A stretch of 64,000 nucleotides of DNA from an uncultured Candidatus Saccharibacteria bacterium (GTDB taxonomy: Bacteria > Patescibacteriota > Minisyncoccia > Phycocordibacterales > JACOZG01). Below are positions 1-64,000 of this stretch, in pieces (within the stretch, counting starts at the first letter, position 1; each line of letters opens with the position of its first letter). A program made the translations under genes and the position numbers. Where the stretch lies: the NCBI GenBank assembly GCA_964591715.1, contig CAZQDR010000003.1, positions 269-64,268 on the forward strand. The letters are read 5' to 3'. The notes under the pieces are model-generated. The model ran no database searches. It saw nothing but the letters and a program-made list of their open reading frames with translations, and was not told the origin of the DNA.

Positions 1-12
1 CGATTTGTTAAG

Positions 13-34
13 AAAAAACCGCCCCAGGGGGCGG
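13..34 (-). terminator. Intrinsic terminator or attenuator hairpin
   Basis: CCGCCCC-A-GGGGCGG stem followed on the minus strand by T6. An upstream GGCGGC can alternatively pair with the GCCGCC that overlaps the stem. Confidence 0.5.
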
Positions 35-109
35 CCTGTCGAGCGACAGAAAGTAGCTCAGCTAAGCCGCCTTTTGGAATGATTCTTTGGTAACATATCG
101 ATACTGGCC

Positions 110-138
110 ATTCTATAGGAAGACTTATCCCCCGTCAA
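110..138 (-). promoter_or_regulatory. Sigma70-type promoter (TTGACG-17-TAGAAT) driving a ~90-nt leader or small RNA toward the window edge
   Basis: -35 at 133-138 and -10 at 110-115 with a 17-nt spacer. There is no ORF before the terminator at 13-34. Confidence 0.45.
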
Positions 139-188
139 GCGGCGGGATAGCTGCCTGTTTTTAGCTGTTAGCGCCTAGGTTTTAAGCC

Positions 189-773
189 CTATTTTGTGAA
201 CTTGAAGGAACTTAAAATGTTGTCAAAATCTGCATCGTAAGAAAACTGTTGGATTCCCAAAACAATACCCGATTTTTCAAAAGGAATAATTAATTCATTC
301 GAAGAACTCATTCCTGGAATATATTTGTAAAAGCTATAAGCATTGCCGTTTAGTATCTTTTCTACCTTCACTATCGAAGGATAGGACTCATAGGCCTTTT
401 TCACGACACTCCATTGCTGTAGGGAATAGTAATTAACGAAGACCCAACCATTGGTTTGGCCTCCCAAGGAATCACTTGTTATTTTTACACCCCAAACCGG
501 AACATCGTTATTGGTCACTTTTTGCCAACTACTGGGGTAAGTAAAGCTAAACCCAAATTGTTGATTCTGATAAAAGCTTTTACTGTCCGACAAGGAAACC
601 ACCACAGCGGGTTGAATTTGAATATTAGATTTAAGGTAAGTAATAGTTGGGTCAGAAACTTGAGAATTGCTCGTCGGAATTGCATCAACGGGTGTTTCGG
701 CTTTTTTGTTTAACAAGAAAATCCCACCAATAATTAGTGAAAGAACTAAAATGGCGATATGGGATTTTTTCAT
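189..773 (-). CDS. Membrane-anchored secreted protein, FKFT-tail family, paralog 1
   Basis: N-terminal signal anchor MKKSHIAILVLSLIIGGIFLL, a FGFSFTYPSSW motif, and a C-terminal FKFTK shared with the next genes. Confidence 0.6.
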   Translation of the reverse strand: MKKSHIAILVLSLIIGGIFLLNKKAETPVDAIPTSNSQVSDPTITYLKSNIQIQPAVVVSLSDSKSFYQNQQFGFSFTYPSSWQKVTNNDVPVWGVKITSDSLGGQTNGWVFVNYYSLQQWSVVKKAYESYPSIVKVEKILNGNAYSFYKYIPGMSSSNELIIPFEKSGIVLGIQQFSYDADFDNILSSFKFTK

Positions 774-774
774 G

Positions 775-1296
775 CTACTTGGTGAACTTGAAGGTGGAGA
801 GAATTCGACGCTCTATCGTAAATGACTCTCCTGTATTACTGAATGCTGAAGTGGAAAAAGTTAGATCAGTTTTGGGATTAGTGGTCAGAGGTATTACTGC
901 TGCGTATGTATCATATCTAAGGTTGTATTCGGGACAACCTTTTTTCTCTTCGACAGTAACCTGTTTTTTATCGATAGTGATCGAGGATGAAACAAAAGAT
1001 GTACAATTACCACCATTTGTCTGACGATAATCGTTGATAATATCTATACTAATTATACGTTGGTCCAGAACAACTTTAACCACTTCGGGCAAAGAATTGT
1101 TTATTTTCCAATCACCGGGGTACTTAAATTCAAATCCATATTTATCATTCTTGTACGTTTTCCAGTCTCCTATCGAAACTTCATTTGTTGTGGTCGCAAC
1201 GGGCGCCACGGCCGTTTTGGATAAAAACGGAACAGCAAAATTAAGTCCAACAATCACAATAACAAGCACAATGAGAGCAGTAATTTGTTTTTTCAT
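775..1296 (-). CDS. Membrane-anchored secreted protein, FKFT-tail family, paralog 2
   Basis: Conserved anchor module ALIVLVIVIVGLNFAVPFLSKTAVAPVATTT, a YGFEFKYPGDW motif, and a C-terminal STFKFTK. Its start lies 1 nt from the stop of the upstream gene. Confidence 0.65.
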   Translation of the reverse strand: MKKQITALIVLVIVIVGLNFAVPFLSKTAVAPVATTTNEVSIGDWKTYKNDKYGFEFKYPGDWKINNSLPEVVKVVLDQRIISIDIINDYRQTNGGNCTSFVSSSITIDKKQVTVEEKKGCPEYNLRYDTYAAVIPLTTNPKTDLTFSTSAFSNTGESFTIERRILSTFKFTK

Positions 1297-1297
1297 A

Positions 1298-2320
1298 TTA
1301 TGGTAATTGGCCTGGCTGGCAAGTAATTGTTCGCCCCGTCGGCACGCAGCGATTACTCACACAATCCGCCCCAGAATATTCAACAACTGGATAGGAAATT
1401 GCAACATCACACTGCTGGTTTAAGAAATTTTGGTCCTCTTGAGGATAGTGTCTCCCCTCACAACCCCAGCCCGAATTTATAAATGGATCATACGAATTAT
1501 ACGCTCCGTACCCACAAAAATGATCCCGAACTTGGCAGTCTGACTTTATTTCACAATAACTTGAGTCAGAAACATAGGGAGCTAATTTTGGATTAGCCTT
1601 CGCTAATGTGCCGTCATATTTAGCATTTTCATACTTACCAACTGCCAATTGACCGGAGGGGAAGCTTAGGTAAAATTCTCCCTTAAGTGGTTTGATGTAG
1701 GGGTTACTAACCTTACTTGCGTTGTAGACTAATCCAAAATTATTTACTGAAACGGGAATTTTAAGTAATTCCTTTATCTCATCGAGCTCACCGATAGATT
1801 CATCTTTTAAGACAACTGGAGATTTGGAGCGAACATCAATTACATACAAATCGGTATTTACTACTTGAGGAGAGGCAGTGAACTTGAAGGTCGAGATAAT
1901 ATCAGTTATTTGCTTAGCTAGCGGCAAAACAGAATCGACATAATCCTGAGAGCGAATATAAGAAAACACTAACCCATCCTTTTCAGCAATATATTGAGCG
2001 GGGTTTAATTCCGCTTTTTGAGCGTTAGCCCAATCAGCTTGAGTGGAAACTGAAAGGGTAAACATCCTTGGCTGATCCGAAACACCAAAACTCAGACCCT
2101 TATTATCCGTATTTTGAACTTGATAATTCGACCAACTAGCGGGAAATTTTAATTCAAATCCGTATTGGTCATTCTTATACGTCTTCGAATCCGCCATTGA
2201 AACTTCATCTGTCGTAGTCGTAACTGGCGCCACGGCCGTTTTAGATAAAAACGGAACAGCAAAGTTGAGACCAACAATCACTAGCACTAAAACAACGAGA
2301 GCAATGATTTGTTTTTGCAT
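1298..2320 (-). CDS. Membrane-anchored secreted protein, FKFT family, paralog 3, with an extra Cys-rich C-terminal domain
   Basis: Start trimmed to MQKQIIALVV (ATG at 2320). It has the same anchor module, YGFELKFPASW, and an internal STFKFTA, followed by a ~160-aa domain carrying 10 Cys. Confidence 0.6.
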   Translation of the reverse strand: MQKQIIALVVLVLVIVGLNFAVPFLSKTAVAPVTTTTDEVSMADSKTYKNDQYGFELKFPASWSNYQVQNTDNKGLSFGVSDQPRMFTLSVSTQADWANAQKAELNPAQYIAEKDGLVFSYIRSQDYVDSVLPLAKQITDIISTFKFTASPQVVNTDLYVIDVRSKSPVVLKDESIGELDEIKELLKIPVSVNNFGLVYNASKVSNPYIKPLKGEFYLSFPSGQLAVGKYENAKYDGTLAKANPKLAPYVSDSSYCEIKSDCQVRDHFCGYGAYNSYDPFINSGWGCEGRHYPQEDQNFLNQQCDVAISYPVVEYSGADCVSNRCVPTGRTITCQPGQLP

Positions 2321-2327
2321 ATTATAA

Positions 2328-2765
2328 TTAGTATTTCCACCCAATCTCTGAGGCCTGAAAAATATTTTGACCATTAATATTTACCCATCTACCCTTTATT
2401 TCAAAACCATAATTATCTTTATTTTTAATTTTGTTATCAATTTTTGTCAGACTTTCTGGTTGTTCACAAGAAACATCACAATCGGGATTGTCGGTATACG
2501 AATAAACTCTTGCCTTATCTGCGGAGATAGTATACTGGGCACTCGTTTGCACTTCTACTGCTTCAATGGTTTTTTTACTTAAATCAACACTGATCAACCT
2601 AGCGGGTCGCATCTCAATTTCTTCGTCGAGATTTTTATCGACTACCACCTCGCTTGTTGTCGTTGCAACTGGAGCTACGGCCGTTTTTGGTAAAAATGGA
2701 ACAATGAAATTGAGCCCGACAATGATAATAACGAGCACGATAAAAGCTAAAATGGTCTTTTTCAT
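2328..2765 (-). CDS. Membrane-anchored secreted protein sharing the anchor module, paralog 4
   Basis: Start trimmed to MKKTILAFIVLVIIIVGLNFIVPFLPKTAVAPVATTT (ATG at 2765). The ectodomain differs from paralogs 1-3. Confidence 0.55.
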   Translation of the reverse strand: MKKTILAFIVLVIIIVGLNFIVPFLPKTAVAPVATTTSEVVVDKNLDEEIEMRPARLISVDLSKKTIEAVEVQTSAQYTISADKARVYSYTDNPDCDVSCEQPESLTKIDNKIKNKDNYGFEIKGRWVNINGQNIFQASEIGWKY

Positions 2766-2786
2766 ATACTTTAACCATACCACAAA

Positions 2787-2806
2787 CCCCTGCCGTACGG
2801 CAGGGG
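2787..2806 (-). terminator. GC-rich hairpin downstream of the 2872-3561 gene
   Basis: CCCCTGCCGTACGGCAGGGG is a perfect 8-bp stem, but the flanking T tract is weak. Further hairpins lie at 2838-2868. Confidence 0.4.
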
Positions 2807-2871
2807 TTGTTTCAAGTTAAATTATTTGGGGTATATTCCGCCAGAGGCGGACCCGCCGGTGGCGGGCTAGA

Positions 2872-3561
2872 TTAGCGGCGAGCGCCAACTTCGTCGCGCA
2901 ATTTCTCGATATAGCGCGCTGCGGCGTCCCGTCCACCCAAACCGAAGGCCAAGCCACCCGCGAGGGCCAACATGGCAACCAAACCAGTGAAGAGAGTCTG
3001 GAGCAAGACTACGGCTACTCCCAATTGGAGTAAAGCGGCAATCAAAGCGAAGATCCAGATCGCCCACTTGGCGATACCGCCCAAGAACTTAGCCGAAGTG
3101 ATGCCGGCCGCCATGGCGGAACCAGTCACTACGCGCTGGAGGGCATCAGCCAAAACCGCGGCTACCAAGAGAACCAAAGCGGCAACGATTACGTTTGGCA
3201 AGAAGCCAAGCACAATCTGGTGCAAGAAGTCACTGACCTGAACCAGGCCGAGCACCTCGACTGAGGCCAAAAGGAAAACGATGATAATAAACCACTTAAC
3301 CAAACCACCGATGAAAGCCCCGGCATTCAAGCGGAAGCCAGCGCGAGCCAACAGCTCGTCAGTACCAACCTCCTCGAGCGCCTTATCTACCCGGAGTGAC
3401 TTGATTAATTGCTCAACCCAACGGCCCAAAATAGTACCGATCAACCAACCAAAAATAAAGATAACGATCGCTACTAAGAGATTAGGAACGAAGGAGATGA
3501 CGCCGTACCATAAATTCTGGAACGAATTCGTCAAAACCTGGCCCCAAGTTTGTAACAACAT
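2872..3561 (-). CDS. Multi-pass membrane protein, conserved-TM-helix-repeat type (MscS-associated family)
   Basis: Five to six hydrophobic helices with repeated GxxxKxxIxxxIxL-like units. The assignment is from memory of TM_helix repeat proteins. Confidence 0.5.
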   Translation of the reverse strand: MLLQTWGQVLTNSFQNLWYGVISFVPNLLVAIVIFIFGWLIGTILGRWVEQLIKSLRVDKALEEVGTDELLARAGFRLNAGAFIGGLVKWFIIIVFLLASVEVLGLVQVSDFLHQIVLGFLPNVIVAALVLLVAAVLADALQRVVTGSAMAAGITSAKFLGGIAKWAIWIFALIAALLQLGVAVVLLQTLFTGLVAMLALAGGLAFGLGGRDAAARYIEKLRDEVGARR

Positions 3562-3618
3562 ATATTACGCGTTTAGTAAATTGCTAATAAACACACTCTA
3601 GAGTATACCATTTAGGCC

Positions 3619-4188
3619 CTAGACTTGAATACGGTCAATCAGTCGCTCGTGGGGATAATCAAGAACGTCACGCACAAATTTATCGCAGGCGTTGACCCGA
3701 TACTTAAAGTCATTCGTTTCCAAAACAGCATAGGCTAACTCCTTACCAATTTCGGCTTCCAAGCCGCGAATGACCCGCTCGATGGCGCGACGCTTTAAGT
3801 TCTCTCCCACCACCAAAAGATCCGCCCGACTATCAGTGTCCTCAATAAAGATACCAGAGATAATGAGGAGCGAGATGCGGCCACAACCGGCAAACTGACG
3901 AATTAATTCCTTTTTGCGAGCCACCAAGTCATTCTTCAATATTCCCTTCAGGTGACTAATAAACGGGAAGGTCGGGTTTAGCTGCCAGCCTTTGGTTTTT
4001 CCCTTAGCTCGCTTGGCAATAAACTCAATCGTCCCCAACCCATTTAGCTCCCGGCCCACCGTCCCCTTACTGACCCGGCTACGCTCGGCCACTTCCTTGT
4101 TAATAAAGACAGCCTCAGGATTAAGCAGGAAGAGGCGCATAATCTTAACCTTGTTGGCACTACCAAATAGCTTACCTAAGATTTCCAT
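3619..4188 (-). CDS. Winged-helix DNA-binding protein with a C-terminal alpha/beta domain
   Basis: N-terminal KVKIMRLFLLNP...VAERSRVSKGTVGRELNGL wHTH pattern. The promoter TGtTATACT sits 7 nt upstream of the ATG. Confidence 0.45.
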   Translation of the reverse strand: MEILGKLFGSANKVKIMRLFLLNPEAVFINKEVAERSRVSKGTVGRELNGLGTIEFIAKRAKGKTKGWQLNPTFPFISHLKGILKNDLVARKKELIRQFAGCGRISLLIISGIFIEDTDSRADLLVVGENLKRRAIERVIRGLEAEIGKELAYAVLETNDFKYRVNACDKFVRDVLDYPHERLIDRIQV

Positions 4189-4205
4189 GCCCCCTAGTAT
4201 AACAC

Positions 4206-4233
4206 AAAACCACCCGCCAAGGCGGGTGGTTTT
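4206..4233 (-). terminator. Intrinsic terminator after rplL
   Basis: CCACCCGCC-AA-GGCGGGTGG stem flanked by A and T runs. Confidence 0.7.
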
Positions 4234-4256
4234 AAATTCGGTAAGTGCGGGGAAGG

Positions 4257-4628
4257 TTATTTCAATTCCACCTTGCCACCAGCCTCTTCGATCTTCTTCT
4301 TCAAAGCATCGGCTTCGTCCTTCTTCATATTCTCCTTCAAGAGAGCGGGAGCGGCGTCAACCAAGTCCTTGGCCTCCTTCAAACCGAGAGCCAAAGCCTC
4401 CTTCAACACCTTGATCACTTGGATCTTCTGCTCGCCTGCCGCTGACAAGTGGACATTGAAGCTGTCCTTCTCCTCGGCCGCCTCACCAGCACCAGCGCCG
4501 GCACCACCAGCCATCACCATGGCCGCAGCGGAAACACCAAAGCGCTCCTCCAGAGCCTTAACGAGCTCGTTTAACTCGAGCACCGTCATGCCTTCTACCT
4601 TCTCAATTAATTCTTTAAATTTTTCCAT
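4257..4628 (-). CDS. rplL: 50S ribosomal protein L7/L12
   Basis: Ala/Gly-rich hinge and a C-terminal [22 protein letters not shown]...GGKVELK. Confidence 0.92.
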
Positions 4629-4633
4629 ACGAT

Positions 4634-5125
4634 TTATGCTTGTTTAGTTTTGCTAATTTGGTCGAGAGCCATCACTAGTCGCTGCAATGGCGAGTTGATC
4701 AAGTTTACAAACTTGCCCAACAACACCTCGCGGCCCGGGATCGTTGCCAGCGTCATCATAAATGCCGCATCCGCATACTTACCCTCGAAAATTCCGCCCA
4801 CAATCTTCACCGCATCTTTGTTCTTCTTCTCAAACTCGTAGACACCGCGAGCGGGTGCAATCGCATCAGCGCCATAGGCGACGGCGATCTCACCAGGCAG
4901 TTCGGGCATCGTCCCCTCAAATGAGCGGGTGTCGAGTAGTCGGCGAATCAAAGTCTTCTTGGCGACGGTCAAACCAACATTCTGGCTTCGTAAACCGCGG
5001 CGCAGTTCAGTGGCATTACCCACTGTCAGTCCGTGAAAGCTCACAAAGACCACCGTGTCGGCCTTACCCATTTTCTCGTCAAGATTTTTGACGATATCTA
5101 TCTTCTTCGTCTTCGTAATTGCCAT
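4634..5125 (-). CDS. rplJ: 50S ribosomal protein L10
   Basis: Sits directly upstream of rplL and carries L10-like [20 protein letters not shown]. Confidence 0.85.
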
Positions 5126-5222
5126 AGAGTACTTGGGTTAATAAAAAAATAAAAACGACCAAAGCCGTTAGAAATTCCTCGGCAGGGCTTATGGACGCCT
5201 GCTGTCTAAGGCTTACATGATG
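5126..5222 (-). promoter_or_regulatory. Probable L10 (rplJ) autoregulatory leader with a terminator-like hairpin
   Basis: A ~100-nt untranslated leader lies between the promoter and rplJ. It ends in an ACGGC-TTTG-GTCGT stem plus T5AT7. Confidence 0.45.
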
Positions 5223-5250
5223 AGTATACTGATTAACCCGACACCGTCAA
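5223..5250 (-). promoter_or_regulatory. Sigma70-type promoter TTGACG-16-TATACT for rplJL
   Basis: -35 at 5245-5250 and -10 at 5223-5228. Confidence 0.55.
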
Positions 5251-5257
5251 GCGTGAG

Positions 5258-5572
5258 TTACTCGGCTTGGAGCTGGGCTAAGGTAGCGTTTAAAGCGGAG
5301 ATTTGGTTAACGAGGTCAATGACTGACTGGCTTTCCGGTACGGGGGCACCTTGCCACTTTTGGAGGGCAGCCACCAGGTTAGCGAATTCGTAGATATATT
5401 GCTCACAGTTATCCCAAGCCTCGCCCACGAGCGGACCCTGGCTAAAGTCACACACCGCGGCTTGCGCCTGGTAGGCACTCGAGGCATCCAAATTCTCTTG
5501 GTCAGCGAACACAACCGGAGCGGTTAGTAAGGTAAGGGCCACCAAAATGGCGCTGGCAATGATTTTCTTCAT
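5258..5572 (-). CDS. Small secreted protein
   Basis: Cleavable-looking signal peptide MKKIIASAILVALTLLTAPVVFA, followed by a helical domain with 2 Cys. Confidence 0.5.
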   Translation of the reverse strand: MKKIIASAILVALTLLTAPVVFADQENLDASSAYQAQAAVCDFSQGPLVGEAWDNCEQYIYEFANLVAALQKWQGAPVPESQSVIDLVNQISALNATLAQLQAE

Positions 5573-5677
5573 GCTTAAACTATATCAGACTATTTAAAAT
5601 ATTGCAAGAGGAAGATACTACCCAGGCCAACCAGCAAAATAACGATAAAACCAACCGCCATTTGCCAAAATTTGTCG

Positions 5678-6934
5678 TCAAAATATTTCATGCCACAATC
5701 TTTGCCACCACGACGGGTCAGTTGGGAGTTCGACCATGGTCGCAGTGGCCGCCGGCAGTGAGCTTACTGACGGCGGTAAGTCTATTGTAGCAGTTTCTAA
5801 AACGACTGGCACCACTGTCGCTTCATAATCAGGCGATACTGCTACGGGTAGCGCTGGTGGGGCCAGAGATTGGAGTTGCCGCGCGAGCAAGGCGAGCGCG
5901 GCTCCTTGGGTATTCGTTTCCGCATAGACTCGCCCGTTCGGGGCCGCCAGCGACAACTGGTTCGCTACAGTCAAAAAAGGAATTTTAACGGAGCTGGCAC
6001 TATTCAAAATCGTATCTTCCGGCAGGATGATTTTTTTCTTGCTGTCGCCCAACTGCCAATTCCCTACATTTACCTCATAGTTAGAATTATTTTTTAATTC
6101 GACATAGGCTTGATCACCATCATTACCCGCCCTAATAGCTAGGACTGGTTCAACCACCGTAATTACCGTCCGCGCCACCGCCTCGTCACTACCCTGCCGA
6201 ACCGTTGCCACCACGTTATAAGTGCCCGGGAAGGCGTACTGGTGATCAACCACCTCGCGATAGGCGGCGACACCATCACCAAAGCTCCAGTGATACTCAA
6301 TTGGCGCCGCGTCATCAGCACCACTAACCACTGCCCGGAAGGGCAGTCCCGCCCCCACCGCCACTTGCCGCTTGCGACCAATTGATAATCCCAGCCCTAA
6401 TTTCTCCTTCGGATTAGAGAGGGCGACCTGACTTTGATGACTGGAGCTAATACCACCCGAAGTGGCCGTGCTACCAACAACACTTACGGCGGGTTCCTCA
6501 TCTGGGTCCGAGTCGCCGCCCGCGGCCGCGGGCGGCGCGTCCGCGCTCACCGTAATTGGCTGCGAGGTTTGCCAGCTTTGACCACTCGTGCGCCCGGTTA
6601 CCACCACCTTAATGGTATACGAACCGGCCGTGGAATCGCGGTAGAGAAAATTGCGATTGGCCGAATTTTTGCTCATTGTTGTCGTTACCGGATTACCGCT
6701 AGTACTTAAAAATTCGCCCGTCGCTGACGTACTGGTAAAAGTCAGATCAGCCGTCTCGGTAATATTTTCTTTAACTCCCGCATTATTTTGGGTTTGCACG
6801 GTAATCGTCGCCGAACTCGCCCCTGGCGCAATCGTTTGCGGCTCGGTAGTAAAGACCACTCCCGCTACCTCTGCCCGCACCAAAACCGGCAGGAGGAGGA
6901 TGAGTCCCACTGCCATCACGTGTTTGTAGTTCAT
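5678..6934 (-). CDS. Secreted protein with Ig-like, PKD and lamin-tail (LTD) domains
   Basis: Signal peptide; PKD signature YHWSFGDG...HQYAFPGTYNVVATV; LTD signature AYVELKNNSNYEVNVGNWQLGD. Confidence 0.6.
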   Translation of the reverse strand: MNYKHVMAVGLILLLPVLVRAEVAGVVFTTEPQTIAPGASSATITVQTQNNAGVKENITETADLTFTSTSATGEFLSTSGNPVTTTMSKNSANRNFLYRDSTAGSYTIKVVVTGRTSGQSWQTSQPITVSADAPPAAAGGDSDPDEEPAVSVVGSTATSGGISSSHQSQVALSNPKEKLGLGLSIGRKRQVAVGAGLPFRAVVSGADDAAPIEYHWSFGDGVAAYREVVDHQYAFPGTYNVVATVRQGSDEAVARTVITVVEPVLAIRAGNDGDQAYVELKNNSNYEVNVGNWQLGDSKKKIILPEDTILNSASSVKIPFLTVANQLSLAAPNGRVYAETNTQGAALALLARQLQSLAPPALPVAVSPDYEATVVPVVLETATIDLPPSVSSLPAATATMVELPTDPSWWQRLWHEIF

Positions 6935-6937
6935 GGT

Positions 6938-7912
6938 TTAGTAACTTATTTGATCAACCAACAGACCGCTCTGGTCATAAAGACTGATTGTCTCGCGCTC
7001 CTTACCCCAGAGCTCATAACCTAAATTGAGATAAATATACCACGACTGACTGTAAAAGTCGCGCTCGCTTCGACTGCGATCCAGGCAAGCAGTATAGCTG
7101 TAATTTTGTTTGAGAAAATCCTTGCAGCGGGATGACAAGTTAGGTGTCTTATCCACAAAACCTGACTGCAATTCACCAGAGGAATCGCGAACTGATCCAA
7201 AAACTGGCGCGTGACAATATCCCAACCGCCTCACAAAGTTGTAACAGTCATCCTCCAGATTATCCACGCCAGCCACCTTGCTTGGCGTTGGGCAACGCGA
7301 GGAAATGGGTGGCGTAAACTGGTAACTAGGCAAATCTTCCAAATAACCGCTACACATATTAACTTTAAAACTAACGTCAATCGGATAAGGTGTCAGCGTG
7401 GGCATCCGACCAGTAATAATGTTGGCGTGATCCCCCCGCTCCAAAACAATGGGCTGCAAAATTTTAGCGGCGCGCGGATCGAAGAGTTTGACTCCGGAAG
7501 GGATGGCAGCGGTCGGGGCCTGATAGGCTACTTTTTGCTTGCTGTTTACCAACTTCCAACCCGTAATCGTTACCGGCTCTTGGGCTCGCGAGGTCAGTCG
7601 AATATACTCCTTCGCTGGCTGGACCTCATTGCGCGCACTGCCTAGAGAAATCTGAACTTGATCATACCAAATCGAGCGAGTCGGATCGCCCGACTTCGAA
7701 CCGGCACTGGAACTATTGGGGGTAACGGCGGAACCGGAGCTCGAGGGATAATTGCTCGGGCGAGCGGATACCCGGCTTTTCGACTCAAGGGGTGACTGGA
7801 TGAACGGCTTCTCTGTCGTTGATCGATTAGGACCACCAGTAAAAAGCCAAATGAAGCCGAGCGCCACAAAAATCCCAATCACCCACAGTAAATCGCGAAC
7901 CGCTTCACTCAT
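6938..7912 (-). CDS. Membrane-anchored protein with an LTD-like domain and a Cys-rich C-terminal domain
   Basis: N-terminal TM helix, LTD-like EYIRLTSRAQEPVTITGWKLVN, and 6 Cys in the C-terminal third. Confidence 0.5.
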   Translation of the reverse strand: MSEAVRDLLWVIGIFVALGFIWLFTGGPNRSTTEKPFIQSPLESKSRVSARPSNYPSSSGSAVTPNSSSAGSKSGDPTRSIWYDQVQISLGSARNEVQPAKEYIRLTSRAQEPVTITGWKLVNSKQKVAYQAPTAAIPSGVKLFDPRAAKILQPIVLERGDHANIITGRMPTLTPYPIDVSFKVNMCSGYLEDLPSYQFTPPISSRCPTPSKVAGVDNLEDDCYNFVRRLGYCHAPVFGSVRDSSGELQSGFVDKTPNLSSRCKDFLKQNYSYTACLDRSRSERDFYSQSWYIYLNLGYELWGKERETISLYDQSGLLVDQISY

Positions 7913-7952
7913 AATAAATTATTGTACCATGAGCTGGTTTTTCCGCGCACAC

Positions 7953-7982
7953 AAAAACACCCCGCCGAGGCGGGGTGTTTTT
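7953..7982 (-). terminator. Intrinsic terminator (bidirectional shape)
   Basis: ACACCCCGCC-GA-GGCGGGGTGT stem flanked by A5 and T5. Confidence 0.7.
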
Positions 7983-8031
7983 GATTAGCGATCCGATCAG
8001 CCAAACGCTGACGTCGGAAAGTTAAAGTTAC

Positions 8032-10020
8032 TTACTGAGGCAACGAAACCGTACCAGTTCTCCAGTCGGTCAAACCGGCCATGAAGGTGCTGGTGTTTAC
8101 ATCACTACCATTCAATGACGATTTGATTGCTTCGACACCAACCGCGTATGAGTCGAGGGTCGTAATACCCGCAACACCAGCCGCAGATTTGTCCAAGAAG
8201 GTGAAGGTAACCGGAATAGTTACATCATTACCGTCGGTGATCTTAGCCTTCTGGCCAGTAAGGAGGCCAGTAGTGATCACGCCAGCGTTTGAAGGAATAG
8301 TGAAGTCCGTCGTTGAAGCAACTGGGAAGGCCGTAAGCGTACCACCCTTGTAGATACCTAAGACAAAGGTAGAGGAAGCTGACTGCGTTCCGAGGTAAAC
8401 GTCAGAACCAACCGCCTTAACGTTAACGTTGAACTTGGCAGTAACCGTCGTAGTAGCGCGGCCATTACCATCATTGTTGGTCTCAGCAGTAATCGTAGGC
8501 GAACCAACGATAGTAAACTGAGGACCAGCACTGACAATGTACATCGTGTTACCAGCGGCGCTGCCTGACTTGTCGGTGATTACATCACCAACAGTGTTCT
8601 CAACCGTAACATCGGCATTAGCAACAGAAACGCTAATTGGCGAGGCTACAGAAGTTGCGCGGCGGACATCAGCCTTGATCGTAAGGGTCTTGGTAGAGTC
8701 CTTGGCAATCAAAACATCCAAGTCCGAGAAGGTGGCACGAGTGGTACCAGTCTCAGCACTGTCAATCTCGGTGGAACCGTCGTAGAGATAGATAGTAGTG
8801 GTGGTAGCACCGGCACCAGAAACCGTCGAGCTAGCGAGAGTAACAGTCAAGTCAGTCATGGTCAAATCATCCTTCTTGGCTTTGAGATCAAAGGTCAAGA
8901 GAGACAACTTGTTGTACTCGTTATCATTGCTGCCATCCGTAGCCGCAATCTGGCCAGAGAGAGGGTTGCTGCCACTGGCAGAAACCGTCAATGAAGCAGC
9001 GTCGGTTAGGGAAGAATCAACATTGATAGCACGGCTAACTGAGGAACCCGTAGCTGGGGAGTACTGGTCAATGCCAGCGCCATCCATACCGCGGATACCA
9101 TCATTAGCTAACTGAACCGTGTAAGTCTCGGTGTCAATATCGGTTGAATCGATACTGTCGCGAACGTCAGCCTTGATCGTCAAAATCTTGCTGGAGTTCT
9201 TTGGAACAACCAGGTTGATTCCGGCCAAAGTGATGTAGTAGCGCCCACCATCCTTAACTACCGTTGAGGAGTTAAGATCAGCAGAAGCCAAAACAGTTGA
9301 ACCATCCGTCACATAGACCTTTTGATAGATCTTGTTGTAGATAGCCGTTGAAGCACCGAGGTCTAACTTGACACGCTGGATAGCAATGTCTGAGTTCTTA
9401 GCCTCAACCTTGAAACCAAGGATTGCTGCCATGTCATCTCCTTCGTAAATCGTTGAGTTAACACCGACACTTGAAGAAGTAACAGAAAGCGTACCCTCGA
9501 TACCAGGAGTGGTGATCGTGCCTGTGCAGGAAGCACCCGTAACTGGATTAACTACCCAACCAGCCTGGCAACCAGAAGTGGTGGTCGTAGTGGTGGTCGT
9601 AGTCGTAGTACCACCCATCATCGCGTTGATAGCGGCGCGGGTCTGAGGACCAACCTGACCGACTTGGGCAATGCCCTTAGCGGCCTGGAAGGCTAGAACA
9701 GCGGCCTTGGTCTGTGCACCAAAGTAACCCGTTGGACCAGCTGGAATCGTATAACCATTACCTTGCAAGAAGTTCTGCAAAGCAGTAACTTCAGCGCCCC
9801 TGCTACCTACAGCCAACTGTTGGGTAAGCATTGCTGAACCAGTCGTGCTCGTGTTGCTACCACCCAAAAGAGCGGTCAACGATTGGAGCAAAGCTGGGTT
9901 AGCGGTCAAAGCGGCCATGATCTGATTAGCAGTCAAGGTCTCGGCGCCAGCGATCGAAACCGTCGCGCTCAAGGCCAAGGCTACTACAGCCAAGCCAACA
10001 AATAATTTCTTAATACTCAT
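8032..10020 (-). CDS. Large secreted surface protein: PG-binding domain, poly-Thr linker, repeated Ig-like modules
   Basis: Signal peptide; PG_binding_1-like GSRGAEVTALQNFLQGNGY...GAQTKAAVLAFQ; a T9 linker; and two copies of ...KTLTIKADVR... modules. Confidence 0.6.
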   Translation of the reverse strand: MSIKKLFVGLAVVALALSATVSIAGAETLTANQIMAALTANPALLQSLTALLGGSNTSTTGSAMLTQQLAVGSRGAEVTALQNFLQGNGYTIPAGPTGYFGAQTKAAVLAFQAAKGIAQVGQVGPQTRAAINAMMGGTTTTTTTTTTTSGCQAGWVVNPVTGASCTGTITTPGIEGTLSVTSSSVGVNSTIYEGDDMAAILGFKVEAKNSDIAIQRVKLDLGASTAIYNKIYQKVYVTDGSTVLASADLNSSTVVKDGGRYYITLAGINLVVPKNSSKILTIKADVRDSIDSTDIDTETYTVQLANDGIRGMDGAGIDQYSPATGSSVSRAINVDSSLTDAASLTVSASGSNPLSGQIAATDGSNDNEYNKLSLLTFDLKAKKDDLTMTDLTVTLASSTVSGAGATTTTIYLYDGSTEIDSAETGTTRATFSDLDVLIAKDSTKTLTIKADVRRATSVASPISVSVANADVTVENTVGDVITDKSGSAAGNTMYIVSAGPQFTIVGSPTITAETNNDGNGRATTTVTAKFNVNVKAVGSDVYLGTQSASSTFVLGIYKGGTLTAFPVASTTDFTIPSNAGVITTGLLTGQKAKITDGNDVTIPVTFTFLDKSAAGVAGITTLDSYAVGVEAIKSSLNGSDVNTSTFMAGLTDWRTGTVSLPQ

Positions 10021-10405
10021 AAATTGTAATAACTAATAAATTTAAACACCAAAACCTGGTGATCCATTTTAGCTTCGACAGTCACTAAAATTTCTCACCA
10101 TTTTCTAAATTTTACTAATCCTTCAAGCTAGCAGCCTAGGCCCTGTTCGACATGGCCCCGCCCACCAGAGAGAAGGTTAATAAACAATGGAACTTAATTA
10201 AGTGGATTTCAGATGAATCGGACATTCAGTAATTATTTAATTTTCAACGTTCCACCAAGACGGAAAAAACTGCCGTATCTGTTTGAGTAATTATAGTATT
10301 AGAGCCCCCCTAGCTGCAAATCCGGTGTGGATAAACCTCTTCAGTGAGGCGCTAATACTGCCTAAGCACTATATACCAAATGACGAGCTAAGTCAACGGC
10401 GATCT

Positions 10406-11059
10406 CTAGGGTATTAAGCGGTAGCGACTCCAGCGGCGATCACCTTCGCGCGAGACCTGACCCAGGCGAACCAAGTCAGATAATTCGCGCTGAACAGTCT
10501 TGTTGCTAACAGCTGGAACAGCTTGAGAAATGTCCTTTATGGATGATTCGCCGTGACTTTTTAAAAAGCGCAAAATCTGATCGCGGCGCGAACTGGCCGC
10601 CTCAGTTGCCTTAACGGGCAGGCTCGGTCGAGGCTCAATTTGTCTCTTAACTGGCTCCGGACTAGCGGGTATAGCGGCTGGGGACTTATTCTCGACCAAA
10701 TAAGGCGTGAGACTGGGTAACGGCTCGGCAATTACCGCCTGTTTCTCGCGCAGCAAAAGCTCTCCCAAACTTTGGTACTCTTGCTTCAAAATCGTCAGAT
10801 TCATCTCGGAAACTTGATGGGCCAAGAGCGCAATATCCAAGTAGCCAACCATCTGATTGATCGCGGAAAGTGAACCCTCGGGAGTGAGGGGGTTGATCTG
10901 CTTAGCAACAGCCAAAGCTTGCTCCCGCAAATGCCATTTGAGGGGGTCATTATCGTGCAAAAAACCACTAATTAGATAAGTGGCGCTGGCCAGCTTTTGG
11001 GCCTTTAAGACAGCCATTTCCTTTACGTTGTCTTTTAGATTATTGTCCTTTTGCTCCAT
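10406..11059 (-). CDS. Putative transcriptional regulator (helical N-domain plus C-terminal DeoR-type wHTH)
   Basis: C-terminal RDQILRFLKSHGESSIKDISQAVPAVSNKTVQRELSDLVRLGQV. Confidence 0.5.
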   Translation of the reverse strand: MEQKDNNLKDNVKEMAVLKAQKLASATYLISGFLHDNDPLKWHLREQALAVAKQINPLTPEGSLSAINQMVGYLDIALLAHQVSEMNLTILKQEYQSLGELLLREKQAVIAEPLPSLTPYLVENKSPAAIPASPEPVKRQIEPRPSLPVKATEAASSRRDQILRFLKSHGESSIKDISQAVPAVSNKTVQRELSDLVRLGQVSREGDRRWSRYRLIP

Positions 11060-11087
11060 GGCTTTTATATGTCCTTTATTATATATA

Positions 11088-11105
11088 GGACAAAACGTTT
11101 TGTCC
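11088..11105. promoter_or_regulatory. Perfect 18-bp palindrome GGACAAAACGTTTTGTCC in a divergent promoter region
   Basis: Read directly from the sequence. A third TGTCC half-site lies at 11070-11074. Confidence 0.5.
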
Positions 11106-11135
11106 AGTGGACGCTAGTGTTATACTAATAGGCAC

Positions 11136-13352
11136 ATGGCCCGCCCCAAGAAGAAAGCTGCTAAAAAAGCAGTCGAGAAAGCCGAACCCGCCGCCCCGCT
11201 TTTGAAGACGGAAACGCTCCACGGCATCCTAGCGGTGGCCTGCTTTGCGGCAGCCCTGTTCTTCCTCTTATCGGCCACCCCCTACGCCGGGGCGGCAGGT
11301 GAGTTTACCTACAACTTCTTTGCCAAAATGTTCGGCACCGGCTTCTACGCTATCCCGATTGTCTTGGCGCTTTTGGGTATCTCCTTTATCCGATTGGTTC
11401 GACCCAACTTTGTGGTAGTTCGCCTAGTCGCTGGCCTAGTTTCCTTTATCGCCTTCCTGGCCATTATTAGTACGGTCTTCCATAACTCCGCCTCCGTCAG
11501 CGGTGGCGTCATTGGCACAGCGATCGCCAGTCCCCTCACCCAACTCTTTAATATCTACAGCCTAGTGCTGCTCTTCGCCCTGGTGATTATTTCGCAACTC
11601 GTCCTCTTTGATACTCACATCCGACGTCACTGGTTTACCCCCTGGCGCTACTTCCGCCGGGCCGAGATTGGCGAGGGAGAAGTAGGTATTACTCTCGCCC
11701 CTGATGCCATGGTTCCCAGCCTAGAAGCCGCGCCAGTAATGGCAGCCGCCACCAAGGAAGAAGAAATTAAAACCGAGAGCAAGCCGCTTAAAACTACCGA
11801 GCCGCCCACCGAGGAAGAGTCCATCTTTTCGCGCTTAACCAGCTTTGGTGGTAAGCGTTCTTACAATACAGAGTTCACTCCCCCGCCACTTAATCTTTTA
11901 GAGCACGATAGTGGCAAGCCGGGCGCCGGTGACATTAAAGCTAACGCCAATATCATTAAGCGGACGCTCCAGAACTTTGGCATCATGGTGGAAATGGATG
12001 AAGTGTCTATCGGTCCCTCCATTACTCGCTACGCCTTAAAACCAGCCGAGGGCGTTAAGCTCTCGCGCATTCTGGCTCTCCAAAATGATCTCTCGCTGGC
12101 CCTCGCCGCTCACCCAATTCGAATCGAAGCGCCAATCCCCGGCAAGTCACTGGTGGGTATCGAAATTCCTAACCGCACCAAATCAATTGTGGGCTTGGCG
12201 TCACTAATTGGTAGCAAAGAATTTAGCGAGTCACCTAACCCGCTCATGGTCTCGCTCGGCCGCGGCATTACTGGTATCTCCCACTTTGCCAACGTGGCTA
12301 AAGCGCCCCACTTACTGATCGCTGGTACTACCGGCTCGGGTAAATCGGTCGTTATCCACACCTTTATTACCTCCCTGCTTTATCGCAACGCTCCAGACCA
12401 ACTGCGCTTTATTATGATTGACCCTAAGCGCGTCGAGTTAACGCTCTATAATAAGATCCCCCACCTGCTTACCCCCGTGGTCACTGATCCAAAAAAGGCG
12501 ATCATGGTCTTAAAGTGGGCCATTAAGGAAATGGAACGGCGTTACAACCTGCTTGAGCAACATACCGTCCGCGACATTCAGTCGTATCACAAAAACATTC
12601 TGGAACCCGCCTACTCTCAAGTGGCCGGCCGCACCCTAACGCCCGAGGAGGAGACCGCCCTGCCGGAGAAGATGCCTTATATCGTCGTTATCATTGATGA
12701 GTTGGCCGATATCATGTCCACCTATCCACGCGAACTCGAGGCCGCTATTGTACGCCTCGCCCAAATGTCACGCGCCATCGGTATCCACTTAGTCCTCTCA
12801 ACCCAGCGACCGTCGGTGGAGGTTATTACTGGTTTGATTAAAGCTAACATTCCCACTCGGATCGCTCTCCAAGTCGCCTCGCAAATTGATTCCCGCACGA
12901 TTTTGGATATGGCTGGCGCCGAGAAGCTCTTAGGTTCGGGTGACATGCTCTACCTCTCGGGTGAAATGTCGAAGCCAAACCGCCTCCAGAGTGCCTTTAT
13001 CTCTGAAGAGGAGGTTAAAAAAGTGGTTGGTTATCTGGCCACAAACTATGGCGACCAAGCCGCTGACGAATTAGCCCTCAATACCGCTGAGGCTGGACCA
13101 TTTACCAGTGTTGACCTTGAGGACGACGGTGGTGGCGAAGGTGATGATGACGAACTTTACGAGGAAGCCCGCGAGATTGTCATTAAGGCTGGCAAAGCCT
13201 CCGCCTCCTACTTACAACGCAAATTAAAAGTGGGCTATGCCCGCGCTGCTCGCCTACTCGATATGCTGGAAGAGCGCGGCGTCATTGGTCCTGGCGAAGG
13301 AGCTAAACAACGAGAAGTCTATGAGAAAGATACTGCGCCGACTGAGTTCTAA
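11136..13352 (+). CDS. ftsK: DNA translocase FtsK/SpoIIIE
   Basis: N-terminal TM helices, Walker A GTTGSGKS, the IVVIIDELADIM box, and a C-terminal gamma-domain YLQRKLKVGYARAARLLDMLEERGVIGP. Confidence 0.92.
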   Translation: MARPKKKAAKKAVEKAEPAAPLLKTETLHGILAVACFAAALFFLLSATPYAGAAGEFTYNFFAKMFGTGFYAIPIVLALLGISFIRLVRPNFVVVRLVAGLVSFIAFLAIISTVFHNSASVSGGVIGTAIASPLTQLFNIYSLVLLFALVIISQLVLFDTHIRRHWFTPWRYFRRAEIGEGEVGITLAPDAMVPSLEAAPVMAAATKEEEIKTESKPLKTTEPPTEEESIFSRLTSFGGKRSYNTEFTPPPLNLLEHDSGKPGAGDIKANANIIKRTLQNFGIMVEMDEVSIGPSITRYALKPAEGVKLSRILALQNDLSLALAAHPIRIEAPIPGKSLVGIEIPNRTKSIVGLASLIGSKEFSESPNPLMVSLGRGITGISHFANVAKAPHLLIAGTTGSGKSVVIHTFITSLLYRNAPDQLRFIMIDPKRVELTLYNKIPHLLTPVVTDPKKAIMVLKWAIKEMERRYNLLEQHTVRDIQSYHKNILEPAYSQVAGRTLTPEEETALPEKMPYIVVIIDELADIMSTYPRELEAAIVRLAQMSRAIGIHLVLSTQRPSVEVITGLIKANIPTRIALQVASQIDSRTILDMAGAEKLLGSGDMLYLSGEMSKPNRLQSAFISEEEVKKVVGYLATNYGDQAADELALNTAEAGPFTSVDLEDDGGGEGDDDELYEEAREIVIKAGKASASYLQRKLKVGYARAARLLDMLEERGVIGPGEGAKQREVYEKDTAPTEF

Positions 13353-13671
13353 ACATCTGATTGTTCTCGGGTTTATCTTCATTATTGTTGGCTATGCTAG
13401 CTACCAGATGTACGGCATCGCCAGTGGCCCAGTTCTCAAGATAACCGCTCCCTCGCCCGCGACTACGGTCAATTCGCCGCTGGTCACGGTTAGCGGCCAG
13501 GCTAAGCGCATTGCCCACATCTATTTAAATAACTCCCAAATCTTTACTGATGAGTCTGGTAACTTTAAAGAGAAATTGTTGCTCGCTCCGGGATATAATA
13601 TACTTAAATTAGCTGTTACTGATAAGTTCGGTCGATACGTCGAAAAGAAATTAGAAGTCGTCTACAATTAA
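13321..13671 (+). CDS. Membrane-anchored Ig-like protein
   Basis: Start re-picked at MRKILRRL (ATG at 13321), overlapping the ftsK end. It has a TM helix followed by a beta-rich domain. Confidence 0.45.
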
Positions 13672-13681
13672 TATATACACT

Positions 13682-14698
13682 ATGGCAAAAAAAGCGCCCC
13701 GCGAAGATTTATCCGGGGCTGGTATTGAGGATACAATTCGTTCGATTGAGACCAAGTTCGGCGAGGGTTCGATTATGAAGCTGGGCGAGAAGCCCAAGGT
13801 TGACGTCGGCGCCGTCTCCACCGGCTCGGTCAGTTTAGATATGGCTTTAGGCATTGGCGGTCTCCCTCGCGGCCGCATTATTGAAATTTACGGACCCGAA
13901 TCATCCGGTAAAACGACGCTCGCCCTGCACGTCGTCGCTCAAGCCCAAAAGCTGGGTGGCGTTTGTGCTTATATTGATGCCGAGCACGCCCTAGACCCCG
14001 AGTATACGAAGAAGATCGGCGTTAAAATTGAAGACTTGCTGATCTCGCAACCAGACTACGGCGAGCAAGCTTTGGAAATCTCGGAAAGCTTAATCCGCTC
14101 TGGCAAAATTGATGTCATTGTCATTGACTCCGTTGCCGCTCTGACCCCTAAAGATGAGATCGAGGGCGACGTGGGAGCATATCATGTGGGCAAGCAGGCC
14201 CGACTCATGAGCCAAGCGCTCCGCAAAATGACCGCTATCGTTGCCAAGTCCAAAACCGTCGTGATCTTTATCAATCAGATTCGCATGCAAATCGGCGTCA
14301 TGTTTGGCAATCCGGAGACTACACCAGGTGGCAAGGCACTTAAGTTTTACGCTTCGGTCCGACTGGATATCCGCCGCATTGCTCAAATCAAGAAGGGTGA
14401 AGAAATTGTTGGTGGCCGGGTCCGAGTGAAGGTCGTGAAGAACAAGGTGGCGGCACCATTTAAGATTGGCGAGTTCGATGTTCTTTACAACGAGGGCATC
14501 TCCCCCGAAGGGGAAATTATTGCGCTTGGCGAGAAATCTGGTATTATCTCGAAGTCTGGGTCGTCCTACGCCTACGGTGAGATTAAACTCGGTCGCGGCT
14601 ATGACGCGGCTCGGACCTACTTGAAGGAGAATCCTAAACTTCAGAAAGAATTATTACAGAAGATTAAGGCCGCTTTGGCCGCCGAACAACAAGCATAG
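13682..14698 (+). CDS. recA: Recombinase RecA
   Basis: [13 protein letters not shown]-loop, the IDAEHALDP motif, and [23 protein letters not shown]. Confidence 0.95.
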
Positions 14699-14701
14699 CC
14701 T

Positions 14702-15277
14702 ATGGCGTCAATTGATTATAGTGAGGTAAAAGAGCGCCGCCACATCGTTTTGGATGGCGAACCGTACGAAGTTTTATCAAGCCACGTCTTTCGCAAACAA
14801 CAGCGCAAGCCGGTTAATGCGACGAAATTAAAAAACCTGATCACCGGCAAAGTGCGCGAGCACTCGTTCCACGTTAGCGATCAGGTCGAAGTGGCCGAAC
14901 TGAACGAGAAAGAAGTAATTTATTTGTATAATCACCGCGGTGAGTTTTGGTTTTGTGATGCCAGCAACAAGTCTAATCGCTTTGAACTGCCCGACAAGCT
15001 GGTTGGCGAACAAATGAAGTTCACCAAACCCAACACCACGATCTCCCTGCTCTCCTTTGGCGACCTGCCGATTGGCGTTAAAACGCCCGTGAAGGTGGAG
15101 TTGCGGGTAAAAGAGGCCGCGCCAGCCGTTAAGGGCAACACCGTCCAAGGTGGTACCAAACGGGTCATCCTAGAGACCGGCGCCGAGATGGACGTCCCAA
15201 TGTTCATTAACGAAGGTGATGTTTTGGTCATCAATACCAACACCGGCGAGTACGTTGAACGCTTAGGTAAGAAGTAA
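14702..15277 (+). CDS. efp: Elongation factor P
   Basis: EF-P length and KOW/OB pattern (TKLKNLITGK, VPMFINEGDVLVINT). The modification loop is atypical; see findings. Confidence 0.85.
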   Translation: MASIDYSEVKERRHIVLDGEPYEVLSSHVFRKQQRKPVNATKLKNLITGKVREHSFHVSDQVEVAELNEKEVIYLYNHRGEFWFCDASNKSNRFELPDKLVGEQMKFTKPNTTISLLSFGDLPIGVKTPVKVELRVKEAAPAVKGNTVQGGTKRVILETGAEMDVPMFINEGDVLVINTNTGEYVERLGKK

Positions 15278-15289
15278 ACCTCTCTCACT

Positions 15290-15337
15290 AAAAAACCGCC
15301 CCGTTAAATCTGAACAAATTTAACGGGGCGGTTTTTT
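15290..15337. terminator. Bidirectional intrinsic terminator between efp and rpsR
   Basis: AACCGCCCCGTTAAAT...ATTTAACGGGGCGGTT long stem flanked by A6 and T6. Confidence 0.8.
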
Positions 15338-15344
15338 AGTTGAC

Positions 15345-15545
15345 TTAGCGTGAGATGAACGGCAAGAGTGCCAAATGACGAGCGCGTTTTACTGCCTCGG
15401 TCAGCTTGCGCTGGTGGTTAGAGCAGTTGTTTGAGCGTTTGTGATTAACAATTTTGGCGTACGGATCAATAAACTTCTTTAAAAGTTCAGTGTCCTTGTA
15501 ATCAATATACTTAATATTATTCGTGCAAAAGTGACAGTATTTCAT
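15345..15545 (-). CDS. rpsR: 30S ribosomal protein S18
   Basis: IDYKDTELLKKFI...QRKLTEAVKRARHLALLPF. Confidence 0.85.
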   Translation of the reverse strand: MKYCHFCTNNIKYIDYKDTELLKKFIDPYAKIVNHKRSNNCSNHQRKLTEAVKRARHLALLPFISR

Positions 15546-15548
15546 AAA

Positions 15549-15998
15549 TTAGAATGGGATATCGTCAGGGTTAATGTCTTCCTCGGGGTACTCGATCGTC
15601 TTGACCGTCTCACGGGGGGCCTCGCCGGTCCCGGCCGCCGCGGCGGCGGGAGCACCACTGGGAGCGGCGCCGCCCTTGGGTCCAAACTGAACGCGGTCAG
15701 CGACGATCTCGGTCCGGTACTGCTTCTTGCCATCCTTATCGTCCCAGCTGCGGGTTTGGAGTCGGCCTTCAATCAACAGCGAGTTACCTTTCTTCATGTA
15801 CTGCGAGACATTCTCCGCTTGGCTACCGAAAACCACGACGTTGTGATACTGGGTGTCCTCCTGGCGAGCACCGTTCTTGTCGCGCCAGACGCGATTAGTG
15901 GCCATCCCCATCGTGCAAACCTTAATGCCTGACGGCAATGACTTGAGTTCGGGATCGCGGGTCAGATTACCAATCAAAATAACTTTGTTAAGATACAT
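15549..15998 (-). CDS. ssb: Single-stranded DNA-binding protein
   Basis: OB fold MYLNKVILIGNLTRDPEL and an acidic tail DDIPF. Confidence 0.9.
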   Translation of the reverse strand: MYLNKVILIGNLTRDPELKSLPSGIKVCTMGMATNRVWRDKNGARQEDTQYHNVVVFGSQAENVSQYMKKGNSLLIEGRLQTRSWDDKDGKKQYRTEIVADRVQFGPKGGAAPSGAPAAAAAGTGEAPRETVKTIEYPEEDINPDDIPF

Positions 15999-16001
15999 AG
16001 T

Positions 16002-16505
16002 TTATTTATTTGGCGTTAAGAGACTATCAATCTCTTTATCAATGGCCTCGTCGGTCATGACGGCCGGCTTGGCCTCCGCCTCCACACTACCCTCAGGGAC
16101 CAAGACGCTTTTAGCAGCGGCTGGTGGTGGAATGCGGCGTTCGACCTTCTTATTATAATCCTTCGGCAAGATGATAAGGAGCGTGCGGACCAATTCAACA
16201 ATCTTCTTTAAATCATTAGTAAACGAAACGATTGACTCTGATCCTAGTTCAAAACGGATTGAACCAAAGTAAGACTCCTTAAACGTACTGGACTTGTGCT
16301 CCACAACTTGGCGAATTGGGTAAGCGAGAGCCATCATTTTGGGTCCGGTCTCCTCCTTTAGCTTAGCGCCAATCTTAGTAAGTTGGGCTTTGATTTTACT
16401 CTCGACCAATTCGAGCACCTTCTCCTCAGGCAATAACGGGGTTACTAAATAACCTAACTCGTAGGTCTTGACGCTCTTGGCGTTAATATCATCTTGTTTT
16501 TCCAT
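16002..16505 (-). CDS. rpsF: 30S ribosomal protein S6 with a C-terminal extension
   Basis: Standard rpsF-ssb-rpsR gene order and the YELGYLVTP start motif. Start trimmed to MEKQDD (ATG at 16505). Confidence 0.7.
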   Translation of the reverse strand: MEKQDDINAKSVKTYELGYLVTPLLPEEKVLELVESKIKAQLTKIGAKLKEETGPKMMALAYPIRQVVEHKSSTFKESYFGSIRFELGSESIVSFTNDLKKIVELVRTLLIILPKDYNKKVERRIPPPAAAKSVLVPEGSVEAEAKPAVMTDEAIDKEIDSLLTPNK

Positions 16506-16510
16506 TGCGG

Positions 16511-17284
16511 CTATAGTAGCAAAGACGGGAGATAATTGCAAATAGCGTTATTTAGAGTCGCCTTAAGCAGGCTCTCGGTCGAAATACCCTTAATTTGAGC
16601 CATCTTTTCGATAGTCGCTAAAACATGGAGCGGCTCATTCCGCTGGCCCCTAAAGGGTACCGGCGAGACATAGGGTGAATCGGTCTCGGCCATTAGTCGA
16701 TCTAAGGGCACCAGTTTAATTAGCTCATCGTAATCGGTGGTAAAAGTGATCACACCAGTAAATGACAGAGTAAAACCTAAGTCGAGAAACTGCTTTGCCT
16801 GGTCAGTGTTACCGGCAAAGAAGTGGGCGTTGCCTCGAGCCGCCGGAAAGTTTTTTAAAATCGCTAAGACATCATCGTAAGAATCGCGAATATGCAGCAT
16901 TAGCGGCTTGGCCAATTTAATCGCCAGCGCAATCTGCCACTCAAAGGCCGCTCGCTGTCGCTCTTTGGTGGCCGCGACATCATCAGTTAGTCTAAAATAG
17001 TCCAAGCCGCACTCCCCGATGGCCACCACTTTCTCGTGACTAGCCAGTTGCTCAAGCGCTGTCCACGCCGCTTCATCCAAGCCCGCAATCTCGTCCGGAT
17101 GAACGCCAACGGTCGCATAAAAATTGGGATTAGTCGTCAAAGCCACCACCGCCTCGGAACTTTTTAAATCGGTACCCACATTGATCACGCCGCAATCCGC
17201 AGCCACCGTCCGAGCGATCACCGCCTCGCGGTCAGCCTCAAAAGCGGCATCATTGAGGTGGGCATGGATATCAATTAATTTCAT
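16511..17284 (-). CDS. TatD-family metal-dependent hydrolase
   Basis: IDIHAHL..., GECGLDY, and the typical length. Confidence 0.8.
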   Translation of the reverse strand: MKLIDIHAHLNDAAFEADREAVIARTVAADCGVINVGTDLKSSEAVVALTTNPNFYATVGVHPDEIAGLDEAAWTALEQLASHEKVVAIGECGLDYFRLTDDVAATKERQRAAFEWQIALAIKLAKPLMLHIRDSYDDVLAILKNFPAARGNAHFFAGNTDQAKQFLDLGFTLSFTGVITFTTDYDELIKLVPLDRLMAETDSPYVSPVPFRGQRNEPLHVLATIEKMAQIKGISTESLLKATLNNAICNYLPSLLL

Positions 17285-17862
17285 GAAAATAAAGTCACCG
17301 CTTTAGCCACCTCGTCTTTAATGCCATCAATACAATCATAAGCCGCCACCTCGGCGACGTTGACCCAAGCAAAATCAGTAAAACCGCCCACCTCCGGCTT
17401 CACTTCCCCACTTCGATACTTGGCGGCAAATTTAACCAACATTACCGGTGTTTCGTCTGGTCGGACAAACGCGACGCTATTAATATATTTTAAATCTGGA
17501 TCAATCTCGATCCCCGCTTCCTCTCGCGTCTCCCGCACCAGCAAATCCTCCACCGCGTTCTCAAAATCAATCACCTCGCCATTTAAACGCGTGGGCCGCT
17601 CCAGCGGTAAGTCCTTCCATTCTAATTTACCGCCGGGCGTGGCCCACTTGCCGGGGTGGACCTTCTCGCGCGGGTCGCGTTTTAAAAGCAGGCAGCGACC
17701 GTCGCTCTCCCGATAGACCAACACATTGGCGACAAAATAAAACAGCTTCTCCGGTTTAGCATTATCAATACTGATCTTCTGGGCAGGCATAATTAAATTA
17801 ACTTTGTCTGGTTCCGCACCACGGGCAGAACCAAATCTTTTTATTTTTTGGCGCATCACCAA
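17281..17862 (-). CDS. NUDIX hydrolase
   Basis: Nudix box GGKLEW...LVRETREEAGIE. The start is uncertain; MPAQK is an alternative. Confidence 0.7.
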   Translation of the reverse strand: MVMRQKIKRFGSARGAEPDKVNLIMPAQKISIDNAKPEKLFYFVANVLVYRESDGRCLLLKRDPREKVHPGKWATPGGKLEWKDLPLERPTRLNGEVIDFENAVEDLLVRETREEAGIEIDPDLKYINSVAFVRPDETPVMLVKFAAKYRSGEVKPEVGGFTDFAWVNVAEVAAYDCIDGIKDEVAKAVTLFS

Positions 17863-17918
17863 TTGACCACCATTTTTTACACTTAAAGCAAGTAAAGTGG
17901 GTCAGAACTTCTATGCTT

Positions 17919-18323
17919 TTAAATTTTGATTTTATTTTCATTTATCAAAGATTTAAAGTAATTATCCAGATCATCAATTTTCACCAATTCGTCCTTGGTT
18001 AACCATTGGTACATATCATTTTCGGAAGTATCTAGTCTGACTGTTCCGAAGGCCTGACCGACATATGTCAGTCGGACAACGTGGCGATCGTTTTTTAAAA
18101 TATCTTGAGCGGCTACAAGTTCACACTCTTTAAGCTCTAGGCCCGTTTCCTCCTCGACTTCTCGCTTGAGATTTTCCAAAAGAGCTGTGCCGGGATTAAT
18201 TCGCCCACCAACAATATCCCACCGACCATTTACCTCTGGATACTTTTCGAGCGAGCGGCGCAAAAGAAGATACTCTCCCTTTTGATTCTTCAAAAGCACT
18301 TTTACTCCGACTTGTAGTTCCAT
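17919..18323 (-). CDS. NUDIX hydrolase
   Basis: Nudix box GGRINPGTALLENLKREVEEETGL. Confidence 0.75.
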   Translation of the reverse strand: MELQVGVKVLLKNQKGEYLLLRRSLEKYPEVNGRWDIVGGRINPGTALLENLKREVEEETGLELKECELVAAQDILKNDRHVVRLTYVGQAFGTVRLDTSENDMYQWLTKDELVKIDDLDNYFKSLINENKIKI

Positions 18324-18324
18324 A

Positions 18325-19764
18325 TTACTTTCTTAAAAAGAGGGGCTCGGCGGGCATTTGGTTGGCAGTAATCAAATCTTGAATAGTCTTGGCGGTTGCT
18401 GGCATAAACGGTCGGAGCTCCCCACCGATCTCCCAAAGTCCGGACAATAGTTCTTTGATTATTTCTTTAGCTTTGATCTCGTCAGTTTTAATCAATTTAA
18501 ACGGCTCGGTGGTTTGGATTTTCAAATCTAACTCACTAATCTTTTTCCAAATTTCTTCAATCGCTTTTTGAATATCAAAATTATCTAAATTTGCGCTCGT
18601 TAAACTTTTCACTTCGCTTGTTTTGATTTGAACATTATTCGTCGTGGCCATTTTCATCACTCGACTAACCAGGTTGCCCAAGCCATTAGCTAAGCCGGCA
18701 TTGTAGGCCTCCTTAAAACGCTCAAGCGTCACCGGTGAATCTTCAAACGGATTAATATGCCGCGCGATAAAATAGCGCACCGCCTCGGTACCATATTCGG
18801 CGACTAGGTCCAGAGGATTAATCGTGTTACCCAAACTCTTCGACATTTTTTGCCCACCTTCGGCAGTGACGAAGCCGCGGATAATTATTTGTTTCGAAGG
18901 TGGCAGTTGGGCTGACATCAGCATGGCCTGCCACATTGCGGCCTGCTGCCGCAAGTTATCTTTACCGGCCAGTTGGATCACTGGCCACCACTGCTCAAAC
19001 TTTTTTTGATCAGTGGGCCAACCGATCGCCGAAATATAATTCACTAACGCATCAAACCAAACGTACATCACCTGCCTACCGGCAGGCAGGCTTGCTTCCT
19101 CATCGGGCACGGGTACTCCCCAAGGCATTTTGCTGGCCAGGCGTGAGATACTAAAATCTTCTAGTCCCCGCTCCACAAAAGCTTTGATTTCACCGAAGCG
19201 CGAAGCCGGAACAACGAAATCAGGGCGTTCAGAATAAAGTTTTAAAAGCGGCGCCTGATATTTGGAAAATTTGAAGAAATAATTTTCCTCATCAATTATT
19301 TCCAGCTCCAAATTTGGATGGATCGGACATTTCCCCTCGACCAACTCCGACTCAGTCTTCTCTAACTCGCAGCCCACGCAATACTTAATCTGGTAGGTTT
19401 TTTTATAAATATCCCCCGCCGACGCGCAACGCCGCCAAAACTCCTGCGCGGCGGCAACGTGAGCCGCGTCAGTGGTGCGGATGAAATTGACTTGGTTCCA
19501 AATCCCGAGCGCTGGGATCAGCTCCTTAAACTTAGCCGCAAAGCCGTCCACATACTGCTGGGGTTCCACCTCCGCCGCCAGCGCGTTACGATAAACTTTT
19601 AAGCCATGTTCGTCGGTGCCGGTGTTTAAAAAAACCGCTGCTCCTTTAAGCAGTTGGTAGCGGGCAAGAATGTCAGCGTGGACTAGCTCGGCAGCAAAGC
19701 CGATATGGGGATCGGCGTTAACGTAAGGTAAGGTCGTGGTCAGGTAAATTTTATTCGGCATCAA
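18325..19764 (-). CDS. metG: Methionyl-tRNA synthetase
   Basis: TTTLPYVNADPHIGF (the HIGH region) and KMSKS. Start trimmed to MPNKIYL (ATG at 19764). Confidence 0.9.
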   Translation of the reverse strand: MMPNKIYLTTTLPYVNADPHIGFAAELVHADILARYQLLKGAAVFLNTGTDEHGLKVYRNALAAEVEPQQYVDGFAAKFKELIPALGIWNQVNFIRTTDAAHVAAAQEFWRRCASAGDIYKKTYQIKYCVGCELEKTESELVEGKCPIHPNLELEIIDEENYFFKFSKYQAPLLKLYSERPDFVVPASRFGEIKAFVERGLEDFSISRLASKMPWGVPVPDEEASLPAGRQVMYVWFDALVNYISAIGWPTDQKKFEQWWPVIQLAGKDNLRQQAAMWQAMLMSAQLPPSKQIIIRGFVTAEGGQKMSKSLGNTINPLDLVAEYGTEAVRYFIARHINPFEDSPVTLERFKEAYNAGLANGLGNLVSRVMKMATTNNVQIKTSEVKSLTSANLDNFDIQKAIEEIWKKISELDLKIQTTEPFKLIKTDEIKAKEIIKELLSGLWEIGGELRPFMPATAKTIQDLITANQMPAEPLFLRK

Positions 19765-20812
19765 TTTTCCGGAAGAGATACTTACTCTTCTCAAAGTCGG
19801 TCACCGCCTCCATTAATACCGCAGCAAGCGGCACCGCCAAAATTAAACCCAAAAATCCGGCCAGCTGGGCTCCCACCAACAGCGAGAGAATAACCAAGAG
19901 CGGCGGTACACCAACAATCTTCTTTACTACCAGCGGATAAATTAAATGATTCTCAAACTGCTGCATAATAATGTAAAGACCGATCGTCATTAAACCTAAG
20001 GTCACACTATCAGAGAAGCCTAACAACACCGCTGGAACGGCTGACAAGATTGGCCCGAAAAATGGGATCAACTCAAACAGAGCAGCCAAGATGGCGAGCA
20101 CTAGCGCATACTTAACTTGCAAAATAGTTAGGCCCAAGAAAACCAAGATGCCAATAATCAGTCCGAGCAGTAGTTGGCCCTGCATCCAATAGCCAATCTT
20201 TTGCTGGGATCGACGCCATAGACCCAAAACATATTTCTCGCGATCTAGTGGCGTAACCACGCGCAAGAAGTTCTCAATCCCATTTTGCTGGACGGAAAGA
20301 TAGAAGGAAATGACGATAATCAAAATAAATTTAAAGAAACCGCCAAAGACTAGGCTGGTGGTCTGGACAAAACCACTAGGAAGTTCGCCCAGATTAGCCT
20401 GCAGACTCAGGAAAACGTCGTGGATAGAGAAGGATTCGCCCAAAGTACCCGTCCACGAACCGAAGGAAGAGTTGCTAAGTAAGGCTGGGATTGTGCCGAT
20501 CTTATCGGCCACGGTGGTCGACAGTTCCGACAAGTCTCCAAGAATAGGGAAAACAAAGAGCGGCACTAACACTAAAATTAAACCAAAAAAGATAATGTAC
20601 ATTAGCAAGACAGCTGGTACGCGTGGAATCCGATAACGAGCCAGGCGTCGGGTAATGGGCTCAACAGCAGAAGCGATCACCACCGAAACGAGCACCACCA
20701 TTACCAGATCCCTAAGCAAATAAAGCACAATCAAGAAAAGCACCAGCCCAACCGCCTTTAAAATCGTGCCGAAGCTGATGCTAACGTAAACCTTTTCGGG
20801 TGAGGTGGCCAT
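19751..20812 (-). CDS. AI-2E (PerM) family transporter
   Basis: Eight TM helices and the typical C-terminal LIPFFGPILSAVPAVL motif. Confidence 0.7.
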   Translation of the reverse strand: MATSPEKVYVSISFGTILKAVGLVLFLIVLYLLRDLVMVVLVSVVIASAVEPITRRLARYRIPRVPAVLLMYIIFFGLILVLVPLFVFPILGDLSELSTTVADKIGTIPALLSNSSFGSWTGTLGESFSIHDVFLSLQANLGELPSGFVQTTSLVFGGFFKFILIIVISFYLSVQQNGIENFLRVVTPLDREKYVLGLWRRSQQKIGYWMQGQLLLGLIIGILVFLGLTILQVKYALVLAILAALFELIPFFGPILSAVPAVLLGFSDSVTLGLMTIGLYIIMQQFENHLIYPLVVKKIVGVPPLLVILSLLVGAQLAGFLGLILAVPLAAVLMEAVTDFEKSKYLFRKIDAE

Positions 20813-20828
20813 AGATAGCTATAGTCTA

Positions 20829-22112
20829 CTATAGTCGCAGAAGCGACTCAAACCTCGCCCCCTCCCGCTCAGGGCCAATCAAAGCCAGATTAAGTGCCTC
20901 GGTTTTGAAGATTCGGCGAGCCACTGCCTTGATCTCCTTGGCAGTCACCGCCCGAATTTTTTTGGCGATCAGCTCTGGGGATTCTAGTTTACCCTTTATA
21001 ATTTCCTCGGTGCCAAAAAAGCCGGCTAAACTTGAGGAGCGCTCGAGCCCCAAAAACAGGGAGCCGATCATCGACTCTTTGACCCGCTCCAGTTCAACGG
21101 CTGGGACCAAAGTCTCGGTTAGCTTGCGGCATTCAGCTAAAATAGCGGTAATAATTTCGTCAACCCGCTTGGTGTCTGAACCCACCGCAATCTCTAAAAC
21201 CCCGTGATCGGTATAGGTATCATTTTCGGCTCGGACATAATAGGCGGCGCCCAATTCCTCTCTAATTTTGAGAAACAAGCGCGAGCTCATTCCCCCACCA
21301 AGCACTGCCGCTAAAACATCGGCCGCGTCCGACTCGGGGGCGGTTGCGGAGAAGGTTCGCACCCCTAAAATCAAATGGGTTTGATCAGATTTTTTGTATT
21401 CTACTCGGTACTCAGGCTTGGTCTGCTTTTCGATCACGGCTGGTTTAGATAAATTAGGCCCAGACGGGATGGTCTTAAACTGCTTGGTGATCTTTTTAAT
21501 CATCGCCGCTTCGTTAAACTTACCCGAGACCACCACCACGGTGGCAGGAGCAACATAGTGGTTAGCCTGGTAACGCAAAAAATCCGCTCGAGTAAAACTT
21601 TTGACAGTCTCCTTGGTGCCCAAAATTGATCGCCCTGCTGGCTGATCACCGTAAAGTAGCGCGAGGAAAAGTTGGGCCACTCGATCGCGTGGCATATCCT
21701 CATACATATTTATTTCTTCCACGATCACCCCAGATTCCTTTTTTATTTCCACTTCGGGAAAAGTGGAGTTCAAATACATGTCGGCAATAATATCTAGCGC
21801 CCGATCCACCAGCTTGGGCTGAACCGTGGCGTAGTAGCCAGTGTACTCCTGCGAGGTAAAGGCATTGTAATTGGCACCTAAACCATCAAGCTCGGTCGAA
21901 ATGTCGGCCGCCCGGGGTCGGCGTTTGGTCCCTTTAAAAAACATATGCTCTAAAAAGTGCGACAAGCCGCCCTCGGCCTTGGACTCGTACTTGGAACCAG
22001 TCTCGGCTAAAACTAGAACATTAGTGGCCAGCGCCTCTGGCCGGGGAATCGTAATAATACGCAAGCCATTCGGCAACACCCTTTTATTAAAATTGGTCTT
22101 AGATTTTGGCAT
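20829..22112 (-). CDS. M16 (pitrilysin) family zinc peptidase
   Basis: Inverted zinc motif HFLEHMFFKGT. Confidence 0.8.
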   Translation of the reverse strand: MPKSKTNFNKRVLPNGLRIITIPRPEALATNVLVLAETGSKYESKAEGGLSHFLEHMFFKGTKRRPRAADISTELDGLGANYNAFTSQEYTGYYATVQPKLVDRALDIIADMYLNSTFPEVEIKKESGVIVEEINMYEDMPRDRVAQLFLALLYGDQPAGRSILGTKETVKSFTRADFLRYQANHYVAPATVVVVSGKFNEAAMIKKITKQFKTIPSGPNLSKPAVIEKQTKPEYRVEYKKSDQTHLILGVRTFSATAPESDAADVLAAVLGGGMSSRLFLKIREELGAAYYVRAENDTYTDHGVLEIAVGSDTKRVDEIITAILAECRKLTETLVPAVELERVKESMIGSLFLGLERSSSLAGFFGTEEIIKGKLESPELIAKKIRAVTAKEIKAVARRIFKTEALNLALIGPEREGARFESLLRL

Positions 22113-22146
22113 GCGCCTAGACTACCATACTTATTAAATTTTAGAC

Positions 22147-22410
22147 AAAAAAAATAGCCCCGTCATTCTTCTGAAGAATGTGTGGTCGGAGCTGGTGTCG
22201 CGCAACATGGTTGCGAAGAAGGTCTTAGTGCCTGTTGGCTAGCCCTCATTTAACGTATCTGCGTCGTGGCCTGCGGTGGTGATACGTGACTCTTACGTAA
22301 CCGCAGGGGTACTACTACAAACCCTTATTTACGCCTCTGCCGTCTAGGACCACTGGGCTTTGGCGGGTCTGCCAGCGCCAGCACTTGATGTGCTTCGGCT
22401 GGACATGTCT
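22147..22410 (-). ncRNA. Unclassified structured RNA (~260 nt) with its own promoter and terminator
   Basis: The 406-bp gap has no ORF. At least four strong hairpins lie at 22201-22215, 22271-22308, 22306-22325 and 22370-22400. A terminal long-stem hairpin at 22156-22193 is followed by U8. Confidence 0.5.
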
Positions 22411-22416
22411 GATGGC

Positions 22417-22444
22417 AGTATAGCATAGCCACAATTCTTGTCAA
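22417..22444 (-). promoter_or_regulatory. Sigma70-type promoter TTGACA-16-TATACT for the structured RNA
   Basis: -35 at 22439-22444 and -10 at 22417-22422. Confidence 0.55.
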
Positions 22445-22475
22445 GTATTTTCAGGATTGTTAATGACGACACAAG

Positions 22476-22501
22476 AAAAACGGCTCTGCTGGGCCGTTTT
22501 T
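22476..22501 (-). terminator. Intrinsic terminator after glyQS
   Basis: CGGCTC-TGCT-GGGCCG hairpin flanked by A5 and T5. Confidence 0.65.
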
Positions 22502-22518
22502 GGAAGGGTGATTTTTAA

Positions 22519-23832
22519 TTAGGCTAGCTTAGCCGCTAGTTCAGAGATTTTGACCCGGGTTTGCTCACCAGTATCGCGATCGCGGAGCGTGACCGTGTTT
22601 AAGAGGTCAGGGTTTTCACCGAGAGTATCGAAGTCGATGGTCACGCAGTAAGGCGTCCCAATCTCATCCTGGCGGCGATAGCGCTTACCAATATTGCCAT
22701 TATCATCAAAAATAGCTACTAGCGAAGAGCTTTCAGCTTTTAGCTTTAAATACACCTCGCGGGCTTTAGCCACCAACTCCGGTTTGTTTTTTAAGAGCGG
22801 GAAGACGGCCACTTTAATAGGAGCAATATTTTTACTTAATTTAAGATAGACCCGCTTTTCGCCACCCAGTTCGTCCTCGCGATAGGCATCCACCAGTACC
22901 GCCAAGAAGGTTCGATCCACTCCGAGCGATGGCTCAATAACATGGGGCATAAAACGTTCACCGCTAGCCTCATCAAAGTAGGACAAATCAACCCCACTAT
23001 ACTCCTGGTGCTTCGACAAATCATAGTCGGTCCGATAAGCCAAACCATAGAGCTCTTTGCGACCAAAACGAAAATCAAATTCACAATCACTCGTTCGCTT
23101 GGAGTAATGCGCCCGCTCCCCGTCCTCAACTTCAAGTTCATGAACCGAGTCGCGATCCAAACCAATTAGATCGATCCACTGCCACATTAAGTTCCGCCAC
23201 AGTTCAAAATTATTCTGCCAATCAGCCTCGCGAGTAAAATATTCTACCTCCATCTGCTCCAGCTCCCGCACGCGGAAGATAAAATCCCGCGGCGTAATCT
23301 CGTTGCGGAAAGCTTTGCCGATTTGAGCGATACCGAAAGGTAATTTAGGATGAAACGAATCCACCACATTTTTAAAATTCACGAAAATTCCCTGCGCTGT
23401 TTCTGGTCGCAAGTAGGCGGTAGCCGCGGAATCATCCATCGCTCCCACCTTAGTCGAAAACATCATATTAAACTGACGGGCCTCGCCTAGTGCGCCGCCA
23501 CAGTCCGGACACTTATCACTCTCTAGTTGATCGGCGCGGAAGCGACGCTTGCACGTGGTACACTCCACCAATGGATCGGCAAACCCGGCCACGTGTCCCG
23601 AGGCCTCCCAAACTTTAGCGTTCATGAGCAGGGCCGCATCCAAGCCAAACATCTCCTCGCGGTCGGTCACAAAGAGCTTCCACCAGGCATTTTTAATATT
23701 ATTCTTTAGCGCGACGCCCAAAGGACCGTAATCCCAAGTACCGGCTAAACCACCATAAATTTCCGAGCCTTGATAGACAAAGCCGCGGCGCTTGGCTAGG
23801 CTCGAGATCTTCTCCATTAGTTCAGGGTTCAT
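22519..23832 (-). CDS. glyQS: Glycyl-tRNA synthetase (dimeric class II type)
   Basis: MEKISSLAKRRGFVYQGSEIYGGLAGTWDYGPLG, the FRNEITPR motif, and a C-terminal anticodon-binding domain. Confidence 0.9.
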   Translation of the reverse strand: MNPELMEKISSLAKRRGFVYQGSEIYGGLAGTWDYGPLGVALKNNIKNAWWKLFVTDREEMFGLDAALLMNAKVWEASGHVAGFADPLVECTTCKRRFRADQLESDKCPDCGGALGEARQFNMMFSTKVGAMDDSAATAYLRPETAQGIFVNFKNVVDSFHPKLPFGIAQIGKAFRNEITPRDFIFRVRELEQMEVEYFTREADWQNNFELWRNLMWQWIDLIGLDRDSVHELEVEDGERAHYSKRTSDCEFDFRFGRKELYGLAYRTDYDLSKHQEYSGVDLSYFDEASGERFMPHVIEPSLGVDRTFLAVLVDAYREDELGGEKRVYLKLSKNIAPIKVAVFPLLKNKPELVAKAREVYLKLKAESSSLVAIFDDNGNIGKRYRRQDEIGTPYCVTIDFDTLGENPDLLNTVTLRDRDTGEQTRVKISELAAKLA

Positions 23833-23843
23833 GACTGTATATA

Positions 23844-25769
23844 TTACTTAACTACCTTCTCTTGTCCAAGTTGGAACTGGGGATCCGTATTTAAATTGGT
23901 GTCCAGGGGTCGTTTAAAGGTGGTCTCCAACGTCTGGCCCGTGGAACCATCAATGGCCGTAAAGGTCGGTTCGCTGACCAAATTAGGGATAGTGCCCACC
24001 TGGCTTAAGCTGGGCTTAAGCGCCACCTGGAAGGAAACCTGCCGCGGTGCTGTCCCAAAGCCCGTAGCGGCGCTAATCGTGCCCAGCGACCAGACTACCT
24101 GACCACCACCACCGGAAGCGGGCGTAAAAGTCAGGTTCTCATTGGCTGGGCTTTGACTGTTGGTCCAGGCCACATAAGAAGGCAAAACAGCAGTAACAAA
24201 CGCTTCGCTCAAATTATTGGAGGAGTTAAGTAGCGACCAGGTAATTGTATAAGTCGTTTCTTGATCAACCTTGGGTGGGAGCGGTCCACGATTGAGGAGT
24301 GGGCCGCTGGCATAATTAGCCTTAGCCGCCAACTGGACAACCGAATTTAGTTTAAGACTGCGCGTCAGCTTGGTCTCCACTAGCTCGGTACCACCACCAT
24401 CGGCCACGCGCTTGCCCCGCAAAGTAATCACTAAATCAATCTGGGGATTTTTAATTTGATAATTATTGGCGCTTACTAGTGAGACTGGTGAGAAAGTAAA
24501 GTCAGCCGAGCCTTCACTGCTGGGTGCCAAGGAACCTAGACCACTGTAATTCGAGCGATTCCAGCGAATTAGATTAGCCGCCGAGTCATAAAAGCCCCGA
24601 GGCGCCAGCACACTCGACTTATCCAAGGCGTCGCCCTTAAACTCAACCGTAATTTCCGTATCTGTTACCGGCGTCGCTAAATTATTGCGCCAGTCAATTT
24701 TACCCTGAACTGTTTGGCGACTCTCACCAACCGACACATTCTCACTGGAGTTGTTAATGAGAGCCCCCAAACCAACCGAGGCGCGCTCGATCGTAAGCTG
24801 CTTGGTAATGGCGCCAAAACTAACAGCAATTGCGGTGTCGGTAATCGTGCGACCACTACCAACTTCAATCCTAAAAGCTTTATCCTCAGCATCTTGACCA
24901 GTAATCACACCCTTAACGGTATAGGTAACTTTGTCTCCCGGCTTAAGCGGATCCAGCAGCCAAACATTGCGACCATAAGTGGGTGACAGGCTAGCACTGC
25001 GAAACTCGAAGCCGCTCGGATAGTTCATGACCACTAGCGGCGCCGAGATTGTTGAAGCGGCATTAGAGACGATTGTCACTTTGGCTGTCACCTCTTGATT
25101 GGCATTAACCGTCTCGGGTAAATCAAGCGTCACATCAATCGGCGAAGAACTAATTGATAAATCTAAAGTCTGACTGGTATGGAAAGTCGCGTTCGAATTT
25201 ACTAGTCGGTACTGCGCGGTAACTTTAATTGGTAGGTCGGCATCTTTTTGGCCAAACAAAACTGGTCGCAAGGTGCGCCGAACCACCTCGCCTGATGCGA
25301 TCTTGCCGATCGACTGTTTATCGTAAGTTAGCTCTCTGGTACTAGTGGCCGCGCTTTTGGTGCCGGCTGGATATTCTGCAATTAAATCTACCAACTCCAT
25401 CGCTACGGCGTTTTTGTTGGTGATAGTTACCTCAATGGCCGCCGCTTGGCCAGAGCGCACCGACAACGGCCCCGTCATGTCTACCACCACATTACCACTC
25501 GAGACAACATTCTCCCCGCGCAAGAAAACAAAAAGAGTAACACCAATCATTAGCACAAAAAAGACCGCCGCAACGAGCAGTAACTTTTTTAACCATTTAG
25601 GACTAAGGTACTTTGATGTGGCCATGTTGTTATTGGGGGCGGACCAGTCGCGAGGCAAAGTGGGCTCGCGCTCCTCTAGCGGCGAACGCCGAACTGGCGG
25701 AGCCTCATTAGTGCGACCGTGCAACTTGCGCTTTAAACGTTCAATGCTATCTTCTCCGGGATCAACCAT
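23844..25769 (-). CDS. Large membrane-anchored surface protein with repeated beta-sandwich domains
   Basis: Start trimmed to MVDPGED (ATG at 25769, 7 nt after TGgTATACT). It has one TM helix (LLLVAAVFFVLMIGVTLFVFL), then ~550 aa of beta-rich repeats. Confidence 0.55.
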   Translation of the reverse strand: MVDPGEDSIERLKRKLHGRTNEAPPVRRSPLEEREPTLPRDWSAPNNNMATSKYLSPKWLKKLLLVAAVFFVLMIGVTLFVFLRGENVVSSGNVVVDMTGPLSVRSGQAAAIEVTITNKNAVAMELVDLIAEYPAGTKSAATSTRELTYDKQSIGKIASGEVVRRTLRPVLFGQKDADLPIKVTAQYRLVNSNATFHTSQTLDLSISSSPIDVTLDLPETVNANQEVTAKVTIVSNAASTISAPLVVMNYPSGFEFRSASLSPTYGRNVWLLDPLKPGDKVTYTVKGVITGQDAEDKAFRIEVGSGRTITDTAIAVSFGAITKQLTIERASVGLGALINNSSENVSVGESRQTVQGKIDWRNNLATPVTDTEITVEFKGDALDKSSVLAPRGFYDSAANLIRWNRSNYSGLGSLAPSSEGSADFTFSPVSLVSANNYQIKNPQIDLVITLRGKRVADGGGTELVETKLTRSLKLNSVVQLAAKANYASGPLLNRGPLPPKVDQETTYTITWSLLNSSNNLSEAFVTAVLPSYVAWTNSQSPANENLTFTPASGGGGQVVWSLGTISAATGFGTAPRQVSFQVALKPSLSQVGTIPNLVSEPTFTAIDGSTGQTLETTFKRPLDTNLNTDPQFQLGQEKVVK

Positions 25770-25791
25770 GATATGCAGTATACCACAAGCT

Positions 25792-26376
25792 TTAGAGGTG
25801 ACTGTGGTGTAAGGCTTGATTAATAATTTCGAGCGCCAGCTGCTGGCGCTCGGCCGACAACTCGAGCGGCGCCATGTCCCAGTCGTTGAAAGCAAAAATG
25901 ACCTCGAGCTCCGGGCGCTCCTCTACATAACCCAAACGGCGCAAAAGCCGCGCCACCCAAATTAGCTCAAAATTGACTAGCTCCGCTTCGGTCAAAAAAG
26001 GTCGTTCCAAAAAATGGGCTCCGCTTTTAAACTCCTCAAAAAAATCGGGCTGGGCCACTTCACCGGTTACTAAGCGCAAAATCAGTTGGGCAACCCGGGC
26101 CAGGAGCTGCAGGCGCACCGCTTCGCGGTGCGCCGCCAATTCCCCCGCCTCAACATGCACCACGCGCCAGACCTCCCGGCCTCGCACCAACGAGACCTCC
26201 GGCCAACTAAATAATTGCAGATTATAACGGAGCTTAGACTTTAATTCCCGCAAACCTTGGGCGGTAGCGTTAACCAAACCGTGATCACGCGTATACAAAG
26301 TCAGCGTCCGGGTTGCTTCGCTCGCCTCTCGGACACCCAACACGACCGCTGGCGTGGTGTAAATTTGATGCGACAT
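25792..26376 (-). CDS. recO: DNA repair protein RecO (short form)
   Basis: N-terminal OB-like TPAVVLGVREASEATRTLTLYTRDHGLVNATAQGLRELKSKLR. The start overlaps the ileS stop (TAATG). Confidence 0.6.
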   Translation of the reverse strand: MSHQIYTTPAVVLGVREASEATRTLTLYTRDHGLVNATAQGLRELKSKLRYNLQLFSWPEVSLVRGREVWRVVHVEAGELAAHREAVRLQLLARVAQLILRLVTGEVAQPDFFEEFKSGAHFLERPFLTEAELVNFELIWVARLLRRLGYVEERPELEVIFAFNDWDMAPLELSAERQQLALEIINQALHHSHL

Positions 26377-29300
26377 TATTCGTAACGAAAAGCGCTCGCG
26401 CAGGTCGCGACTTTTATTTCGTGCTCATACTTCTCGGCCAAGCTCTGTTTGGCAATCGGTATAACCACTTCCGCTTGTTCTCCTGCCTTCAAGCCGCTTT
26501 CTTTACGCCAATCCTGAATTTCGCGAATCAAATCGCGCAGTTCCCCCTCCTCCTTAAGTTCAGGAGTGATAGTCAAATCAAGTTCTACCACTGCCGACAA
26601 GTTAGGATCAAAGATTACCGCTTTAACATTTACTTCGTCTTGGATAAGTTGAGCCAGTTCAGCGGAGAGCGGAGCACTTTTGGCTTTAAGTTCTTTTAGT
26701 GGTTGGCGAACTTTAATCGCGGCTTTGGCTCGCGCCTCTAAGCCACCCGAGACGAGCTGGCGCACGAGTTGCATCGCGGTAATAATTTCTTCGTCGCTCT
26801 TGTCGGCCTCGGGCCAATGCTCTAAGTGCACGCTCTCCGCGCCACCTTTCAATTTCAAATAAATTTCCTCAGCAACAAAGGGCGTAAATGGGGCCATCAA
26901 GCACGACAACACCAACAGCGTCCGGCGGAGCGTATCCATCACTGCCTGCGCCTCAGCGGGATCAGTGGGCTTAAAGCGATCGCGCGACCGGCGTAAATAC
27001 CAAGTTGATAAATCGTCCACAAATTCGTCGATGGGCCGCAAAGCCCGATCAAGCTCATAAGACTCCATCGCCGCTGTTACTAATCCAATCACTTCGTTAA
27101 GCCGGTCGTTAATCCAACGATCTAAAATATGAGTACTAGCGGCATCGCTCGGAACGTGGGCGCCGGCGTACAGTTCATAAAACGCCACCACGTTCCGCAG
27201 ACGGCCCAGCACCCGATTACTGGTCTCGCGCAAACCACGCTCCGAAAAATTAAATTCTTCAGCATGTACCGCTGGTGATGAGAGCAAGTAAAAACGCAAC
27301 GCGTCCGCGCCAAAAGTATCAATCGTGGGTTCCAGATCGGGATAATTTTTTAGACGCTTAGACATCTTTTGGCCATCCTCGGCTAAAATCAAACCATTCA
27401 CTACGACACGCTTAAAGGGGGGGCGATTAAAAAGTCCCAGCGAGAGCACCAGCAAAACATAAAACCAGCCGCGAGTTTGATCCAAACCTTCGGCAATAAA
27501 GTCCGCGGGAAAATGCTTTTCAAACTCTTCCTTGTTGGCAAACGGATAATGTAACTGGCCGTAAGGCATGGAACCGGACTCAAACCACACATCAAAAACA
27601 TCGGGTACGCGCGCCATCTCGGCACCACACTCGCAACGGAGTTTAACCTCATCAATATACGGCCGGTGAAAGTCGAGCTCGTAGGCTTGATTGTGCGGGA
27701 GAGCGACAAAGGGCAGTGGTCGCGATTCGGCGGTTTTTAAAAAGTAACGATCCTCACTCTGCGCGGCTTCGGCCTCGTGATCATTAAAGCCTTGGGCTCC
27801 CACCATCAATAACCAGCCCACCGCTTCGTGAGTGATCAGTAAAATATTTTTACCCGCATAACGAGCGTCAATCTCATACAGCGACTGGAGCGCCCGCGCC
27901 TTCACCTCATGAAAGTTTTCCCCCGCTGGTGGCGCCTTAGTAAAGCGCTCGGCTCGACCACTGAAAAAAGCGTGGAACTTAGCCACCGACCCCCCCTCCA
28001 ATTCGCCAAAGCCCACCTCGCGCAGGCGCTCATCCAAAACCACTTGATCGGCCGGTACTCCTAAAGCCTCCGCCATGAGCGCCGCCGTCTCTCGTGTTCG
28101 CAAAACTGGCGAAGTAATGATCAGATCAATTTTTTCCTTAGCCAAAGTTTTACCGGTGGCTTCTACTTGCTCACGGCCATTTTCCGTTAAATGATTGTCG
28201 CCATCGAGCGCCGAGGTAACAATGCTTTGTACGTTCGACTGGGCCTCGCCGTGACGCATGACCCAATAATTATTTTTTGGCTGCCGCTTAGCAGTGAGCT
28301 CCTCGAGTGAGCCAATCACTTCAATTTTTTTGCAGCTTTCGCAACGCCAGACCGGTAGCGGCGCCCCCCAGTAACGCGAACGCGATACTGCCCAATCGCG
28401 CGCCCCCTCCAGCCATTTACCAAAGCGACCGTCTTTAATATATTCCGGCACCCAAGTTACGCCCTCGTTTGCCTTCAAGAGTGCCTCCTTCATCGTACTT
28501 ACAGCAATAAACCAGGATGATGACGCGTAGTTTAAGAGAGGTGTATCGCAACGCCAACAATGAGGGTAGGGGTGAGTAATTTTTTCCTTCGCAAAAAAGG
28601 TGCCATGCTCCTGCAAATATTTTAAGACTGCAATGTCAGCCGAGAGACGCTCCTTCTCATCTTCACTCTTGGGTTTAACTGGCAGACCGGCAAAATCTTT
28701 GACCGCCGCTTTAAAGTGACCGCTAGTATCAACGTGCTGGATAAAAGGTAAATTTTTAGCCTGACCCAACTTTAAGTCGTCCTCGCCGAATGCCGGTGCA
28801 ATATGGACAATGCCGGTACCATCCTCGGTTGTCACAAAATCCGCGCCGTAAACCTGCCAACCGTTCTCCTTATTTTTCAGCGTCGTATCATTCTGATAAT
28901 AATCAAAAACTGGTTGATACTTTTTACCCACCAATTTTTGTCCGGTAAATGTTTCTTCAATGGTAAAATTATCGGTTAAAACTTTTGTGGCCAGCGCCTC
29001 CGCCACAATCAACTTAATTCCGCCCTTTTCGACTCGAACATAGTTCAGTTCGGGATTAACCGCCAGCGCCACATTACCTGGCAGCGTCCAAGGTGTCGTG
29101 GTCCAGGCCAACAAGTAAGTCCCCGGCTCATCAACCAGTTCAAATTTTACCGTCACCGACAAATCCGTGACATCTTTGTAACCCTGATTAACCTCAAAGT
29201 TAGCCAGCGTTGTCTCACAGCGCGGGCACAAATGCATAGACTTGTAACCTTCGTAGGCCAAGCCCTTGTCGTAGAGTTGTTTAAAAATCCACCACACCGT

Positions 29301-29771
29301 CTCGGTGTAACTGGAGTCCATCGTTTTATAATCGTTCTCCATGTCCACAAAACGGCCAATGCGGGGAATAATCCTTTTCCACTCGTCAGCATAACGGAGC
29401 ACGCTCTCTCGTGCCTTTTGGTTAAAGACGTCAATCCCCAACGCTTCAATATCCTTTTTGGTTTTTAGACCCAACTCTTTCTCGATCAGGTTCTCGATCG
29501 GCAAGCCGTGACAATCCCAACCCCAGCGACGCGCCACTCTAAAGCCGCGCATGGTTTGATAGCGTGGAATAGCGTCTTTAATCGAGGTCGGCAGCAAGTG
29601 ACCAAAGTGAGGCAAACCGGTCGCAAAGGGCGGCCCATCATAAAAAACGTACTCGCCTTTGGGCGCATCTTTAGCCAGGGACTTGGCGAAAATTTGGTGA
29701 TCTTGCCAGAACTTAAGGATCTCTTCCTCGCGTTTGGCAACATCGGATTTTTGGGGCAGAGCTTCGGCCAT
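26376..29771 (-). CDS. ileS: Isoleucyl-tRNA synthetase with an inserted histidine-phosphatase domain
   Basis: PPFATGLPHFGHLL (HIGH region), the editing-domain WTTTPWTLPGN, and KMSKRLKN. The ~195-aa insert carries RHGE...SPVLRTRETA...THE motifs; see findings. Confidence 0.9.
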   Translation of the reverse strand: MAEALPQKSDVAKREEEILKFWQDHQIFAKSLAKDAPKGEYVFYDGPPFATGLPHFGHLLPTSIKDAIPRYQTMRGFRVARRWGWDCHGLPIENLIEKELGLKTKKDIEALGIDVFNQKARESVLRYADEWKRIIPRIGRFVDMENDYKTMDSSYTETVWWIFKQLYDKGLAYEGYKSMHLCPRCETTLANFEVNQGYKDVTDLSVTVKFELVDEPGTYLLAWTTTPWTLPGNVALAVNPELNYVRVEKGGIKLIVAEALATKVLTDNFTIEETFTGQKLVGKKYQPVFDYYQNDTTLKNKENGWQVYGADFVTTEDGTGIVHIAPAFGEDDLKLGQAKNLPFIQHVDTSGHFKAAVKDFAGLPVKPKSEDEKERLSADIAVLKYLQEHGTFFAKEKITHPYPHCWRCDTPLLNYASSSWFIAVSTMKEALLKANEGVTWVPEYIKDGRFGKWLEGARDWAVSRSRYWGAPLPVWRCESCKKIEVIGSLEELTAKRQPKNNYWVMRHGEAQSNVQSIVTSALDGDNHLTENGREQVEATGKTLAKEKIDLIITSPVLRTRETAALMAEALGVPADQVVLDERLREVGFGELEGGSVAKFHAFFSGRAERFTKAPPAGENFHEVKARALQSLYEIDARYAGKNILLITHEAVGWLLMVGAQGFNDHEAEAAQSEDRYFLKTAESRPLPFVALPHNQAYELDFHRPYIDEVKLRCECGAEMARVPDVFDVWFESGSMPYGQLHYPFANKEEFEKHFPADFIAEGLDQTRGWFYVLLVLSLGLFNRPPFKRVVVNGLILAEDGQKMSKRLKNYPDLEPTIDTFGADALRFYLLSSPAVHAEEFNFSERGLRETSNRVLGRLRNVVAFYELYAGAHVPSDAASTHILDRWINDRLNEVIGLVTAAMESYELDRALRPIDEFVDDLSTWYLRRSRDRFKPTDPAEAQAVMDTLRRTLLVLSCLMAPFTPFVAEEIYLKLKGGAESVHLEHWPEADKSDEEIITAMQLVRQLVSGGLEARAKAAIKVRQPLKELKAKSAPLSAELAQLIQDEVNVKAVIFDPNLSAVVELDLTITPELKEEGELRDLIREIQDWRKESGLKAGEQAEVVIPIAKQSLAEKYEHEIKVATCASAFRYE

Positions 29772-29780
29772 ATAGCGTTT

Positions 29781-29815
29781 ATCCTAGCATTTTTCGGCCA
29801 AGAAAAAAGCCCGCG
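29781..29815 (-). repeat. Copy 1 of a 35-nt terminator-tail/promoter cassette upstream of ileS
   Basis: ATCCTAGCATTTTTCGGCCAAGAAAAAAGCCCGCG matches 31619-31654 apart from one substitution and one extra C. Confidence 0.8.
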
Positions 29816-29825
29816 AGATGCGGGC
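29802..29825 (-). terminator. Intrinsic terminator downstream of argS and the small ORF
   Basis: GCCCGCG-AGA-TGCGGGC hairpin followed by T6 on the minus strand. Confidence 0.7.
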
Positions 29826-29831
29826 GAAGGG

Positions 29832-29960
29832 TCAGGGGCTCGAAGGCGGTGTCTTGTCGCCACAAAGGCTAAAGATTATCGCCAAGATCCCCAACAGGAA
29901 GACAGTGAGCAACCAGGCTCCGGGAGAGTGAGCGAACTCTTCAAGCGTCACAGCGTCCAC
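29832..29960 (-). CDS. Possible 42-aa single-TM peptide (GTG start)
   Basis: AAAGGA lies 6 nt upstream of the GTG. The hydrophobic core AWLLTVFLLGILAIIFSL sits between argS and its terminator. Confidence 0.25.
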   Translation of the reverse strand: MDAVTLEEFAHSPGAWLLTVFLLGILAIIFSLCGDKTPPSSP

Positions 29961-30012
29961 GGCGAATCCTTTCGCACTTAAAACTAATTGAGCGGCGGCC
30001 GATTTAGTTATA

Positions 30013-31611
30013 TCACATCTGGTCCGGAGTCTGTATCCCCAACAGCCCGAGGCCATTTTTGAGCACTTGGGCGACGGCCGCCGTCAGTGCCAAGCGATAG
30101 TTCTCGTTCTCACTGCCAATAATCCGATTTTGGGCATAGTAGGCGTTAAAAGCCGAGGCCAGCTCCAGCAAGTAAGTCACAATATAGTTTGGCGCCAATT
30201 CTTGGGCCGCAAATGCCGCCAGATCCGGGAAACGAATTAATAATTTCTCTACCGCTGTCGCGTCCTCCGCCACTAACTCGACTGCCAAATTCGGCGCCTT
30301 AGCAAGAATAGACTGCGCGCGCACGGCAGTGTACTGCAGGTAAGGACCGGAGTCGCCTAAAAAGGAGAGCGATTTTTCTAAATCAAAAATAATATCGCGA
30401 CCAGGCGCCTGTTTCAAAATCGAATATTTAATTGCGGCCACCGCAATCGGCTCAGTCACATCCTCCCGCGCCTTCATCGCCTCGGCTAATAAAAATTCCG
30501 CCGTAATGACATCGCCAGTCCGGGAAGACATTTTTCCGGTTGGCAAACGAAGCATCCCGTGAGCCACATGTTTAGTTTTAGCGGCCAAGTCAGGAAAAAC
30601 CAACGACATCGCCTTTAACAACACTTTAAAATAGGCTTGGATTTCGTTGCCGGTCACCACGATCGACTGATCATACGGGAACTCGTCAAATTTAATTTTA
30701 GCTAGCCCCAACTCCTTCGCTTCATAAGTCGGCAACCCGTCCGAGTTAATAAAAACTCGGGTATGTAAGCCCTCCTCTTCGGCTCCCTTAAAGACTACGG
30801 CGCCATCGCTCTTTTCAAACACTTTACCTAAGTTATCCTCCACCACCTGCTTACCAAACGGTCCCGCCGCACTCTCAAAGAAATAATAATCAAATTTAGT
30901 CCCCAGCTTCTCGTAAATGGTTTCGAAATATTCTAAACTGACCCGCCGACCCTCGTCATAAATTTTATTAATTGCCTCGTCGCTCTTGTCATAAATCTTT
31001 TTGTTGATTTCTCTGATCGCCGCCTCGTCACCCTTGGTGGCGCCGTAGGCGTAGGCCTCGCCGAGCGTTGCGGCCGAGAGTTGGGCGGGCTTAAGTTCAA
31101 GTAACCCCCAAACCGCCCTGGCGACGTGTAACCCGACATCACCCTGATAACACGCCCGTTTAACCTCCGCGCCACTAAAAGCCAAGAGGCGGGACAGTGA
31201 CTCGCCGATCACATTTGGCATCAGGTGACCAATGTGAAATTCTTTAAATGGATTAGGGTCGGTATACTCGACAATCACTTTTTGCCCGGCCAGCTTTTGA
31301 CCACGACCATAATTCTCCTTCTCGCTTAAAACTTTTTTAATTTCCGCTGCAAAAACGGAGGTGGCTAAATAAAAATTAATAAAACCTGGACCGGCCACCT
31401 CCACCTTGGCCAACCACTCGGGTTTATCAGCTAAAATTTTTTCCTTAATTTTCTCCGCCACGGCTTTGGGATTCTCTCCCGCAGTTTTAGCGGCAACCAT
31501 GGCGACGTTAGAAGCAAAATCTCCGTGCGCCAAATCAGCCGGATATTCGACGGAAAATTTAACGGGCGCCTCCAGCACCCCCTCAATTAGTTTTTTGACC
31601 ACCTCTTTCAT
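30013..31611 (-). CDS. argS: Arginyl-tRNA synthetase
   Basis: EYTDPNPFKEFHIGHL (HIGH region) and the typical class I Arg C-terminal DALR domain. The start was placed at the third ATG because the -10 element overlaps the first two. Confidence 0.9.
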   Translation of the reverse strand: MKEVVKKLIEGVLEAPVKFSVEYPADLAHGDFASNVAMVAAKTAGENPKAVAEKIKEKILADKPEWLAKVEVAGPGFINFYLATSVFAAEIKKVLSEKENYGRGQKLAGQKVIVEYTDPNPFKEFHIGHLMPNVIGESLSRLLAFSGAEVKRACYQGDVGLHVARAVWGLLELKPAQLSAATLGEAYAYGATKGDEAAIREINKKIYDKSDEAINKIYDEGRRVSLEYFETIYEKLGTKFDYYFFESAAGPFGKQVVEDNLGKVFEKSDGAVVFKGAEEEGLHTRVFINSDGLPTYEAKELGLAKIKFDEFPYDQSIVVTGNEIQAYFKVLLKAMSLVFPDLAAKTKHVAHGMLRLPTGKMSSRTGDVITAEFLLAEAMKAREDVTEPIAVAAIKYSILKQAPGRDIIFDLEKSLSFLGDSGPYLQYTAVRAQSILAKAPNLAVELVAEDATAVEKLLIRFPDLAAFAAQELAPNYIVTYLLELASAFNAYYAQNRIIGSENENYRLALTAAVAQVLKNGLGLLGIQTPDQM

Positions 31612-31618
31612 TGCCATC

Positions 31619-31654
31619 ATCCTAGCATTTTTCGGACAAGAAAAAAGCCCCGCG
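31619..31654 (-). repeat. Copy 2 of the terminator-tail/promoter cassette upstream of argS
   Basis: ATCCTAGCATTTTTCGGACAAGAAAAAAGCCCCGCG. Confidence 0.8.
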
Positions 31655-31686
31655 TTTCTCTGTCGTTAAACAGAAAAATGCGGGGC
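31641..31686 (-). terminator. Intrinsic terminator after the 31702-32292 gene
   Basis: GCCCCGC...GCGGGGC outer stem with a nested inner helix, followed by T6 on the minus strand. Confidence 0.7.
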
Positions 31687-31701
31687 ATGAGGCACGCCAA
31701 C

Positions 31702-32292
31702 TCAGCGGGAGAATACCCGACTGCCGTCGCGCCACTCACGCGGACCCTCGACCGCACGGGCGTTCACGCCCCAACCGGCCTTAAGCCAGTCCACACCGAC
31801 CAAGAGCAGAACTCCTTCAGCGTCGCGAACGTAAAAGATGTTCACGTAACCATTGTTAAGGAGCGCGCCACTCTCGCCTTTCGCCTGCCGACTGATCAGC
31901 TGAACAATGGCGGAAAGCGTGGTCTCCACCTTCTCCTCTCCACCCAACTCGGCGATGATTCGTAGATCGCGAGACTGCTTCCTGAGTCGGTGGGAGCGGA
32001 GCACAGTCTCCGGCTGCGGTTCCTCCACCTTGTTGCCGAACCAAGTCTTGAAGTTCTTACCAAGCCAGGCGATACCACTCTGGCCGACGACCAACTCCTG
32101 TTCGGCAACGAACTTGGCCGTGGTCGCGACGATGGTGATAGTAGTGAGGAAGTCGAGAATGCTGTCCACGATTTCCTCAATCACCACCTTTGCCTTTCCG
32201 GCGAGCAGGCTCTTGGCGTTCTCCTCACCAATAATGTTGATGAGCGCTTCCACCTGACCGAACGACCAACCGCTATACTTGTAACTAGCCAT
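31702..32292 (-). CDS. Hypothetical protein, paralog A of an unknown family
   Basis: Start re-picked at MASYKYSGW (ATG at 32292). The C-terminal ~130 aa align with the 32500-32994 product. Confidence 0.6.
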   Translation of the reverse strand: MASYKYSGWSFGQVEALINIIGEENAKSLLAGKAKVVIEEIVDSILDFLTTITIVATTAKFVAEQELVVGQSGIAWLGKNFKTWFGNKVEEPQPETVLRSHRLRKQSRDLRIIAELGGEEKVETTLSAIVQLISRQAKGESGALLNNGYVNIFYVRDAEGVLLLVGVDWLKAGWGVNARAVEGPREWRDGSRVFSR

Positions 32293-32388
32293 AGCACACA
32301 AACCTTTCCGGCTAAAAGCCGAGAAACTGCCTCTACCCGAGGTGGGGGCTGTATTCACTCGAATCCAGCGTTTCAAAGAACTAATATT

Positions 32389-32417
32389 AGTATACACCTA
32401 ATTACCCTATTTGTCAA
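32389..32417 (-). promoter_or_regulatory. Sigma70-type promoter TTGACA-17-TATACT for paralog A
   Basis: -35 at 32412-32417 and -10 at 32389-32394. A ~95-nt leader follows. Confidence 0.6.
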
Positions 32418-32445
32418 TAATAGAAAGTGGCTTAAATTGGCGATA

Positions 32446-32479
32446 AAAAAGAGCCCCATCACTGGTGTGATAGGGCTCG
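32446..32479 (-). terminator. Intrinsic terminator after paralog B
   Basis: GAGCCC...GGGCTC hairpin followed by T6 on the minus strand. Confidence 0.65.
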
Positions 32480-32499
32480 GGGTCAGGGGCACAACGGGC

Positions 32500-32994
32500 T
32501 TAGCGGCGGGCGATGTCGACGGAGAAGAAGCGCACTTGGCGACTCTTCAACCAGCCGTCGTAATCGGCCCAAGTCAGGCCAACATTCCAGCGTCGGGAAT
32601 ACTTAAAGAGAACGACGCATCGAGGCTGCCGGCGGCCGTCCAGGATATTGAACAGATTCAACCCGCCATCGGCAATCAGGGCGTCGCCACCCTGGGACGA
32701 TTGATCAATCAACCAAGCCAGGTCGGCCAAGGTCGTATGGGCTCGAGCCCACTCGGCGAGAGAGACCTCCATCTCGGCCCGATTGGACCAATTTGAAGAT
32801 TGATCCCACCTCAACTGCGCCGCCGCCTGGGCCGCCTCCACCTTGTCGAGGAAGCTGTTCCTAAAGTGGGGTGATAGAGCCGCTGGGTCGAACCGCTCGG
32901 CGGTGAAGAACTTGGCGGCCACAAACCGTGGCAGGGCTGGCCGAACAATGGCTGCTGGGCTCTGAATTACCGTCGCACTACTCGTTACCATCAT
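32500..32994 (-). CDS. Hypothetical protein, paralog B of an unknown family
   Basis: Start re-picked at MMVTSS (ATG at 32994), preceded by GGAGGAGG. Confidence 0.6.
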   Translation of the reverse strand: MMVTSSATVIQSPAAIVRPALPRFVAAKFFTAERFDPAALSPHFRNSFLDKVEAAQAAAQLRWDQSSNWSNRAEMEVSLAEWARAHTTLADLAWLIDQSSQGGDALIADGGLNLFNILDGRRQPRCVVLFKYSRRWNVGLTWADYDGWLKSRQVRFFSVDIARR

Positions 32995-33042
32995 TTCCTC
33001 CTCCCGGGGAAAATATAACAAACAACAGATACTCCACCCTTG

Positions 33043-33071
33043 TTTATACCTCTTCTTTAACCTATTGTCAA
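33043..33071 (-). promoter_or_regulatory. Sigma70-type promoter TTGACA-17-TATAAA for paralog B
   Basis: -35 at 33066-33071 and -10 at 33043-33048. The first 15 nt resemble the paralog A promoter. Confidence 0.55.
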
Positions 33072-33073
33072 CT

Positions 33074-33502
33074 CTACTTGCGGCCCGTGCTACCAAAAGC
33101 ACTGGTGCCCCGAGAAGAATCGGCCAGTTCAGCGGCTTCTTCCAACTCGGCGACCGCGACGGGATAAATGATAAGTTGAGCCACCTTATCCCCCACTTCA
33201 ACGGTATATGCCTTGTCGCTCAAATTAACCAAGTGAACATTATACTCGCCGCGATAACCAGCATCGAACACGCCACCCATGGTATGTAATCCTGCTTTAG
33301 AGATACTCCCCTTGTCTTTAATAATCGCCGCATAACCAGCTGGGAACTCTAAGGCAAAACCCAAATGGAATCGCGCGTGATCACCCGGCAGAATAGTTTG
33401 TTCTTCTAGAGCATACAAATCTAATCCGGCGTCTCCAGGATGACCATAGGTTGGCTGCTTTGCTTCCGGCTTTAATTTTTTAAACTTTATGGACAGGGAC
33501 AT
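33074..33502 (-). CDS. dut: dUTP diphosphatase (trimeric dUTPase)
   Basis: GDAGLDLYA, GVFDAGYRGE, and the C-terminal RGTSAFGSTG motif. Confidence 0.9.
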   Translation of the reverse strand: MSLSIKFKKLKPEAKQPTYGHPGDAGLDLYALEEQTILPGDHARFHLGFALEFPAGYAAIIKDKGSISKAGLHTMGGVFDAGYRGEYNVHLVNLSDKAYTVEVGDKVAQLIIYPVAVAELEEAAELADSSRGTSAFGSTGRK

Positions 33503-34187
33503 GTTTCTTCACTAATTTATAAACTTGCTCATGGACCGCTTCGGGCGTTTGGCAAACCATTCCGGCACAACACTCAATGCGGCGCCACTTTTTATCTTTC
33601 TCGGCTAAGGCCAGCGCGCTCTGGCGCGAATTTTTAAGATGGAGCAGATTATCCTCGGCAACATCTTTGCGGCCCTTTAAATATTTCTTACGGCGCTTGG
33701 CGATCTTTTTCTCAAGCCACAGCTTACTCACCTCAAATGGCACGTCTAAATAAATCACCAAATCTGGTTTGGGAATTTTAAAAACGCCGTACTCCATTTT
33801 ATCAAGCCAAGTTAAAAACTCCTGACGCTTTTTAGGATCAGCGATTTTGCCACCCTGGTGGATTTGGTTAGCACTGACATAACGATCAGCGACAACAACA
33901 AAGCCAGCCGCGAGCCACTCTTTAATTTTGGCACTAGTCTCAAAACGGTCCGCGGCATAGAGCACTGAGGCTAGGCGTGGATCAGCCTGAATAAAATCAC
34001 CATGGAGTCCGGAAAGATATTCGCCAATTAAAGCGCCAAAAAAATTATCATAATAACGAGGGAAGTCGATCGTTTTAACCGGCACCTTCTCTTTTTTCAA
34101 CCGGTCAGCTAAAAGTTTAGTTTGCGTCGCCTTGCCTGAACCATCAATCCCGTCAATCACCACTAACCGTCCTGCCGTTTTAGTCAT
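33480..34187 (-). CDS. tmk: Thymidylate kinase
   Basis: VVIDGIDGSGKATQTKLL P-loop and the DRY motif (VADRYVSAN). Confidence 0.85.
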   Translation of the reverse strand: MTKTAGRLVVIDGIDGSGKATQTKLLADRLKKEKVPVKTIDFPRYYDNFFGALIGEYLSGLHGDFIQADPRLASVLYAADRFETSAKIKEWLAAGFVVVADRYVSANQIHQGGKIADPKKRQEFLTWLDKMEYGVFKIPKPDLVIYLDVPFEVSKLWLEKKIAKRRKKYLKGRKDVAEDNLLHLKNSRQSALALAEKDKKWRRIECCAGMVCQTPEAVHEQVYKLVKKHVPVHKV

Positions 34188-35445
34188 TTTGTTTTTTAAT
34201 TTTTCTTAAAATTTGATCAATCTTGCCGGCCAATATTTTTACCTGTTTTTCTTTGGCACCGCGGGTAGTCTCGGCCGCTAAACCAATCCGGATTCCCGAC
34301 GGGTCAACGGGCGGCCGAGTATCAAAAGGAATCGCATTTTTGTTCACAATAATCCCCGCCTGCTCTAGCGCCTCACTCGCTGCCTGACCACCAACACCGA
34401 CGCCGTTTAACCAAGTGTCCAGCAAGATCAAGTGGGTGTCGGTGCCATCACTGACTAGCCGCCAGCCCAGCTTCTTTAACTCCATTGCTAGCGTTTTGGT
34501 GTTCTTGATAATTTGAGTGGCGTACTTCTTAAACGCCGGCGTGGCTGCCTCGGCAAGCGCCACCGCCACGCCGGCAATTTGGTTAACATGCGGCCCCCCT
34601 TGGATACCCGGGAAAACCGCTTTATCTATTAAGTCAGAAATAAGCTTCGGTTCGGGCGCAGACTTTCTTCCATCACGGTCAACGAGGGAAATGATTCCAG
34701 AAAGCCCGCGCCCAACCTGCGCCGGTACCCGCCGGCTGAAGATTAATGCCGCTCTCGGACCACGCAAAGTTTTGTGGGTGGTAGTGGTCACGACGTCAGC
34801 GTATGGGAAAGGGCTCGGATGGACGCCCGCGGCCACCAGACCAGCAATGTGCGACATGTCTACCATCAGGATTGCTCCGCAGGCGTCGGCAATCTCGCGA
34901 AACTTTTTGAAATTAATCTGACGCGGATAAGCCGTAAAACCGGCGACAATAATATTTGGTTTTTCTTTAACTGCCAAAACTTTAACCGCTTCGTAATCTA
35001 ACTGTTCACTATCACGGTCAACGGTAAACGGGATTTGCTGCCAGGCTTTGCCAGTTAGGGAGACTTTGTGACCGTGCGTTAAATGACCGCCATGCGCTAG
35101 CGACATGCCCATAATTTTCCCCCCGATTGGGACGAGCGCAGTGTACACCGCCAAGTTGGCCGGTGAACCAGAAAGCGGCTGAACATTCACGGCCCACTTC
35201 TTTGGGCTAAGTTTAAAAAGTTTCAGCGCTCGTTCTTGGCAAAGTCGCTCTACCTGATCAATGATTTTATTGCCGCCATAATAACGCGCGCCCGGATAAC
35301 CCTCGGCATACTTATTATTTAATTCCGAACCCAGCGCCGCCAAAACATCGGCGGAAACATAGTTCTCTGACGCAATTAAATTAACTACCTTCTGTTGTCG
35401 CTCTCGCTCGGCCTTGATCAATCGTTCAATCGGTTTATCTTTCAT
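34180..35445 (-). CDS. glyA: Serine hydroxymethyltransferase
   Basis: NLIASENYVS and the PLP-lysine segment VVTTTTHKTLRGPR. Confidence 0.95.
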   Translation of the reverse strand: MKDKPIERLIKAERERQQKVVNLIASENYVSADVLAALGSELNNKYAEGYPGARYYGGNKIIDQVERLCQERALKLFKLSPKKWAVNVQPLSGSPANLAVYTALVPIGGKIMGMSLAHGGHLTHGHKVSLTGKAWQQIPFTVDRDSEQLDYEAVKVLAVKEKPNIIVAGFTAYPRQINFKKFREIADACGAILMVDMSHIAGLVAAGVHPSPFPYADVVTTTTHKTLRGPRAALIFSRRVPAQVGRGLSGIISLVDRDGRKSAPEPKLISDLIDKAVFPGIQGGPHVNQIAGVAVALAEAATPAFKKYATQIIKNTKTLAMELKKLGWRLVSDGTDTHLILLDTWLNGVGVGGQAASEALEQAGIIVNKNAIPFDTRPPVDPSGIRIGLAAETTRGAKEKQVKILAGKIDQILRKIKKQND

Positions 35446-35454
35446 GTTTAAGAT

Positions 35455-35943
35455 TTATTTTTTACGACTGCCGTGGAATCTGAGATGGGCATCATCCGTA
35501 ACATACAGCGTTTTTATCCCCGCCTCCAGCATCCGCTCCCAGCAAGGTTGGCAGGCCCACCAGTGACCCCACAAATAGACTTCCGCCCCCGCGGTGACTT
35601 CCCCATTTTTTATTGCATCCGCCACGGCTCGTGATTCTGAGTGAAGCTTGTAATTAGAGCACCCCGGACAAAGCCAATACTTTTGGCCAGTTTTAATTTT
35701 TAACTTGTGCCGGACACACCAACCCTTGGTGTGAAGATCAGCCAAAAAAGCATTCTTTAGTGCTGATTGATTGGCTCCCCGACCGATAATTTTACCGCCC
35801 TCAACAACCACCGCCCCACTTGGCTGATTACGTTCCGTGGCCGACTGAAAACGCATTTTCTTGGCTTCAGCCATAAATTGGTCCGTCTCAGGCACCAACT
35901 TAATCTCGCAACCAGCAGGCAAATAAGGGTAGATAATCGTCAT
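35455..35943 (-). CDS. Cytidine/deoxycytidylate deaminase-fold zinc enzyme (dCMP deaminase-like) with an extra Cys-rich insert
   Basis: An HSE zinc/catalytic motif (KLHSESRAV) and PCxxC (CQPCWERM). The insert is CVRHKLKIKTGQKYWLCPGC. Confidence 0.65.
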   Translation of the reverse strand: MTIIYPYLPAGCEIKLVPETDQFMAEAKKMRFQSATERNQPSGAVVVEGGKIIGRGANQSALKNAFLADLHTKGWCVRHKLKIKTGQKYWLCPGCSNYKLHSESRAVADAIKNGEVTAGAEVYLWGHWWACQPCWERMLEAGIKTLYVTDDAHLRFHGSRKK

Positions 35944-35967
35944 GTGGCCATTGTCTCATAGCTCTAG

Positions 35968-35973
35968 TATAAT
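35968..35973 (+). promoter_or_regulatory. -10 element TATAAT 9 nt upstream of the thyA-like ATG
   Basis: Read directly. Only a weak -35 (TGGCCA at 17 nt) is present, and there is no SD. Confidence 0.4.
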
Positions 35974-35982
35974 TGGCAAAAT

Positions 35983-36819
35983 ATGACCGCCTTTGACCGA
36001 ATCTACCAGAATCTGTTAAGGCAAATCATGACCGAGGGCATTGCGGAAATGAGCGAGCGCACCGGCCACGAAACCCGGGCCATCCCCGGCCTCCACTTTA
36101 CGACCGACCTCCAAAAAGACGGCTTCCCCCTACTTACCCTGCGCAAAATACCAATTCGGGTCTTCGTGGCCGAGCAAATTTGGTTTCTCCTTGGCTCGCG
36201 CAAACCAGCCGACTTTCTGCGGGAGTACACTAAAATTTGGGATGACTTTACCAACCCAGGCGATGTCGTCACGGTCGCTTACGGTTACCGTTGGCGCAAA
36301 CATTTTGGCCGCGATCAAATCGCCCTGTTGATTGAACTTTTAACCAAGGAGCCAAGTTCGCGCCACGGCGTCGTAATTGCTTGGGATCCAGCCCAGGATG
36401 GCTTGTCGCTGTTTAAAAAGAAAAACGTCCCCTGTCCCTACACCTTTACCGTTAATATTATTGGCGGACACCTCCATCTCCACAACATGATTCGCTCTAA
36501 CGACGTCATGCTCGGCATGCCTCACGACGTGGCGGGCTTTGCTTTGCTCCAGTGCATTTTAGCCGAACGATTAGGAGTAAAGCCGGGCATTTACTCGCAC
36601 TCTATTTCTAACGCTCATGTTTACGACATTCACTACTCAGCCGCGGAAGAAATAATTAGCCGCCACAACGATCATCCTAATGTGACACTCGAGATTCCCG
36701 CCAACACCTTTGCCCGGATCGAGAACCGCGACCCGGCGATAGCCAAAGAACTAATCGATCAACTGACTAACCAGTACACACCAATGGATGCCATTAAAGG
36801 TTTACAAATTGTCCTCTAA
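35983..36819 (+). CDS. Thymidylate-synthase-family C5-pyrimidine transferase with Asp at the base-specificity position
   Basis: ThyA-like motifs DRTG-like ERTGHET, FPLLTLRK, YGYRWR, DQI, SSRHGVVIAWDP, PCP (Cys151), and RSNDVMLGMPHDVAGF (Asp182). Confidence 0.8.
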   Translation: MTAFDRIYQNLLRQIMTEGIAEMSERTGHETRAIPGLHFTTDLQKDGFPLLTLRKIPIRVFVAEQIWFLLGSRKPADFLREYTKIWDDFTNPGDVVTVAYGYRWRKHFGRDQIALLIELLTKEPSSRHGVVIAWDPAQDGLSLFKKKNVPCPYTFTVNIIGGHLHLHNMIRSNDVMLGMPHDVAGFALLQCILAERLGVKPGIYSHSISNAHVYDIHYSAAEEIISRHNDHPNVTLEIPANTFARIENRDPAIAKELIDQLTNQYTPMDAIKGLQIVL

Positions 36820-37316
36820 TGATTCCAGCGTTTATTATTGCCAGCGTGACCGCCGACGGCCTGATTGCCCGTGATGCTAGTCACGCGGCCACCTGGTCCA
36901 GCCAAGCTGATAAAAAGTTTTTTGTGACCCGAACCAAAGCCGCTGGTGCGATCATTATGGGCGCTAAAACTTTTGCCACTATTGGCCGACCCCTCCCAGA
37001 ACGCTTAAATGTGGTTTACACCCATCAACCTTCACCTCACCCTGAAGTCTTGGCCACCGCTTTGCCGCCAGCGGAACTACTGGCGGAACTTGAGCGCCGG
37101 GGCATTAGGGAGGCGGCCATTTGCGGGGGCAGTTCAATTTATACGCTCTTTCTTAAGGCCGGCCTGGTCCAGAAAATTTATTTAACTGTTGAACCACGCC
37201 TCTTCGGCCAAGGCCTCTCGCTTTTTAATCAGGAACTGGACCTCACCCTCAAGCTTTTGTCGACTCAACAATTAGCCCCAGACGTCGTATTATTGGAGTA
37301 TCAAGTAATCACCTAA
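36819..37316 (+). CDS. RibD C-terminal / DHFR-fold reductase
   Basis: IIASVTADGLIA...IIMGAKTF...GGSSIY pattern. Coupled to the upstream gene by a TAATG overlap. Confidence 0.6.
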   Translation: MIPAFIIASVTADGLIARDASHAATWSSQADKKFFVTRTKAAGAIIMGAKTFATIGRPLPERLNVVYTHQPSPHPEVLATALPPAELLAELERRGIREAAICGGSSIYTLFLKAGLVQKIYLTVEPRLFGQGLSLFNQELDLTLKLLSTQQLAPDVVLLEYQVIT

Positions 37317-37318
37317 TC

Positions 37319-37960
37319 ATGGCTGTTATCACCAAAGAAGACATTATCGAACGAATCAAGGGAGGGAGCTTAAAGTTTGTCCCCAATCTCGACGTCTTCC
37401 AGCTTCAAAGCCACTCGGTTGACTTGCGGCTGGGCTTTACTTTTATGCTGCCCAAGATTTGGCATCTCACTACCCGCGGCCGCGAGTCACTCGACATCCT
37501 CCATTTTGATAAACGGACTCAAGAATATTTTGATATCGTAGAACTAGAGGAGGGTCAATACTTTGATCTCTTGCCTCAAGAATATATTTTGGTTTCCACC
37601 CTCGAGACTTTAACTGTCCCTAAAGATTTGATGGCTGTGCTTTATCCGCGCTCCTCGACCAATCGCAAAGGTTTGTCGCTCGACTTAACGGGCATTATTG
37701 ATTCGGGTTACGAAGGCCAGCTAAGCTTACCGATTCGCAATAATACTCGTTCGCAAACAGTGCGACTTTATCCGGGCGAGCGTCTCTGCCAAGTGGTTTT
37801 TGAAGAACTAACCCAAACAATTAACCCGCGCCAAAGTAAGTATCACCAGCGTGACATCATTGACGGCGTTCAGCGCGAAGCCGAAACGGAAGTTAAGTTG
37901 TTGTTAGCCGGAAAAATAAAAGAGTTAAAGCGTGACCACGCTGTCGAGGGCTTGATATAG
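37319..37960 (+). CDS. dCTP deaminase/dUTPase-fold protein lacking the deaminase Glu
   Basis: SVDLRLG, PRSSTNRKGL, and IIDSGYEGQLSLPIRN. Pro138 sits where E. coli Dcd has Glu138. Confidence 0.7.
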   Translation: MAVITKEDIIERIKGGSLKFVPNLDVFQLQSHSVDLRLGFTFMLPKIWHLTTRGRESLDILHFDKRTQEYFDIVELEEGQYFDLLPQEYILVSTLETLTVPKDLMAVLYPRSSTNRKGLSLDLTGIIDSGYEGQLSLPIRNNTRSQTVRLYPGERLCQVVFEELTQTINPRQSKYHQRDIIDGVQREAETEVKLLLAGKIKELKRDHAVEGLI

Positions 37961-38470
37961 CTCTTCCACCTCGCCATTGTTATTGATCACCACCGAAGCG
38001 GCGTCTTTAAGCGACCGGATTTGAATCTCGGTTTCCAGTTGCTGATCTTTTTGAAATTGCTCCCAAGTTTTGCCGTTATCATCTGGATTCTCACCGCGAA
38101 CTGATAAACGCTTAAATCGAACCTCCGGGTCAGCCTCAAGATAAATTAATTTAAATTGGGGTAACTTTTGGAGAGCCTTAATGTCAGGCAAGCGACGGAT
38201 ACCATCAATGACCACCAGATCAGTCTTGGCGCCCGCCGCGTCCTTGGCCACTATCTCGGAAAATAAATCTTCGCCGAAGGTCTGGCGCAAGGCCAGCGAC
38301 AGTGCCGACATGTTCTCTCGCGTCTCGGTTAGATACAAGCGAGCCATAACGTCGCGCAGTGGCGTAGAAAAGCGATACGACTCGGCGTTAAACTTTTTAG
38401 CTAAATATTTCGTACTGAACGTCTTTCCTGAAGCCATCTCCCCCGTCAAACCAATAATTAATTTAGCCAT
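37925..38470 (-). CDS. P-loop nucleotide kinase (dNMP-kinase / CoaE-like)
   Basis: GLTGEMASGKT P-loop, YRFSTPLRDVMA, VIDGIRR, and terminal VINNNGEVEELY. This resembles T4 gp1-type dNMP kinases, from memory. The 3' end overlaps the convergent dcd-like gene by 36 nt. Confidence 0.5.
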   Translation of the reverse strand: MAKLIIGLTGEMASGKTFSTKYLAKKFNAESYRFSTPLRDVMARLYLTETRENMSALSLALRQTFGEDLFSEIVAKDAAGAKTDLVVIDGIRRLPDIKALQKLPQFKLIYLEADPEVRFKRLSVRGENPDDNGKTWEQFQKDQQLETEIQIRSLKDAASVVINNNGEVEELYQALDSVVTL

Positions 38471-38497
38471 ATGGGGATAATAATAATTGACCCCACC

Positions 38498-38512
38498 CTA
38501 AAAAGCAAAAGC
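38498..38512. repeat. 15-bp direct repeat CTAAAAAGCAAAAGC, copy 1
   Basis: Identical to 40604-40618. The two copies bracket the beta-helix gene. Confidence 0.8.
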
Positions 38513-38518
38513 TGGGCT

Positions 38519-40579
38519 TTAGCGGGCAGATTGAGCGCTCAGTCGGGCTTGAAATAAGCGGAGCAGAAGCTGGAGCGCCGGAGTGGAGGTCGCTGTCGGA
38601 GCCATGGTTGGAACCAAGACTGGCGATCCCACTGTTGCGGTTGGAGCATACACCTCATTGAGTTTGGCGAGCGTCTTAGGCCCTACCGCTCCCGCTGTCA
38701 CCGGCTCAGTAATCTGGTATTTCAACTGAAAGCGCTTTATCGCCTGAGAAGTAAGTGGCCCATAATAACCACTGACAATTGCCTCGGGATAGATTGTTCT
38801 ATCTTTCGCCAAGTACTGCTGCAAAATCTTAACTTGCTCACCGCGCGCCGCTGGCGCTAGCGCCGCCGTAAAGATTGGTGCCGCCCGGACAGCGGTCGGA
38901 GTACTGCGCGCCACTTCGCTACTTCGATTATTACTAACCCCCGATCCCCCACCACCCCCACCGCTGCGGCTACTGCCGCCCCCACCAACTGGGCGGGGTG
39001 GTGGTTCCGTCGGCACCACGGGTGTATCCGGCGCCACTGGCGTATCCACTGTCTCGCCAGGCGTAAAGGTCACTCGCAGCAAATATTGTGTTCGCACATC
39101 CGACAGCAAATAAGAAATTTTACCCTTCGCCACCGGTAGCGAGGTTGTGGCTTGAGCAACGCCATCAAGGCTAATCGTCGCCAACTGATAACCCGGCTTG
39201 GGGGTAATAGTGAAAAGTTGAGAGCCACCTTCCGGTACCGCAACCGTTCCAGGTGAAATACTTCCTCGCGTTGCCATCACGCCAATTAGTAAAACATTTA
39301 TATTGCGCATTGGTTGTCCGGCATCACTAAAAGTATTACGAACAGACATTCGGTCTTGAGCGATCTTTTGACTACGGACTGCACCATAGCGAATATTTCT
39401 AAAAGTGTTGTCGCTTGACTGCACCAAGGTAATCCCATTTTTAGCTGTGATTGAAATAATATTTTCGATTGTGCTACTTGAGGTGTACCCCAGATAGATT
39501 TCGTTAATCTGAGAATCGCGAACAGTAATGTTGCTGCAGTGCGTACAAATGAAAGCCGCCAAATCTAAACCACTAAATATTTTGTCTGAAATATCAGCAT
39601 AGTAAGCAACATCCTTACCCGCCACGGAATTGTTGGTGAAGTTATTGGTAAAGCCTTGGGGCTGATCGCCGATCGTCGTCTGATCCCAGTAAAAATTAAA
39701 ATCCTCGTTAAGGTTATCGTAAATCTGATTACCTGAAATAAGATTGTTATTGGTGCGCTTGGCACCGTAGCCATAACCGACCACCGTCCCAGCTTCCCAG
39801 CGGCGATAATGGGCGCGCAACAAATTTACAATAAAGCCAGATTTGTTATTGCGGATAATATTATCCTGGTACTCGCTGTGACTAGCCATAATCCTCATGC
39901 CCTCCACGCTGCTGTTCTCAATTATGTTGCGATTAATCTTCTGCCTATCTGGCCAAATGGCAGTTAAATCAGTTGTCCACATTGCCTGCAAACCCGGCGC
40001 GATGCCATATTGGCTGCCAGAAATTAAGTTGTCCGAGATCTCAATCCGCGGCGTTTCGTCGAGCATAATATTGGCGTCGGAGTTGTCGCGGATAATATTG
40101 TGGGAAATTAAAATATCACCGCTGGCGTACGTGGCCACCCCCATTCGGTTGTTATAAATCTCGCTGTCGAGTAAGGTAAAACCGTTACCACCACCACTGT
40201 GATGGACCCCGAATTCAAAGTCATGGACCTTACAATTCTTTATTAGCCTGATTGCTCGCGAGTCGTTAACCACAATACCCCGACCAGTTTTATTATTTCC
40301 CGCAATTTCAAAATTTGCACAATCAAGGGTGGGCGCATCCTTCCCCGGCTGACGCAGTCCCAAGGCCAGACCGTCAGCCGGGCAGGCTGTCTCACCACTG
40401 CGACCCCGCAAATTTTCAGTCAGAGTGTAATCGCCAATGATGGTATCACCGCAATAACAGGGTACCACCACGCCATTAATTAAGCCGCATTCAGTAACTG
40501 CGGCCATAACAGTTCGCCAGCCAAAAAGCAGCCCTGACACTAAAACCAGCATCCCGATACCATTGATGAGTTTGTTCAT
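38519..40579 (-). CDS. Secreted right-handed beta-helix (PbH1/NosD-like) protein with a Gly-rich linker and a C-terminal PG-binding domain
   Basis: Signal anchor; repeated NxIxxN beta-helix rungs (ISHNIIRDN, ISDNLISGS, INRNIIENS, YQDNIIRNN); a GGGGSSRSGGGGGGSG linker; and PG_binding_1-like GEQVKILQQYL...GPLTSQAIKRFQ. Confidence 0.65.
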   Translation of the reverse strand: MNKLINGIGMLVLVSGLLFGWRTVMAAVTECGLINGVVVPCYCGDTIIGDYTLTENLRGRSGETACPADGLALGLRQPGKDAPTLDCANFEIAGNNKTGRGIVVNDSRAIRLIKNCKVHDFEFGVHHSGGGNGFTLLDSEIYNNRMGVATYASGDILISHNIIRDNSDANIMLDETPRIEISDNLISGSQYGIAPGLQAMWTTDLTAIWPDRQKINRNIIENSSVEGMRIMASHSEYQDNIIRNNKSGFIVNLLRAHYRRWEAGTVVGYGYGAKRTNNNLISGNQIYDNLNEDFNFYWDQTTIGDQPQGFTNNFTNNSVAGKDVAYYADISDKIFSGLDLAAFICTHCSNITVRDSQINEIYLGYTSSSTIENIISITAKNGITLVQSSDNTFRNIRYGAVRSQKIAQDRMSVRNTFSDAGQPMRNINVLLIGVMATRGSISPGTVAVPEGGSQLFTITPKPGYQLATISLDGVAQATTSLPVAKGKISYLLSDVRTQYLLRVTFTPGETVDTPVAPDTPVVPTEPPPRPVGGGGSSRSGGGGGGSGVSNNRSSEVARSTPTAVRAAPIFTAALAPAARGEQVKILQQYLAKDRTIYPEAIVSGYYGPLTSQAIKRFQLKYQITEPVTAGAVGPKTLAKLNEVYAPTATVGSPVLVPTMAPTATSTPALQLLLRLFQARLSAQSAR

Positions 40580-40603
40580 TGCCCCAGCATATGCTTCTGA
40601 CCA

Positions 40604-40618
40604 CTAAAAAGCAAAAGC
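40604..40618. repeat. 15-bp direct repeat CTAAAAAGCAAAAGC, copy 2
   Basis: Forms the U-tract side of the terminator of the NDT-like gene. Confidence 0.8.
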
Positions 40619-40642
40619 CACCGCGAGTCCGTTCGCGGTGGC
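40604..40642 (-). terminator. Intrinsic terminator after the NDT-like gene
   Basis: GCCACCGCGA-GTCCG-TTCGCGGTGGC hairpin followed by TTTTGCTTTTT on the minus strand. Confidence 0.75.
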
Positions 40643-40663
40643 AATTTTGGTTTGGTGGGGAGT

Positions 40664-41170
40664 CTAACGTGAGAGGGGTTCGAAATAAGCCTTCTCCTTC
40701 AGAAAGTGTTGCCGTCGTGCCTCGTTGGCGAGAACGGCAAGCATGGGCAAATCCTTGAGCCAGAGACCGATTGTTTCTAATAGATCAGTACACTTGTCCA
40801 CATATTCGGCCGCCCGACAGTAGTTGTGATGCGGCTCAATACCCTGAATCAGGCGACTGATCTTGGAACCACGAGGGCTGACATTAAGGCAGGGCTTGAA
40901 AAAGCGGCCGATTCCAATTCCTTCTTCAAACCCCAAACCTGAGGACGCGCCATCCCAAATAGCCAAGATCCCGCGCGCCCGAGCCACCCCTCGATTGATA
41001 TCTTGCTCATAGACATCCCAAGGCGTGCCTTCGGTCATACCACAGAACTCCAAAATCTCGATCTCGGGAAAGCGGCGCCGAGCAAGGGACTTAAAATCCC
41101 TAATCTCCTGACGATACTCCTCGCTCTTGTCCGTCAACGGACACCCAAAGTAGAGTAAGATCTTATCCAC
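40664..41170 (-). CDS. Nucleoside 2-deoxyribosyltransferase / Rcl-like protein
   Basis: GTG start 6 nt after AAGGAG. ILLYFGCP matches the NDT IYFGAGW motif, and SSGLGFEEGIG matches the NDT catalytic GLGMELG. Confidence 0.55.
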   Translation of the reverse strand: MDKILLYFGCPLTDKSEEYRQEIRDFKSLARRRFPEIEILEFCGMTEGTPWDVYEQDINRGVARARGILAIWDGASSGLGFEEGIGIGRFFKPCLNVSPRGSKISRLIQGIEPHHNYCRAAEYVDKCTDLLETIGLWLKDLPMLAVLANEARRQHFLKEKAYFEPLSR

Positions 41171-41231
41171 GATTATCTCCTTTTTAATTGGGGTGCTAAA
41201 ACTCTGCCTTGAGCGTAGCACGGGCCACCAA

Positions 41232-41270
41232 GAGAAACAAAATACCCCCGCAACCAGATGGTTGTGGGGG
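41232..41270 (-). terminator. Intrinsic terminator after the 41282-41575 gene
   Basis: CCCCCACAACC-ATCT-GGTTGCGGGGG hairpin followed by TATTTTGTTTCT on the minus strand. Confidence 0.7.
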
Positions 41271-41281
41271 TAGCAGACGTG

Positions 41282-41575
41282 TCAGGCCAGAGCCCTTCTG
41301 ACCTGACGGAGAACGAGTTGGTGATTTTTAATTCTGATCTGGTGAATGTCCGAGTCGCTCGGCGACTCAAACTTGAGCTCTTGCAGATCTTCGGTCTGGG
41401 CGCCTTTGGCAATCAGCGCCGCCACTACGATTTTCTGCATCTGACTACGCTCCACCTCCGCTTGATCCTCGGCCATGACTTCCCTCCTGTGAAAGCCGCT
41501 TCGCAGAACGCGGTCAAAAATATCAACCGCCATTCCGACAAATGACACAATAAAAAGAGGCCAGATCTTAGTCAT
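41282..41575 (-). CDS. Small hypothetical protein with an N-terminal TM helix
   Basis: AAGGAG lies 5 nt upstream of the ATG. MTKIWPLFIVSFVGMAV is followed by a charged helical region. Confidence 0.5.
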   Translation of the reverse strand: MTKIWPLFIVSFVGMAVDIFDRVLRSGFHRREVMAEDQAEVERSQMQKIVVAALIAKGAQTEDLQELKFESPSDSDIHQIRIKNHQLVLRQVRRALA

Positions 41576-41633
41576 CCTGACTCCTTTGCAAATGATCTTA
41601 TTAAGTTGTACTAAACTTCTACTGTCGAGTCAA

Positions 41634-42062
41634 TTAGTTAGTCACGTCGATACCCATCGAGCGAGCCGTACCCATGATGGTCTTCATCGCCTGTTCTACT
41701 GTGGCGGCGTTAAGGTCAGGCATTTTTTTCTCGGCGATTTCGCGAATTTGAGCCTTGCTGACTTTGCCGATCTTAGAAGTGTTCGGCTTGCCGGAACCTT
41801 TATCCTTACCAATTGCTTTAAGCAATAAACTGGAAGCGGGAGGAGTTTTTAAAACGAAGTCAAAGCTGCGGTCTTGGTAGATTGAGATAACCACTGGCAC
41901 AATATCACCCCGCATCTCGGCAGTGGCGGCGTTAAACTTGGTGACGAACTCACCAATATTAATACCCGTCGGACCAAGGTTGGTACCGATCGGCGGGGCC
42001 GGGGTCGCTTTGCCGGCCGGAATGACGAGTTTTACTTGTTTGGTTGGTTTTTTAGCAGCCAT
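41634..42062 (-). CDS. rplK: 50S ribosomal protein L11
   Basis: [30 protein letters not shown]. Confidence 0.92.
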
Positions 42063-42086
42063 GGTATGTAGCGTGTTTAGACTACC

Positions 42087-42632
42087 TTAAATCTTTTTCA
42101 CTTGCAAGAAGTCAATTTCAACCGGCGTTTCGCGGCCGAACATTGAGACGAGCACCTTAACCTTACCGCGATCGTCGTCAATCTCGCTAACCTTGCCCTC
42201 CATATCCTTAAATGGACCGTCCACAATCTGCACCGCCTCACCGTTAACCAGGTCAATATTGTGCTTAACTTGGTCATTACCCATGCGAGAGAAGAGTATG
42301 TCTACCTCAGCGCGATCAAGCGGCACCGGGACCACTCCCGCACCAACGAAGCCAGTGACTCGAGGCGTGTTACGCACCACGTACCAAGAGTCGTCGGTTA
42401 CAATCATATCCACTAGCACGTAGCCAGGGTAAATCTTCTCCTCCACCGTCACGCGCTTACCACCCTTAACCTTTACCTTCTTCTCCATCGGCACAATGAC
42501 ATTAAAAATCTTGTTCGACATGTCGAGCGATTCAATGCGTTGCTTTAAGTTGCGGGCAACCGCGTTCTCATAGCCAGCGTAGGTGTGAATGGCGTACCAA
42601 TTGCGTTCCTGTTGTAACTCTTGCTTGCTCAT
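42087..42632 (-). CDS. nusG: Transcription termination/antitermination factor NusG
   Basis: WYAIHTYAGYENAV NGN start and a C-terminal KOW GEAVQIVDGPFKDMEGKV. Confidence 0.9.
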   Translation of the reverse strand: MSKQELQQERNWYAIHTYAGYENAVARNLKQRIESLDMSNKIFNVIVPMEKKVKVKGGKRVTVEEKIYPGYVLVDMIVTDDSWYVVRNTPRVTGFVGAGVVPVPLDRAEVDILFSRMGNDQVKHNIDLVNGEAVQIVDGPFKDMEGKVSEIDDDRGKVKVLVSMFGRETPVEIDFLQVKKI

Positions 42633-42645
42633 AGAAGATTAAAAA

Positions 42646-42822
42646 TTAGATGACTAATTTCAGGAGGGCGCTGAATAAGGCGTCGAAGAAGCCGAGCAAA
42701 AAGGCTACGGCGAGCGACATAATAATGACTGTTGCCGTAAAAACCACGGTTTGGCGGCGGGTCGGCCAGCTAACGTGCTTTAGTTCGGCTTTGGTTTCCG
42801 TAAGATAGGTGGTGAGATTCAT
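42646..42822 (-). CDS. secE: Preprotein translocase subunit SecE (58 aa; absent from the ORF track)
   Basis: Translated by hand: MNLTTYLTETKAELKHVSWPTRRQTVVFTATVIIMSLAVAFLLGFFDALFSALLKLVI. Standard secE-nusG-rplK gene order. Confidence 0.7.
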   Translation of the reverse strand: MNLTTYLTETKAELKHVSWPTRRQTVVFTATVIIMSLAVAFLLGFFDALFSALLKLVI

Positions 42823-42881
42823 AGTCTTGGTTTAAATGGGTTAGTTCTTATTCAAAAAAACGCCCCCCGGGCTTGCCTACC

Positions 42882-42909
42882 ATCTTACCCTAAACCAAAG
42901 CTTTGTCAA
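42882..42909 (-). promoter_or_regulatory. Sigma70-type promoter TTGACA-16-TAAGAT upstream of secE
   Basis: -35 at 42904-42909 and -10 at 42882-42887. Confidence 0.45.
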
Positions 42910-42928
42910 CCCAAAAATGAGGTTAAAA

Positions 42929-43768
42929 TCAGATTAAATACGAGAGCACCACCGCCAATAACACCGAAGCGCCAGCCGTCGAGAGATTGCGCCAGCGGAA
43001 CCAGCCCTGGGGTGAGCGACTCTCGACCTCGTCCGTCTTTAAAAACTGGCGAATAATATGCTCCAAATCATGGGGACTCTCCACCGTTTCGAGAGTGGTC
43101 CCCCGCGCCACCGAGATCGTGCGCTTCTCCTCCGAGAGCACGATCGCCAGAGCGTCGGTGCGCTCGGTAATCCCGAGCGCCGCGCGGTGGCGCGTACCCG
43201 AATTGGCAAAAAATTTAAAATTGTCCGCCAGCGGCAAATGCACGCCAAAGGATTTAATCACCCCCTGCTCAATAATAATGGCGCCATCGTGACCTGGTGA
43301 ACTCGGGTCAAAAATACTTAAAATCAGCGGCACCGAAGGCGTCCCACCCAAACTAAAGCCACCCTGGGTCAGTGTTTCGAGCGGATAGTCTCCTGCTAAA
43401 ACAATCAGGGCGCCTATTTTGCGCTTCGCCATTTCTCGACACGCCTCCACGATTATCGCGGGGATTTCCGCCACCGCATTAGCGCCAGACCCCAGCCAAC
43501 GCCGGCGCGTGGGAAAGGTCAGCCAGTCAAAGAAGCGACGAATTTCCTTTTGGAACACCACCACAAACACCACCACAAAGGAGGTCAGGAGGGGTTGAAA
43601 TAATTCGCGAGTCAAAACGAGATCTAGCTTATAGGCCACAAAGTTAATCGTCGTTAGAACGGCGATCATACTTAACACCACAAAGGACCGCGTTTGGCGG
43701 ATGAAGACCAGGACTAAATAGATTAAAAAGGCGACTAGTAAAACATCAAGCAGATTTTTCAGTTCCAT
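42929..43768 (-). CDS. cdaA: Diadenylate cyclase CdaA (DisA_N domain)
   Basis: Three N-terminal TM helices, GALIVLAGD, DGAIIIE, and GTRHRAALGITERTDALAIVLSEE. Confidence 0.85.
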   Translation of the reverse strand: MELKNLLDVLLVAFLIYLVLVFIRQTRSFVVLSMIAVLTTINFVAYKLDLVLTRELFQPLLTSFVVVFVVVFQKEIRRFFDWLTFPTRRRWLGSGANAVAEIPAIIVEACREMAKRKIGALIVLAGDYPLETLTQGGFSLGGTPSVPLILSIFDPSSPGHDGAIIIEQGVIKSFGVHLPLADNFKFFANSGTRHRAALGITERTDALAIVLSEEKRTISVARGTTLETVESPHDLEHIIRQFLKTDEVESRSPQGWFRWRNLSTAGASVLLAVVLSYLI

Positions 43769-43955
43769 CGCGGCGTTTTTTTGGTTTAAAAATTTTCAGA
43801 AATCCCAGCGCTTGGCGCACCTCCCCCACCAACTCATGCAAGTCGCGCATCATCTTGGCGGCGTAAGTTAAAATGATTACCCACAAAATAATTACTGCCG
43901 TCATCCCTACCGCCATTACCACGAGCAAGGTATTGGAAAGAGCGAAATTAGTCAT
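43746..43955 (-). CDS. Small membrane protein overlapping the cdaA start
   Basis: One TM helix (LLVVMAVGMTAVIILWVIILTY). The -10-like TAGTAT lies 6 nt upstream of the ATG. Confidence 0.4.
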   Translation of the reverse strand: MTNFALSNTLLVVMAVGMTAVIILWVIILTYAAKMMRDLHELVGEVRQALGFLKIFKPKKRRDGTEKSA

Positions 43956-43996
43956 AACTGTATACTAAACTGTTTTGTTAAATTTTCCAATTAAAT

Positions 43997-44029
43997 TAAA
44001 AAGGCCCGCCACTCAAATAGTAGCGGGCC
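43997..44029 (-). terminator. Intrinsic terminator after csrA
   Basis: GGCCCGC...GCGGGCC hairpin followed by TTTTTAATTT on the minus strand. Confidence 0.7.
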
Positions 44030-44049
44030 CACCTCCCCATTGGATCAAG

Positions 44050-44304
44050 TCACGCCTTCTTTGTGTTGGCGGCGGCTTTGTCTTTCGGGGCGCCGGCGAC
44101 ATTGGCAATGTCCTCCGGCTTGACGCTCGCGGCGGCGCGATTCTCGCGCTTGATGGCCTCGTACACCTCTTTGCGATGCACGGGGACTTCGCTTGGAGCA
44201 CTGATCCCGAGGCGAACTTTGTCGCCTCGAACATCAACAACCGTGATCTCGATGTCATCTCCGATCATGATTGTCTGATCTCGTTGGCGTGATAACACCA
44301 GCAT
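44050..44304 (-). CDS. csrA: Carbon storage regulator CsrA
   Basis: MLVLSRQRDQTIMIGDDIEITVVDVRGDKVRLGISAPSEVPVHRKEVYE. Confidence 0.88.
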   Translation of the reverse strand: MLVLSRQRDQTIMIGDDIEITVVDVRGDKVRLGISAPSEVPVHRKEVYEAIKRENRAAASVKPEDIANVAGAPKDKAAANTKKA

Positions 44305-44412
44305 GACGACAAGACTCCCTTCTTGGTTAGGGGTGCTTCAAGCACCCACCCCAGCGCGACTATAACGAACAACGCTACCGCCTTTGTAGCACTTTCAAAT
44401 TATTTTGTCAAT

Positions 44413-44446
44413 AAAAAAGCCGGCAGATTGCGCATATCCGCCGGCT
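44413..44446 (-). terminator. Intrinsic terminator after the 44474-45118 gene
   Basis: GCCGGC...GCCGGC hairpin followed by T6 on the minus strand. Confidence 0.65.
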
Positions 44447-44473
44447 TCACACTTCACCGCACGATTTCCCTAT

Positions 44474-45118
44474 TTACTCCTGGGAATAAGGCTCGAAGGT
44501 CAGTCGAACTCCCGGTCCCCGAACGGCCCGCTGGACCGAGACTCTCATGACGGAATCGAAGCCGTTCTTGCCCCGGCGTTGACCGAGGAAGAAGGCCCGA
44601 CCGATGTCGATGACGACATAATCATCGGACTTCGAGGCCGCGTTGCCGAAGAATGAGCGCGGCGGACCTTCGAACAAGGCATCGCCAAATTCAGTCGTCT
44701 CCGCGGGAGCGAATTTGATCTCGACCCGCGGCTTCGTGTGGGGCAAGATGTCACCCAACCAAATCTGGCCCGCCAGCCCTTCAACCAGGGGCGGTACAGC
44801 CACGCGAGCGCCCCGCCCAACATCGAAAATGGTTGGGGCTGTCTGGTCGGTCTTCGCTGCCAACCTAGCCACTTTCCGTGCTTTCGCCACTGCCGTTGTC
44901 ATAGTAATCAATCCCTGTCCTTGGAAATTCGTCGATCCTACCAAGTGGAAACGATCTTCGTTCCGCACCTGATCCCTATTAAGAACCCCGAGCAAACAAT
45001 TAACTAGTCCTTCTATTCGCTCTGGGCTCTCATACACTCGGCTCATAGCCTCAAGCCGAGATATTTCGGGCTGTCTTGCCGCATCCGTGACAAGACGTAA
45101 TACTCCTTTTTTAGCCAA
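44474..45118 (-). CDS. Hypothetical 214-aa protein (TTG start)
   Basis: AGGAGG lies 4 nt upstream of the TTG. I recognise no motif. It has its own terminator. Confidence 0.55.
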   Translation of the reverse strand: MAKKGVLRLVTDAARQPEISRLEAMSRVYESPERIEGLVNCLLGVLNRDQVRNEDRFHLVGSTNFQGQGLITMTTAVAKARKVARLAAKTDQTAPTIFDVGRGARVAVPPLVEGLAGQIWLGDILPHTKPRVEIKFAPAETTEFGDALFEGPPRSFFGNAASKSDDYVVIDIGRAFFLGQRRGKNGFDSVMRVSVQRAVRGPGVRLTFEPYSQE

Positions 45119-45233
45119 AGTACCTCCTTGTACCGGCGATGACCCCCTTTAAGAACAACGCGGGAAAAATCCTCCTTTCGTTAGATAAAAATGAACTATT
45201 TGGGCTTATTAAGATATACGCCTAATCTTTAAC

Positions 45234-46247
45234 TTAGTCAACCAAAACCGGGTAACTAGCCTTAAGCTCAGCAATAATTTTACGCTTTGCCTCCTCAAGC
45301 GGTAGGTGCAAATAGGCTCCAATTGCCGCCCGGTGACCGCCACCACCAATAGCTACAGCAAACTTAGTTAAATCAAAAACTTTGGCGTCACGAGTCCGGG
45401 CGCTTAATTTAATCACCCCTGGCTCCCATTCAAAAATCGTGAGCCCAATGTCCCAACCCGAGACTGATTTTAAAATATTAGCGATGGTCACCCCCTTGGC
45501 ATCATTCTCTTTAATCATTGCTCCCTTGAGTCGCTCATGCGGTAAGACCGAGAGCGCAACGCGACCACCGCAACAGACCTCGATTGAGCTTAAGGCTAAC
45601 GCCTGGAAGTAAATTGATCCCGGCGTATTATTATTTTCTAGTTTAAAAATCAGACTGGAATAATCTGGAGCGAGCGCCGCCAGACGCGAGGCTACCGCCA
45701 AGGTCCGACTAGTCGTCGCTTGATACTTAAAACCGCCAGTGTCGGTATAAATGCCGAGCAAAAAACACAAAGCGCTTTCCCGATCAAGTGGCCAGACCAG
45801 CGTCTCGGCTAATTCGGTCAGCATTTCGGCCGTCGCAGCATAGGTACTATCCACCCAGTTAAGCGTGGCGAATTGCGTTGTCGTCAAATGATGATCAATC
45901 AAAATCGTCGTCATGGTGTCGGGAAAGCTAACTAGTCCAAGCGTCGAGATCCGATCCAAACCCCCGCTGTCGAGCACAATAAATAAATCGTAATCGGCCG
46001 GATTAAGCTCGAGATAATTTTTAGCCACCACCAGTTCGCCACCAGGCAAGAATTGGGCAAAATCCGGAATCGGTGAATCCCCCTTTATCACCGTCACCTC
46101 CTTACCTAGATTGCGCAATACGTGCGCCAATCCCAAGGCACTGCCATAACTGTCCGGATCGGGACTGGGGTGACAGTGGAGCAAAATATGTCTTGAGCGC
46201 TCAACCGCCGTTTTGATTTCTTGGGCTTTAACCGCCAATTCATTCAT
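45234..46247 (-). CDS. DHH/DHHA1 phosphoesterase (NrnA-like)
   Basis: HCHPSPDPDSYGSALGL, VLDSGG, IDHH, and GGGHRAAIG. The start at MNELAV is uncertain. Confidence 0.75.
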   Translation of the reverse strand: MNELAVKAQEIKTAVERSRHILLHCHPSPDPDSYGSALGLAHVLRNLGKEVTVIKGDSPIPDFAQFLPGGELVVAKNYLELNPADYDLFIVLDSGGLDRISTLGLVSFPDTMTTILIDHHLTTTQFATLNWVDSTYAATAEMLTELAETLVWPLDRESALCFLLGIYTDTGGFKYQATTSRTLAVASRLAALAPDYSSLIFKLENNNTPGSIYFQALALSSIEVCCGGRVALSVLPHERLKGAMIKENDAKGVTIANILKSVSGWDIGLTIFEWEPGVIKLSARTRDAKVFDLTKFAVAIGGGGHRAAIGAYLHLPLEEAKRKIIAELKASYPVLVD

Positions 46248-46445
46248 GCCTCCTATAGTAGCATCATTAGTCCCCATTATTAAGCCAAGAAATAAACCCA
46301 TGTCTATCCGCAATTATTTTTTAAGTTTAGTGGATGCTATTCTGGCTCGCCTCGACAGTCAAATTGAAGGGCTAAATCATTCACATTTTGCTCATTAATC
46401 CAAGGCACACTTAAAACTATTATTAATTAATTTTGATTAAATTTT

Positions 46446-46700
46446 ATGGCCACCATCATCAACACCCCAGCGAGAGCGAGCAGCGAGGAGAACGCCTGGG
46501 GAATTGTGCTCGCGGTAGTAGTTTTGGTCTTACTGGCGTTCTTCTTCTTTTCGTATTTGCTCCCAACGATGCGGGCTAATGCCCCAGCCGCTCCCGCCGC
46601 TACTCCTAGCACCCCGAGCGCCAGCATTAATGTTGAGCTACCAACGCCCGTTCAACCTCAGAGTCCAACTCCGGCTCCAACCAACGGCACAGTTCAATAA
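46446..46700 (+). CDS. Possible small membrane protein with a Pro-rich tail
   Basis: TM helix WGIVLAVVVLVLLAFFFFSYLL followed by a PAAPAATPSTPS tail. It competes with an antisense ORF. Confidence 0.35.
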   Translation: MATIINTPARASSEENAWGIVLAVVVLVLLAFFFFSYLLPTMRANAPAAPAATPSTPSASINVELPTPVQPQSPTPAPTNGTVQ

Positions 46701-47926
46701 ACTTCGCCCCAAAACGGCAGTGGTAATCGCCGATTCATCGACCCGCCTCTGGCGGGTCGATGTTGTTTAGCCACCAAACTCGAGGCTAAAAATACCGCCG
46801 CGGTGCCGCGATCACAGTGGAGGCGATCAACTATTTGATAGAGTTCCCGCGCTTGGTCACCACGGCAACTGTCGCCAAAAAGGTCCAATTGCGCTGGCGA
46901 TCGATCTCTAAAATGACTCAGCGTTACCCCGGTACTTCGATAACGGCAACCAGAGCGATACCAACGCAAACAGTAGCGAGAGGCCAGCGTCACCAACTCT
47001 CCTGGTTCAACAATTGGTCGCTCAAGCCTAAGCTCAAAAGAGTGGTAACGAAAGTCTTGGGTTTTAAAAAAGAAAAACACATGACATGGCTCCAACTCGT
47101 AGGCCCGGGCCTCTCGGCAAGCCGCTTCAATGTTTTTAGACAAATGAGACAAGAGAAAAGAAAGTTCCGTGGTGGGTGGAGTAAAAGTGCCGGTCCGACT
47201 AATCGAGCCATAGCTCTCCCGACCAACTGTTCCCACTAACTTAACCGCCTTGCCGCCCAACTCCAACCACAACTCATAGTAGGGTTGGGCAAAATGCTCC
47301 CGCACCCACCACTCGGGCTTAGCGGCAAATTGAGCGGCCGTCTTTAACCCCAGAGCCGCCAGCGCCCGAGTGGTCCGCGGTCCAATACCCCAAACTTTAC
47401 CCAAGGCTAATTGCTGCAAGATTTCCAGACGATTGGTCTCATCCATTATCACTAAGCCCGAGGGCTTACGCCACTTCGAGGCCACTTTTGCCAAAACTTT
47501 AGTTTCCGCCAGGCCCAAAGAGAAGGTGGTATTCAATTCCCGCTCTAGAGCATTTTTAATTTCCGCCACTAAGGCTCGGTAGTCCAAGCGCCGCGGCAAC
47601 TGCCAACCAGTAAGATCAGCAAAACACTCATCAATACTGTACTCCTCAACCACAGGGGTATAGCGACGAACAATCGCATACATCCGCCGAGCGTAACTTC
47701 GATAGAGCTCGTAGTCAGAGGGCAAAATAACTACTTCCGGATAACGGCGTCGGATTTGGAACACTGGCATCCCCCGCGTCACACCTAAAGCCTTGGCTTC
47801 ATAACTAAGAGCCGCAGCTATCCCCCGATCTTGGCCGACCACCACTGGTTTACCGCGCAAAGACGGGTCACGAGAAATTTCACACCCAGCGAAAAAGGCA
47901 TCACCATCAACATGCAAAATAGGCAT
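46694..47926 (-). CDS. Y-family DNA polymerase (DinB/UmuC-like)
   Basis: ILHVDGDAFFAGCE, YSIDECFADLTG, and the HhH region VWGIGPRT. Confidence 0.85.
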   Translation of the reverse strand: MPILHVDGDAFFAGCEISRDPSLRGKPVVVGQDRGIAAALSYEAKALGVTRGMPVFQIRRRYPEVVILPSDYELYRSYARRMYAIVRRYTPVVEEYSIDECFADLTGWQLPRRLDYRALVAEIKNALERELNTTFSLGLAETKVLAKVASKWRKPSGLVIMDETNRLEILQQLALGKVWGIGPRTTRALAALGLKTAAQFAAKPEWWVREHFAQPYYELWLELGGKAVKLVGTVGRESYGSISRTGTFTPPTTELSFLLSHLSKNIEAACREARAYELEPCHVFFFFKTQDFRYHSFELRLERPIVEPGELVTLASRYCLRWYRSGCRYRSTGVTLSHFRDRSPAQLDLFGDSCRGDQARELYQIVDRLHCDRGTAAVFLASSLVAKQHRPARGGSMNRRLPLPFWGEVY

Positions 47927-47929
47927 CGC

Positions 47930-48499
47930 TTAACGATACTTACGTACCACTGCCGTTACAACAGCGGCAATTTTTAAATCATGCTCCGGATAAATCGGTT
48001 TGTAGTTTTTATTGGCGGGTTCTAGGTAAGCGCGAATCCCTTGGCGGCGGTAATACTTCATTGTCCAGCCGCCATCAATCTCGGCAATCACAATGTCACC
48101 CTCATGAGGAGTCCGGCCGCGTTCCACCAACACCATGTCACCCTCCTGAATGCCAGCATCAATCATGGAGTCGCCTTTTACCTCAAGCATGTAAGTCGCC
48201 TCTTTATTATTGATTAGATAATCATCTAAGCTTACTGTATCCAACACGTGCTCCTCAGCGATGGTGGGGAAACCAGCCTCCACCAAACCCAAAACTGGCA
48301 CCTCGCCAAACAACTTCAGCGGAATCAGTCGGCCGGTGCTATCTTTAGACAACATCCCCTCCTCGATTAATTTGTGGACCAGTTTAAAAGCGGCGTTTTT
48401 AGATTTGAAACCGCAGAGCGTCATGATCTCCTGATAGCTCGGCATGCGCTTGTGGCGTTGATAGAAGCCAATGATTTTATCTTTATAGCGATTCATCAT
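47930..48499 (-). CDS. lexA: LexA-type repressor (wHTH plus S24 peptidase)
   Basis: N-terminal wHTH PSYQEIMTLCGFKSKNAAFKLVHKL, a cleavage-site-like VEAGFP, the catalytic GDSM, and the Lys in TMKYY. Confidence 0.8.
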   Translation of the reverse strand: MMNRYKDKIIGFYQRHKRMPSYQEIMTLCGFKSKNAAFKLVHKLIEEGMLSKDSTGRLIPLKLFGEVPVLGLVEAGFPTIAEEHVLDTVSLDDYLINNKEATYMLEVKGDSMIDAGIQEGDMVLVERGRTPHEGDIVIAEIDGGWTMKYYRRQGIRAYLEPANKNYKPIYPEHDLKIAAVVTAVVRKYR

Positions 48500-48642
48500 A
48501 CCCGGGCCAACTTACTTAGTAATTGCTTGTGGCGGCGAGCCTCGACGCGGTAATCTTGACCGCGCAGAATCTTTTGATCGATCAGACGATTAAGCCAGTT
48601 AATCTCAACCTTGATGATGCTAACCATTTGCGTGCGACTCAT
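48496..48642 (-). CDS. Small 48-aa protein, first gene of the lexA operon
   Basis: The ATG lies 6 nt after -10 TATCAT (leaderless geometry). Its stop overlaps the lexA ATGATG. Confidence 0.4.
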   Translation of the reverse strand: MSRTQMVSIIKVEINWLNRLIDQKILRGQDYRVEARRHKQLLSKLARV

Positions 48643-48648
48643 GCTTAT

Positions 48649-48677
48649 ATGATAGGTGAACGATCGTTTACCGTCAA
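48649..48677 (-). promoter_or_regulatory. Promoter TTGACG-17-TATCAT with an embedded Cheo-type SOS box
   Basis: The plus-strand GAACGATCGTTT at 48658-48669 matches GAAC-N4-GTTC in 11 of 12 positions and sits inside the spacer. Confidence 0.55.
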
Positions 48678-48708
48678 GCACTCTTCCTGGGGATAACTCG
48701 GTTTTAGC

Positions 48709-49899
48709 CTAGGCTTGGGGCTCGGGTGCCACCGCAACTTGCGGAAAAAAGTGAGCAATGATCTGAGGCAGCAAGCTTAGTATCACCAAAAGCAACAACG
48801 CCGCCAAATAGCGAAAATCAACGACCAAGTATTTTAAAGCCGGAATAGCGGTCGACAAATACGGTAAGTAGGCGAGAAAAGAAACCAGGAGAACGGCAGC
48901 GGGCACATGCCATTGGCGCGGATAATAGTAAACGTATAACACAGATAAGACATCCGCTAAATAGAAGTAACGCTCGTGCATCCGCGGCAACAGGAACGGA
49001 ATCACGATCACGCAAAACAAACTGATTAAAACCGCCCGAGGAGCAGTTAAACTCTCCCGACTCCGCCGCAACAATACGACCAGCGCCAGAGCCGCAATCG
49101 CTGCCACCACAACCCCACTAAACACCGCCAGCGAACGAGTGCCCTCGGTCAAAGTTAGACGCTCAATAAAAGCGTAAACGGTTGGCGCCGACAAAACTAA
49201 GGCTTGATACTCATTAGCCTGATTGGCGTAGACTAATAATAATTCTGAAAACGATCCCCCACCGAGCCAGGCTGGCAACACCGAAAGAACATAGATCAAG
49301 GGAATTAAAAATAAGTACAGCCATCGACCCCGCGCTCGCAAAAGATAACCCGCCAGAACGGGCAAGAAAAATAGACTTTGAACTTTAAAACAAAAGCTGA
49401 TCGCAAAGGCCAACGTTGCCCCGAGCGGCTTATCGCGAATAATCAACCACAGGCTAAGTAAAACAAAGGTGGCGTAGAGCGAGTCGGACTGACCCCAGAG
49501 GGCGCTATTAATAATGACGGTGGGGAGTGCCAGCACGGATGCAAAAACCAAGCTCTTTTTTTGCGCGATAATAGCCGCCAAAGAGGCTAAAACAAGATCA
49601 AAAATCACCGAAAGAGTCTTGAGACTCACCAAGCTGTCCACTGGCAACCAGGTCAAAACTTTGATCAGGTAAAGATATAGCGGAGCATAATTGGAAAACG
49701 GGGTTTGGAAGGCACTCAATCCGGGAGCTGAGGCTAGGGCAGAGAACCAAGGTTGCAAAAAATACCGATAGTCATCAGTGGTAACCGGATAAGCCATAAC
49801 TCTCACCAACAGCGCCAAGACGACAATAATTAGTGACGCCCAAAAGGCGTAGCGCCAAGCCCGTTGCTCAAGGCCAGGTTTAATAGAAGCCGGGGGCAT
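48709..49899 (-). CDS. Polytopic membrane glycosyltransferase (GT-C fold, DUF2029/mannosyltransferase-like)
   Basis: About 11 TM helices and a DD motif in the first loop (TTDDYRYFLQPW). Confidence 0.5.
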   Translation of the reverse strand: MPPASIKPGLEQRAWRYAFWASLIIVVLALLVRVMAYPVTTDDYRYFLQPWFSALASAPGLSAFQTPFSNYAPLYLYLIKVLTWLPVDSLVSLKTLSVIFDLVLASLAAIIAQKKSLVFASVLALPTVIINSALWGQSDSLYATFVLLSLWLIIRDKPLGATLAFAISFCFKVQSLFFLPVLAGYLLRARGRWLYLFLIPLIYVLSVLPAWLGGGSFSELLLVYANQANEYQALVLSAPTVYAFIERLTLTEGTRSLAVFSGVVVAAIAALALVVLLRRSRESLTAPRAVLISLFCVIVIPFLLPRMHERYFYLADVLSVLYVYYYPRQWHVPAAVLLVSFLAYLPYLSTAIPALKYLVVDFRYLAALLLLVILSLLPQIIAHFFPQVAVAPEPQA

Positions 49900-49949
49900 T
49901 TACCCATTCTCAGCTATAAGCTTAGAGATTTGATGAAGACAATCTGGGA

Positions 49950-50273
49950 CTAGCGGGGACGGGTGGTCGTAGCCAAAGGCTGAGCCACGGTGAAGGTGTA
50001 GCGATCATCCAGAGCTGGTCCCATCATTAAAGTAGGGGTCCGACTCCATTGGCGTCCAGGATAATCGCTGCTGTGCTCAATCCAACCCTTCATTTCTCCC
50101 ACCTGGAGACCAAGCGAGAAAATCATCACCACCACAATTAATCCTAAAATCCAGCGCGTGATTGGTGCGGAACCATAATAATTTTGGTGACCACATTTAC
50201 AACCGCAATTACACTGGCAACCACCACACTCCGCCAAAGGAATCATCTTTGTTTCTTCTTTGGTGCTTTTCAT
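49950..50273 (-). CDS. Small membrane protein with an N-terminal Cys cluster
   Basis: CGGCQCNCGCKCGH followed by one TM helix. The start is uncertain. Confidence 0.45.
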   Translation of the reverse strand: MKSTKEETKMIPLAECGGCQCNCGCKCGHQNYYGSAPITRWILGLIVVVMIFSLGLQVGEMKGWIEHSSDYPGRQWSRTPTLMMGPALDDRYTFTVAQPLATTTRPR

Positions 50274-50728
50274 TACACCAGTATAGTACTGAGCACGTAC
50301 AAGAGCAACGCTAACAAGAAAAATTTATAGTAGGAAAAAGGAACACCAAACACCCAGCGACTATGCCACGGCACATTACTCTTGGTAAAACGAAAGAACC
50401 CGTAGTGGGGATTTAGTACAAACCATAAAAAATCTTCCACCAGCCAAAACAAAAAGAACATCGCTAAAATCTTTAGCTCAAAAGCCAAGGTCCAAGGAAT
50501 ACCTGCGACAAATGGAAAATGGAAAAACAATCCCACCAGCATACCCAAATAAAAATGGTAGCCGGTTAAGGGATGGTAAGCGTCACCAAGAACAAACGAG
50601 GTAACAATATTACTAACGCGCCAGGTTGGTAGTTGGCCAGCCCAGCCGTTTTTGCCTTCAATTTGAATTTCCAACTTCGCTAGAACAGCCGAAATCAGAA
50701 TCGTAAAAATGAATAAGCCAATATCCAC
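50273..50728 (-). CDS. Integral membrane protein
   Basis: Four hydrophobic helices and tight coupling to its neighbours. Confidence 0.5.
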   Translation of the reverse strand: MDIGLFIFTILISAVLAKLEIQIEGKNGWAGQLPTWRVSNIVTSFVLGDAYHPLTGYHFYLGMLVGLFFHFPFVAGIPWTLAFELKILAMFFLFWLVEDFLWFVLNPHYGFFRFTKSNVPWHSRWVFGVPFSYYKFFLLALLLYVLSTILV

Positions 50729-50751
50729 ACCCTAAGTATACCCCGTTTTTA

Positions 50752-51090
50752 CTAGACGGAAAGTTTGCCCTCGCGGCGCCAATAGATCGCCAGTGGAATA
50801 AGACCCATCAGGGCATAGATAATCGGATCAACAATCAAGTTGGAACGATGGAAGATAAAAATTTCCGCGAGAGTACCGACAACCGCCCAGGCGATCGCCG
50901 CTACCCACCAGCGGCGATCGCGCAGAGTCACATAAGAGACAGTCTGGAGCAGACCGTACCAAATAATAAAAAATACGACAGCGCCTTCCACCTGGAAAAG
51001 CTTCCCGTCGCCGATAGTGTTAGCCACAATCTCAAAGAAAAGTGACGTGGCGTAACCGGCCACCATAAACCATAAATAATTCTTCATCAC
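50752..51090 (-). CDS. Integral membrane protein
   Basis: Four hydrophobic helices. Confidence 0.5.
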   Translation of the reverse strand: MMKNYLWFMVAGYATSLFFEIVANTIGDGKLFQVEGAVVFFIIWYGLLQTVSYVTLRDRRWWVAAIAWAVVGTLAEIFIFHRSNLIVDPIIYALMGLIPLAIYWRREGKLSV

Positions 51091-51135
51091 CTCAGTATAA
51101 GCTCAACAATGAATTTTTGCTTAAGCTCAACCGAT

Positions 51136-54100
51136 CTAGAGATGCTGCTTTTTGTCTTTCATTAGCTCCAAAAAGAAAGCTGGCACAATATATAGAGTGA
51201 GGAAGGAAGACAAAGTGAGGCCAAAGATAACCGCACCGCCAAGTGAGCGCCATAGCTCATTGGAAAGAGTGACTGGCAAAATACCAAAAATTGTACTAAT
51301 CGAAGTGATAAAAATCGCCTCCAACCGCGACTTACCAGCATCCGCAACCGCCTCTTGAAAAGGAATGCCACTTCGAATATTTAGATTAATTTTATCAACG
51401 AGAATAATCGCGTTCTTCACCACAATTCCGAAGAGGGCCAAAATACCGATTAGCCCAGGGAAACTGAGGGGGACGTCAAAGAGAGCCATCCCAATAAAGA
51501 CGCCAATTAGCGCTAGTGGAATCGGCACCAAAACAATCAAAGCTTTGCGGAAAGAATTAAACTGGATAATCAGTGTTGCCACAATCAAAACGAGCGCAAT
51601 AATCATGGCCCGGAGCACTGAGGTGACCGACTCGGTATTTTGCTCATTCTCACCACCATAGGTAAGAGTGTAGCCGGCCGGCAAACTATAGCCGGCAATT
51701 CTTTTTTGGAAATCCGACAAGATGGCCTGGCCGTTTGTTGAGGAATCGGCGCCAGCGGAAATAATAATGGTGCGCTTCTGATCAATGCGAGTGATCACAT
51801 CCACGGCCGGCTTCAATTCAACCTTGGCCACATCCTTCAAAAACACCGGCTGCTTGCGTAGATTAAGAATTTGCATGTTTTGAATAGCGGCCAAATCAGG
51901 AATCGCGGTTTGATCGAAAGTAGCAATCAACTGAACCTCCTTATCCCCTTCTACAATCTTAGTCAGCTCAACTCCCGAAACCGCAGTGCGGAGGGTTGAA
52001 CCAACAATCAGAGCGTTTAAATTATTTTGCTCCATAGCAGCCGAATCAAGCGTAAAGGTATACTCGGGAACAGACTCCTTCTGAGAAACATTTACGTTAA
52101 TGACGCCAGGCACTGAGACTAAGATTGGTTTGAGATCGCGGATGATTCCCGCTAGACGATCAAGGTCATCACCAGCCAAGTGCGCCTCGAAAGAAGCCCC
52201 CGAGGGCGGGCCACCCGCCAAAGTGGAAACGTTGACTGTTAAACCGGTAGTTGTTGCCAAGTCGACCCGCAAGCGATCAGAGAATTCGTAAGATTTTTCG
52301 GAGCGCTCCCCTTTCTCTTTAAGAATAATGGAAATACCCGCCAGGTTGGCGCCACTCCCAGAACCAGAAAAGGAACCTGAGTTGGGACTGGATTGTCCCA
52401 CCACGGTTGAAAAATTAGCAATGTCTTCGTAGTGGCGCAATTGCTGTTCCACCTTCTGAACCCGAGAGTCCGTTTCGGCCAGAGTAGTACCAACCGGCGC
52501 TCTTAGGTCAACGAAAACATAGTCACTATCCTGAATCGGAAAGAAGACGCTCTTAACAAAACCCAACGCCACCAGCGCCACCGCCACAAAAAACAAAACA
52601 ACGACGACGCCAATAACGCGACGACGTTTCTTTTTGTCGATAATATAGTATCGAAATGAGCGCTCATATAGCGGCAAGAAACGCTGAAAGTTAATAATGC
52701 CGTGCATTACTTTGCCAGCAAAGTTTTCGTGATCGCGGCTTCCCTGCGCGGCCAATTTTGCTTTGATTAGATCATCACTGTCCCACTCGCGCTCCATCTG
52801 CTCTTTATTGACCGACAGCTTAGACTTGCCCCCTTTCTCGTACCAGCGGATTAAATAGAGGGAAATCGCCACCAAAACAATGCCCACAATAGTAGCAATA
52901 ATCCCACCGACATAAAAAAGAATTGCTGCGATCGTCAAAAGCCCAGCTTCGAGTAAGAATAAGAAACGCCGCGTCAAGCGAAGGCGCTCAAGCACCGCGG
53001 CAAGCGGGTGGTTAATCATGAGAGCGATCAAGAGCGATGCAATCAGCGTAATCGACACGGTAACTGGAATTGATTTTAAGTATTGGCCAATGATGCCCGT
53101 GGCAAACAAGAGCGGCAAGAAAGCCCAGACCGTCGCCAGAGTCGTAGTTAACAGCACCCCCTTAAAATCGTTGAGCACCAAAAGCACCGCTTCTTCGGGC
53201 GTAAACTTACCGGTATTTAAATATTGCTTTGTCGCTGACACCACCACGATCGCATCGTCAACCAACAAACCCAACGCTAAAATAAGAGAAAACAGGGAGA
53301 GAAAGTTAAGCGAGATGCCGAGCAATAAAAGTGAGCCGAAGGTGACAAAGAAGACCAGCGGAATCGCCAGCACGGCCACAAACGCCTCCTTCAAACCAAC
53401 AATCAAAAAAAGAATGATGGATACCAGCAGAATCGTGAGCAAAAAATCATCAGAGAGCTGAACAAAATCCTCCCGCACTTGTTTAGCCATATCCGTACCA
53501 ACCACGTCATAAGTAATTCCCGGGGGTAGACTGGCCACCATTTTATCGACCGTCGCTTTAGCCTCGTCAACCGTGTCTAATACTGAGGCCCCCTGACGCT
53601 TAACCAGCGAGAGAGTAACTGCATTCTTCGGTGCCGCCCCCGCAATCGACAGACGCGAATAAACAGTTTTTTTATGCGCCTTTTCTGTAACTTCGGCCAC
53701 ATCTTTAAGCAAAATCACTCCCCCGCTTTCAGGATGAGCAATCGCCAGTGAGGCAATTTGCTCAACTGTCTCTAAAGGCAAGTCCGTTCGAATTGGCACA
53801 ATAAACGAACCCGTTTCGAGATTACCAGCGGGGATCGCTGTGTTGGCTGCCAAGATAGCATTGTTTGCCTCGGCCGCTGTGACCCCGTAAAACAAAAGTT
53901 GGTCGGGACGATAGGCTACCTCGATTTCCTTCTCATCACCACCGGAAATTTCAATCTGACGCACGCCAGGAATCTTCTCAAGTTCTGTTTGAATATCTTC
54001 CGCATATTTGCGAAGCGTGAAGGCATCATATGGACCAGTGACCGAAATTGACCAAACCGGCATATCATCAAGCGAGACTTCAGTCACGATTGGATCTTTA

Positions 54101-54543
54101 GCATCAGTGGAAATGCTAGACTTGGCCGCATCAACCGAGTTTCTTAACAGCTGAATCGAGCTTTGAATGTCAGCGCTGGCGTTAAACTCAACAACAATGG
54201 AAGACAAGGAGTTATAAGAATTAGAGGTAATTTTATTAAGCCCCCTCAGTCCCGACAACTCAGTCTCAATTTTTTTGGTCACAAATTGCTCCACGTCCGA
54301 CGGCGAAGCGCCCGGAAAAACAGTGGTTACCACTGCGATGGGAATTTTTACCTCTGGATTCGATTCTTGGGGCAAGCTAAAAAAAGCGTAGAGACCCCAG
54401 ACGCTGATTAATAAAATCATTAAAACAACTACCCGAAAATTGGTGACAAAAAAGTTAAACCACGTCTGACGCAGCTCGGGCCGAAAAGTTAAGCGCTCAA
54501 GATATTTGCTGTCTGAAGAGTGTTCGTGGTTGAAGTCCGCCAT
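51136..54543 (-). CDS. RND-superfamily efflux transporter (AcrB/AcrD/AcrF family)
   Basis: 12-TM architecture with two large loops, and a typical N-terminus ...RPELRQTWFNFFVTNFRVVVLMILLISVWGLYAF. Confidence 0.88.
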   Translation of the reverse strand: MADFNHEHSSDSKYLERLTFRPELRQTWFNFFVTNFRVVVLMILLISVWGLYAFFSLPQESNPEVKIPIAVVTTVFPGASPSDVEQFVTKKIETELSGLRGLNKITSNSYNSLSSIVVEFNASADIQSSIQLLRNSVDAAKSSISTDAKDPIVTEVSLDDMPVWSISVTGPYDAFTLRKYAEDIQTELEKIPGVRQIEISGGDEKEIEVAYRPDQLLFYGVTAAEANNAILAANTAIPAGNLETGSFIVPIRTDLPLETVEQIASLAIAHPESGGVILLKDVAEVTEKAHKKTVYSRLSIAGAAPKNAVTLSLVKRQGASVLDTVDEAKATVDKMVASLPPGITYDVVGTDMAKQVREDFVQLSDDFLLTILLVSIILFLIVGLKEAFVAVLAIPLVFFVTFGSLLLLGISLNFLSLFSLILALGLLVDDAIVVVSATKQYLNTGKFTPEEAVLLVLNDFKGVLLTTTLATVWAFLPLLFATGIIGQYLKSIPVTVSITLIASLLIALMINHPLAAVLERLRLTRRFLFLLEAGLLTIAAILFYVGGIIATIVGIVLVAISLYLIRWYEKGGKSKLSVNKEQMEREWDSDDLIKAKLAAQGSRDHENFAGKVMHGIINFQRFLPLYERSFRYYIIDKKKRRRVIGVVVVLFFVAVALVALGFVKSVFFPIQDSDYVFVDLRAPVGTTLAETDSRVQKVEQQLRHYEDIANFSTVVGQSSPNSGSFSGSGSGANLAGISIILKEKGERSEKSYEFSDRLRVDLATTTGLTVNVSTLAGGPPSGASFEAHLAGDDLDRLAGIIRDLKPILVSVPGVINVNVSQKESVPEYTFTLDSAAMEQNNLNALIVGSTLRTAVSGVELTKIVEGDKEVQLIATFDQTAIPDLAAIQNMQILNLRKQPVFLKDVAKVELKPAVDVITRIDQKRTIIISAGADSSTNGQAILSDFQKRIAGYSLPAGYTLTYGGENEQNTESVTSVLRAMIIALVLIVATLIIQFNSFRKALIVLVPIPLALIGVFIGMALFDVPLSFPGLIGILALFGIVVKNAIILVDKINLNIRSGIPFQEAVADAGKSRLEAIFITSISTIFGILPVTLSNELWRSLGGAVIFGLTLSSFLTLYIVPAFFLELMKDKKQHL

Positions 54544-54549
54544 AACTAT

Positions 54550-56073
54550 TTATTGCACCACGACCGTTTGGCCCTCATCTAACTCGTAAACCGGCGTCAC
54601 TAAATTAATCGTGTCATTCAATCCAGAAACAACCTCAATAAAGTCGCCTTGGATTTCCCCCAAAATAACCGGGAGACGTTTGATCTTAGAGCTTTGATCG
54701 ACAGTATAAACAAAAGCATCCCCTGGAATAATTTTGACGTTTTGAATCGGTAGCACGTAGGTCACGGGTTTATCTGAGTTTTCGGTAACCGCGGCGGCAC
54801 CCGTAATAATGGCCACACCCACATTTTGGCCGACCACCAATTTAGTATTGGCACTATCTGTAACTGAGATGTTAACCTCCGCTTTTTTAGTGAGGAGATC
54901 AACGCTCGGTGCCACCCCGGAAACCACCCCCTTAGCTGAACCCTGAATCAGCGCTGCTTGGCCGACTTTTATTCGCGAGAGATCATCACCGCTGGCGCGC
55001 GCCTTAATTTGCAAATTAACATTATCGCCCACCACCGTGGCCAACAAGGCACCAGGCAGGGCCAGCTCACCGGGTCGCAAAGGCAAGGAAGCAATCCGCC
55101 CAGTGATCGGCGAAGTAATAACCGTTTTGGCTAGCTGGGCCTGCAGGTTGTTAACCCCGGCCCGGGCGGCGGCCACTCCCGCCGAAGCAGTGGTGTTTTG
55201 CGAAGCATTGCCAGTAGCCAAAGCTGCTCCGGCACCAGTAAGTGCCTGGGCAGCACCACTAACAATGCCTCGAGAAGTGGAGATGGTCGTCTTCCAGCCA
55301 TTAAGTCTCGTCAATTCTGAAGCGGGAGAAGTTTTTGCTGTGTCATTAAGCGCTTGGGAAATGTAACTAAGGAGATTATCAATTACTCCCAAATTTCTTT
55401 CAGATAACTCAACAACCGCCGTGACACTTTCGAGATCAGTGGCAACCGATAGAGAGTTAACCGCAATTTTCCATTCTACTAAATCAGTTCGCAAATCCAG
55501 CCAGGTGTCTAAGATGTTTGTTTTTAATTTGCTGTCGCCAATCATCGATTCTAGTCTTCCACCAGTACCATCATTGTTATATAAAATTGGCTCAAGCTGA
55601 GAGTTAACAATGTCGTAACCTTTAACATAGGCGTCGCGGATTTTATCAATCGCCCCCTGCTTAGCCGACTCGACCGACACTGAACCGGTGTACTGCTGGC
55701 CTTCGGCCACCGCGAGTCCCGCTTGAGCCTGGGCCAACTGAGCCCGAATGTCCGCGTTAGTAAGTTCCATAATTACTTGGCCAGCATAGACAGTATCCCC
55801 AACCGCCACATTAACCGTCGCCACCGGTGCCGATAATTGGCTCTTTAAATCAGCCTGAGATAACGACTCCACCACGCCATTGGCGGCCACGTTCAGATTA
55901 CCTCGACGAAAAGTGCCAGCATTTACTAAGGTAACTTTGGTGGGGGCAACATTGACCTCGGTCGCCGGCCGACTCAATAGCGCTCGGCCACCAATGATGG
56001 CCACCATTACCACAATCACTCCAATCACCGACGCCGCCGCCACATGTTGGCGAAGATAAGAAAATTTATTCAT
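54550..56073 (-). CDS. Efflux adaptor / membrane fusion protein (HlyD family)
   Basis: N-terminal TM helix, lipoyl-like VAVGDTVYAGQVIMEL, a coiled-coil hairpin, and a beta-barrel domain. Confidence 0.72.
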   Translation of the reverse strand: MNKFSYLRQHVAAASVIGVIVVMVAIIGGRALLSRPATEVNVAPTKVTLVNAGTFRRGNLNVAANGVVESLSQADLKSQLSAPVATVNVAVGDTVYAGQVIMELTNADIRAQLAQAQAGLAVAEGQQYTGSVSVESAKQGAIDKIRDAYVKGYDIVNSQLEPILYNNDGTGGRLESMIGDSKLKTNILDTWLDLRTDLVEWKIAVNSLSVATDLESVTAVVELSERNLGVIDNLLSYISQALNDTAKTSPASELTRLNGWKTTISTSRGIVSGAAQALTGAGAALATGNASQNTTASAGVAAARAGVNNLQAQLAKTVITSPITGRIASLPLRPGELALPGALLATVVGDNVNLQIKARASGDDLSRIKVGQAALIQGSAKGVVSGVAPSVDLLTKKAEVNISVTDSANTKLVVGQNVGVAIITGAAAVTENSDKPVTYVLPIQNVKIIPGDAFVYTVDQSSKIKRLPVILGEIQGDFIEVVSGLNDTINLVTPVYELDEGQTVVVQ

Positions 56074-56100
56074 AAATCGGATATTACACCAGAACTCGTT

Positions 56101-57204
56101 CTAGGGCAACTCGTCAACAATTTTATCTTTCCGAGGCAAGCTGAAGTAGAATGACGAGCCCTTGCCCTTCTTACTTTCCAGCCACATTTTTCCTTTATGG
56201 GCCACCACTATTTGCTTGGCCACATATAAACCCAAGCCAATACCTTCGATCTTGAGATTAATCGCCCCCGTAGTCCGATAAAAGCGCCCGAAAATTTCAG
56301 GCTGTTCCGCCTCTGCAATACCCAACCCAAAATCTTTGACCGAGACCACAATGTTGTCCACCTTATCGACACCCTTAACAATCACCTCATCAGCACCGGG
56401 AGAATATTTGATAGCATTCGTTAGAAGATTGACCAAAACTTGAGCCAGTCTGTCTCGATCACCGTATACCTTCTCAGCAATTTTACCCTCGTGGAGAATC
56501 GTGTGCTTTTTGGTGACCATCTGAATCGTCCCAATTGTCTCCTCGATAAGAATATTCATATCAAAGAATTTCTTTTTCAATTGCAATCTCCCCTTCTGAA
56601 TCTTACCGACATCTAAAAGATAATCCATCAGCGTTACGATCTTATCTACTTGTTTATTTAAATCAACAACTGATTGGATATGAGCTTCATTATTAGATCG
56701 CCTAGTTTCCGCTTCGACAATTTCTCCGTACAGTTTCAGACTCGTAACCGGAGATTTAAGTTCGTGGGTGGCAGTGCTAATGAAAGAGTCCTTTCTTTTT
56801 TCAAACTCCGCCTTCTCGCTTAAGTCGCGCACAATAAAAGTAAAGCCTTGCGCGGCCGCCTTCTCATCATTTAAAGCAAAAATCAATCCACTAGCCCAAA
56901 ACTGCGTACCATCTTTGCGTAGATGATGACGTTCAATAACCACCTTGCCTTTGGCGACAGCCGCCAAAAGTTCTTTCCTTAGTTTGTGGCTATCAACATC
57001 TTCCTTGCGAAAAATAATCGACGCATTTTTACCCAGAACTTCAGGCTCTTTATAGCCAAATAGCTTTTGGGCTCCGCCATTCCAGCTGTTGATATGGCCC
57101 CTCCTGTCGGTCGTGAAAATCGCGTATCCAGTAAGACTCTCTACGAGCAAGCGGTAAAAATTATCATCTACCCGAAAACCTTCATGTTTGATTGGTTTTT
57201 TCAA
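56101..57204 (-). CDS. Cytoplasmic PAS-domain sensor histidine kinase
   Basis: PAS GHINSWNGGAQKLFGY, H-box FISTATHELKSPVT, N-box LLTNAIKYS, and G-boxes DFGLGI and GIGLGLY. Confidence 0.85.
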   Translation of the reverse strand: MKKPIKHEGFRVDDNFYRLLVESLTGYAIFTTDRRGHINSWNGGAQKLFGYKEPEVLGKNASIIFRKEDVDSHKLRKELLAAVAKGKVVIERHHLRKDGTQFWASGLIFALNDEKAAAQGFTFIVRDLSEKAEFEKRKDSFISTATHELKSPVTSLKLYGEIVEAETRRSNNEAHIQSVVDLNKQVDKIVTLMDYLLDVGKIQKGRLQLKKKFFDMNILIEETIGTIQMVTKKHTILHEGKIAEKVYGDRDRLAQVLVNLLTNAIKYSPGADEVIVKGVDKVDNIVVSVKDFGLGIAEAEQPEIFGRFYRTTGAINLKIEGIGLGLYVAKQIVVAHKGKMWLESKKGKGSSFYFSLPRKDKIVDELP

Positions 57205-57305
57205 TGATTAGTTGCATAGTCGCGAGGAAGAGGCTATTTCCCACACTGTACACCTTATTGATTAGTATTCAATGAAGCTAGCGAGTGACCTTGTGGTAAA
57301 CCCCC

Positions 57306-57692
57306 TTAATTAAACTTGATTTCAAACGGGTACATACCCATGCCACAGGAACCTTTAAGTGTGCCAAGCTGACCACTGCCAATATCAATATCCGTTGACC
57401 CCGTTTGAGGCAGTAGCTTTGAAATATTCATACTGGCGATCCTAACCGATGACGAACAATCAAACGTATTTTGAGTGTTAAATCGAAGAATGGTCGGGAT
57501 CCCGGCTTTAGCCACACTCTTGCGAGGCTGAAAACCGCCCCGAGCCGTAATCTCTATTATTTGTTTCCCATCAACAATGGTGACATTATTGCCGTTCTCG
57601 GTTAACTCCGCGCCGTCTTTATTACCGGCAAACAGGAAAGCTCCTCCAATGAGAGCCAGGGCGATAAATATGGCGATAACGGTTGCTTTCAT
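57306..57692 (-). CDS. Membrane-anchored cupredoxin-like protein
   Basis: Start re-picked at MKATVIAIF (ATG at 57692). The C-terminal ...GSCGMGMYPFEIKF resembles the Cupredoxin_1 family, and the gene sits in a copper operon. Confidence 0.5.
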   Translation of the reverse strand: MKATVIAIFIALALIGGAFLFAGNKDGAELTENGNNVTIVDGKQIIEITARGGFQPRKSVAKAGIPTILRFNTQNTFDCSSSVRIASMNISKLLPQTGSTDIDIGSGQLGTLKGSCGMGMYPFEIKFN

Positions 57693-57705
57693 AAATATTA
57701 TTATT

Positions 57706-58737
57706 TTAAAAATTAAACACTGGCGGAATAAGCCCAATGACCACCAAACTATTTATAAGGTTAAACAGCGCAAACATGATCACGATCAAGCCAGCCGTCT
57801 TAAAGAAAACTCCAGCCTTCGAACTTTTTTGGATGCTGAATGAACTAAAACTGATCAGGGCTAAAACGGGCAAAGTACCCAAAGCAAAAGCCAACATCGT
57901 TAACCCGCCAGCAATAAAGCTCCCCGTGGTCAGCGTGTAAAGCTGCATCGACTGAGTAAAACCGCAAGGCAAGAAGAAAGTGGCCACACCAACCGCGAGT
58001 GGGGTGAGAGTGTGATTAAGCTTTGAGACCCCATGAGCGTGTTTGGCAATAAACTTTGGCATCGAGGGCTGAAGCTTCTTAGCCCAATGAAAGGTGTCGA
58101 GAAGGTTAATCCCCAAAATAAGCATAACGGCAGCAATAACCAGACCCAAAATAAAAGTGGCGGTCGAACTTAGAGTAAAGGCTGACCCGATCGCCCCAAT
58201 AACTCCACCCAAAACAAAGAAAGAAACGATTCTTCCCCCATGGAACATCAGCTGGGGACGGACTTTGTCGCCCTCTTTAGCAAAGGTGGCGGACATCGAT
58301 AGAACCAGGCCACCCACTACCGCCATACAGGTCGAAAGCGAAGCGATTACTCCAACAATAAAAGTGGTGCCGTAGGAGACATTGCCGGCACTAACCAGGT
58401 TTACGATTCCCATTTTTTGAAGTCCGACAAATAAAACAGCAAAGGCAACCGCAATGGGAGCGGCAATCTTAAAGTCTCGCCACTTTGCTTGATGTTGCTG
58501 CTTAGATACCGAAACCGTATAGCCGTGGGATTTAAGAGGTACGGTGAGCTCCTCCGCGATCTGCTCTGGCGCCTGATTGCCAAAATTACCGACTACCTCT
58601 ACCGAATGATGTTTCAGACTGGATTTGACTTTAGTCAATTGAGGTAAATCACGCAACTCACTTTCGATCATGAGGACACAGGAATTACAGTGCATGCCGT
58701 GGACGTGAAAAATATAGGTTTGGTTTTGAGTGGCCAT
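57706..58737 (-). CDS. HMA-domain protein fused to a DsbD_2/TauE-like membrane domain
   Basis: GMHCNSCV metal-binding motif followed by 6-7 TM helices. Confidence 0.7.
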   Translation of the reverse strand: MATQNQTYIFHVHGMHCNSCVLMIESELRDLPQLTKVKSSLKHHSVEVVGNFGNQAPEQIAEELTVPLKSHGYTVSVSKQQHQAKWRDFKIAAPIAVAFAVLFVGLQKMGIVNLVSAGNVSYGTTFIVGVIASLSTCMAVVGGLVLSMSATFAKEGDKVRPQLMFHGGRIVSFFVLGGVIGAIGSAFTLSSTATFILGLVIAAVMLILGINLLDTFHWAKKLQPSMPKFIAKHAHGVSKLNHTLTPLAVGVATFFLPCGFTQSMQLYTLTTGSFIAGGLTMLAFALGTLPVLALISFSSFSIQKSSKAGVFFKTAGLIVIMFALFNLINSLVVIGLIPPVFNF

Positions 58738-58742
58738 AGTAA

Positions 58743-60986
58743 TTATAATTTTTTAGCTTTGATTCTAAGCGAGTTGGAGACGACCGACACACTGGAAAAG
58801 GCCATCGCCAAACCGGCAAACACCGGATTCAACAGCCAGCCAAAGACTGGATAAAACACGCCCGCCGCCAGCGGGATGCCGATGATGTTATAGATAAAGG
58901 CCCAGAAAAGATTTTGCTTAATCCCCCGCATTGTCATCCGGGACAACTTAATAGCTTTTACCAGCTTCGAAATGTCGCCGCCCAACAGAGTAATACCGGC
59001 TGACTCGATCGCGACGTCAGTGCCCGTCCCCATCGCAATTCCCACGTCAGCTTGAGCTAAGGCGGGAGCATCATTAACCCCATCACCAGCCATGGCCACC
59101 GTTTTACCTTGCGATTGTAATTCTTTTATTTTTGCTAGTTTATCTTGAGGTAAAACATGAGCGACCACATCATCAATGCCCACCAGCGAGGCGATATAGT
59201 TGGCCGCCTTTTCATCATCGCCCGTTAGCATCACCACCTTAATTCCCAGCCGATGAAGAGCGGTTACCATTGGTTTTGATTCTGGTTTAATTTCGTCAGC
59301 CACCATCACAAAACCAATAACGTTCTCGGTCGTCGCCAGAATAACCGGCGTTTTACCTTGTGCGGTGAAGAGGTCTAGGGCGCTGACATCAAAAGCCAAC
59401 CCCCGCTCATTAATCAGCTTGGCATTGCCCACAAAATATCCGACCCCTTTAACTGATCCTTTGAGTCCTCTCCCCTGTAACGCTTCGAAGTCTTCCACAT
59501 TTTCGATGATTATTTTTTTCTCTTGCGCGTAATTAACAATCGCCTGAGCAATCGGGTGCTCGGACTTCTTCTCCAATGAGGCTAGGATGGAAATCAGTTC
59601 TTCGTCTGAAAGGTTAGAGAAGTGTTTAATAACCGTGTCTACCTCGTGAAGTTTTTCTAGCGTGGCGGCATCTTTAATCAAAATTCCCTCCTTGGCTCCC
59701 TTACCAACCCCCACAATAATAGCGGTCGGCGTTGCCAGCCCCAAGGCACAAGGACAGGCAATGACCAGCACTCCCACAAAGGAAACCAGCCCAAACGATA
59801 AAGCTTGCGAGAAACCAAGAGCGGGAATGCCGAGCATTAACCAGATTCCCAGAGTCAGGAACGAGATCGCCAAAGTGATCGGCACAAAAACACTGGAAAT
59901 TTTATCGGCCAGCGCTTGAATCGGAGCTTTACTGCCCTGGGCCTCTTCGACCAGCTTGATGATCTGCGCCAGCAGAGTCTCCGCTCCCACTTTGGTAGCG
60001 CTAAAAATAAATGAACCGGTCGTATTTATTGTTCCCGCCACCACACTGTCGCCGATTTTCTTTTGGGCTGGCATCGGTTCGCCCGTCACCATCGACTCAT
60101 TAACGAAAGAGGCACCCTCGGTAATTACTCCATCGACAGGGATCTTAGCTCCCGGTTTTATCACAATCAGATCTCCATGCTTGACCTCATTCACCGAAAT
60201 CTCGACTTCTTCTCCCCCTCGAACCACCAGAGCCGTTTTAGCTTGAAGGTTGAGAAGTTTTTCAATCGCATCACCTGTCTTAATTTTTGATCGCGCTTCC
60301 AAATATTTACCGAGCGCAATAAAGGTAATAACCACGATTGTCACATCATAATAAGTCTGTTCAACATTAATGAAGGGCTGGAGTGATGACTCAAAAGCCG
60401 TAACAATAAAACTATAGAGAAACGCCGCGGAAGTACCAATACCAATCAGCGTATCCATGTTGGCTTTGCCGTAGCGGAGGAAACGATAAAAACCAAGGAG
60501 ATAGGGTTTGCCCACCACCAATAGGGCATAGGCGGCAAAGATCGGTAAAAGGTGATGGAAAAATTCTTTGCTAACGGGCCCCATTTCTGGCACCAGATTA
60601 TACTGAGCGAGAATATCCCAACCCATCACCAAGATGCTAAAAATCGCCAAAGGAATTGCGGATAAAACTTTTGATCGCATATCGGCCACCTCCGCCAACT
60701 TCTCCTTCTTTGATTGATTTAACCCTAAGTGAGCGGCGTGCTCGTCCTCTGACATCCCCATCTCACTCGCGGTAGGCAGCTCCAAGGAATACCCCAACTT
60801 TTCTATTTTTTGAGAAAGGTGGTGGGCGTTAGTCTGAGATTCATCAAAGCTTACTTTGGCCGTTTCCGTCCCATAGTTCACTTCAACCGAATCAACACCA
60901 GCTGTTTTTTTAAAAGTTTTCTCGATGATGCCCGCGCAAGAGGCGCAATGCATTCCCTTTACCCGATAAATTTTAGTGTGACTCAT
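58743..60986 (-). CDS. copA: P1B-type (copper) ATPase homolog lacking the DKTGT phosphorylation motif
   Basis: GMHCASCA HMA, TGEP, CPCALGLATP, SEHP, MLTGD and GDGVNDAP are all present. DKTGT is absent at the HEVDTV|IKHF junction (59630/59631). Confidence 0.85.
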   Translation of the reverse strand: MSHTKIYRVKGMHCASCAGIIEKTFKKTAGVDSVEVNYGTETAKVSFDESQTNAHHLSQKIEKLGYSLELPTASEMGMSEDEHAAHLGLNQSKKEKLAEVADMRSKVLSAIPLAIFSILVMGWDILAQYNLVPEMGPVSKEFFHHLLPIFAAYALLVVGKPYLLGFYRFLRYGKANMDTLIGIGTSAAFLYSFIVTAFESSLQPFINVEQTYYDVTIVVITFIALGKYLEARSKIKTGDAIEKLLNLQAKTALVVRGGEEVEISVNEVKHGDLIVIKPGAKIPVDGVITEGASFVNESMVTGEPMPAQKKIGDSVVAGTINTTGSFIFSATKVGAETLLAQIIKLVEEAQGSKAPIQALADKISSVFVPITLAISFLTLGIWLMLGIPALGFSQALSFGLVSFVGVLVIACPCALGLATPTAIIVGVGKGAKEGILIKDAATLEKLHEVDTVIKHFSNLSDEELISILASLEKKSEHPIAQAIVNYAQEKKIIIENVEDFEALQGRGLKGSVKGVGYFVGNAKLINERGLAFDVSALDLFTAQGKTPVILATTENVIGFVMVADEIKPESKPMVTALHRLGIKVVMLTGDDEKAANYIASLVGIDDVVAHVLPQDKLAKIKELQSQGKTVAMAGDGVNDAPALAQADVGIAMGTGTDVAIESAGITLLGGDISKLVKAIKLSRMTMRGIKQNLFWAFIYNIIGIPLAAGVFYPVFGWLLNPVFAGLAMAFSSVSVVSNSLRIKAKKL

Positions 60987-60991
60987 AAAAT

Positions 60992-61255
60992 CTATTTACG
61001 CTTAAGCTTATAGACCTTGAGCACTTCCCCGACAGCCTTATCGGGCTTGCCTTCTTTTATTTGTTTAACCACACAATGTGAGAGATGGTGCTCCATAAGC
61101 AGATCCTCCACATTCGACAAACCCTGCTTGGCGGCCGAGCTTTGGGTAATGACGTCAATGCAATAGGTCCCCTTCTCCACCATTTCCCGCAAGCCCCGGA
61201 CCTGACCTTCAATAATCTTTAGGCGACGAGCCAGCTTCTCCTTGTTTGTATTCAT
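60992..61255 (-). CDS. csoR: CsoR-family metal-sensing repressor
   Basis: LARRLKIIEGQVRGLREMVE...YCIDVITQ...HLSHCV (the C-H-C ligand pattern). Confidence 0.85.
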   Translation of the reverse strand: MNTNKEKLARRLKIIEGQVRGLREMVEKGTYCIDVITQSSAAKQGLSNVEDLLMEHHLSHCVVKQIKEGKPDKAVGEVLKVYKLKRK

Positions 61256-61266
61256 AGTTCTATCCT

Positions 61267-61284
61267 ATACCCCCCAGGGGGTAT
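61267..61284. promoter_or_regulatory. CsoR-type operator ATACCCCC-CA-GGGGGTAT overlapping the csoR-copA promoter
   Basis: Perfect 8-bp arms lie between TTGACG (61286-61291) and TAGGAT (61262-67). Confidence 0.7.
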
Positions 61285-61312
61285 CCGTCAAGTATAGATA
61301 TCCCCCTTACCG

Positions 61313-61354
61313 TCAAAACAAAAATGACCCCGCGAATAGTGTTCGCGGGGTCAT
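61313..61354 (-). terminator. Intrinsic terminator after the HIT gene
   Basis: ATGACCCCGCGAA-TAGTG-TTCGCGGGGTCAT hairpin followed by TTTTTGTTTTG on the minus strand. Confidence 0.75.
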
Positions 61355-61380
61355 GAAAACTGGCGCCTAGTGACAACGGG

Positions 61381-61836
61381 TCAGGCAATGGTTTTATCTA
61401 AAGTCAATTTAAGCTGTTTCGCCACCTCTTTAAGTTCCGCCTCTGGACTCGCCTCTCGGCTACCAGGACGATATAAAAATTGACGAGGTTCATATTCAAT
61501 AATTCCTGCGTCACCTTCCTTTCGTGGCAACAAGTGCAAATGAAAGTGCGGCACTGATTGTCCCGCCAATTTACCCTCATTCCAGGCAAAGTTGAAACCT
61601 TCAGCGCCAAACACTTTAGTCAGTGCCCCTTTAAGTGTCCCCATTAAATTAAAAATGGCTTGTCGTTCCGCTTCGGTCAACTCCGCAAAAGTAGCGACAC
61701 AGCGAGTCGGCACAATTAAAACGTGGCCAGGCACAATCGGGATATTGGTTGGGAAAGCGAAAGCTAATTCATTAGAAATAATCACCCGCTCTTTAATAGC
61801 TGGGATTTCACAAAACGCGCAGTAAATATCAGTCAT
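61381..61836 (-). CDS. HIT-family nucleotide hydrolase/transferase
   Basis: Histidine triad HFHLHLLPR and GHVLIVP. Confidence 0.85.
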   Translation of the reverse strand: MTDIYCAFCEIPAIKERVIISNELAFAFPTNIPIVPGHVLIVPTRCVATFAELTEAERQAIFNLMGTLKGALTKVFGAEGFNFAWNEGKLAGQSVPHFHLHLLPRKEGDAGIIEYEPRQFLYRPGSREASPEAELKEVAKQLKLTLDKTIA

Positions 61837-61890
61837 AAATTTGAAAGCCAGTATATCAACTAATCTCTTGGTTAGAAAGTTAATTGAGTT

Positions 61891-61932
61891 ATTTAAATAA
61901 AAGAAGCCCCGTCAGCATCACGCTGCGGGGCT
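61891..61932 (-). terminator. Intrinsic terminator after the 61963-62343 gene
   Basis: AGCCCCGTCAGC...GCTGCGGGGCT hairpin followed by TTCTTTTATTT on the minus strand. Confidence 0.7.
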
Positions 61933-61962
61933 ATTAAGGTTGTGACTGGGGCACTTCTGACT

Positions 61963-62343
61963 TCAGTCCGGCAGAGCTTCGTTATCAAGCTTGATCGCCA
62001 GAGCTAGAAGAACTAACGCATTTCTGACTCTCAAACTACGACCGCCACCGATCATCGTTCGAAAGCGCAAAACCGGTCCGCGGTGCTGGTCGGTGCTTAA
62101 CCAAGCATCACCATCCCGAGTAAACCCGACAATCATCCGTCCTTCCCGCGTGCCATCATGATCATCGTGCAATCTCAAGTATTGCTCATCCACCGATAAT
62201 CCGGTTGGCCAAAAAGGATTGTTCAGCACCCGCAACGCATCTTTGTTCAGTCTTTCGCTGGAGGGTTCCACATTGATCTCCTTATATTTAACCAAGCTCC
62301 CCTCTTCCTCTTTAAAACTACTGCGTTTAGAAGATAGGGTCAA
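61963..62343 (-). CDS. Hypothetical protein
   Basis: An ORF with a TTG start at 62343. An alternative GTG at 62271 lies 6 nt after GGAG. I recognise no motif. Confidence 0.45.
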   Translation of the reverse strand: MTLSSKRSSFKEEEGSLVKYKEINVEPSSERLNKDALRVLNNPFWPTGLSVDEQYLRLHDDHDGTREGRMIVGFTRDGDAWLSTDQHRGPVLRFRTMIGGGRSLRVRNALVLLALAIKLDNEALPD

Positions 62344-62344
62344 A

Positions 62345-62839
62345 TCATTTCCTTGCTCGATATATTTTTAACTTACTGTACTCTTTATCCTCTTCTGACT
62401 CTAACACTAACTCTGGCTCTAGATTAAACACTGGAACACCTTCTACCACTTCAACTGGCACGACATTAAAAATAACCTTGTCGATCAAACCAAGCTTATA
62501 AAAATCAGTATTTAAAGTCGGGCCACTTGATAATAAAATCTTTTTCCCTTGCTCTACCGCCTCTTCTGGCGACCCCACTTTTACATAGCCAAGCTTAGGA
62601 ACGAATTCCTCATTCTTGCTTACGACGACTTTTTTAATTTTAAGCTCTCCAAAACTTCTAACTAAACCTGGTTCATATGATTGAATCACTTCATACGTCC
62701 TTCGGCCCATTACCACGACATCGCACTGACGGCACAAGTTTAAAAAATCACTCCATAGCTCGTCGGGTATAAAATCCTCCGAGTCATCTAATCGAGAAAT
62801 AAACCCATCGGCCGAAATGGCGTTATATAGAGTTACCAT
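62345..62839 (-). CDS. RibD C-terminal / DHFR-fold reductase (second copy in the window)
   Basis: YNAISADGFISR...VVMGRRTYE...LLSSGPTL pattern. The ATG lies 6 nt after TGcTATACT. Confidence 0.6.
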   Translation of the reverse strand: MVTLYNAISADGFISRLDDSEDFIPDELWSDFLNLCRQCDVVVMGRRTYEVIQSYEPGLVRSFGELKIKKVVVSKNEEFVPKLGYVKVGSPEEAVEQGKKILLSSGPTLNTDFYKLGLIDKVIFNVVPVEVVEGVPVFNLEPELVLESEEDKEYSKLKIYRARK

Positions 62840-62892
62840 CCCTAAAGTATAGCAGACCAGCTTTCTCCATACCCACCTGGAAAAAAGTGTAC

Positions 62893-62917
62893 TGAGAAGT
62901 CGTTTTGGTTTTAGGTG
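62893..62917. repeat. 25-bp direct repeat, copy 1 (TGAGAAGTCGTTTTGGTTTTAGGTG)
   Basis: Matches 63943-63967 at 24 of 25 positions. Confidence 0.8.
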
Positions 62918-63074
62918 AGGTCGTAGAGGATGTTAGAACTATATTTGAGAAAAGGAATGATGCGACGATCTACATTCCTGATTTATACCCTACCCCAGCA
63001 CGTCAAAACTAGAACCGATTTTACAGCTCAAAGAAAACCGCCCTCTAACGGTTTTCGTTAGTGGGCGGTGGTGG

Positions 63075-63605
63075 TTAAACAAAAGAACAAATACAACTTT
63101 CTTTCCGCCGGCCGCAACCGAGACAGTCGCGGTTTACAGGTTCGCTCTCGGTGAGAAAGTCCTCTTCGTCATACTGCTCGCACCGTGCTTCGTCGGCATC
63201 GCGTTGAGAATTGTCCGTCGAGAACAGATTGATACGCCCCGGACGGTGAACCGACATCGAGACTTCGTGTTCAAGCTCGCAGCAGGCAAGCGTCGTCCTT
63301 GTGTCAGCGTCGCGAATCACTCTCATGAGCTTGTTGCGCACAGACTTCAGAAGTTTCTGGGGGTTGCGCAGTTCCCCTCGGAGGCTGTACTCAAAAAGAA
63401 TAATTTCACCCATACCCCCGAGCCGATGCTGAACAATCACGCAGTTGCTGGCGAAGCATTCCAAATCTTCTACTGTCAGTCCAATGGTCGTGATTCCATA
63501 AACCATGAACACGACTCGTGAGCATGACTGGCCGATGATGGCGAGCGTACCCTCACTCTGGATTTGAACTTGCCGAGACGCCGAAACGATGACGTTGCTT
63601 TTCAT
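63075..63605 (-). CDS. Hypothetical protein with a C-terminal Cys cluster
   Basis: Start re-picked at MKSNVIV (ATG at 63605, AGGAG 7 nt upstream). The C-terminus reads CLGCGRRKESCIC. Confidence 0.5.
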   Translation of the reverse strand: MKSNVIVSASRQVQIQSEGTLAIIGQSCSRVVFMVYGITTIGLTVEDLECFASNCVIVQHRLGGMGEIILFEYSLRGELRNPQKLLKSVRNKLMRVIRDADTRTTLACCELEHEVSMSVHRPGRINLFSTDNSQRDADEARCEQYDEEDFLTESEPVNRDCLGCGRRKESCICSFV

Positions 63606-63696
63606 CTCTAGACTCCTAATTTGAAGGAACAATGTGTCGAATGTTTATTGAGCCCAACACGTTGGCTCACAGGATCGAATGATTCTTGCTTTTACT

Positions 63697-63725
63697 ATTA
63701 TATCTTTATTCCAGTTTTTTGTCAA
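63697..63725 (-). promoter_or_regulatory. Perfect consensus sigma70 promoter TTGACA-17-TATAAT
   Basis: -35 at 63720-63725 and -10 at 63697-63702. It drives the 63075-63605 gene. Confidence 0.65.
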
Positions 63726-63784
63726 TAGCTCGGGTAGAACTAAAACATGCCTTAAAATAAGGCTAGATTGGAGAAAATTATCGC

Positions 63785-63800
63785 TGGGTGCCCACTAGGA
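63785..63800 (-). other. Orphan copy of the tRNA 3' end (att-like fragment)
   Basis: TGGGTGCCCACTAGGA matches TGGGTGCCCACTGGGA at 63962-63977 at 15 of 16 positions. Confidence 0.6.
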
Positions 63801-63942
63801 CGCTTCGCTATCTCACATCGCTTCGCTCCTACAAACCCCTCGGTTTGTATTGTTCCGCCACGGGGAACTAATGTTCCCCGACCCCCTCCTTGTTCTATTC
63901 CCACTGGGGCCCAACAGCGAAACACAAAACGACCCCTCGTAA

Positions 63943-63967
63943 TGAGAAGTCGTTTTGGTTTTGGGTG
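63943..63967. repeat. 25-bp direct repeat, copy 2, overlapping the last 4 nt of the tRNA
   Basis: TGAGAAGTCGTTTTGGTTTTGGGTG. Confidence 0.8.
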
Positions 63968-64000
63968 CCCACTGGGAATCGAACCCAGATTGAGAGATCC
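63964..64000 (-). tRNA. tRNA gene, 3' portion only (truncated by the window edge); identity undetermined
   Basis: The minus strand reads ...CTGGG-TTCGATT-CCCAG-TGGGCAC-C, giving a T arm, a 7-nt acceptor strand and discriminator C. CCA is not encoded. Confidence 0.65.

Follow-up and report, generated by a model that had tools for sequence, protein, structure and literature searches.

The closest solved structures to the protein described here are those of the copper ATPases AfCopA (3j09) and LpCopA (3rfu), both matched in full-length alignments with E ~1e-155. Their architecture (HMA domain with CxxC, TGE, CPC, NX6YNX4P, MXXSS, SEHP, TGD and GDGxNDxP) is common with that of our protein. In AfCopA the DKTGT segment reads VIFDKTGTLTKGKPEVT, and the structure-match alignment places the homologous 17 residues in a gap of our protein. 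In AfCopA and LpCopA the segment that is absent from our protein comprises the phosphorylated Asp (D424 in AfCopA, D426 in LpCopA) and the first strand of the P-to-N hinge. P-type ATPases with a point mutation that replaces the DKTGT Asp by Ala or Asn, such as ATP7B D1027A, are phosphorylation-dead. During the E1-E1P-E2P-E2 cycle of P-type ATPases, the Asp in the invariant DKTGT accepts a phosphate from ATP and later loses it again (PMC10973460). A cassette family with the order csoR-copA-(DUF305)-HMA/DsbD_2-cupredoxin recurs widely among Patescibacteria (Paceibacteria-like) MAGs. In such cassettes, for instance the one encoding MCF7864930.1 (P0002) in GCA_021734945.1 JAIPIA010000001.1, gene order is the same as in the locus studied here, but CopA is 764-771 aa long and contains DKTGT, whereas our protein is 747 aa long and lacks it. 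In literature searches we found neither a conserved P1B ATPase lineage described as lacking DKTGT nor any report on the Patescibacteria csoR-copA cassette.

The copper cassette and its ATPase gene

We analysed a 64-kb stretch of DNA, hereafter the window, whose ORF list contains a copA-like ORF encoding 747 aa. This ORF and its neighbours are as follows.

61262..61291, minus strand: promoter-like site upstream of csoR (weak, consensus scan only)
60992..61255, minus strand: csoR-family gene for a copper-sensing repressor of 87 aa; its end lies 5 nt upstream of the copA start (Pfam PF02583, E 9e-25)
58743..60986, minus strand: copA-like P1B-1 Cu(I) ATPase ORF from which the DKTGT-containing 17 residues are absent (ORF list, Pfam, PDB matches, TIGR01511, alignment A1)
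57706..58737, minus strand: gene of an HMA-DsbD_2 membrane protein (343 aa), conserved as a partner in the cassette (Pfam PF00403 and PF13386)
57306..57692, minus strand: cupredoxin-like protein gene, 128 aa from a probable ATG at 57692 (Pfam PF13473)

The set csoR, copA, HMA-DsbD_2 and cupredoxin-like gene is a tight operon. As in a CsoR-regulated copper efflux operon, the csoR-family gene is adjacent to the ATPase gene and co-oriented with it, and it sits at the same position in intact relatives; its product gives a RicR-like NCBIfam match that stays under the cut-off of that model. The cupredoxin-like ORF as listed runs to a TTG at 57737, and the proteins of the relatives have 129-135 aa. 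A terminator-like hairpin at 61324-61354, a weak hit of the consensus scan, precedes the promoter-like site of csoR. Four related loci (L001-L004) carry the same cassette with an intact copA, with integrase, recombinase and restriction-modification genes nearby. Some relatives' cassettes contain an extra DUF305/DUF4142 gene and one genome (L001) harbours a tandem second cassette. Insertions in copA of some related loci, suggested by long match spans, were rejected, since the extra matches fell in the HMA domain that the downstream gene encodes. The HMA-DsbD_2 gene adjoins an intact copA in L001, L003 and L004, and the window copy is 79-87% identical to those. The first-pass annotation had supposed that the HMA-DsbD_2 protein might take over export; its position beside intact copA in these relatives identifies it instead as a standard partner and not as a compensating acquisition.

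Pfam domains of the 747-aa protein comprise HMA at residues 7-66 (PF00403, E 1e-16), E1-E2_ATPase at 247-432 and Hydrolase at 469-647, the last match beginning at position 27 of the 191 positions of the profile and leaving its motif-I part unmatched. The HMMER alignment to solved CopA likewise opens a gap in the query immediately following ...EVDTVI. Both curated NCBIfam cut-offs relevant to a CopA1-type P1B-1 assignment were exceeded by the whole protein, with 563 bits against 397 for TIGR01511 (copper-translocating) and 586 against 346 for TIGR01525 (heavy-metal P-type ATPase). The following motifs of the ORF, located by their coordinates and for the first also by Pfam, are all intact.

60933..60956, minus strand: N-terminal HMA metal-binding motif GMHCASCA, residues 11-18
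60075..60086, minus strand: A-domain dephosphorylation motif TGEP, residues 301-304
59727..59756, minus strand: transmembrane Cu(I) site CPCALGLATP, residues 411-420
59553..59564, minus strand: N-domain nucleotide-binding motif SEHP, residues 475-478
59217..59231, minus strand: P-domain motif MLTGD, residues 586-590
59064..59087, minus strand: P-domain hinge motif GDGVNDAP, residues 634-641
58773..58913, minus strand: Cu(I)-specificity motifs of P1B-1, NX6YNX4P (692-705) and MXXSSX5N (728-738)

The first six had already been named in the first-pass annotation and were found at their expected places. The protein thus has the N-terminal HMA with CxxC, the transmembrane Cu(I) site motifs CPC, NX6YNX4P and MXXSSX5[NS] (residues 411-413, 692-705 and 728-738) and the TGE (A-domain), SEHP (N-domain), TGD and GDGxNDxP (P-domain) motifs. 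Only the invariant DKTGT with its phosphorylated Asp is missing, a 17-aa gap lying in its place, and with it the motif I nucleophile (DxDxT/V or DKTGT) that ends strand beta1 in the HAD fold. Judged by these sequence features, the window gene descends from a CopA1-type P1B-1 ATPase and displays every hallmark of the family except DKTGT, the feature on which P-type catalysis is defined.

The deletion and its distribution among relatives

Alignments with 13 close homologues (A1) and with 51 homologues (A2) both showed a single clean 17-column gap in the window protein. Where homologues read LEKLHKVDTV-IVDKTGTITIGKPTLVD-IQNLSNLKDEEL (continuing IQNLS...), the window protein reads LEKLHEVDTV-IKHFSNLSDEEL (continuing IKHFS...). 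The missing IVDKTGTITIGKPTLVD amounts to exactly 17 residues, or 51 nt, removed in frame; in an equivalent placement the missing 51 nt are those coding VDKTGT...LVDI. The ~51 nt absent from the window copy would encode VDKTGTITIGKPTLVDI. The gap in A1 and A2 and the codon comparison bear out the earlier observation that DKTGT, including the invariant Asp, is gone without a frameshift; its size had been put at 14-16 residues, which the alignments correct to 17. The junction was located by codon comparison with intact relatives.

59625..59633, minus strand: deletion junction, with Val452 at 59631-59633, Ile453 (ATT) at 59628-59630 and Lys454 at 59625-59627

The window codons at the junction are GTA GAC ACG GTT ATT AAA CAC, and those of the relatives are GTn GAY ACn GTn ATH GTn GAY AAA ... 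CTn GTn GAY ATH CAA/AAA. The deletion is flanked by two Ile (ATT) codons and the junction falls in or beside the Ile453 codon. The first-pass junction, 59630/59631, corresponds to one of two equivalent placements. Because the finest placement is the ATT at 59628-59630, the microhomology amounts to 3-4 nt (ATT/TATT). A search of the surroundings of the junction for local repeats and hairpins gave nothing notable. A KLHEVDTVI pattern search retrieved as nearest sequences with the private LHEVDTVI stretch of the window two loci (L085 and L086) that are 72% identical and have an intact DKTGT. One of them reads ...LVDIKN..., which favours ...VDTVIVDKTGTITIGKPTLVDIKHF... as the ancestral sequence of the window gene.

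We then compared the motif across about 350 sequences spanning 38-86% identity. DKTGT is kept in all 119 nearest homologues (79-84% identity, from Patescibacteria/Paceibacteria-type MAGs) and in 83 of 83 related loci of species-representative genomes that are not cut by a contig end, and DKTG[TS] in each of the best 150 representatives of 50%-identity clusters (38-65% identity). These counts (119/119, 83/83 and 150/150) indicate that the motif is under absolute constraint in the family, with the window protein as the sole exception. The comparison with orthologues that the first-pass annotation had called for therefore found the gap in none of the ~350 comparators, and the deletion occurs once only, in a family whose members otherwise all keep the motif. 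The window protein itself (P0001 in the protein collection) forms a singleton cluster from one contig of one MAG, and its best species-representative match is 80% identical. The junction peptide VDTVIKHFSN, searched as a degenerate DNA pattern, had 0 matches in JGI metagenome contigs. With a 201-aa junction segment as protein query we retrieved only fragments of at most 350 aa and at most 76% identity, and no independent sighting of the allele.

Age and origin of the lesion

The remainder of copA was examined for signs of decay. At columns where at least 97% of the other 119 sequences agree, the window protein has 9 private substitutions, conservative in nature, and equally isolated intact sequences have 7-11 (P0106, 11; P0090, 9; P0108, 7). 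Between the window copA and its relatives dN is 0.09-0.11, with synonymous sites saturated (NG86 dS undefined); between intact pairs dN/dS is 0.02-0.04. copA is also the best-conserved gene of the operon, at 84-86% identity against 79-87% for DsbD_2, 67-69% for the cupredoxin and 60-69% for CsoR. Dividing copA divergence by dsbD divergence gives 0.77 (15.8%/20.4%) for the window against L003 and 0.78 (10.9%/14.0%) for the intact pair L001a and L003. By private substitutions, dN and divergence ratio we thus found neither relaxed constraint nor secondary lesions in the remainder of copA, and essentially all the divergence of the window copA arose under normal purifying selection. Motifs that serve the catalytic cycle only should decay over a long life without catalysis, but here they are undecayed. 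The full constraint on the rest of the gene means that the lesion is either very recent or artefactual. A disabling lesion absent from orthologues is what a pseudogene should have; the secondary lesions or relaxation that should also mark one are lacking, so that the lesion must be very young, if real.

The explanation towards which we lean, with modest confidence, is a recent loss-of-function in-frame deletion, of which we infer both the recency and the presence in real molecules. An error of assembly or consensus, however, is also quite possible: copA would then be intact in the organism, the 51 nt having been lost in assembly, in scaffolding or gap closing or in polishing, or the allele would be a rare read variant. 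The allele has been seen once, in one contig from one MAG and in no independent assembly, and the remainder of the gene looks just like a functional copA, a constrained gene free of secondary lesions being equally expected in this case. The stretch from CPC to DKTGT is moreover the most conserved part of the gene, in a family that many co-occurring strains carry, sometimes as tandem copies within one genome (L001). Other assemblies do err close to this site: in one related locus (L087) a scaffold gap of 100 N stops 9 nt short of the VDKTGT codons, and another (L088, Nomurabacteria MFTP01000002.1) has a 1-nt frameshift in the VDT codons, 5 codons before DKTGT. These two examples, however, came from a search that favours fragments starting at that site and establish no hot spot. 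An error also fits poorly with several features of the contig. No repeat of k-mer-collapse length flanks the deleted segment in relatives, and a microhomology of 3-4 nt counts against a de Bruijn mis-join. The contig is without N and has a normal coding density, with ~90% in long stop-to-stop ORFs. There is no chimera signal either: the two halves of the gene share their nearest relatives (86.5% and 85.8%).

Two further ideas about the site were considered and set aside. A chimera or recombination event at the junction was rejected, both flanks having the same nearest relatives. A deletion hot spot or a split gene had been suggested by many 312-aa fragments starting VVDKTGT; the two that were examined turned out to be a scaffold N-gap and a 1-nt frameshift, and as this sample of fragments is biased by the query we make no hot-spot claim.

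Of 80 species-representative loci surveyed, copA is full-length and uninterrupted in 77. Contig ends cut two of the others, and the last one (L082) is truncated in the same way and, in addition, seems to have a frameshift near residue 148. With 77 of 80 intact and full length, isolated lesions in copA occur at the percent level.

Other disrupted copies exist in public assemblies, L088 with its 1-nt frameshift and L082 with its apparent frameshift, an observation on the side of a real deletion. Like the lesion in the window, these are isolated in single genomes of an otherwise intact family. Unlike it, they break the reading frame and are visible to gene callers, whereas the window copy, with its lesion in frame, would pass as a normal copper ATPase.

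Consequence for the transport cycle

With the DKTGT Asp missing, no aspartyl-phosphate intermediate should be possible on the established mechanism (PMC10973460), and the first-pass annotation, which had argued the same, is upheld to that extent. We infer the loss of activity from this mechanism. In the AlphaFold model of the intact P0002, residues 458-461 (TVIV) form strand beta1, followed by D462, and residues 468-479 form a hairpin into the N-domain. Mapped onto this model, the deletion takes out half of beta1, the DKTGT loop and most of the P-to-N hairpin, and the normal geometry of the P- and N-domains is probably lost in the product. AlphaFold2 models built from one 52-sequence alignment for the deleted protein and an intact control were both poor (mean pLDDT 59 vs 62, pTM 0.32 vs 0.40). 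In the C-terminal half of the P-domain pLDDT was 46-69 for the deleted protein and 69-85 for the control, a weak hint given the quality of both models. As in the Asp point mutants, the catalytic cycle is expected to be abolished and metal binding to be left. The point mutants, in contrast, have one side chain changed, whereas the window protein has lost a 17-residue segment and its P-domain folding and P-N hinge are probably compromised too.

On the favoured explanation, the gene would be an otherwise unremarkable Cu(I)-exporting ATPase gene of CopA1 type, part of a copper-resistance cassette (csoR-copA-HMA/DsbD_2-cupredoxin), that has recently lost 51 nt in frame. The product would still be translatable and probably membrane-inserted, with Cu(I) bound at the HMA and CPC sites, but would form neither E1P nor E2P and would not pump. 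The outcome would be a null allele, a young pseudogene whose reading frame is still open.

Far less probable is a selected pseudo-enzyme that works without ATP, a dead CopA kept for binding or buffering of Cu(I), as a passive conduit or gate, or as a scaffold, partner or regulator of the HMA-DsbD_2 and cupredoxin proteins. Such a role would suit the open ORF, the metal-binding motifs (HMA CxxC, CPC, YN, MxxSS), all intact, and the intact csoR and operon partners; the same partners, however, accompany intact copA elsewhere. It would be a natural P-type ATPase repurposed without the phosphorylation cycle, yet no second case was found in ~350 relatives at 38-86% identity. TGE, SEHP, TGD and GDGxNDxP, useless without phosphorylation, are conserved as well as the metal sites, which indicates that the gene has spent no time under altered selection. 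The deletion also takes part of a core beta-strand and of the P-N hinge, and in the poor models at hand the P-domain has a lower pLDDT than in the control. With a unique lesion and an unrelaxed remainder, nothing points to a lineage that retains a DKTGT-less protein. The first-pass annotation had left three readings side by side; a decayed pump with an open frame and an assembly artefact both still stand, and the ATP-independent derivative is made unlikely by the singleton status of the lesion among ~350 sequences and the lack of relaxed constraint.

A catalytic Asp might also be supplied from elsewhere; an equivalent Asp at another place in the P-domain had been named in the first-pass annotation as a finding that would overturn its claim. 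Between residues 425 and 480 the only Asp are D439, D450 and D461 (contexts IKDAAT, EVDTVI and LSDEEL), and none stands in a DKTGT-like or DxDxT-like context; no equivalent Asp is therefore present near the junction. Within the 64-kb window we found no DKTG[TS] in any open frame and neither a second P-type ATPase nor a fragment of one. That a shifted register makes D450 (VDTVI) or another Asp the nucleophile, or that a separate P-domain fragment acts in trans, is accordingly scarcely credible: D450 does lie where what is left of the hydrophobic strand region (EVDTVIKH) ends, but in all relatives it corresponds to the conserved, non-catalytic Asp of KVDTVIVDKTGT, and it is followed by TVIK and not by KTGT or xDxT, the window offers no open-frame DKTG[TS] or other P-type ATPase fragment, and the P-N hinge hairpin is gone as well.

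The lesion in the window copA is nothing new in kind, and the gene should be filed as a disrupted CopA member (null allele), neither as a functional member nor as a new family. Its scores lie so far above the TIGR01511 and TIGR01525 cut-offs that automated pipelines would count the protein as a functional copper-resistance gene, and motif-level checks are needed before metal resistance is deduced from MAGs. If the deletion is real, the strain would have lost the copper efflux pump that its cassette encodes. As a loss-of-function polymorphism of an accessory gene this would be routine and of little biological weight.

Interrupted, gapped or apparently frameshifted copA genes in related loci

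Three related loci carry a disrupted, gapped or apparently frameshifted copA, two of them close to the DKTGT codons:
L088, 740-770: copA, MFTP01000002.1, Candidatus Nomurabacteria RIFCSPHIGHO2_01_FULL_40
L087, 1839-1938: 100-N scaffold gap, ENA scaffold ANAN16-1...scaffold_1727

In L088, copA is split in two because one nucleotide is deleted in the VDT codons, five codons ahead of DKTGT (AAAGTGGATCGGTGATTGTTGACAAAACC). A Y1-transposase-like gene and unrelated genes lie between this copA and the HMA-DsbD_2 gene. In L087 the run of 100 N stands in place of CopA residues ~380-457 and ends 9 nt ahead of the VDKTGT codons. Many public CopA-family protein fragments (312 aa) have VVDKTGT as their exact first residues, in a search whose junction-region query favoured fragments starting there; these starts probably arise because assemblies break within the highly conserved CPC-to-DKTGT stretch. 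In the third locus, the species-representative MAG L082, tblastn gives two segments that overlap in different frames (1460-1481, close to CopA residue 148), which suggests a copA frameshifted near that residue. The L082 contig also ends inside copA.

Genes around the window cassette

Three same-strand genes (51136-57204) lie immediately downstream of the copper cassette, and a polymerase gene is found elsewhere in the window:
56101-57204: PAS/HisKA/HATPase histidine kinase
54550-56073: HlyD-type adaptor
51136-54543: AcrB/RND-family transporter, 1135 aa
46694-47926: Y-family (impB/mucB/samB) DNA polymerase, 410 aa

Such an RND efflux set, adjacent to a copper cassette, might belong to a wider metal-resistance island in this Patescibacteria-like genome. 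Upstream of the cassette, two ORFs (61963-62343, 126 aa; 63075-63632, 185 aa) gave no Pfam match; the C-terminus of the latter is Cys-rich.

The cassette in relatives

Relatives of the window cassette (57306-61255) were found in three loci with intact copA:
L001, 5734-14316
L003, 4543-9901
L004, 16-10462

In L001 a single genome carries two tandem copies. Phage-type integrase, serine recombinase and restriction-modification genes adjoin the csoR-copA-(DUF305/DUF4142)-HMA/DsbD_2-cupredoxin cassette in relatives. The cassette is conserved, at ~75-86% CopA identity, in MAGs whose labels name many different candidate phyla. It appears to be a mobile island of copper-resistance genes that circulates within Patescibacteria.

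Follow-up and report, generated by a model that had tools for sequence, protein, structure and literature searches.

A single-gene segment in a duplicated tRNA-end sequence of an uncultivated member of the Patescibacteria

The region 3′ of the tRNA gene at the end of our window (the whole 64,000-nucleotide stretch of DNA analyzed here) is probably a hotspot of site-specific recombination, with at least 2 nested scars and a minimal islet. The islet is an inserted segment of 867 bp (62918..63784, minus strand), delimited by BLAST against related loci and by its junction sequences, that interrupts a duplicated attB-like copy, R2, at CACCCA/CACCTA. The window carries this segment and 3 related loci, L004, L005, and L006, which are ~80-96% identical to the window at the nucleotide level, lack it. 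As an integration scar, an islet at a duplicated tRNA end is ordinary and small. The unusual point is its cargo, a rare uncharacterized gene that is always found with the same promoter and leader in all of the loci read.

If this reading holds, the locus provides a cleanly resolved case, in uncultivated Patescibacteria, of a duplicated att site 3′ of a tRNA being reused as a landing pad, with both alleles known. It offers those searching for integrases a 66-nt attB candidate (R2, of the L004 6685-6750 type) along with a predicted crossover hexamer. It also exposes a rare unannotated gene family with a leader better conserved than its protein, which makes cis-regulation directly testable.

The tRNA gene and its terminator

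The tRNA gene is cut by the window end, which leaves its 3′ 37 nt (63964..64000, minus strand). The Rfam tRNA model matches this stretch at model positions 35-71 of 71, 5′-truncated, with 15.5 bits, and the match ends where the original prediction had placed the end of a truncated tRNA, at about 63964. ARAGORN called no tRNA in the window because the gene is truncated at the window end. The readable parts are a T arm of CTGGG-TTCGATT-CCCAG, the 3′ acceptor strand TGGGCAC, and a discriminator C. The gene probably encodes a tRNA-His, to judge from C73 and its expected G partner.

The tRNA is followed by trailer T1 (63912..63963, minus strand), its intrinsic terminator, which was recognized as an inverted repeat and by folding and consists of a hairpin and then a T-rich run. 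The hairpin arms are AAAACGACTTCTC...GAGGGGTCGTTTT, and the 3′ arm at 63944-63967 pairs with 63915-63938 (-26.3 kcal/mol, z -4.0). The 52 nt of T1 and the last 16 nt of the tRNA make up a 68-nt attB-like unit, R1. T1 is 96-97% identical to 2 stretches of L004, 6521-6575 and 6701-6750. A scan with the trailer pattern found no match in JGI metagenome contigs or in IMG/VR, and a scan of IMG/VR with the tRNA 3′ half likewise found none.

Displaced copies of the tRNA 3′ end

The original prediction described a 25-bp direct repeat and a further tRNA 3′-end fragment, and both are real. The 25-nt copies at 62893-62917 and 63943-63967 are identical at 24 of 25 positions, and the 16-nt copies at 63785-63800 and 63962-63977 at 15 of 16. 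The longer repeat extends to 29 nt (62889-62917 and 63939-63967, 27/29 identical) and is unique to its 2 sites in the 64 kb when up to 3 mismatches are allowed, with 0 occurrences in 100 shuffles. The 16-nt repeat has only 2 sites in the 64 kb at up to 2 mismatches, with 0.04 expected by chance. Both pairs are in direct orientation, and the repeated stretch comprises the last bases of the tRNA and the first arm of the tRNA's own terminator. Displaced copies of the tRNA 3′ end are present as direct repeats beyond chance, which is the pattern looked for in Islander-type islands.

A generic terminator sequence, which the original prediction named as what would overturn it, is ruled out by the 2 copies in 64 kb and by the fact that the distal copy is half of a hairpin. 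The repeats are copies of the tRNA 3′ end and trailer, of the type left by site-specific integration, as had been proposed.

Occupied and empty alleles

L004-L006 share one order, consisting of the tRNA-trailer, a 111-nt spacer, a pseudo-tRNA end of 16 nt, and another full trailer, unbroken and without the cargo gene. The empty allele (L004 6685-6750, L005 1320-1385, and the start of L006) reads ...GCGTCCCAGTGGGCACCCAAAACCAAAACGACTTCTCATTAC... without interruption, and the occupied allele of the window reads ...GCGTCCTAGTGGGCACCCA|GCGATAA...(867 bp)...CGACCT|CACCTAAAACCAAAACGACTTCTCAGTAC. This is the presence/absence polymorphism that had been suggested as a check, and it places 3 relatives without the gene at an uninterrupted site.

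The left half of the split R2 is the 16-nt pseudo-tRNA 3′ end TCCTAGTGGGCACCCA (63785..63800, minus strand; 15/16 against the tRNA end). Its last 6 nt, CACCCA (63790-63785), form the junction, and at L004 6685-6700 the 16-mer continues directly into the trailer. The right half, T2′ (62889..62917, minus strand; the 27/29 repeat), joins the 4-nt tRNA terminus CACC to the initial 25 nt of the trailer, with the junction hexamer CACCTA at 62917-62912. T2′ is a terminator arm alone, its second arm being absent, and its 2 private substitutions fit a copy without a hairpin partner. Since the 16-mer and the 29-mer joined together are one continuous attB-like copy in L004, the insert is 62918-63784 and measures 867 bp, and the earlier estimate of a ~1-kb insert (~1,050 bp between the 25/29-nt copies) has to be revised. 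The junction sequences are GTGGGCACCCAGCGATAATTTTC on the left of the occupied site, CTACGACCTCACCTAAAACCAAAAC on its right, and GTGGGCACCCAAAACCAAAAC at the empty site, and the predicted junction of a candidate excision circle would be CTCTACGACCTCACC[C/T]AGCGATAATTTTC.

A second, independent junction is found in L004 and L005, where unrelated DNA meets ...CATACTG|ACCCAAAACC at most 1 nt from the same point, with no tRNA upstream. Small ORFs occur in this unrelated DNA, and that of L004 additionally encodes an FGE-sulfatase and an RHS toxin. We rejected the idea that the island-side arms at the right junctions of the window and L004 share an origin, as they resemble each other only in a generic terminator.

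An independent NCBI contig, L001, is 99.9% identical to the window over 60707-63487, the differences being 1 SNP and a 3-bp indel. Beginning within the ORF, L001 has the right junction of the inserted segment, including T2′ and two thirds of the cargo gene. The T2′/cassette side is confirmed by this contig, and the left junction (16-mer and cassette) is known from one assembly.

GC content is 0.475 in the insert and averages 0.489 (sd 0.033) across the window, and the cargo CDS has 0.522, a value equaled or exceeded in 20% of equal-size windows. A foreign composition of the insert was rejected, its GC not being anomalous. No integrase or recombinase was found in the 867-bp insert, in agreement with the original prediction, and none turned up among those ORFs of the window that were scanned. 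The ends of 62918-63784 are not linked by an inverted repeat and no transposase is present, the only repeat at the ends being an imperfect direct repeat of 6 nt.

An older scar next to the tRNA

Between T1 and the 16-mer lies spacer X (63801..63911, minus strand), whose 111 nt also occur in relatives by BLAST, with 96% identity to L004 6576-6684 and to L005. It starts with an inverted fragment resembling a tRNA 3′ end (63892-63911; plus strand GTTCTATTCCCACTGGGGCC) and has 2 strong hairpins, one at 63861-63880 and the other at 63831-63848. The 9-nt sequence AGCGAAGCG occurs in it twice as a direct repeat (63801-63809 and 63819-63827). The ends of the 63783-63915 stretch pair when folded (-51 kcal/mol, z -3.8). 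The whole of 63785-63963, comprising T1, the 111-nt spacer, and the 16-mer, is 96% identical in relatives without the cargo gene, and this stretch is therefore an older, separate scar.

On the far side of the insert is a RibD_C-like reductase gene (62345..62839, minus strand; Pfam RibD_C, 6e-10) with a low GC content of 0.396. It marks a separate indel because it is absent from L004-L009. Another block of 4.6 kb, with a HIT gene and the copper-handling genes CsoR, CopA, and DsbD/HMA, is also present or absent across the region. The original prediction suggested looking in related genomes for a tRNA directly beside the RibD_C-like gene. The close relatives have no RibD_C, and such a layout was found only in the distant L003, where the tRNA is a tRNA-Gln and the protein identity is 53%; 2 other RibD_C homolog loci have no tRNA nearby. 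The window tRNA is not a tRNA-Gln because its discriminator is C, and an ancestral arrangement with the tRNA next to RibD_C was rejected.

The cargo gene and its protein family

Between the repeats, a single ORF is credible as a gene, 63075..63605 (minus strand), identified from the ORF list and characterized by homology and structure prediction. Its 176-aa product belongs to an unnamed protein family. The description of this gene as the sole occupant of the segment, with a Cys-rich C-terminus (...DCLGCGRRKESCICSFV), was borne out. The core of the protein (residues 1-123) is built from 5 strands and a long helix, which bears the motif FEYxLRGELRNPQKLLKSVRNKL, and AF2 pLDDT is about 90 over residues 10-120. 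The tail (124-176), for which disorder is predicted, turns from acidic to Cys-rich.

The gene had been called an orphan. Homologs were recovered by phmmer at 1e-28 to 6e-6, and 50 matches at E <= 1e-3 came from a profile search across 1.84 billion representatives, so that the gene belongs to a rare family of about 50 protein clusters, all unannotated. Some 40 of these further members are known as proteins only. Members share an N-terminal MKxNVI, the five-strand core, and FEYxLxxELRNPxKLLKSVRNKL on the long helix. The 176-aa protein had no match in Pfam, NCBIfam, PHROG, or PADLOC. The search for homologs on phage and plasmid contigs that the original prediction called for came up empty for PLSDB plasmids, INPHARED phages, and IMG/VR.

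Downstream of the cargo gene is its intrinsic terminator (63030..63068, minus strand), an inverted repeat of CCGCCCACTAACG-AAAA-CCGTTAGAGGGCGG followed by TTTTCTTT. A second hairpin and T-run was seen in the sequence at 62947-62978 (minus strand).

The genomic contexts of the family at the 7 other loci read are unrelated, changing, and partly mobile. L013 adjoins a tyrosine recombinase and a Fic protein; this recombinase resembles the XerC/D type and may be a housekeeping enzyme. L010 and L011 are near GmrSD/HNH, AAA ATPase, and methylase genes, and L012 is near T4SS pilins. L002 adjoins an SNF2/DEAD helicase and an AcrVA2-like protein, L015 follows the end of an IS30-like transposase, and L018 lies between a glycosyltransferase and RodA. 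We found no conserved partner gene beside family members, and neither flanking direct repeats nor a nearby tRNA at the cassettes in these other loci, so that the cassette shows no site-specific behavior of its own elsewhere.

A leader more conserved than the protein

The cargo gene is preceded by a sigma-70-type promoter, TTGACA-17-TATAAT, found by promoter scan at 63697..63725 (minus strand). Its 12/12 match, read from 63725 to 63697, agrees with the perfect promoter originally reported. At the upstream edge of the cassette a terminator scan found a hairpin and T-run, GCCTTATTTTAAGGC ATGTTTT (63742..63763, minus strand), and similar sequence is also present upstream of the promoter in L010 and L018. 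Between promoter and gene is the 5′ leader (63606..63690, minus strand), defined by blastn-short and alignments, with the ribosome-binding site AGGAG 7 nt 5′ of the ATG.

Matches to the leader were returned by blastn-short in L013, L010, L011, and L012, and alignments add L015 and L018. A TTGACA/TATAAT-type promoter and the leader are present in 7/7 of the other family loci, representing 6 distinct sequences (L013, L010, L011, L015, L012, L002, and L018), and the conserved pattern of promoter and leader 5′ of the gene is GATTCTGWGAGCCAA..TGTYGGGCTC..AAAACAT. A scan with the leader pattern returned only 2 metagenome contigs, both of them already known, and 0 viral contigs.

The leader block at 63619-63676 is 85-95% identical at the nucleotide level among family members, whereas protein identity across the family is 33-50%. 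Conservation of the leader so far above that of the protein is, at the level of sequence, the signature of a cis-acting regulatory element. The leader contains 2 inverted repeats, AGAAT..ATTCT-like and GAGCC..GGCTC. We considered whether it is a structured RNA and rejected this: it is no stabler than shuffles (z +0.5), no Rfam family matches, and one apparent compensatory pair is contradicted by L018. The presence of this promoter and leader at every locus read suggests that the protein, or a partner of it, may act on the leader in an autoregulatory manner, and that the module may have spread horizontally among Patescibacteria.

A more speculative extension, which we regard as rather doubtful, is that the unit of promoter, leader, gene, and terminator would be an undescribed, self-contained mobile module of the Patescibacteria. 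Its invariant helix LRNPQKLLKSVRNKL would recognize the likewise invariant leader, as a DNA operator or in the mRNA, making the module self-regulating at any site of insertion. The protein would take part in mobile element-host conflict, a role read from the defense-island, T4SS, and IS neighborhoods, and the copy at the tRNA end here would represent one capture by resident integrases.

Proposed history of the locus

We propose that the nested scars formed in 2 steps. In the first, older step, common to the relatives, the last 16 nt of the tRNA and the 52-nt trailer would have been duplicated around the 111-nt remnant X. The product of this 68-nt att duplication would be tRNA[16]-T1-X-[16]-T2, which amounts to a second, tRNA-less copy of the attachment site on the chromosome.

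In the second step, the 867-bp segment, made up of a hairpin, strong promoter, conserved leader, one gene, and terminator, would have come to occupy the second copy in the window lineage, at the precise point where the tRNA end gives way to the trailer. The direction may have been entry in the window lineage or precise excision from the relatives. The hexamers on the 2 sides (CACCCA ... CACCTA) may be the trace of a tyrosine-recombinase crossover with a 6-8-bp overlap. The segment contains no recombinase, so it would have been moved in trans by an integrase elsewhere or would be the remnant of a larger island after internal deletion. In a further, separate indel, the RibD_C-like gene would have been gained or kept and the distal half of T2 removed, leaving the 29-nt fragment. 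The integration-scar island of the original prediction thus stands as to the tRNA-end copies, the empty site, and the lack of an integrase, and fails as to the size of the unit and the orphan status of its gene.

Illegitimate or microhomology-mediated recombination could also have gained or lost the 867 bp, in which case the tRNA-end copies would be older, unrelated scars and CACCCA/CACCTA a coincidence. The flanking hexamer is short and imperfect (5/6) and is compatible with microhomology, other indels in the region lack att-like ends (RibD_C and the 4.6-kb block), the cassettes elsewhere lack flanking repeats, and no integrase was found. We nevertheless consider this explanation unlikely because the break coincides exactly with the junction of tRNA end and trailer in an attB-like copy, the independent L004 junction lies within 1 nt of the same position, and the empty allele is seamless.

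It is more improbable that everything from 63938 to 62918 arrived as one element of ~1,050 bp, with the 25/29-nt copies as attL/attR and with X, the 16-mer, and the gene coming together. The 29-nt repeat is the longest at the locus and begins with the last 4 nt of the tRNA, and the foreign junction of L004 keeps only ACC plus the trailer, which would fit a crossover in CACC-plus-trailer. Against this, the 16-mer and 29-mer are halves of one continuous sequence in relatives, and L004 and L005, which lack the gene, have T1-X-16 at 96% and then an entire second trailer, so that neither X nor the 16-mer is tied to the gene segment.

A metagenome-assembly chimera at the repeated trailer and tRNA-end sequences is very improbable: the contigs of L006-L009 do break inside the repeated trailer, where assemblers struggle, and the left junction comes from a single assembly, but independent contig L001 reproduces the other side and the 16-nt repeat at the left junction is below usual assembly k-mers.

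Comparison with known systems

Under the preferred history of serial site-specific recombination, the locus most invites comparison with islands at tRNA genes, which are bounded by a regenerated tRNA and a displaced 3′ fragment (PMC4383910). As in Islander-type islands, the tRNA 3′ end recurs in direct orientation downstream of the tRNA, the site is occupied in some relatives and empty in others, and the cargo is accessory. The locus differs from them in that its 867-bp segment has no integrase, a single gene, and a composition that is not foreign, in that this insert lies within a duplicate of the site that lacks the tRNA, and not within the tRNA itself, and in that the repeat runs 25-52 nt past the tRNA into the terminator.

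Integron gene cassettes are also single-gene units at a recombination site without a recombinase of their own. Unlike them, the segment described here has its own strong 12/12 promoter and an intrinsic terminator and no 3′ attC-like element. No IntI, attI, or recombinase is nearby, and the conserved part is the 5′ leader rather than a 3′ recombination site. The segment also differs from an IS element or MITE in having neither terminal inverted repeats nor a transposase.

Integrase-less, att-flanked "cis-mobilizable elements" (CIMEs) have been described for Streptococcus thermophilus elements of the ICESt1 type. Like CIMEs and tandem arrays, the locus shows serial att copies with a recombinase-less segment between att halves. 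For any movement, such a segment would depend on an integrase acting in trans or on accretion with a complete element. Secondary att sites and tandem integration are likewise known for integrative elements such as SGI1 (PMC2297512). The locus differs from such arrays in that its att halves are very unequal, at 16 nt and 29 nt, and in that no cognate ICE or integrase was found for the putatively mobile segment.

A duplicated tRNA terminator at the end of the window

The original prediction read repeated copies of a tRNA 3′ end as the scar of a ~1-kb insertion, and a direct reading of the window's last 2 kb bears out the repeats themselves. The 25-mer at 63943-63967 occurs again at 62893-62917 with one mismatch, and the match can be extended to 29 nt (27/29 identical), for which only two matches with <=3 mismatches exist in the 64 kb and 0 in 100 shuffles. 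A 16-mer at 63962-63977 likewise recurs at 63785-63800 with one mismatch (0.04 expected). ARAGORN makes no tRNA call here because the window stops inside the gene. On the minus strand, 63964-64000 is matched by positions 35-71 of the Rfam tRNA model (5′ end truncated), and inspection of the sequence shows a T arm (CTGGG-TTCGATT-CCCAG), a 3′ acceptor strand (TGGGCAC), and a discriminator C, which together place the end of the tRNA at 63964, as proposed. That C and the G with which it would pair point tentatively to tRNA-His.

Downstream of the gene, read on the tRNA strand, comes CAAAACCAAAACGACTTCTCATTACGAGGGGTCGTTTTGTGTTT, whose hairpin and T-run form the terminator of the tRNA itself (-26.3 kcal/mol, z -4.0). 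The 29-mer joins the tRNA's final four bases to the first arm of this hairpin. Since the distal copy (62889-62917) lacks the second arm, and no further copies of the 29-mer occur elsewhere in the 64-kb window, the repeat is no generic terminator of the kind found after many genes.

Occupied and empty sites in related genomes

The window is chromosomal, carrying IleRS, ArgRS, MetRS, GlyRS, and FtsK, and comes from a member of the Patescibacteria of Parcubacteria type. Its GlyRS is 70-75% identical to the best named relatives (Yonath-, Pace-, and Adlerbacteria) and has a 94% identical copy in JGI/Logan contigs. The 1,131-aa IleRS (26376-29771, minus strand) is matched by the IleRS model in two stretches, and the residues between them (~493-663) match histidine-phosphatase/phosphoglycerate-mutase-type models (1e-12 to 3e-25), which suggests an inserted domain.

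Comparison contigs, obtained by exact look-up of neighboring proteins, are of two kinds. L001, an independent NCBI contig, is 99.9% identical to 60707-63487 and confirms the distal repeat, the noncoding DNA after the cargo gene, and two thirds of that gene. L004-L009, close relatives from JGI and Logan assemblies, have about 80-96% nucleotide identity to parts of the window. In tRNA orientation, the tRNA of the window is followed by a first copy of its terminator trailer (T1, 63963-63912), a spacer (X, 63911-63801), the 16-mer (63800-63785), 867 bp with the cargo gene (63784-62918), a 29-nt fragment of a second trailer copy (T2′, 62917-62889), a RibD_C-like gene, and a 126-aa gene. The order in L004 is unrelated DNA, ACC plus T1 (6518-6575), X (aligning to the window's 111 nt), a 16-nt pseudo-tRNA end (6685-6700), a complete second trailer (T2, 6701-6750), and a homolog of the 126-aa gene, and L005 and L006 agree with this arrangement. 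The 16-mer and 29-mer that are separated in the window are, in these relatives, halves of one continuous 66-nt sequence. The predicted presence/absence polymorphism is thus found, with the gene absent and the site continuous in L004, L005, and L006.

The kind of scar was correctly recognized, but its boundaries were not. Being 96% identical in genomes without the cargo gene, the T1-X-16-mer segment is, by sequence comparison, an older scar outside this insertion, and the inserted unit is the 867 bp from 62918 to 63784, with CACCCA on one flank and CACCTA on the other, rather than the ~1 kb between the 25/29-nt copies. Two substitutions occur in T2′ and in no other copy, as would be expected once a fragment has lost its hairpin partner.

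Neighboring segments are also polymorphic. The RibD_C-like gene (within 62345-62888), whose GC of 0.396 is the minimum for the region, is absent from close relatives including L004. A 53% identical RibD_C homolog in a distant Saccharibacteria MAG (L003, 864-1416) begins ~20 nt past a tRNA-Gln(CTG), and no tRNA lies near two other RibD_C homolog loci. Absent from L004 is a 4.6-kb block (57278-61891) encoding a HIT-family gene, a CsoR-type repressor, a CopA P-type ATPase, and a DsbD_2/HMA membrane protein, at which no att-like ends were noticed; ~480 bp with an 83-aa ORF replaces it in L004-L008. The 126-aa hypothetical gene (61963-62343) has a 3-bp indel versus L001 (127 aa there), and its start is uncertain because only 102 aa are called in ~90% identical relatives.

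A second junction and the spacer

No tRNA precedes the first trailer copy in L004 and L005, which instead follows unrelated DNA with small ORFs (L004 36-6520; L005 1-1154) and, farther upstream in L004, an FGE-sulfatase gene and a gene for an RHS-repeat protein of 1,391 aa, the latter with a small ORF downstream of it. In both contigs the sequences on the two sides of the join are ...CATACTG and ACCCAAAACC, within one base of the point at which, at the window's right junction, ...CGACCT meets CACCTAAAACC. That foreign DNA meets native DNA at the tRNA-end/trailer boundary in two independent cases favors a crossover site used repeatedly over breakage at random. The unrelated DNA probably represents a larger island at this hotspot; on the island side, the arms of the window and L004 junctions show no relation beyond a generic terminator.

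Spacer X starts with an inverted tRNA-3′-end-like fragment (plus strand GTTCTATTCCCACTGGGGCC), whose L004 version agrees with the T loop and acceptor end of the genuine tRNA at 17/20 positions, and ends with the direct 16-mer, so its ends are able to pair. A 133-nt stretch (63783-63915; L004 6573-6702) adopts a closed multibranch fold with two strong hairpins (z -3.8), AGCGAAGCG is present twice in X, and no Rfam families match X. We read X as the possible remains of an attachment region that belonged to an earlier element, with a small structured element as the alternative.

The cargo gene and its conserved leader

From its tRNA-side edge, the insert contains a small hairpin with a T-run (63763-63742), the perfect TTGACA-17-TATAAT promoter originally reported (63725..63697, minus strand), a leader of ~85 nt (63606-63690, minus strand), an AGGAG ribosome-binding site, the 176-aa cargo gene (63075-63605, minus strand), whose ORF ends in CLGCGRRKESCICSFV as claimed, a good intrinsic terminator (63068-63030), and a second hairpin with a T-run (62978-62947), then ~30 nt to the junction. 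There is no recombinase in the 867 bp, and the GC of 0.475 is no different from that of the window (0.489 ± 0.033).

Taken at first for an orphan, the gene belongs to a family. A word-indexed search gave ten relatives at 33-55% identity, and a profile run against 1.84 billion cluster representatives gave 50 matches with E <= 1e-3. Family members are 96-182 aa long and carry no informative name; the sole label, "molybdopterin biosynthesis enzyme" for P0011, is unsupported. An N-terminal MKxNVI and the block FEYxLRGELRNPQKLLKSVRNKLMRAI are conserved. The AlphaFold model has five strands and a long helix (82-119) at a pLDDT of about 90 and a disordered acidic, Cys-rich tail, a reduced form of which (...LGPLPKVCFGF) is found only in the two closest relatives.

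A TTGACA/TATAAT-type promoter is present in 7/7 other family loci with readable DNA. The leader was compared with those of L013 (1083-1168), L010 (2866-2953), L011, L015 (202-288), L012 (1590-1676), L002 (5912-6000), and L018 (~255-337), which amount to six distinct sequences since L010 and L011 are the same here. All seven contain GATTCTG(W)GAGCCAA..TGTYGGGCTC..AAAACAT(Y)(Y)GACA and are 85-95% identical to the window over 34-54 aligned nt, versus 33-50% for the proteins. The block includes two inverted repeats, AGAAT..ATTCT and GAGCC..GGCTC, and no Rfam family matches it. Because the leader RNA is no more stable than shuffled sequence, and one apparent compensatory change is not upheld by L018, the leader looks more like a candidate protein-binding site, in DNA or RNA, than a folded RNA. 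Since the least variable stretch of the protein travels together with the least variable noncoding stretch, we infer that the protein may act on its own leader.

The surroundings of the family genes differ. The L013 gene lies between a XerC/D-type tyrosine recombinase and a Fic protein, and the L018 gene between a glycosyltransferase and RodA/FtsW; GmrSD/HNH, an AAA ATPase, and a methylase are near those of L010 and L011, T4SS pilins are near that of L012, and the L002 gene adjoins a DEAD/SNF2 helicase and an AcrVA2-like protein. In L015, an ORF end directly upstream of the promoter (3-152, IRDYFPKKTNFSMITDDEIQFVENELNSRPRKRLGWKTLLEVWGVALQS and stop) resembles by eye the C-terminus of an IS30-family transposase, and this 49-aa fragment has no Pfam match. 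With such varied contexts, and with no conserved partner gene, flanking direct repeats, or tRNA at the other loci compared, the gene is, as far as these neighborhoods indicate, a horizontally scattered stand-alone module, whose self-movement has no support at these loci.

Origin of the islet

We lean toward site-specific recombination at a hotspot downstream of the tRNA. An earlier event would have duplicated the attachment sequence downstream of the tRNA, and in a later one a crossover in CACCCA would either have carried the 867-bp module into the second of these copies or have excised it precisely from that of the relatives. Since the module carries no recombinase, it would have moved in trans or been left over from a larger island. 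Illegitimate recombination is unlikely by comparison but stays a real rival because the flanking hexamer is short and imperfect, no integrase was found in the insert or among the window ORFs scanned, the composition of the insert is not foreign, and the nearby RibD_C and 57278-61891 indels lack att-like ends; the coincidence of two independent junctions speaks against random breakage. Insertion of the whole 1 kb as a single element is improbable given the gene-less relatives, which retain T1-X-16-mer and in which the 16-mer and 29-mer are continuous. An assembly artefact is hardly credible, as the independent contig L001 reproduces 60707-63487, including T2′ and two thirds of the gene.

The locus is a minimal, integrase-less islet at a tRNA-linked hotspot, and its conserved promoter-leader-gene module is the part most deserving of further work. 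The scar itself is of a known kind: the favored reading agrees with the rule that holds in general for tRNA-gene islands (PMC4383910) and, likewise, with known cases of secondary sites and tandem integration (PMC2297512).
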